A stretch of DNA of 23,639 nucleotides from contig JAYOYH010000059.1 in assembly GCA_038153405.1 (NCBI GenBank), positions 1 through 23,639 on the forward strand. Direction: 5' to 3'. The translations under genes were made by a program, and so were the position numbers. Below the pieces are notes generated by a model that saw nothing but the letters and a program-made list of their open reading frames with translations, was not told where the DNA came from and did not search any database. Of the stretch, positions 1 to 23,639 are shown one piece after another. Numbering within the stretch: position 1 is the first letter of the stretch; each line of letters begins with the position of its first letter. Source of the stretch: Gemmatimonadota bacterium. GTDB taxonomy: Bacteria > Latescibacterota > UBA2968 > UBA8231.

Positions 1-566
1 TCCAAAAAGGGCTCTGTTGTGAACGAGTCCATTATGTAGTTGCCGACAAAGGGGTTGTATAGGGTCTGGGCGTTGTCCGAGCGGCGGAAATGGGCATCGC
101 CGTAGTTGATGTCGTCCATGCCCACCCGCACGCGCACGACTTGCATCACGTCGGACAAGAGTCCTTCGGAGACGAAGTCCAGATCGTCGATCTGTAAATA
201 GCCGCCCTTTACGTAGGCCTCGGTGTGGTGGCGAGAGGACAGGTAGGTGCGCAGGTGGACGCGCAGGCCCTTGGCCAGCTGTGCATCTACGTTCTGGTTG
301 GCCGCCGGCAGGTTAAAGTTATTGGCCAATTTATTGGGAAAGACCGAATCCACGGCGCTCTCCTGCGTCAGGCCCTGGAGCTGCAGGGCGAAGTCGCCGC
401 CCAAGCGCACGGCCAATCCCTCGAAGGGCACGTCCTCTTTGGCTACTTCGAATACGTTGATACCGGCTCTGCCCGCAGGCCTATCGTTGGCAATCTGCTG
501 TGCGACTACTTCCGTGGTCGTGCTCAAGATGCCAAAGAGTGCGATGAATAGTGCGAGTGCATACAT
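1..566 (-). CDS. Partial (3' end outside window) secreted, probably outer-membrane hypothetical protein
   Basis: Not in the ORF track because it runs off the window. Manual translation from ATG 566 gives MYALALFIALFGILSTTTEVVAQQ...GGDFALQLQGL...FNLPAANQNVDAQL...YLSSRHHTEAYVKGGYLQID...INYGDAHFRRSDN...YNPFVGNYIMDSFTTEPF. It is open for 188 codons, has a signal-peptide-like N-terminus and a strong SD AAGGAGG (574-580). It resembles, from recall, a Bacteroidota family encoded next to YceI genes. Confidence 0.8.
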   Translation of the reverse strand, partial: MYALALFIALFGILSTTTEVVAQQIANDRPAGRAGINVFEVAKEDVPFEGLAVRLGGDFALQLQGLTQESAVDSVFPNKLANNFNLPAANQNVDAQLAKGLRVHLRTYLSSRHHTEAYVKGGYLQIDDLDFVSEGLLSDVMQVVRVRVGMDDINYGDAHFRRSDNAQTLYNPFVGNYIMDSFTTEPFL

Positions 567-588
567 GATGTTTCCTCCTTTATAAGTG

Positions 589-1176
589 TTAAGGTTTAAC
601 TTCGAGAGAGACCGGGACAAAGAGCATGCTGTATGCAATCTGTACCTGTGGACTGGTCTTTAACATGCCCATCATGGCTGTCGGCGGTTTGACGCCGTAT
701 TCCGTCATGTCTATTTCGACGGTTCCCGATACATTTAAATCACCGTTGGCGAGTATTCGATACGTGCCAGTGACGTCGATATCGTTCGACACGCCGGCGA
801 GAGAAAGTTGCCCTGAAACGGCGATGGTGTCGCCGTAAACGCGTGCGGTGCGTTCGCCAGCGTGGAAGCGAATCTGCGGGTATGCTTCCGCGTTTAGTGC
901 GTCGCGCGTTTTGGAGTCCATGATCTTCTTTCCGCTCGATATGGATAGGACATCTGCGATGAAAATCAGGCTGTCGACGCCGACGAGTGCTCCATCTTCA
1001 GCATGAAAGCGCGCCGTTACCGCGAAGCTGTCCACGCTGCTTTCCCAGGCGTGAATTGAGGAGTTGCCTAGGATGGAAACGCTGCTCTCATCGGTTGCCA
1101 ACCTGTAGTCCACTTCGGCCCACGCTGAGCACCAGGTCGACAGCAGCGCCACACCAACGATAAACCATCTCATCAT
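589..1176 (-). CDS. YceI-family (lipid/polyisoprenoid-binding) periplasmic protein
   Basis: Signal peptide MMRWFIVGVALL...AWA; motifs S.VSILGNSSIHAW, MDSKTRDAL.AEAYPQIRF, G.LSLAGVS, IDMTEYGVKPP. Start moved to ATG 1176 (purine-rich AGAAGGTGG upstream). Confidence 0.85.
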   Translation of the reverse strand: MMRWFIVGVALLSTWCSAWAEVDYRLATDESSVSILGNSSIHAWESSVDSFAVTARFHAEDGALVGVDSLIFIADVLSISSGKKIMDSKTRDALNAEAYPQIRFHAGERTARVYGDTIAVSGQLSLAGVSNDIDVTGTYRILANGDLNVSGTVEIDMTEYGVKPPTAMMGMLKTSPQVQIAYSMLFVPVSLEVKP

Positions 1177-1208
1177 ACCACCTTCTTTCTCTCCGTTCAC
1201 GTGCAGGC

Positions 1209-1307
1209 CTACAGGCTCTTATACAGCAGTGCGAAAAGGCCCCAGCCAAAGGCGAAGAGCACTGGCAACAGGACTTCTTTAAGGTGAAAGGGCGCTTTGT
1301 GTTTCAC
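1209..1307 (-). CDS. Small single-TM membrane peptide, 32 aa (MKHKAPFHLKEVLLPVLFAFGWGLFALLYKSL)
   Basis: Strong SD AAAGGAGG 5 nt before GTG 1307; basic N-terminus followed by a hydrophobic stretch; lies directly upstream of the yceI gene on the same strand. Confidence 0.6.
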   Translation of the reverse strand: MKHKAPFHLKEVLLPVLFAFGWGLFALLYKSL

Positions 1308-1476
1308 GATGGCCTCCTTTGCCAAGATTTTTGTTCGCTCGAATGCGGCGTCACACAGCATTATGCAAGGGGTGTGCCAATGTGAAGACACTTTGCAAAA
1401 TAAAACGCAAGATCATTTTAATATGAGACTTATGAAAAAAACTTGCCCTTGTGTTAGGGGGCGTGAGAGATCGTTG

Positions 1477-1514
1477 TGAGACAAAGACAGCTCACATGAG
1501 ACGAAAACATCACA
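1477..1514. promoter_or_regulatory. Imperfect tandem repeat TGAGAC-N(7-9)-TCACA, putative operator in the divergent promoter region
   Basis: TGAGACAAAGACAGCTCACA (1477-1496) is immediately followed by TGAGACGAAAACATCACA (1497-1514); further TGAGA(C/G) copies occur near 1424 and 1464. Confidence 0.3.
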
Positions 1515-1765
1515 CAGCATGTGTCAATTTATAGAATGATCGATCATTTGTCCGATACGGACTTGTGTGGGCTGCTGCAGAGGTCTGGTCGCAGTAGTTA
1601 TCGCTGCCGATGTGCGGTGTCGCTATCGGAGTGTGCGGCTGCTCTGTAGTGTGTCCCGAACGGGTGTGCGCGCATGTCGCATAGACGGTGCATAGCGTGG
1701 TATATTCACTACCGAAGGGGTTGCCATTTCTCGTTTGTTTGTGCGTCGAGTCGGTATTGGGTCTA

Positions 1766-1792
1766 TTGACGAGCGAAGGTACCCATTATAAT
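1766..1792 (+). promoter_or_regulatory. Candidate sigma70 promoter for the second yceI gene
   Basis: TTGACG (1766-1771), 15 nt spacer, TATAAT (1787-1792). Boxes are near consensus but the spacer is short. Confidence 0.35.
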
Positions 1793-2018
1793 AGAGGCGT
1801 AAATCGTTCGTTATTATCGCGTGAGGGCGTCGCGATCTTTTCGCTGGGTGCCCCGGTGCACCGACGCGTTGTGCTAGGTGGTAGGCTGCCCGCTCCACAT
1901 CCAGCACGCCGTGCCGTCGTTTGATAGCGAAGTAGTCTCGGTGGGCCGTGCGCATGCTGGGCGCAAATAGATGCAGTTGGCCATGCGACGCTGAATCCTC
2001 TACCCCAAGCATTGTTGA

Positions 2019-2600
2019 ATGTCCTTTATGCGGATAGCCGTACTCTTATTTGTGTTGACCTTTTGCTGGACCTGCTTTGGCAGGGCGGCCGATCGCGTTG
2101 AAACGGTTATTGCCGAAGGCAGTATATTGGAAATTCGCGGGCGGTCCAACATAACGAGCTTTGCGTGCGAATACACCGAATTGATCAGCCCGGATACTTT
2201 GGTGCACTGGGTACTGTTGGACGATGCCGTGCGCGTCAAGCAGGCGCACCCCATTGCCCTCGGAGTCCGTGCGTTTGACTGCGGCAATCGGTTTATTACG
2301 CGCGATCTGCGGCGCACGCTGCAAAGCGACAGTTTTCCCCAGATGCACTTGCGTCTACATCAGCTAGATATAGCCGATGCGACGCCCTTTTTCGCACAGG
2401 TATATCTATCAATCGTCGGCGTCGAACGCCTGTGCACCGTGACCATAGAAGAAGTCGTGCGCGATGAAACGGGTCTGCGCGTGCGCGGTGCGGGTCAGAT
2501 CGATCTGAGCGCCTTTTCCATCCGACCGGTTTCGTCGATGTGGGGCCTGGTGCGCGTCGACGAACGCATCGACATCGCGTTTGATCTGCTGATACGCTGA
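2019..2600 (+). CDS. YceI-family protein (Cys-containing subtype)
   Basis: Signal peptide; GS.LEIRGRSNITSFACEY, FDCGNRFITRDLRRTL.SDSFPQM, IDLSAFSIRP...WGLVRVDERIDIAFDL. Confidence 0.8.
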   Translation: MSFMRIAVLLFVLTFCWTCFGRAADRVETVIAEGSILEIRGRSNITSFACEYTELISPDTLVHWVLLDDAVRVKQAHPIALGVRAFDCGNRFITRDLRRTLQSDSFPQMHLRLHQLDIADATPFFAQVYLSIVGVERLCTVTIEEVVRDETGLRVRGAGQIDLSAFSIRPVSSMWGLVRVDERIDIAFDLLIR

Positions 2601-2790
2601 GACACGGCCGGTTGGCTGCGGGTGAGTATCCCGTTGTAAAGAGGCGAAAAGCAAACCGCGTCGCTCGATCCTACCTCCCCAAAGCTCTTTTTGTATCCAT
2701 CGCCTTCGTTGCGGCTGAACCGCGTTGGCAATTAGGCACAGGTATTTGGTAACTGCGGCTGAATGTGTATTATTACGAGAGGCGCGTTGG

Positions 2791-2895
2791 GGCGCCTTCA
2801 GTCCGCGAGAAGGGCCAAGCCCACCCTCCCACAGAAGGCCTCTCACCTTCTTTCCGCCTGTAGAGCGCGGGCCCAGGCGATTTCGAGAGAGGGTG
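2791..2895 (+). ncRNA. Putative structured cis-regulatory leader RNA (multi-branch, with anti-SD strand)
   Basis: Nested pairings found by eye: CGCCU 2793-97/AGGCG 2875-79; GUCCGCG 2801-07/CGCGGGC 2866-72; GGGC 2812-15/GCCC 2819-22; GAAGG 2834-38/CCUUC 2846-50. CACCCUC 2822-28 is complementary to the SD region GAGGGUG 2889-95. Candidate promoter TTGGTA(2746)-16-TATTAT(2768) lies upstream. Confidence 0.45.
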
Positions 2896-2900
2896 TAGCT

Positions 2901-3191
2901 ATGTCCTATCCCATTTCTATCTCTGCTTTCAGTGATATCGCCGACCTCGGTGAAGATCAGATCCGGGAGATCATTGCGCGCGTTGGTCGCGATGATTTCA
3001 CCATCGCTCTGAAGGATGCTTCCGAGCCACTCAAGGAGCGCGTGCGCCGCAGCGTGACCGAGGCGGAGTGGCAGGCCATAGCTTCCTACATGGAATGGCT
3101 CGGCCCCATGCGGCTCAGCGATGTCATACTCGTACAGCTGCAGATTGTGCGCACGTTTCGCGGCGAAACGGGCGATGAACAATTCGTATAG
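2901..3191 (+). CDS. Stand-alone FliG C-terminal-domain protein (96 aa)
   Basis: FSDIADLGEDQIREIIARVGRDDFTIALKDASEPLKERV...YMEWLGPMRLSDVILVQLQIV matches the FliG_C pattern (F.DL..L.D..I..ll..V....L..ALK.AS..L.E......GP.RLSDVE.AQ..IV). Start ATG 2901 follows GAGAGGGTG. Confidence 0.8.
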   Translation: MSYPISISAFSDIADLGEDQIREIIARVGRDDFTIALKDASEPLKERVRRSVTEAEWQAIASYMEWLGPMRLSDVILVQLQIVRTFRGETGDEQFV

Positions 3192-3201
3192 GGAGGGTGA
3201 T

Positions 3202-3993
3202 ATGACAACGTCACGGGAATTGCCCGGCCGCCCGAGCCTAGAGAACCTGAGGAAACAAGCCAAAACGCTGCGCCGACAGATCAACGCCGGCGCCGACCAA
3301 GCTACTGATAGGGCACGGCAGCACCTGCCGCGCTTGGGCAGCGTCGACGCGGCGGATGTGGCTGCCGCTGGCGTAACGCTGCAAGAGGTCCAGTATATCC
3401 TTGCCGTCGAATATGGCTACGGCAAGTGGCAGGACCTGCTGGCCAGCCTCGACGAACAGCGACCCAAGAATTGGCCGCGCGCGATTCCCATCCGACCGGG
3501 CTTGCCCAACCTAGAGCGCGAAGCGGCGATGCTGCATCGCGCCGCTCAGGAAGGACAACCGGAGTGCGCCCTGCGCTTTAGGAAGAGCGTCGACCGCTTG
3601 GCCGATGTGCGCGGCGACGAGATCGGCGGCGCCAGCGTAACCTTAGAGGAGGCGCGGCAGGTCATCGCCACCGATTACGGCTACGCTAGCTGGGCCGATT
3701 TGGATGCGCAGGTAGGCCGACTGCGTCCTGTGCATACCTTCGAGAGCTTGGCCGATCTGGAGGACGATGAGATCCGCGAGATCATCGTTCGCGTGGGGCG
3801 CGATCGCCTCGCCATCGCTTTCAAGTCGGTCAGTGACCGCTTCAAGGATCGCTTCTCGGCCAACATGACCGCTGAGGAGTGGCAGACTCTGGTTGATGCC
3901 ACCGAGAAGCTGGGGCCCATACCGCTGACCGCAGTCGAGGCGGTGCAGTTGGAAATCCTGCGCAAGTTTCGCAGCGACGACCCGCTGGTGTGA
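3202..3993 (+). CDS. Protein with two tandem helical 'LP.RPSLE.LRKQAK...A.EYG...W..L' domains and a C-terminal FliG_C domain (263 aa)
   Basis: Repeat 1: ELPGRPSLENLRKQAKTL...VTLQEVQYILAVEYGYGKWQDL. Repeat 2: AIPIRPGLPNLEREAAML...VTLEEARQVIATDYGYASWADL. C-terminus FESLADLEDDEIREIIVRVGRDRLAIAFK...LGPIPLTAVEAVQLEIL is paralogous to the upstream gene. GGGAGGGTG precedes ATG 3202. Confidence 0.8.
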   Translation: MTTSRELPGRPSLENLRKQAKTLRRQINAGADQATDRARQHLPRLGSVDAADVAAAGVTLQEVQYILAVEYGYGKWQDLLASLDEQRPKNWPRAIPIRPGLPNLEREAAMLHRAAQEGQPECALRFRKSVDRLADVRGDEIGGASVTLEEARQVIATDYGYASWADLDAQVGRLRPVHTFESLADLEDDEIREIIVRVGRDRLAIAFKSVSDRFKDRFSANMTAEEWQTLVDATEKLGPIPLTAVEAVQLEILRKFRSDDPLV

Positions 3994-4005
3994 TGGATTG
4001 AGAAC

Positions 4006-4045
4006 CGCTCGGGTGGGTGCCGGTCGGTAGCTACCTACCCGAGCG
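4006..4045. terminator. Hairpin between convergent genes, possible terminator
   Basis: CGCTCGGGTGGGT...ACCTACCCGAGCG inverted repeat (one G-U pair) just after the 3993 stop; U-tract is poor. Confidence 0.45.
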
Positions 4046-4170
4046 CGTCGTTTCGCAGCTTTTCTATTGCACAAATGTTACAGTCGTCGGCTTCTCACAT
4101 CGGCTAAACAAATGAAGTCCTCGTCGTCTACGGTGATGCGGCTATCTGGTATATCGCCGTCACCTGTGCC

Positions 4171-5706
4171 CTACGAGAGCCAGTTGGTGCGATCCATGCT
4201 GCGGTATTGAATGGCTTCGGCCAGATGGTGCGGGCCGATGTGCGGGGTGCCCTCTACGTCGGCGATGGTGCGCGCCACTTTGCGAATGCGATCGTAGGCG
4301 CGCGCCGACAGGCCCAATCGTTCCACGGCCGTGACCAGTAGGGCGTCACCCGCTTTGCAGAGCCCGCAGTGCGCTTCCAATTGGCGCGGCCCCATATGCG
4401 CATTGCAGTAGATTGCTTCGCCGGCAAAGCGCTCCATCTGCCGTTGACGGGCGGCGTTGACGCGGTGGCGCACGTCCTGCGAACGCTCGCCACTTTCGCC
4501 CTGGCGCAGGTCGGCATAGTCTAGGGCGGGCACTTCTACGTGCAGGTCAAAGCGGTCGAGCAGCGGGCCGGACAGGCGCGCGCGATAGCGCCGCATCTGG
4601 GCCGGCGTGCAGTGACAGTGGCGTCGGGCATCGCCGCTATAGCCGCACGGACAGGGGTTCATAGCGGCTACTAACATAAAGCGCGCCGGATAGGACAGGC
4701 TGAACTGGGCGCGGGCAATGGTGACCGAGCGGTCCTCTAGCGGTTGGCGCAGTGCTTCGATGACGTCCTTGCGAAACTCGGGTAGCTCGTCTAAAAAGAG
4801 TACGCCGTGGTGGGCCAGAGAGGCTTCGCCGGGGCGCGGATAGGTGCCTCCGCCTATCAGGCCTGCGGCGGAAATCGTGTGATGAGGCGCGCGGAAAGGG
4901 CGCGCGGCGACGAGCGCTTGCTGGGGCGGCAGCACGCCGGCAACGGAGTGAATCTGCGTGGTATCCAGCGCTTCTTCCAAGGTGAAATCGGGCAGTATGG
5001 TGGGCAGGCGCCGCGCCAGCAGCGTTTTGCCCGAACCCGGCGTGCCGACGAAAAAGAGGTTGTGGTTGCCCGCCGCAGCAATCTCTAGAGCGCGCTTGGC
5101 GTGCGCCTGTCCCTTCACCTCTGAAAGATCTATATCGCCGGCCGTTTGCTTTGCAAAGACCCCTTCTATATCCAATGTGTAGGGCTGCATTCGCGCGCTG
5201 CCTTCGAGGACCTCGACCGCTTCGTGCAGCGTAGCTGCGCCGTATACCAGCGGATTGCCGGCCGTAGCGGCCTCGCGCGCATTGGGCGTTGGCACGACCA
5301 GTCCGTAGACGGCGCTCTGTCGCAGGCCCAACGCCATGGACAGTGCGCCGTGTATGGGCCGCACGGTGCCATCCAGCGAAAGCTCGCCGAGAAAGGCAAA
5401 GTCCGACAGGCGCGCGGGGCGTATCTGCCGCGAGGCGATGAGAATGCCCAGCGCGATGGGCAGGTCGAACGCGCTGCCCTCTTTGCGGCGGTTGGCCGGT
5501 GCGAGGTTGACGGTGACGCGTTTGCGCGGCCACTGAAAGCCGCTGTTGCGAATGGCGGCCAGCACGCGCTCTTTGCTCTCGCGCACGGCGCTGTCGGGCA
5601 GGCCGACGACGGTGAAGGTGGGCAACGAGCGGTCGGTGTCGACTTCGACGTGGACGGGATAGGCGTCGATGCCGTGCGTGGCGGCCGAGAGCACAGTGGA
5701 TGGCAT
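4171..5706 (-). CDS. comM: ComM/YifB Mg-chelatase-like AAA+ ATPase
   Basis: VVGLPDSAVRESKERV, VTVNLAPA..RKEGSAFDLPIA, Walker A GTPGSGKT, PFRAPHHT, Walker B LFLDELPEF, AMNPCPCG, SGPLLDRFD, LSARAYDRI. Start ATG 5706 (MPSTVLSA). Confidence 0.93.
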   Translation of the reverse strand: MPSTVLSAATHGIDAYPVHVEVDTDRSLPTFTVVGLPDSAVRESKERVLAAIRNSGFQWPRKRVTVNLAPANRRKEGSAFDLPIALGILIASRQIRPARLSDFAFLGELSLDGTVRPIHGALSMALGLRQSAVYGLVVPTPNAREAATAGNPLVYGAATLHEAVEVLEGSARMQPYTLDIEGVFAKQTAGDIDLSEVKGQAHAKRALEIAAAGNHNLFFVGTPGSGKTLLARRLPTILPDFTLEEALDTTQIHSVAGVLPPQQALVAARPFRAPHHTISAAGLIGGGTYPRPGEASLAHHGVLFLDELPEFRKDVIEALRQPLEDRSVTIARAQFSLSYPARFMLVAAMNPCPCGYSGDARRHCHCTPAQMRRYRARLSGPLLDRFDLHVEVPALDYADLRQGESGERSQDVRHRVNAARQRQMERFAGEAIYCNAHMGPRQLEAHCGLCKAGDALLVTAVERLGLSARAYDRIRKVARTIADVEGTPHIGPHHLAEAIQYRSMDRTNWLS

Positions 5707-5832
5707 GGCAGCTTCTTTCCGTAAGGTGGCGCGGAAAGAGCAACAAGAACTGTGCCGGGCGGATGGGTTCTCTGAAGGCAACTGCCGAGGTGAATACGAG
5801 CACGTCACCTGCAGGTGACATGGGCGCTACGC
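5707..5832. repeat. 126-bp direct repeat, copy A (comM upstream region)
   Basis: Matches 6650-6775 at 122/126 positions by manual alignment; contains the perfect palindrome GTCACCTGCAGGTGAC (5804-5819). Confidence 0.95.
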
Positions 5833-5863
5833 GGATTACATGGCCATGGCCGTCCGATGGGAT

Positions 5864-6241
5864 TTACGCTGCGATCACAGAAATCCCGTATTGCCTGATA
5901 GAGGTATCGCGGGTCACCAGCGTTAGGTCCTCTATTTTAGCCTGTACGATCATCATGCGGTCAAATGGGTCCTGATGAACCGGCGGCAGGGCGGCAACGG
6001 CTAGAGCGTGCGGAATGGTTATGGGCAGCGATAGGAAATGCTCTTCGGCCATGACCTCCTCGAGATTGTCCGGGGCATCCAATTTGCCAAGCGCCTTTTT
6101 GATGGCGATTTCCCACGCTGCAGCGGCGCTGACAAATACCAGATTATTGCTTTCGGCAATGGCGTTAAAAGCTTCTTCGGATAGGACGTTGGGATCGTCA
6201 AACCACCAGAGGACTACGTGGGTGTCGAGAAGCACATTCAC
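5864..6241 (-). CDS. vapC: Type II TA toxin, VapC/PIN domain
   Basis: LLDTHVVLWW, VSAAAAWEIAIK..LGKL, H.DPFDRMMIVQA, LVTRD. Start overlaps the antitoxin stop by 4 nt. Confidence 0.92.
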   Translation of the reverse strand: MNVLLDTHVVLWWFDDPNVLSEEAFNAIAESNNLVFVSAAAAWEIAIKKALGKLDAPDNLEEVMAEEHFLSLPITIPHALAVAALPPVHQDPFDRMMIVQAKIEDLTLVTRDTSIRQYGISVIAA

Positions 6242-6477
6242 GGCGTTTCACCCTTGAATGCAGCGGCTAAGCCCTCGGGCAACGGATCGAAGTCAGCGGC
6301 GACGTTGACCTTTCCACGCCACTGACCTCCCTGCCGTCGCGCTTGGCTGGGCGCGTATTGCACGAGTTTGGCAACGGGTTTACCCGCCTTGCAGATGACG
6401 ACCTCTTCGCCCCGCAGGACGCACTCTATGAGCTTTGATAGATGCGTCTTGGCTTGGTGTATATTGGTGGATCGCAT
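6238..6477 (-). CDS. Type II TA antitoxin, Phd/YefM family
   Basis: NIHQAKTHLSKLIE.V..GEEVVI.KAGKPVAKLV, followed by R..G.W.G....DFDPLP. Confidence 0.92.
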   Translation of the reverse strand: MRSTNIHQAKTHLSKLIECVLRGEEVVICKAGKPVAKLVQYAPSQARRQGGQWRGKVNVAADFDPLPEGLAAAFKGETP

Positions 6478-6503
6478 GAGGAGTTCCTTTGTGAAACACT
6501 ATA

Positions 6504-6526
6504 TTAGCTAACATTAGCTAAGTATA
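6504..6526 (-). promoter_or_regulatory. TA operator: two tandem TTAGCTAA palindromes abutting a TATACT -10 box
   Basis: TTAGCTAA at 6504-6511 and 6514-6521 (10-bp period); minus-strand TATACT at 6521-6526. Confidence 0.6.
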
Positions 6527-6549
6527 AGGTATATCGTTGGTATGTAAGA

Positions 6550-6649
6550 GGCAACGTCCCGTGTATCGCTTTCGCCGATCGGCCGGCGCGAGGTTGACGG
6601 TGACGCGTTTGCGCGGCCACAGAAAGCCGCTGTTGCGAATGGCGGGCAG
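6550..6649 (-). pseudogene. Decayed remnant of the comM 5' coding region
   Basis: 6581-6649 matches 5494-5562 at 66/69 nt (AIRNSGF.WPRKRVTVNLAPA). The first 48 codons, including the ATG, are deleted. A weak further remnant AIHGTLP corresponds to native PIHGALS. Confidence 0.85.
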
Positions 6650-6775
6650 GGCAGCTTCTTTCCGTAAGGTGGTGCGGAAAGAGCAACGAGAACTGTGCCG
6701 AGCGGATGGGTTCTCTGAAGGCAACTGCCGAGGTGAATACGAGCACGTCACCTGCAGGTTACATGGGCGCTACGC
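6650..6775. repeat. 126-bp direct repeat, copy B (comM upstream region)
   Basis: Matches 5707-5832 with 4 substitutions. Confidence 0.95.
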
Positions 6776-6819
6776 AGCCTACACGGGCGGCCAATCCACG
6801 CAGGGTTTGCCCTTTATAC

Positions 6820-6849
6820 TTGCCTGCAGAAATAGTATCGTCCTATACT
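6820..6849 (+). promoter_or_regulatory. Candidate sigma70 promoter for the cyclase gene
   Basis: TTGCCT, 18 nt spacer, TATACT; ends 43 nt before ATG 6893. Confidence 0.4.
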
Positions 6850-6892
6850 TCGTCGTGTCGCCGCATTGGACCTCCAACAGCCGATCGAAGTT

Positions 6893-8599
6893 ATGAATAA
6901 ATACCAGCAGATCTCCCTTCAGATACGCCTGTACAGCGGGTTGACGCTGATGTTCTACACCGTCACACACCTTTTTAATCACAGTTTGGGTGTGTTCGGC
7001 ATCGCGGCCATGAATGCGTTTAGAGATTATTTTTTGGGTTTCTGGAGAGCGCCGCTGATCGAATGGGTCGTTCCCATCGTCCTGCTCCTACACATATTTT
7101 TCGCGTTGCAGCGGTTTTTTATCAGCCGAACGATGAGTGGTATGACGCGCGCACAGTGGAGTCAATTTATTCTGGGGTTGCTCATTCCCGTTCTGCTCTT
7201 TAATCATATCGCTGGCACGAAGGTTGTATCAAAAATTAATGGGTATACCGACGATTATTCCTTCTTCTATTTTGGTTTTCCTGCCTATGTGGGCATTATA
7301 GAATCGGTCATGCTCATCGGGATATGGGTGCACGGTTGCCTGGGCGTTTATTTCTATTTTCGATTAAAGCCAGCCTTTATCAAATGGAAGAATAGCTTAC
7401 GGGTGTTGGCGTGGCTGATCCCGCTTACTTCCCTCCTGGGGATATGGGGTGCGTATTTTGAGGCACAGGAGGCCATGGAGAACGACCCCGGCCTAGCCGA
7501 GCACGTGCTAGGAGAGCGCATCCCTGACGGCACGAGCATGGAAGAAATTCTCGCGCTGGCAACCTATTATACCCTCATCAGCCTGGGCACTTTTTTAGCG
7601 CTATTAGTCCTAGCCTTTACAACTCGCTATTTCTACTTGGTTTGGAAAAAGAAAAACAAGGCCATTCAAGTTTCTTTTCCCGACCAAATAAAAACCACCG
7701 TCTTTTCTGGCACTAGCATACTCGACGCATCCATTCAGTCGCGGATTTCGCACGCCCATATTTGCGGTGGTCAAGGTCGGTGTTCTACCTGCCGCGTGCG
7801 CATAGATACGGGTCTGCAGCATATCAATCCACCCACGGATAGAGAGCTACGCGTGCTGGCAAAAATCGGCGCTCCGCCCAACGTGCGCCTCGCTTGTCAG
7901 TCCTTTCCGCAAGGGCCCGTTTCCGTTCATCCACTGCTCCACTCCGGTCGACCGGCGGATGGTTTTTTTAGAGAAAAGCTCTCCAGTGGCGAAGAGAGAG
8001 AAGTCGTCATTCTATTCAGTGATATTAGGGGATTTACTAGTTTCTCAGAGAAAAAACTGCCATACGATTTGGTTTTTATTCTCAACCAATACTTTCAAAT
8101 TATGGGCCATACCATTGAAGAGAACAGCGGGTACGTGGACAAATTCATTGGCGATGGTATTATGGCGATTTTTGGCATGAGGACCGGCATTCAAAAGGCC
8201 TGCAAAGATGCACTGGAAGCGTCGAGGCTCATGTGTATTCGCTTGGAAGATTTTAATCGAAAGTACCAGCACGAGTTGGAAAACGAGATGAAAATGGGGA
8301 TAGGGCTCCATTTGGGAAAGGTGATTCTAGGCGAGGTGGGATACGGCCGTTCAAAGTCCATCACCGCCATTGGAGATGCCGTTAATACGGCCAGTCGCTT
8401 TGAATCCTTAACCAAGGAATACGCGTCGCAGCTCATTTTTTCTGAAGAGATTGCAGCGCACGCAGCGTTCAATACCGAGGGCTTGGATCAACATCAGGTG
8501 CAGGTGAGGGGACGGGAAGCTCTAATGAATATTTACAGCTGTGCCAACGTCAGTGACCTAGCGAGCGCGACCGACGCTGTGGACTCGGTCGGCCCATAA
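6893..8599 (+). CDS. Class III adenylate cyclase with multi-TM (putative diheme) anchor and 2Fe-2S ferredoxin domain, CyaC-like
   Basis: TM region with His residues (THLFNH, LLLHIF, LFNHIA, WVHGC); ferredoxin motif CGGQGRCSTC...RLACQ; cyclase motifs LFSDIRGFT, VDKFIGDGIM, TAIGDAVNTASRFE. The K/T specificity residues indicate ATP. Confidence 0.9.
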   Translation: MNKYQQISLQIRLYSGLTLMFYTVTHLFNHSLGVFGIAAMNAFRDYFLGFWRAPLIEWVVPIVLLLHIFFALQRFFISRTMSGMTRAQWSQFILGLLIPVLLFNHIAGTKVVSKINGYTDDYSFFYFGFPAYVGIIESVMLIGIWVHGCLGVYFYFRLKPAFIKWKNSLRVLAWLIPLTSLLGIWGAYFEAQEAMENDPGLAEHVLGERIPDGTSMEEILALATYYTLISLGTFLALLVLAFTTRYFYLVWKKKNKAIQVSFPDQIKTTVFSGTSILDASIQSRISHAHICGGQGRCSTCRVRIDTGLQHINPPTDRELRVLAKIGAPPNVRLACQSFPQGPVSVHPLLHSGRPADGFFREKLSSGEEREVVILFSDIRGFTSFSEKKLPYDLVFILNQYFQIMGHTIEENSGYVDKFIGDGIMAIFGMRTGIQKACKDALEASRLMCIRLEDFNRKYQHELENEMKMGIGLHLGKVILGEVGYGRSKSITAIGDAVNTASRFESLTKEYASQLIFSEEIAAHAAFNTEGLDQHQVQVRGREALMNIYSCANVSDLASATDAVDSVGP

Positions 8600-8709
8600 G
8601 GCGCATTGATAAGCGCGCTCGTCACGCTGCCGTTCTTCACCTGTACGGCCGACGTATCGTGTAATCGATTATAGTTGGCAGCGCGTTTAACCGCGCCCCG
8701 CCACCAGCA

Positions 8710-9210
8710 CTATATTTCTGCGCTTTCCACTTCGTCGATCATGCCGTTGACCTGATTGATCAAATCGGCTTTGAACGCCTTGAGCTTGCCCAATAGCTCC
8801 GGCTGTGCGGTGGCTAAGATTTGTGCGGCCAGAATGCCGGCGTTGGCCGCCGCGTCGACGGCCACCGTGGCTACAGGCACGCCCTTGGGCATTTGCGCGA
8901 TAGACAGCAGCGAGTCCCAGCCGTCCAGTGAGTTGGACGACTTGATGGGCACGCCAATAACGGGCAGCGGGGTGTTGGCGGCGATCATGCCGGGCAGGTG
9001 CGCGGCGCCGCCGGCCCCGGCGATGATGACTTTCAGTCCTTTGCCCTCGGCGGCTGCGGCGTAGTCCATCATGCGCTGCGGCGTGCGGTGTGCCGATACG
9101 ACGGTCATTTCAAAGGGCACGTCGAATTGTTTGAGGATGACGCCAGCCTGCTTCATGACCTCGAAGTCCGACTTGCTGCCCATGATAATGCCTATCTGTG
9201 CGTTGCTCAT
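8710..9210 (-). CDS. purE: N5-CAIR mutase
   Basis: IIMGSKSD, VVSAHRTP, IAGAGGAAHLPGM, QMPKGVPVATV. Confidence 0.97.
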   Translation of the reverse strand: MSNAQIGIIMGSKSDFEVMKQAGVILKQFDVPFEMTVVSAHRTPQRMMDYAAAAEGKGLKVIIAGAGGAAHLPGMIAANTPLPVIGVPIKSSNSLDGWDSLLSIAQMPKGVPVATVAVDAAANAGILAAQILATAQPELLGKLKAFKADLINQVNGMIDEVESAEI

Positions 9211-10337
9211 GCGATAACCTGTAATTCCCTTTTTATTTGCTGCGCGATATCAATGGCTTCGTCTACATCCGAGCGGACGATGGTAACGTGTCCCATTTTG
9301 CGAAACGGCCGCGTTTCCGCTTTGCCGTAAATATGTATGTACACGTCGCGCATGGAGAGTATGCGGCTAAACCCCTCGTAGCGCACCGGGCCTTGATAGC
9401 CTTCGGCGCCTACGAGATTTACCATTACCGCAGGCGACTTCAGCGCGGTATCGCCCAGCGGCAAATCGCAGACGGCGCGCACGTGCTGCTCAAACTGCGA
9501 GGTGATATTGGCTTCGATGCTGTGGTGGCCACTGTTGTGCGGTCGGGGCGCGATCTCGTTGATAAGGACCTGGCCGTCGCGCGACACGAATAGCTCCACG
9601 GCTAGTAGGCCCACTAGGTCTAGCGCGATAGCTAACGACTCGGCTACGTCGATGCACTGCTGCTCAATAGACGGCGAAAGGCGCGCTGGGGACAGCAAGT
9701 AGTCGAGCATATTGGAGACGTCGGACACGACCATTTCCACCGTGGGAAATGTGCGCAGCTCGCCGGAGGGACTGCGCGCGACGATTACGCTGATTTCCTG
9801 CGCGATATCGACCTTGTCCTCAACTACGCTGGGCACGTCAAAGGCATTGGCTATATCGTCGGGTGCGTCGATCACCTGGACGCCGCGCCCGTCGTAGCCA
9901 TCGCGTCGGCTTTTTTGCACCACCGGAAAGTGAAAGCGCTCCGGTGTGATCTCCGCTCGCCCTTCGACCAGCTCAAACGGCGACGTCGGGAAACCATGCT
10001 GCTGGTAGAACTGTTTTTGCAGCCCTTTGTCCTGCACGATTTCGAGCAGGGCGGGTTTGGGATAGACGCGGATGCCCGACGCTTCGAGTCGCTTCAGACC
10101 CTCTAAGTTGATGTGCTCAATTTCGAGGGTGATGCAGTCGAGGTCTTTGCCAAATTGGAATACGGCCTCTGCGTCGAGCGGGTCGCCCTGCACAAAGCGA
10201 CCGCAGAACGCCCCGGCCGGAGCAGAGGGATCGCCGTCCATGATGTGCACATTGAGCCCAAAGCGCATGCAGGTGGGCAGCATCATGCGCCCCAGTTGAC
10301 CGCCTGTTAAGATGCCCAAGTCTCTAACGGATGTCAT
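9207..10337 (-). CDS. purK: N5-CAIR synthase (ATP-grasp)
   Basis: GILTGGQLGRM, QDKGLQK, GYDGRGV, NEIAPRPHNSGH, YGK.ETRPFRKMGHVT. Start set at ATG 10337; 4-nt overlap with purE. Confidence 0.95.
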   Translation of the reverse strand: MTSVRDLGILTGGQLGRMMLPTCMRFGLNVHIMDGDPSAPAGAFCGRFVQGDPLDAEAVFQFGKDLDCITLEIEHINLEGLKRLEASGIRVYPKPALLEIVQDKGLQKQFYQQHGFPTSPFELVEGRAEITPERFHFPVVQKSRRDGYDGRGVQVIDAPDDIANAFDVPSVVEDKVDIAQEISVIVARSPSGELRTFPTVEMVVSDVSNMLDYLLSPARLSPSIEQQCIDVAESLAIALDLVGLLAVELFVSRDGQVLINEIAPRPHNSGHHSIEANITSQFEQHVRAVCDLPLGDTALKSPAVMVNLVGAEGYQGPVRYEGFSRILSMRDVYIHIYGKAETRPFRKMGHVTIVRSDVDEAIDIAQQIKRELQVIA

Positions 10338-10387
10338 TGCAACACCTTCTGTGTAAAATGCTCGCGCTACATGGCGCTGTGTAGAGC

Positions 10388-10415
10388 AATCTAAACCGAC
10401 TGCTCGTCGTGGCAA
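10388..10415 (-). promoter_or_regulatory. Candidate sigma70 promoter for purKE
   Basis: Minus strand TTGCCA, 16 nt spacer, TAGATT. Confidence 0.35.
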
Positions 10416-10507
10416 TAGGGCAACGCCAGCGCGCTGCTACGTCCACTCGCACCGCTGGCTTCTTCAGCGCGCAGGCGCGTGACATTGATGCCGTATTGCC
10501 ACTGCAA

Positions 10508-11344
10508 CTAGTGGCCTACCGGCACGCCCGGCACGGTTGTGCGCACCGTGTAGACGGAGGTCCGCGCGGTGATAAAGAGCGTTTGGCCGTCCTCGCCCCA
10601 GGCGCAGTTGGCCGGCACCTCGGGTAGTTCGATTAGGCCGAGAAAGGCGCCCGCTGCATCGTGCGTCCAAATGCCCAGCGCGTTGGTGGTGTAGACGTTG
10701 CCCTGCTGGTCGACTTTCATGCCGTCGGGCGCGCCGGGGCTGTCGTGGCGCAAATCGGCAAAGAGGCGGCCGTTGGCAAGCGAGCCGTCGGCCTGCACGT
10801 CAAAGGCGCGTATGTGCTGGTGGTGCGAATCGTCGATGTAGAGCACGGATTCGTCGGGAGAAAAGGCCAGGCCGTTTGGGCGCTCAAAGTCGCTGGCCAC
10901 CCGCTGCATCTGGCCGTCGGGTGCCACGCGGTAGACGCCGTTGCACGGCTGCTCCTGCTGATCGGACTGGATACCGTAGGGCGGGTCGGTGAAGTAGATG
11001 GCGCCGCTGGAGTGGACGACGATATCGTTGGGGCTGTTAAGGCGCTTGCCGTCAAAAGAATCGACCAGCGTAGATACCAGGCCTTGGTTATCGGCTACCG
11101 ATACGCGGCGGTTGCCGTGCTCGCAGGCCAGCAGGCGGCCGCTGCGGTCCAGCGTCAGTCCGTTGCTATGGCCCGAGGGCTCGCGGTGGATGCGCAGCGT
11201 CCCATCGGGCGCTACCGCATGGATGCGATCGCCGGGGATATCGCTGAAAAACCAGCCATCTCCGTGCCAAACAGGGCCTTCGACGAATGTGAATCCGGTC
11301 GCCAACTGCTCTACTGCGCCATTCTGTAGTGCCGTTTTTTGCAT
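10508..11344 (-). CDS. SMP-30/gluconolactonase/LRE family protein
   Basis: GFTFVEGPVW, SNGL, LNSPND, YFTDPPYG, PNGLAFSPDE, PDGMKVD.QGN. Start ATG 11344. Confidence 0.92.
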   Translation of the reverse strand: MQKTALQNGAVEQLATGFTFVEGPVWHGDGWFFSDIPGDRIHAVAPDGTLRIHREPSGHSNGLTLDRSGRLLACEHGNRRVSVADNQGLVSTLVDSFDGKRLNSPNDIVVHSSGAIYFTDPPYGIQSDQQEQPCNGVYRVAPDGQMQRVASDFERPNGLAFSPDESVLYIDDSHHQHIRAFDVQADGSLANGRLFADLRHDSPGAPDGMKVDQQGNVYTTNALGIWTHDAAGAFLGLIELPEVPANCAWGEDGQTLFITARTSVYTVRTTVPGVPVGH

Positions 11345-11458
11345 TGCGCTAGCTCTCCCTTGTTTGCAATTGCATTGCAATGGTTTAAAATATACTACTG
11401 CGCGCCGCAGGGAAAACGCGCCTTGTGCGCGCCGCTGCGCACTTTATATAATGGGCTT

Positions 11459-12919
11459 ATGAGCACACTTACTTCCGAAATAGGGCGCGGCGCCGGTCTG
11501 GATCGGCGCTACTTTTTCGCCTTTTTGGCCTTTCAGGCACTTTTGCTAGGCGCTAGTCTGTTTTACAGCGAGTGGGTGCCGGCCATTCTGGCCGTGGCGC
11601 TGGTCTCCGTGCTCTTTGTCGTTGGGGTGTTGGTACAGCCTTGGGTCATTGCGCCGATCATCGTGCTGACGACTGGCTTGGACAGCACGGGGCGCTTTTT
11701 TGGCGGCCCAGAAAGCGGGGGCGGCGGCTTTCACCTGACCGGTTTTCACCTGGCGTACATGCTGCTCATTGTCGCGCTCGTGGTGCAGACGTGCTTGCGT
11801 GGCCGCACGCGTTTTCCCGACTTTGAGGTGCGCGGTCCGCTGCTGGCGTTTTTGGCCTGCATTGCCGTATCGCTCACCTATTCGCCCAACCAGCCCGAAG
11901 CGACCGTCAGCTTCGTGCGCATGTGCGCGCTGGTGCTTTTTACCTATATGACGCAGGTCATCATCGATTCAAAAAGGGCGGTAGCTGCCGTGCTGTGGTC
12001 GATGGTGATCTTTACGATGGCCGGTGCCGTCATGGGGGCCTACCAGGTGATTACCGGTCAGTTCCACCTGCCGGTAAAGGTAATCACCGCGCTGGGCGGC
12101 AACGTGCCACGCGCGACCGGCACGTTTCACAACCCCAATATCTTTGCCACGTTTATGATGTGTGGCATTCTGCCCCTGCTGGCGGTGCTGCTCAATTACA
12201 AGATGAACGCCGTGTCGCGCGTGCTTTTCGGATTGGCCATTACCATCGGATTTGGTGGGCTGCTGGCTTCGTTTAGCCGCTCAAATTGGCTGGCTACGCT
12301 GGTGGCCGTCTTTGTTATTCTGTGGCTCAGCGGCAAGGTGCGCTACTTTTTCTACTTGTTGTTTGGCAGCATCATCGCGGTGTTGGCGTTAAAAGAGTTC
12401 GTGCCCTTTGCCGAGTATATCTTCGAGCGCTTCGTCTCGATATTCACCCTCTTCGAGCAATTCGGCACGGTAGGTCGCACGTCGAGCACGGCGCGCATCT
12501 ACCTGATTATGGCTTCGCTCGATATGTTTTCGGACCATCCGCTATTGGGCATTGGCTGGCGCGCCTTTCCGCATGTCTTTTCAGCGTACGCACCGGCCGG
12601 TTATCCGCACTGGAGCCAGGTCAATGAGCCCCATACGGTCATCGCGATGGTGCTCGGAGAGTTGGGCATCGTCGGTTTTGCGGCCATGCTGTGGTTTTTG
12701 CTCAAGGTATTTTTCGTGGCGCTGAGCCGTTTTTATCAGATGAGAGACCCCTACCTGCGCGCGGTGCAAATCGGCATGATTTCCACCTTTGTCGGCTTCC
12801 AGGTAAACCAATCGTTTAACGGCGACCTAGCCAACAATATGTTCTGGTTCGGCGTCGGCATGCTCTTTGCCGTGCAGCGCATCGAAAGCGAAGGGCGCGA
12901 AGAAGCCGAGGCGGGGTAG
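11459..12919 (+). CDS. O-antigen ligase/polymerase (Wzy_C/WaaL) family membrane protein
   Basis: Many TM segments; RATGTFHNPN.FA, SFSRSNWL, R.YL...SL.MFSDHPLLGIGW..F, EPHT...VLGELGIVG. Confidence 0.88.
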   Translation: MSTLTSEIGRGAGLDRRYFFAFLAFQALLLGASLFYSEWVPAILAVALVSVLFVVGVLVQPWVIAPIIVLTTGLDSTGRFFGGPESGGGGFHLTGFHLAYMLLIVALVVQTCLRGRTRFPDFEVRGPLLAFLACIAVSLTYSPNQPEATVSFVRMCALVLFTYMTQVIIDSKRAVAAVLWSMVIFTMAGAVMGAYQVITGQFHLPVKVITALGGNVPRATGTFHNPNIFATFMMCGILPLLAVLLNYKMNAVSRVLFGLAITIGFGGLLASFSRSNWLATLVAVFVILWLSGKVRYFFYLLFGSIIAVLALKEFVPFAEYIFERFVSIFTLFEQFGTVGRTSSTARIYLIMASLDMFSDHPLLGIGWRAFPHVFSAYAPAGYPHWSQVNEPHTVIAMVLGELGIVGFAAMLWFLLKVFFVALSRFYQMRDPYLRAVQIGMISTFVGFQVNQSFNGDLANNMFWFGVGMLFAVQRIESEGREEAEAG

Positions 12920-12947
12920 GCCGCAGAGCACATACCAAAGGACGGCA

Positions 12948-12978
12948 GGCGTGGGGCACAGAGCCCCGCGCCTTTTTT
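12948..12978 (+). terminator. Rho-independent terminator
   Basis: GGCGTGGGGC-acaga-GCCCCGCGCC stem followed by TTTTTT. Confidence 0.8.
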
Positions 12979-13093
12979 GTTGCGTGTACTGCGCCGTCCG
13001 ATTCTCTCCAATACGTGTCTACCCGGTAGAACTTGCCCGAGAACTTTCGTATACTATCAATGTCAACTGGAAATTCCCCCAAGGATGGTCCAC

Positions 13094-14269
13094 GTGGCTC
13101 TCAGTATAAACAGCAATCAATCTGCGCTTAATGTGCGCAGAAATCTCAACGCGTCTACGCGCGAGCTGTCAACGAGCTTGGAGCGCCTATCGTCGGGTCT
13201 GCGCATTAACCGCGCCGCCGATGATCCGGCAGGGCTTTCCGTGCGCGAGGGACTGCGCGCCGAATCGTCTGGTCTGCAGGCCAGCGCGCGCAATGCCGAA
13301 CAGGCGACCAATCTCATTCAGACGGCTGAGGCATCACTCAACGAGGTTAACGCCATCCTCGTGCGCATGCGCGAACTGGCCGTGCAATCTGCGTCGGGAA
13401 CGATTAGCGACAGCAACCGCGAGGCCGTGCAAACCGAGTTTACCCAGCTCAGCAATGAAATTGATCGCATAGCTCAGGCGACCACGTTCAACCGTCAGGT
13501 GCTGCTGACAGGTTTTGGCAATACGGTCAGTGCGGCGTCGAGCGCCATTGCGGCCAGCGACACAACGGGTGTGACCAACGTGTCGATTTCCGGCGCGGAG
13601 GCGGGCACATTCACCTTTGTCGACGCCGGCGGTGACGGCGATCTGACGCTGGGCAACGGCACGCTGACGCAGACGATCTCGCTAGGCACCGTGCTCGATG
13701 GCGACGTCGTGGCTACGGGTACTAAGGTCGTGGCTAACTTCGATCGGCTGGGGATTCAGGTTACGCTGGCTGGCGTAGATGCGACGGGCGCGACGGGCGC
13801 TTTTACCGACGGCGGCCTAGACGGCTACGAACTCGTCGTGAAAGAGGGCACGGGGGCGAGTTTTCAAATCGGCCCCATCGACTCCAACTTTAATCGGGTG
13901 GAACTGTCGATACCGGACCTGACGGCGACGGGCACCGAGCTCAATCTGAGCTCGACTAGCGTGACGACGCAGACGACGGCGCAGTCGGCCATCACTGAGG
14001 TAGACAGCGCCATCACCCGCGTGTCGCAGGAGCGCGGCAATCTCGGTGCTGTGCAAAATCGACTCAGCTTCAATCTATCGGCGACGGAAAATCGCCTCGA
14101 ACAGGTGCAGGCCGCCGAATCGACGATTAGCGATACGGACATTGCCGAAGAAGTGACCAAACTCACGCGCGCGCAGGTGCTATCGCAGGGGGCGTCCGCT
14201 TTGCTGGCACAGGCCCAGGGCATACAGGCCACCAGCGTGCTGACGCTGCTCGGCTTTCAGCAGCGGTAG
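13094..14269 (+). CDS. fliC: Flagellin
   Basis: GTG start after AAGGATGG. N-terminal ALSINSN...SLERLSSGLRINRAADDPAGL...RMRELAVQSASGT; C-terminal RGNLGAVQNRL...AESTISDTDIAEEVTKLTRAQVL.Q. Confidence 0.92.
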   Translation: MALSINSNQSALNVRRNLNASTRELSTSLERLSSGLRINRAADDPAGLSVREGLRAESSGLQASARNAEQATNLIQTAEASLNEVNAILVRMRELAVQSASGTISDSNREAVQTEFTQLSNEIDRIAQATTFNRQVLLTGFGNTVSAASSAIAASDTTGVTNVSISGAEAGTFTFVDAGGDGDLTLGNGTLTQTISLGTVLDGDVVATGTKVVANFDRLGIQVTLAGVDATGATGAFTDGGLDGYELVVKEGTGASFQIGPIDSNFNRVELSIPDLTATGTELNLSSTSVTTQTTAQSAITEVDSAITRVSQERGNLGAVQNRLSFNLSATENRLEQVQAAESTISDTDIAEEVTKLTRAQVLSQGASALLAQAQGIQATSVLTLLGFQQR

Positions 14270-14270
14270 G

Positions 14271-15260
14271 TCAGGGAGTAAACAGCACGTAGCTGACGGC
14301 GCTGCGCTCCAGCCACACAGCGCATAGCTCGCGCAGATCGTACGAACGCGATACCTCGCTATCGCGGGCAGCCGCAGGGTCGTTGACCAGTGCGCGGTCG
14401 CCCGCGTACCCGCGCACGACCAGCAGATGGCCGTCCGTCTTGCGCACGGCCCCGTCGCGCAGTTCGCCCTCTGCGTAGCGCACCGAAGCGATCAGCGGCA
14501 GTCCCGCATCCAACAACCCCTTTGCCACCTCCCAACGCGGAACGTGCAGCAGATAGCCCATCAGGCCGCGCCGCGCCGCCGCGTGCACATTGGCGGGCCA
14601 GACGCCGTAGAGGCCGCTGGGCCCGTGCCGCGCCTCGTCTATGATATCGTAGACGTCGGCCGACTTTCCGTAGTAATCCAACAGCATACTCACCGATGTG
14701 GGTGAGCATACCCGATTGGCGATATCGCTGCGCAGCTGCATTTGGCTGCGCACGGGCACCTCGTGCGCCAAGCGACCTTGTGCCGACGCCGGTATCGGCG
14801 GCCGGCCAGCCGTGCGCAGAGAGACCGACAGTAGAGCCGGCAGGTCGGCTATGGGCGTTGCGCACTGCACGCGCCAGTGTAAGATGGCGCGTTTGAGCGG
14901 GACGTCTATGCGCCAGATATCGACGTCGGCGCGCACGGCCGCTCGCCCGTCGTCCCCGCGGCCTTCGCCGTCAAACTCGCCGATTGGCGCCAAGTAGCTC
15001 TGGGCGGTATAGCCGTCGACCGTTTCGTACTCGAGCGCGCATTGGTATCCCCATGGTATATCGCCGTGTAGGGATAGACTGGGCAGCACCTCGCGCAGAT
15101 CGCGCAGTGCGTCGATCGGGATAGGCTGGTGCCAGTGCGCCGGGCCGTTCTCGTCCAGCCACTGTGGCTGCGTAGGATCTCCGAGCAAGAGTTCGGATGG
15201 GCATGCGGTGCGCCAGTGGGGCGCTGCATGTTGCATTGCTAAGAGTAGGTGCGTTGGCAT
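14271..15260 (-). CDS. Peptidase C39-like family protein
   Basis: VPVRSQM, VCSPTSVSMLLDYYG (catalytic Cys), GHLLVVRGY (His), VNDPAA (Asp); no signal peptide. Confidence 0.85.
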   Translation of the reverse strand: MPTHLLLAMQHAAPHWRTACPSELLLGDPTQPQWLDENGPAHWHQPIPIDALRDLREVLPSLSLHGDIPWGYQCALEYETVDGYTAQSYLAPIGEFDGEGRGDDGRAAVRADVDIWRIDVPLKRAILHWRVQCATPIADLPALLSVSLRTAGRPPIPASAQGRLAHEVPVRSQMQLRSDIANRVCSPTSVSMLLDYYGKSADVYDIIDEARHGPSGLYGVWPANVHAAARRGLMGYLLHVPRWEVAKGLLDAGLPLIASVRYAEGELRDGAVRKTDGHLLVVRGYAGDRALVNDPAAARDSEVSRSYDLRELCAVWLERSAVSYVLFTP

Positions 15261-15323
15261 GAGTGCAAATATAGAGCGTGTGTGCGCGCAGACAACGGGC
15301 CGTCTATCGGGCCGAGCAGGGCG

Positions 15324-16304
15324 CTATCCCCACAGGTCCGCCGTGGGCGGGTACAGCGTGCTGCCCTCGTAGCGCAGGCCCGGCTGCCGATCCTCGCGCA
15401 GCAGCAGCGGCCCGTCCAAATCGACGAACTCGGCCTCCGTCGCCAGCAGGGCGGCCGGCGCCATCGACAGCGAGGTGGCGACCATGCAGCCCACCATAAT
15501 GCCCATCTGCACCTGGCGGGCTTGGCGCAGCAGCGCGAGTGCTTCGGTTAGTCCACCCGTTTTATCGAGCTTAATATTGACGTACTCGTAGCGGCCGACC
15601 AGCGCGGGTAGGTCGGCCGCGGTATGACACGACTCGTCGGCGCAGAAGGGCAACGGGTGGACCATCTCGGCCAGCGCGCTGTCTTGGCCGGCCGGTAGCG
15701 GCTGTTCGACCAATGCCACCCCGCGCTGGGCGAGCGCTTCGGCTAACGGCTCGACTTCGCTGCGCTGCCATCCCTCGTTGGCATCTACGATCAGTGCGGC
15801 GTTCGGTGCGCCTTGGCGGATGGCTTCGACGCGCTCCAAATCGCCCTGCCCGGCCAGTTTGATCTTTAGCAGGGGGCGCCCGGCGTTGGCCGCCGCCGCC
15901 CGGCCCATATTTTCTGCCGTGTCAAGCGAGAGCGTATAAGCCGTTTGCACGGGCTGGGGCACGGGTAGGTCGGCCAGTTCGTATGCGGGGCGCCTCAGGC
16001 GCTTGGCCTGTAGGTCCCACAGCGCGCAGTCGAGCGCGTTGCGCGCCGACCCGGCCGGCAGGTGCTGCGCCAGTTCCGATCGCTCTACGCCGGCTTCGAT
16101 GAGTGGCCGCAGCGCCTCTAGCTGGGCGACGACCTGCTCGACCGATTCGCCGTAGCGCGGATAGGGCATGCTCTCACCGCGCCCCGTGCAGCCATCGCTT
16201 GAGAGCGTGCAGACGACGACATCGGCGCTGGTTTTGCTGCCGCGCGAGATGGTAAACGCCTGCGCCAGCGGCCAGCGCTCACCTCGGACGTCGAAGCGGA
16301 TCAC
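15324..16304 (-). CDS. dgcA: N-acetyl-D-Glu racemase / L-Ala-D/L-Glu epimerase (enolase superfamily)
   Basis: F.ISRGSKT, GSARNALDCALWDL, KIKL, DANEGW, EQPL, ADES, NIKLDKTGG, DLDGP. GTG 16304 overlaps the dgcN stop (GTGA). Confidence 0.88.
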   Translation of the reverse strand: MIRFDVRGERWPLAQAFTISRGSKTSADVVVCTLSSDGCTGRGESMPYPRYGESVEQVVAQLEALRPLIEAGVERSELAQHLPAGSARNALDCALWDLQAKRLRRPAYELADLPVPQPVQTAYTLSLDTAENMGRAAAANAGRPLLKIKLAGQGDLERVEAIRQGAPNAALIVDANEGWQRSEVEPLAEALAQRGVALVEQPLPAGQDSALAEMVHPLPFCADESCHTAADLPALVGRYEYVNIKLDKTGGLTEALALLRQARQVQMGIMVGCMVATSLSMAPAALLATEAEFVDLDGPLLLREDRQPGLRYEGSTLYPPTADLWG

Positions 16305-17305
16305 AGCGGCAGGGCGTCGACGAGGCGGCCCGCGCTCTGCCGCATCGGATCGACGCAGGGCAGACCGGTCTCGCGCTCTAGCGCATCGAGCAGGGCCAGC
16401 GCGTCTTCCTCGCTGCGCTTGGAGGTATTGATAGACAGGCCGATCGCGCGGCAGGCGGGGTTGGTCAGCTGTCCGCAGGATTCGTTGAGGCGTATGCACT
16501 CGTCGATGGCCGGAAGTCGGTAGGTGGGCAGGCCGCGCATATGGGCGCGATCGGGATCGTGGCACAGGACCAGCGCGTCGGGCTGCGAGCCGTGCAGCAG
16601 GCCGAGCGATACGCCGGCGTAGGAGGCGTGGAAGAGCGAGCCCTGTCCCTCGACTAGGTCCCAGTGGTCGGCGTCGTTATCGGGCGACAACACCTCGGCG
16701 GCACCGGCGACAAAATCGGATATGATGGCATCTACGCAGAGGCCTTGGCCGGCGATAAAGATGCCCGTCTGGCCGCTGGCGCGGAACGTGGCTTTCATCT
16801 GTCGTGCGCTCATTTCGCGCTCCATGGCCAGCGCGGTGAACATCTTGCCGACCGAACAGTCGGTGCCGACGGTGAGCAGGCGCTTGCCGCTGCGCTTGAT
16901 GCCGCCGGCAATGGGAAAGGTCTGGTCGGAGTAGCGCACGTCGATGAGCTGTGTGCCTTTTTGCCGGGCCCGTTCACCCAGGCCGGGGATAGCCGATAGG
17001 CGGCCGTGCAGACCGCTGGCGATATCGCAGCCCAAATCGATGGCCTGCAGCAGGGTGTCGCGCCATCCGTCGGATAGGACGCCGCCGCGGTTGGCCACGC
17101 CGGCAATCAGCGTTTGTGCACCGGCCGCGCGCGCCTCTTCGAGCGTCATATCGGGCAAACCAATATCGGCCTGACAGCCGGGCAGGCGCAGCTGACCGAT
17201 GCACAGTTCGGGGCGCCAGCGGGCGATGCCATCGGCCGTTTTGGCCGCTAGCTGGTCCGGCGCGTCGCCGAGAAAGAGCAGGTAGGGCGATTTGAGCTGG
17301 ATCAA
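16301..17305 (-). CDS. dgcN: DUF1611-family N-acetyltransferase DgcN
   Basis: PYLLFLGDA...AAKTA.G, TVGTDCSVGKMFT, ASGQTG, VEGQGSLFH.SYAGV, HGSQPDALVLCH. TTG start after AGAGGA. Confidence 0.88.
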   Translation of the reverse strand: MIQLKSPYLLFLGDAPDQLAAKTADGIARWRPELCIGQLRLPGCQADIGLPDMTLEEARAAGAQTLIAGVANRGGVLSDGWRDTLLQAIDLGCDIASGLHGRLSAIPGLGERARQKGTQLIDVRYSDQTFPIAGGIKRSGKRLLTVGTDCSVGKMFTALAMEREMSARQMKATFRASGQTGIFIAGQGLCVDAIISDFVAGAAEVLSPDNDADHWDLVEGQGSLFHASYAGVSLGLLHGSQPDALVLCHDPDRAHMRGLPTYRLPAIDECIRLNESCGQLTNPACRAIGLSINTSKRSEEDALALLDALERETGLPCVDPMRQSAGRLVDALPL

Positions 17306-17377
17306 TGGAGCATTCCTCTGTTAGATGGAAAGCATAACATAGCGATTGGTCGAATTCGAGAAAATAGATGCCTCGCG

Positions 17378-17407
17378 TTGACGCATGAGGGGTCCATGTC
17401 GTACACT
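17378..17407 (+). promoter_or_regulatory. Candidate sigma70 promoter
   Basis: TTGACG, 18 nt spacer, TACACT, upstream of SD AAAGGAA and ATG 17452. Confidence 0.5.
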
Positions 17408-17451
17408 GCCTGCTGCAAATGGGTCGGAGTGCTCATATAGAAAGGAACGTC

Positions 17452-18282
17452 ATGAAATTACAGGTGTATCAATCGTACTGGGGTATGGTGGGGCTGCCGT
17501 TTGGCGGCGATAGCGAATGGAGTATGGCAGAGAAACTAGAACAGATCGCCGGGGCGGGCTTTGACGGCGTCGAGTTTCTCATGGAGGAAAAGGCGCATCG
17601 CGATGCCATGGTGCCGCTGTGCGACACGCTAGGGCTCAAGCGGTCCAACATCGTTTTTCCGTGGACGCCGCAGGAATTTGTCGACGATATCAAGGCGGCC
17701 CAAGACGGCGGCGCATCGCACATCAACCTGCAGCCTATGCCCATGCCGCGTCGAGTGGCCGACGGCGTATCCTATATCGTGCGCTGCATGGATATGGCGG
17801 CGGCTGCCGGGTACCAGCTATACTTCGAAACGCACCGCGACCGCATGACGACGGATATGTACTTCACGCTTGATCTGATCGAGGCGGTGCCCGATATGGT
17901 GCTGTGCGGCGATCTGTCGCACTTTCTGGTGGGGCGCGAATTTGCCGGCCCACCGCTATCGGAGCAAAACCAGCAGTATATGAATCAGATCCTGGAGCGC
18001 TGTGGTGCGTTTCACGGGCGCGTTGCTTCGCGCGAGCAGGTACAGGTGCCCACGGGTTTTGCCCATAACCAGGTCTGGGTAGACCTCTACGAGAGCTGGT
18101 GGGAATACGGCTTTAAGAAGTTCAAGGAGCGTGCCGGCCAAGACGACGTAATGACCTTTGTCGTCGAGTTGGGGCCGCCGACCTATGCCATACAGGGAGC
18201 GGACGGACGCGAGCTGTCGGATCGCTGGGAGGAGGCCGTGCGCATGAAGGATCGCGTGCGCGCCATCTGGGAGCGCTGTTAG
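17452..18282 (+). CDS. Xylose-isomerase-like TIM barrel (sugar phosphate isomerase/epimerase family)
   Basis: AGFDGVE, FETHRDR, GDLSHF, FHGRV, VELGPP.YA. Confidence 0.8.
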   Translation: MKLQVYQSYWGMVGLPFGGDSEWSMAEKLEQIAGAGFDGVEFLMEEKAHRDAMVPLCDTLGLKRSNIVFPWTPQEFVDDIKAAQDGGASHINLQPMPMPRRVADGVSYIVRCMDMAAAAGYQLYFETHRDRMTTDMYFTLDLIEAVPDMVLCGDLSHFLVGREFAGPPLSEQNQQYMNQILERCGAFHGRVASREQVQVPTGFAHNQVWVDLYESWWEYGFKKFKERAGQDDVMTFVVELGPPTYAIQGADGRELSDRWEEAVRMKDRVRAIWERC

Positions 18283-18309
18283 GACCTGCTCAATACGGCA
18301 ATAGCCTCT

Positions 18310-18341
18310 AATCCCCGGTCCGCTCTGGACCGGGGATTTTT
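18310..18341 (+). terminator. Rho-independent terminator between convergent genes
   Basis: AATCCCCGGTCC-gctct-GGACCGGGGATT perfect stem running into a T-tract. Confidence 0.85.
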
Positions 18342-18353
18342 GCATGCGGTGCT

Positions 18354-18707
18354 CTATTCGAGCACTTCTATTTCGTCGGGTAGGTTGGGCACCATGCAGA
18401 GAAACTCAAAAGGCTCTTTGCCCTCGGTTCGGTACCAGTGCGGCACGCCGGCGGGAATGTAGACCACGTCGTCCGGATGCACTATAAACTCCCTGTCGCC
18501 AATGCCGATGGTGGCGCTGCCACGCAGGACGTACTGCTCGTGCTCAACGGTATTGGTATGGCGCGGCATGCCGCCGCCAGGTTGCATGACAAAGCGGCGC
18601 ATGGCAAAGTGTGGCCCCTGCTCAGAGCCGATGAGCACCTGGCGTTGGGTATCTTTGCCGCCCCCTACCGTTTCGAAGGGCAGTTGGTCGGCGTGGCGCA
18701 CGGACAT
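18354..18707 (-). CDS. Cupin-domain protein
   Basis: FAMRRF...PGG.MPRHTN.VEHEQYVLRG, VYIPAGVPHWY. Confidence 0.9.
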   Translation of the reverse strand: MSVRHADQLPFETVGGGKDTQRQVLIGSEQGPHFAMRRFVMQPGGGMPRHTNTVEHEQYVLRGSATIGIGDREFIVHPDDVVYIPAGVPHWYRTEGKEPFEFLCMVPNLPDEIEVLE

Positions 18708-18802
18708 GGTATGACTCCTGGATATGCGGTGGAGTGGATGCAGACAGGGCTGCGCAGCAACCTCTTGGGTTTACTGCGCAGCCGTGGATCAATAAGGCCA
18801 AC

Positions 18803-20056
18803 CTATTCGCGCGTAATAATGGGTGACTGACTGGCGCGCTGAAAGAGATCGGCGAAATCGCCGCTGCCGTCGTCGTCGACCAGCACCGTATTACAGCCCC
18901 AATCGTCGACCGGCTGGTTGCCTTTGCCGAAGAAGTTCCACACTTGGCCGTTGTTGGTGAAGTAGACGCAGATTCCGCCCGGCCGCGTGGTCTTAATCAG
19001 GCGGCGCGGCAGCGCGTGGTCGGCCTTGTCGACGCGATACTTCTCGAGGATATGCTCATCCATTTCGACGCCCAAACCGGGTGCTTCGGGCACCTGTGCG
19101 TGGCCGCCAACAACGGGTATGCGCTCGGAGAGCAAATGGTGCTCGTAGAGTTCGTGACAGGTAATGGTTGGCCACTGGGCGTGCGTTAGCACGGCACTCA
19201 GATGCAGCGAGAGCGCTGTGGTCGGCCCCGCGCCAACCATCTGTAAGAAAAAAGGCATGTTGAGAGAGCCGGCCGTGTTGCCCTGGCGCATGATTTGCGA
19301 GACGCCGCCGCCGAGCACATAGCCGTCGCAGACGCCGCCCATTTCAATGCCTTCGCGCGGACCGATGACGCCGTAGTGGTGGGCGATGGCGCTCTCGATT
19401 TGCGTGCGAAGGTAGCGGTTGCCGGAGGCGTCTTCGCGCGGGATGGGGTCCTCAAAAATCTTGATCTTGGGAAAGGTGCGTTCCAATTCGCGCAGAATGG
19501 GAATCGCGTTGGAGGCGTTGTTGAGAAAGGCGTTCCAGTCGGCGTCAATGCGGAAGTGGTCGGGCGTGGCCTCGGAGATGCGGCGAATAGTCTCGTAGAC
19601 GTCAAACCACGGCCGCGTTTTGATTTTTATGCAGGTGTAACCCAACTCGACGGCGGTGCGCGCTTCGATTTCGTATTTCTCCGGTGACATGTCGTGGTCC
19701 CAAAACGAAATGGCGCACCAGTCGCGGCATTTCGGTCCGAGCAGGCGATAAACAGGCACGCCGGCCAGCTTGCCGGCCGCGTCAAAGAGCGCCATCTGCA
19801 GGCCGGCGCCTAGGCTATCGTCCCACATCGTTTCAAACGGCGTGCGGCCGACCACGCGCTCGTGGTTGTTGACGCGCCCCCAGGTGTAGTTCTGAATAGT
19901 CTCACCCCAGCCGACGATGCCGGCGTCCGTTTCGACGCGGGTGATTTCTAACTCAGACCAGGTGTGAATGCCGGCGCGCTCCATTTCCAGGCGAACGCGA
20001 TCGACAAAGGGAACTTGCAGCGTAAAGCGCTCGACGTGAGTTACTTTAGCGGTCAT
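18803..20056 (-). CDS. Mandelate racemase/muconate lactonizing enzyme family protein
   Basis: VETDAGIVGWGE, MALFDAAGK.AGVPVYRLLG, KIKTR, IDAD, FEDP, VPEAPGLGVE. Confidence 0.85.
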   Translation of the reverse strand: MTAKVTHVERFTLQVPFVDRVRLEMERAGIHTWSELEITRVETDAGIVGWGETIQNYTWGRVNNHERVVGRTPFETMWDDSLGAGLQMALFDAAGKLAGVPVYRLLGPKCRDWCAISFWDHDMSPEKYEIEARTAVELGYTCIKIKTRPWFDVYETIRRISEATPDHFRIDADWNAFLNNASNAIPILRELERTFPKIKIFEDPIPREDASGNRYLRTQIESAIAHHYGVIGPREGIEMGGVCDGYVLGGGVSQIMRQGNTAGSLNMPFFLQMVGAGPTTALSLHLSAVLTHAQWPTITCHELYEHHLLSERIPVVGGHAQVPEAPGLGVEMDEHILEKYRVDKADHALPRRLIKTTRPGGICVYFTNNGQVWNFFGKGNQPVDDWGCNTVLVDDDGSGDFADLFQRASQSPIITRE

Positions 20057-20160
20057 GTATTAGAGCCTTTTTATGAGTGGACGGGTCTGGCCGCACGCCC
20101 GCTCGTACGAGAGGCGATTCCGGCTAGGCCGCGCGCTGTGGGTGTATGCGAAAGGGGGCT

Positions 20161-20189
20161 AGTTTGGGTAAGGAAAGGTGCGGTGTCAA
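20161..20189 (-). promoter_or_regulatory. Candidate sigma70 promoter for the enolase-superfamily gene
   Basis: Minus strand TTGACA, 17 nt spacer, CAAACT. Confidence 0.35.
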
Positions 20190-20312
20190 GGCGTTGGTCG
20201 GACGCGCGAATCTTGGCTATTTGCCGGCTGGATATAAGCATTTGTGCAGCAGAGGCCGATGGATTACGCGTGGCGCGTTGTGGGGCATTGCGAGGAGAAG
20301 TGCTTAGGGAAA

Positions 20313-21551
20313 CTAATTTGCGCCGAAGTCGATATCCGGATACAGGGTTTTGGCACAGTCGGGACAGATGCCATGGCTAAAGTCTAACTGTGAGTGACGG
20401 CTGATATACATCTCGATTTTGCTCCAGTACCCGTTGTCGTCTCGCACGTTTTTACAGGAGGCACAAATGGGTAAGAGTCCGCTCAGAACCTTCACGTCGT
20501 CTATGGCAGCCTGTAGCTCCTGTGTTAGACGCTGGTTTTTAAGTTCGGCTTCTTTGCGCAGCGTAATGTCTGCGCGGGTGCCCGAAACGCGAAGCGGCCT
20601 GCCGTCTTCGGTCCAACGCATAACTTGGCCACGGTCCAACACCCACTTGTAGGAACCATCTTTGCACAACACTCTGTGTTCGTTTTCGTAAAAAGGAGTA
20701 TCGCCCTTTAAGTGAGCCTCGAGGTCGGCGTATACGGCCTCCTTGTCATCGGGGTGAACGCGCTTATCCCACTCTGAAAGTCTATTCGCTATTTCGTCGT
20801 CAGCGAATCCCAGCATTGATTTCCACGTTTGCGAGAAGTAGACCTCATCCGTGATGGGGTTCCAGTCCCAGAATCCCAGTTGACTGCCCTCCAAGACCAA
20901 ACGCAGGCGGTCTTCGCTGGTTCGTATAGCGACCTCTTGCTTTTTTGATTGAGCTATCGAGTCGAGCAAGCCCTCTTGAAAGGTTACCAAAGCGGCCGCT
21001 AGTGATCCAGAGGCAATAAGCCAAGCTGTGAGCGATACGGCCCACCCAGAAGGGGATAGAGCGTATTTAGTTGGGTTGAACGGGTAGGATAGATGCCCAT
21101 TGACGAATAGCGCAGCTATGACAATGGTTGCGAATCCCATGAAGGAGAGGATTCCGATGGCTTCGCGGCGACCGCAAAAAATAGCGGATAAAGGTGCTAT
21201 GATTACAGCAAAGCAGATTCCCCCTGCCACTAAGCCGAATTGGGCCATACCTGTAAGTGCGACGAGCGTATTGAGAATCACAATGGTTCGCGACAGGAAG
21301 GCATAAGGCAATGAGTGGCGCAAGAAGGTTATAGTCCAGTAAACAGCGGACAATGCTACATGGGCGATCATAACAGGCTGAAAGCCGATATCGCCAATTC
21401 TGTATAGGCTAGCTGCCAATGCAGGGCATGCTATAATCGACGCCACGATAAAATATACTTTGCAAATGTTTGTTCGAATAACATTCGCATCATCTAAGAC
21501 GAGACGATCTATCTGGTCGTGTTGGTCGAGAGTATTTTTTTCTGAGTTCAT
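20313..21551 (-). CDS. Membrane sensor with PAS/PAC domain and C-terminal Cys/His (putative metal-binding) module
   Basis: About 5-6 TM helices; PAS motifs GFWDWN...YFS..WKSMLG...W..RVHPDD...E.RV.CKDGSYKWV.DRG...G...DIT.RK.AE; tail LSGLLPICASCK.VRDD.GYW..IE.YI..HS...FSHGICPDC. Confidence 0.85.
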   Translation of the reverse strand: MNSEKNTLDQHDQIDRLVLDDANVIRTNICKVYFIVASIIACPALAASLYRIGDIGFQPVMIAHVALSAVYWTITFLRHSLPYAFLSRTIVILNTLVALTGMAQFGLVAGGICFAVIIAPLSAIFCGRREAIGILSFMGFATIVIAALFVNGHLSYPFNPTKYALSPSGWAVSLTAWLIASGSLAAALVTFQEGLLDSIAQSKKQEVAIRTSEDRLRLVLEGSQLGFWDWNPITDEVYFSQTWKSMLGFADDEIANRLSEWDKRVHPDDKEAVYADLEAHLKGDTPFYENEHRVLCKDGSYKWVLDRGQVMRWTEDGRPLRVSGTRADITLRKEAELKNQRLTQELQAAIDDVKVLSGLLPICASCKNVRDDNGYWSKIEMYISRHSQLDFSHGICPDCAKTLYPDIDFGAN

Positions 21552-21721
21552 TAGAAATGTGAAGTTGAGATATATTGCTGATGCACGATAATTGGCTACC
21601 AGTCAATAAGTAAGATAATCAAACGTTATGCCGAATAATAATAAGAAAAATCGAGCATTGTGGGAGATTGTACGTTGTTTATGGCGGGGGTTGACCGCAG
21701 GGCGCTGTGGATGATTGCAGA

Positions 21722-22111
21722 CTATGGCAGCAGGGGTTCGTGAAAGTAGTAGCACAAACCGTCGGGTGCGATTACAAAAAACACCTGCAGCTTTTTGCCG
21801 TCGCGCTCATCGATTCGCCAGTTGCCAATTTCGACGCCTCTGGCCTCTAATTCTTCTCTCACGCCCCGAATATGGCTGACCAAAATGGCGGCGCCGTCCT
21901 GCGTGGGGTCATTGCCGTTGACGGCAAAGCCAATCTGGACGCCGTCGCGTTCGAGTAGGACCGTTGGAACGGGTGCCTTTTTGCGGCTGATCTCGACCAT
22001 GCCAAAGTGGGTTGTATACCACTTGGCTGCCGCATCTATATCACTGACTGGAAGGGCGAGAACGTCTTGCTGGTAGGGAACCGCCGCTTTGAATGCGTGT
22101 ATTTCCGTCAT
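21722..22111 (-). CDS. VOC/glyoxalase family protein
   Basis: LPVSDIDAAAKWY...FG, V..I......L.ARGV, FFV.APDG..YYF. Confidence 0.8.
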   Translation of the reverse strand: MTEIHAFKAAVPYQQDVLALPVSDIDAAAKWYTTHFGMVEISRKKAPVPTVLLERDGVQIGFAVNGNDPTQDGAAILVSHIRGVREELEARGVEIGNWRIDERDGKKLQVFFVIAPDGLCYYFHEPLLP

Positions 22112-22193
22112 CGTATAGCCTTTGGAAGATTATGCTGCGTTGATCAATAGACACTGCTGCTTGGGGAAGACAGCACCTTCGTCTCTCACCCCC

Positions 22194-22730
22194 TTATTCG
22201 TTTCTTAGTGGATCCCAAGGCGGGGGGTAATCTACCTGTCCACGGACCTGGTCCAAGGCACCGTCTTCAAGCGCCAAGGCCAGGTCGTGATCAGACTGAA
22301 AAACGGTGCAAAGGTGGAACGCGCCAATAGGTGCAAAACCGAATTGCGCGTAATAGGTCAGGCTGCCCTGAACAAACGCCACTCTATAGCCGGCATGCTG
22401 ACATGCGGACAAGCCCTGCTGGACCAACATGGAACCGATGCCCTGTCGTTGGAAGGCCGGCGATACGCCTAGCGGCGCGAGCGCGCATGCGCGCATGTGT
22501 GGATGGTCTACAAGGCGTACGCCGCTAAAAAAGACGTGTCCGACGAGCAGATCATTCTGCAGGGCGACCAGGGAGATATTGGGTCCGAACCCTGCCTGTG
22601 CGCGCAGCCTTTCGACGAGGTCTGCCTCTATATCGCCGGTGCCATAGGCCGCGCCGAACGTCTCGACTATGAGACCGCGGATCGCCGCAAAGTCGTTGGG
22701 TGTTTCTCGTCTGATTGTCATTTCGCCCAT
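22194..22730 (-). CDS. GNAT N-acetyltransferase (YhbS-like)
   Basis: IRRETP.D, E..LV.RLR, SLVA....VGHVFFS, LAPLGVSP.FQRQGIGS.L, V.G...YY.QFGF. Confidence 0.88.
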   Translation of the reverse strand: MGEMTIRRETPNDFAAIRGLIVETFGAAYGTGDIEADLVERLRAQAGFGPNISLVALQNDLLVGHVFFSGVRLVDHPHMRACALAPLGVSPAFQRQGIGSMLVQQGLSACQHAGYRVAFVQGSLTYYAQFGFAPIGAFHLCTVFQSDHDLALALEDGALDQVRGQVDYPPPWDPLRNE

Positions 22731-22740
22731 GTCTTATCGC

Positions 22741-23520
22741 CTATATATAGATCATCGCCTTGCTAAAGAGCACGGCCCGCCCGCCGATATACACCCGTTC
22801 TCCTGCATCTTCGCAAAACAGCTTGCCGCCGCGGGCCGATATCTGCCGAGCGCAAAGCTGCCGCTTGCCCAACCGGGCCGACCAGTAGGGCACGAGCGTG
22901 CAGTGGGCCGAACCGGTTACGGGGTCTTCTAGGATCGCGTCGGTTGGAAAGAATGCGCGCGAGACAAAGTCACAGTCCGGGCCGGGGGCCGAGACGATGA
23001 TGCCAAAGGAAGGCAGGTTCTGTAGCAGGGCCCATACGGGCTGGCACTGAGCGACCTGTTGGTGGGCATTGACGATGACCAGATAGTCGCGCGCGAGAAA
23101 GGTCTCTGTCGGCATCAGTCCCAGCCCCTCGACCAGCGCCGGAGGGCATTCGACGCGTTCGCCGGGCCGGGCGGGAAGGTCGAGCACGAGCAGGTCGTCG
23201 CGGCGCTCTACGCGGAGCGGCCCGCTCGCGCTCTGAAAGGAAACGGCCGTCCGTGCGGGTTCGAGGAAATTGAATACGACAAAGGCTGCGGCTAGGGTCG
23301 CGTGTCCGCACAGGTCGACCTCTATCGAGGGCGTGAACCAACGAATGGCGTAGGCCCCGCTCTCACCGACGATAAAGGCGGTCTCCGAGAGGTTGTTCTC
23401 GCGGGCGATGGCCGCCATCGTTGCTTCGGGCAGCCACTGGTCCAGGGGACAAACCGCCGCTGGATTGCCCGAAAACACCGCGTCGGTAAACGCGTCGACG
23501 ATGTATTGGGTCTGCTCCAT
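22741..23520 (-). CDS. PhzF family isomerase/epimerase
   Basis: VDAFT...FSGNPAAV, ENNLSETAF, EVDLCGHATLA, EDPVTGSAH. Confidence 0.93.
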   Translation of the reverse strand: MEQTQYIVDAFTDAVFSGNPAAVCPLDQWLPEATMAAIARENNLSETAFIVGESGAYAIRWFTPSIEVDLCGHATLAAAFVVFNFLEPARTAVSFQSASGPLRVERRDDLLVLDLPARPGERVECPPALVEGLGLMPTETFLARDYLVIVNAHQQVAQCQPVWALLQNLPSFGIIVSAPGPDCDFVSRAFFPTDAILEDPVTGSAHCTLVPYWSARLGKRQLCARQISARGGKLFCEDAGERVYIGGRAVLFSKAMIYI

Positions 23521-23547
23521 GCGGCTTCTCTTATGGGCCTGGTGTGC

Positions 23548-23639
23548 TCAGCCGATAACGCGCATCGGCAGCAGCGCCTTGGCTGGATCGATAGCAAAGT
23601 CCACTTCTACCGAATCGTCGCCGCGGGCAAAGCGGACCT
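23548..23639 (-). CDS. 3' end of an upstream gene (partial, unknown product)
   Basis: Open frame ...VRFARGDDSVEVDFAIDPAKALLPMRVIG ending in TGA, 27 nt before the phzF start, with GC-biased third codon positions. Confidence 0.5.
   Translation of the reverse strand, partial: VRFARGDDSVEVDFAIDPAKALLPMRVIG

Follow-up and report, generated by a model that had tools for sequence, protein, structure and literature searches.

The window, a contig of 23,639 nucleotides from a Gemmatimonadota genome (G000; Latescibacterota in GTDB), carries a real, uncatalogued RNA-plus-domain cassette. It consists of a ~120-nt leader RNA with a double pseudoknot (2781–2900, + strand), which pairs with the Shine–Dalgarno sequence (SD) of the gene that follows, and of a small domain with the signature LPxxPxLExLxKQAK, which is encoded by the second gene of the same operon. 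The first-pass annotation of this DNA had proposed an undescribed cis-acting RNA with a pseudoknot and SD pairing, and covariation in 77 homologs, together with the lack of a match in Rfam, bears this out. The RNA family combines an intricate fold with a spread over many poorly studied phyla, is missing from Rfam, is often multicopy and is paired with an uncharacterised domain.

The operon and its surroundings

All parts of the operon lie on the + strand. A sigma70-type promoter (2746–2773, with the -35 box at 2746–2751 and the -10 box at 2768–2773) has its predicted start immediately 5' of P1, the first helix of the leader. The spacing recurs among the 77 leaders of the fold alignment described below, in which 32 of 54 -35-like matches lie at -39 to -37 and 59 TAnnnT matches at -16 to -13 from P1. 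Because the distance between promoter and P1 is fixed, the leader is predicted to form the 5' end of the message. Gene 1 (2901–3191, 96 aa) is a free-standing FliG_C domain (Pfam E = 1.4e-13) and does not contain the LPxxPxLExLxKQAK domain. Gene 2 (3202–3993, 263 aa), whose ribosome-binding site (RBS2) is at 3191–3199, codes for two ~80-aa copies of this domain (residues ~5–85 and ~93–175) followed by FliG_C (E = 2.2e-14); the AlphaFold model of the protein is all helical, with a pLDDT of 81. Evidence for expression of the locus is weak: four short RNA-run contigs from two studies all fall on coding parts, one of them spanning the border of genes 1 and 2 (3017–3251), and they show neither strand nor start and leave the leader outside their coverage.

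The product of gene 1 is 40–44% identical to the C-termini encoded by three full-length FliG genes elsewhere in this genome, and it has the D-x-x-F-V type of tail found in the full-length FliG, but it lacks the R and EE residues present in the matching helix. In FliG, the helix that bears these residues contacts the stator, so the FliG_C copies encoded here are unlikely to be motor parts. The genome contains unusually many genes with a FliG_M domain (four, on contigs C69, C5, C29 and C43, each of ~340–370 aa) and several flagellin-like genes. A flagellin-like ORF of the window (12977–14269, + strand), located apart from other flagellar genes, is 45–61% identical to copies on contigs C1 and C8.

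The DNA 5' of gene 2 was considered as a remnant of a duplicated leader end. This idea was dropped because the stretch codes for an ordinary FliG C-terminal tail; the shared SD of gene 2 may be the sole part of it that descends from the leader. A downstream paralog that retains just the last ~25 nt of the leader is found at another locus (L267, compared with L266).

Elsewhere in the window, a divergent pair of genes (589–1200, - strand, and 2019–2600, + strand) codes for probable exported proteins, of which the first is YceI-like and the second, which has no Pfam match, looks similar by eye. A PIN-type toxin–antitoxin-like pair, also judged by eye (5864–6477 and 6504–6751, both - strand), is flanked by a gene for a ComM-like ATPase (4171–5808) and by a short broken duplicate of the 5' end of that gene.

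Fold of the leader RNA

In a search of the window with covariance model R1, the leader (2781–2900) is the sole strong match, at 96.4 bits, a score to be read with the leader itself being among the model-building sequences. Its own folding energy is not better than that of shuffled sequences (z = -0.44), and its status was therefore judged from homologs. The fold was derived from a sequence-only alignment of 77 leaders collected upstream of domain genes (mean identity 58%, effective number 66), from which five redundant rows, one row with an N and five partial rows were left out and to which six rows were re-added or added via hand anchors. An all-against-all mutual-information scan of this alignment, which was given no structure, ranked the pairs 2815/2819, 2784/2793, 2788/2827, 2814/2820, 2859/2875, 2789/2826 and 2785/2792 highest. 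In the seven-helix structure that accommodates them, 92.3% of cells are paired, against 84.0% in shuffled alignments (none of 500 reached this value) and 39–52% with slid partners, and double changes are found in 32 of 37 pairs. These controls overstate significance, because the structure was drawn from the same 77 sequences and the shuffles ignore kinship; the structure-free ranking of covarying pairs is the cleaner support for the predicted fold. Comparative evidence of this kind makes a conserved family fold of seven helices, two of them pseudoknots, well supported.

The 5' domain of the leader starts with the P1 hairpin (2781–2796, formed by 2781–85/2792–96), which is 92% paired, shows double changes in three of four pairs and contains the strongly covarying pair 2784/2793 (z = 18). 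The P1 loop serves as the 5' arm of the first pseudoknot, PK1 (2789–2826, formed by 2789–91 with 2824–26), which is 91.5% paired with double changes in all four pairs (2788/2827, z = 15; 2789/2826, z = 10) and measures only 3 bp in this copy and 3–4 bp in the family. P2 (2797–2809) is a helix of 2–3 bp, whose inner pairs are formed in 71 of 77 and 73 of 74 leaders, with five and two double changes, respectively, and whose outer pair is weak. Its loop presents the strand 2801–2806, which kisses 2867–72 in the loop of P5 and forms the second pseudoknot, PK2 (2801–2872). PK2 is 99.1% paired and has double changes in four of six pairs; compensated variants occur among homologs, with a double compensation in genome G026. 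The P3 hairpin (2812–2822) is 96% paired and has the top covariation score (2815/2819, z = 21). The bases A2810, A2811 and A2823 are unpaired and highly conserved (95, 99 and 88%, respectively).

A linker of 4–54 nt connects this part to the 3' domain, in which P4 (2844–2895), a helix of 11 bp between the anti-SD strand 2844–2854 and 2885–2895, covers the SD of gene 1. P4 is 88% paired with double changes in nine of 11 pairs. It encloses the P5 hairpin (2856–2878, formed by 2856–60/2874–78), which is 99% paired with double changes in all five pairs (2859/2875, z = 15) and holds the 3' kissing strand of PK2 in its loop. In ensemble folding, the SD pairs with 2844–54 with a probability of 0.97 here and of more than 0.5 in 54 of 77 leaders. 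The median cost of opening the SD, computed for nested folds only, is 13.8 kcal/mol in the 3' domain and 8.9 kcal/mol in the whole leader. No terminator was found at the leader.

The nested arrangement proposed in the first-pass annotation, in which stems 2793–97/2875–79 and 2801–07/2866–72 close a junction with hairpins at 2812–22 and 2834–50, can form in this sequence, with one G-U pair in the inner stem. In the family, the hairpin 2812–22 and the pairing 2801–06/2867–72 are retained, the latter as a loop–loop pseudoknot and not as a nested stem. The outer stem is 69% paired and its variable pairs are mostly broken. The hairpin 2834–2850 is an optional linker element, present in a subset of leaders only: its alignment columns are 29.5% paired in the 77 homologs, its pair probability in this copy is 0.05, and it would compete for the anti-SD strand. 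A GAAGG-type partner in the linker was found in 24 of 118 leaders among the listed matches of a DNA-pattern search and in four of the 77 leaders collected from proteins.

As to the novelty of the RNA, no known family was matched: Rfam 15 at the gathering threshold gave zero matches in the window, and raising E to 10 returned only chance snoRNA matches outside the leader. The leaders at 15 homologous loci had no match either.

The partner domain and the family

A statement in the first-pass annotation, that similar leaders precede genes for this domain in other phyla, is confirmed by both of the collections assembled here, one starting from DNA patterns and the other from proteins. The DNA-pattern scan of GTDB genomes gave at least 120 matches. 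Those listed come from organisms that we take to belong to Acidobacteriota, Gemmatimonadota, Planctomycetota, Actinomycetota, Armatimonadota, Chloroflexota, Poribacteria, Latescibacterota and Proteobacteria, and the leader family occurs in at least eight phyla. The LPxxPxLExLxKQAK domain is encoded downstream of 113 of the 120 matches listed; the other seven comprise two apparent chance matches, two at contig edges, one whose domain is truncated, and two true leaders with no match to the domain behind them, so that two of the 118 apparent true matches listed are clearly without the domain. In the protein-first collection, a leader is found at 87 of 107 distinct domain loci (five of the 87 are partial) and was not seen nearby at the other 20. 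Model R1 found 43 matches in five genomes, up to 16 per genome (in G026), 35 of which are already known domain genes, many of them used to build R1. Among the eight new matches, six have a domain match, one shows, by eye, a domain start that is followed by a frame shift, and the last has a broken leader and lacks the domain. Altogether, a candidate regulator is encoded in the operon behind the leader at 41–42 of the 43 matches. The similarity of leaders correlates only weakly with that of their domains (rho 0.17), and much of their co-occurrence could be due to nothing more than physical linkage.

This genome has a second leader copy on contig C45, directly 5' of a paralogous domain gene (L027:1504–2469). 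By eye, the L027 protein is composed of the domain, FliG_C and a C-terminus that resembles the cytoplasmic part of MotA; Pfam names only FliG_C in it, and comparable fusions are present in L346. In two orthologous-looking loci, L016 (G021) and L019 (G015), the 3' SD hairpin and the kissing strand are kept and the 5' domain is degenerate; they score 34.6 and 11 bits and are possible natural variants with loss of regulation. A pattern scan of a viral collection returned 75 stretches with only one true leader. This leader (L085:1178–1310, 92.5 bits) is complete and precedes a domain gene on a 9.5-kb contig, which may be host DNA. A blastn search of plasmids gave four short chance matches and no plasmid match to the leader.

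The cargo to which the domain is joined varies widely, in keeping with the earlier suggestion of a portable module with variable cargo. Among 150 representatives, FliG_C is found in 43, Clp_N in 12, ankyrin repeats in 10–11 and a BFN nuclease in three; ankyrin repeats are also present in 29 of the 35 proteins scanned from the DNA-pattern collection (70 were extracted). Further cargo includes TPR, sigma54 AAA, FliM, T2SS ATPase, APH, the ClpX zinc finger and a Lon domain. No ribosomal-protein genes were found downstream among the cargo examined (for representatives, the first 25 of 26 families). In genome G042, two paralogs share a near-identical stretch that starts at the -35 box and runs through the whole domain, beyond which one continues into TPR and the other into different cargo; this identifies the copied unit as promoter, leader and domain. 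As judged from sequence, the joint copying of these three elements onto functionally unrelated cargo is shown. In a planctomycete relative (L239:7–1743, - strand), the leader and the domain are fused to T2SSF and T2SSE, a secretion or pilus ATPase.

Helix 1 of the domain is basic, with K or R at positions 17, 18, 21 and 25 in 93, 79, 95 and 86% of 84 rows, respectively. The net charge of the domain is modest (median +3; +1 and -1 in the two copies of gene 2). Later tandem copies mostly lose the basic residues (25% against 99%, a comparison that includes general drift in later copies and a selection bias toward first copies), and copy 2 of gene 2 loses those at positions 17 and 21. Structure comparison gave no Foldseek relative with E<1, a best Z of 4.7 and no clear match to an RNA-binding protein; a sequence search of the PDB gave no credible match for the domain, and the Atlas returned unnamed clusters only. 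These failed searches do not establish a new fold.

A weak, remote similarity links the domain of gene 2 to Glyoxalase_8 (PF20066), whose genes carry a leader of the same topology. Gene 2 matches this family with E = 2.7e-4 and 21.4 bits, under its curated cut-off of 23.7; the helical N-terminal part of Glyoxalase_8 aligns with the domain over 24 columns with an hhalign probability of 52%, and one of the 150 domain representatives matches the family at E<=1e-5. At canonical alphaproteobacterial Glyoxalase_8 genes, a sister leader with the same order of elements and a divergent sequence, which model R1 does not detect, was found at 16 of 19 loci. Its 6-bp kiss with compensated variants was recovered in 15 cases by a strict scan and in one more, with a G-U pair, by eye. 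The P1 loop of the sister leaders forms a mean of 4.6 bp with its partner, compared to 3.2 bp with mismatched partners. The sister leaders upstream of PF20066 genes (L306–L312 and L350–L360) also bear a conserved GGUGAA element. A literature search found no paper describing the Glyoxalase_8 family.

Proposed control and relation to known systems

The reading to which we give an even chance is that the domain keeps translation off by binding to the leader, which would make the cassette a portable unit of autoregulation. The leader would be the operator of the small basic domain of gene 2, through which the protein would repress translation of the operon that encodes it. Basic helix 1 would bind the folded RNA, in which the 5' domain is kissed to the P5 loop, and would stabilise P5 and P4; without bound protein, the RNA would refold enough to free the SD. 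The cargo, here FliG_C, would set the amount of free repressor via its own partners. Both the binding and the direction of control are inferred, and so is the open conformation.

The arrangement in which the leader precedes a domain-less gene 1 and the domain resides in gene 2 is kept in G000, G020, G011 and G026, and is also seen in G001, whose contig begins within gene 1. The leader is intact in four genomes of this operon type, including G026 with its doubly compensated kiss helix, although the domain is encoded in gene 2 only. This speaks against control by a domain still being synthesised on the ribosome that translates behind the leader; it agrees with a completed protein, or an independent ligand, as the acting agent. 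In operons with ribosomal-protein leaders, a gene other than the first may encode the regulator. At L349 (G011:C111), gene 1 stops after 64 aa, and the leader and gene 2 are intact. The locus is a useful test case because the domain-less gene separates the leader from the domain.

The SD is predicted to be buried without any protein, so a repressor may add little and an activator could be the trigger. Two registers of an anti-anti-SD helix (2805–2814 with the anti-SD strand) were tried in the 77 leaders and gave no ON fold with covariation; the helix is pairable and is kept as a candidate. A buried SD with no covarying open conformation keeps two other explanations alive. One of them is a riboswitch, in which a small molecule or ion would stabilise the kissing of the 5' domain with the SD hairpin and the protein domain would simply ride along. 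The compact core of several helices, its highly conserved unpaired bases, the length-variable linker leading to a platform that holds the SD, and the likeness of the overall plan to the pfl motif (PMC7337938) speak for such an RNA. The downstream genes, however, are common to no pathway and share the domain instead, apparent true matches without it are as rare as given above, and no Rfam riboswitch model scores on the leader; we regard a riboswitch as unlikely, albeit a serious contender. The other explanation, which we find distinctly improbable, is a default-off leader whose P4 would be opened by the domain or by another factor, such as a helicase, ribosomal protein S1 or a trans RNA. P4 and P5 alone are indeed stable (median -21.7 kcal/mol, with an SD unpaired probability of <=0.06 per base in this copy), the purine strand 2805–2814 is able to pair with the anti-SD (88% of cells), and in 59 of 77 cases the full leader makes opening cheaper by >2 kcal/mol. 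Yet the covariation of the alternative helix is not beyond that of shuffles (278 of 500 as high), and this helix dominates the SD-open ensemble in only six of 77 leaders.

Two further explanations are very improbable on the evidence of the family. The first-pass annotation had taken strand 2822–2830 for an anti-SD switch that pairs with the ribosome-binding site of gene 1 and, at long range, with RBS2. The strand is the exact reverse complement of 3191–3199 and matches 2887–2895 at 8/9, as had been stated. Such an exact 9-nt match to RBS2 is rare (24 copies of the 9-mer in the genome and ~0.001 expected in 370 nt, for a 9-mer chosen post hoc), and its duplex is strong (-19.2 kcal/mol here and -16.7 in G020, which keeps 8/9). 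The duplex with SD1 is unusually strong in this copy (-13.1 vs a family median of -6.3), and, with a PK1 of only 3 bp here, a recent lineage-specific use of the junction strand is conceivable. In the family, however, this strand, made up of the P3 end, a conserved A and PK1's 3' arm, serves mainly as that arm, and the conserved anti-SD is 2844–2854, whose duplex beats that of the junction in 74 of 77 leaders. Junction-to-SD1 pairing is no more frequent than in shuffles (62.1% against 63.3%, with 476 of 500 shuffles equal or better), and its ensemble probability is 0.03 here and exceeds 0.5 in one of 77 leaders. The RBS2 match is lost in two of four orthologous two-gene operons (-4.3 and -5.6 kcal/mol in G011 and G026), and RBS2 lies 370 nt away, beyond a translated gene. 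Because the strand is similar to the 16S tail of this genome, it would be expected to pair with strong SDs in general. Just as much of a long shot is a self-cleaving or mobility element, an HDV-like ribozyme or a recombination signal that would spread the cassette. PK1, PK2 and P3 have their strands in an order reminiscent of the HDV-like nested double pseudoknot, and the many paralogs (as in G026) and the cassette-like copying would suit mobility. Against it stand a PK1 of 3–4 bp where, according to PMC8495972, an HDV P1 must have >=6 bp, the lack of a conserved C before the 3' PK2 strand (columns <=40% conserved), a variable P3 loop and no P1.1. The G-U pairs and the SD pairing, like the constant distance from the promoter, favour an mRNA leader, and the viral and plasmid searches yielded next to nothing.

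Autoregulation through the domain might also serve a more specific purpose, which we consider rather unlikely and which is suggested by analogy with ClpC2. An ancient portable cassette of promoter, RNA operator and a new RNA-binding domain may have been fused to pieces captured from the bacteria's own machines (FliG_C and FliM of the flagellar rotor, Clp and Lon domains, the pilus/T2SS ATPase, sigma54 AAA). Ankyrin or TPR would serve instead as general-purpose binders. Such pieces would act as decoys, so that binding of a partner or an intruder would lift repression and more decoy would be made. Gene 2 would then be the sensor-repressor and gene 1 a FliG_C sponge.

If the domain binds the leader, the two would form a new RNA–protein pair by which translation is self-controlled in a setting other than ribosome biogenesis; its subfamilies, at least two of which have diverged, could provide orthogonal parts for synthetic biology. 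If a small molecule is bound instead, the leader would define a new class of riboswitch. A 120-nt RNA and an 85-aa protein suffice to test both possibilities.

Searches of the open literature gave no published description of the leader; the motif may be among those in subscription papers or in the supplementary lists of PMC5737381 (224 motifs) or PMC11109978 (50 genomes). The word 'ankyrin' had zero matches in the main text of general motif-discovery papers, and one small supplement of PMC8632094 contained no match.

One known RNA that is close in plan is the ZTP (pfl) riboswitch, in which ZMP stabilises a long-range pseudoknot (PMC7337938); the J1/2 strand of that RNA pairs with the loop of a distal P3 across a variable linker. 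Both RNAs have a 5' domain, a distant 3' hairpin, a variable linker and a long-range pseudoknot into the 3' loop, the PK2 kiss being the analogous element here. Unlike in pfl, the 5' strand of this kiss lies inside a hairpin loop and differs in sequence, and the leader has a second pseudoknot, pairs with the SD and has no terminator, no Rfam match and no pfl consensus; its genes are outside purine and folate metabolism. HDV-like ribozymes (PMC8495972) share two pseudoknots and a similar strand order, but the leader's equivalent of P1 is too short, P1.1 and a conserved position of the catalytic C are absent, and the 3' PK2 strand lies within a hairpin loop.

Mycobacterial ClpC2 is described in PMC10030653 as a partial copy of a machine that represses itself and is derepressed by the machine's ligand; its C-terminal region binds a DNA operator and controls transcription. 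The cargo of the cassette likewise includes Clp_N, FliG_C, FliM, ClpX zinc finger and Lon domains. The likeness is one of analogy only: here the putative operator is an RNA, and its binding would fall to a separate domain.

Twelve autogenous mRNA leaders of ribosomal proteins are counted for E. coli in PMC3616713, some of them pseudoknotted, e.g. the L20 and S2 sites. As in these leaders, a structured 5' leader would be bound by a protein encoded in its own operon; a conserved 5' UTR structure at the translation start and a candidate regulator in the operon are both found here. Unlike them, the genes are non-ribosomal, the leader has up to 16 copies per genome, and leader and domain travel together as a cassette onto unrelated cargo.
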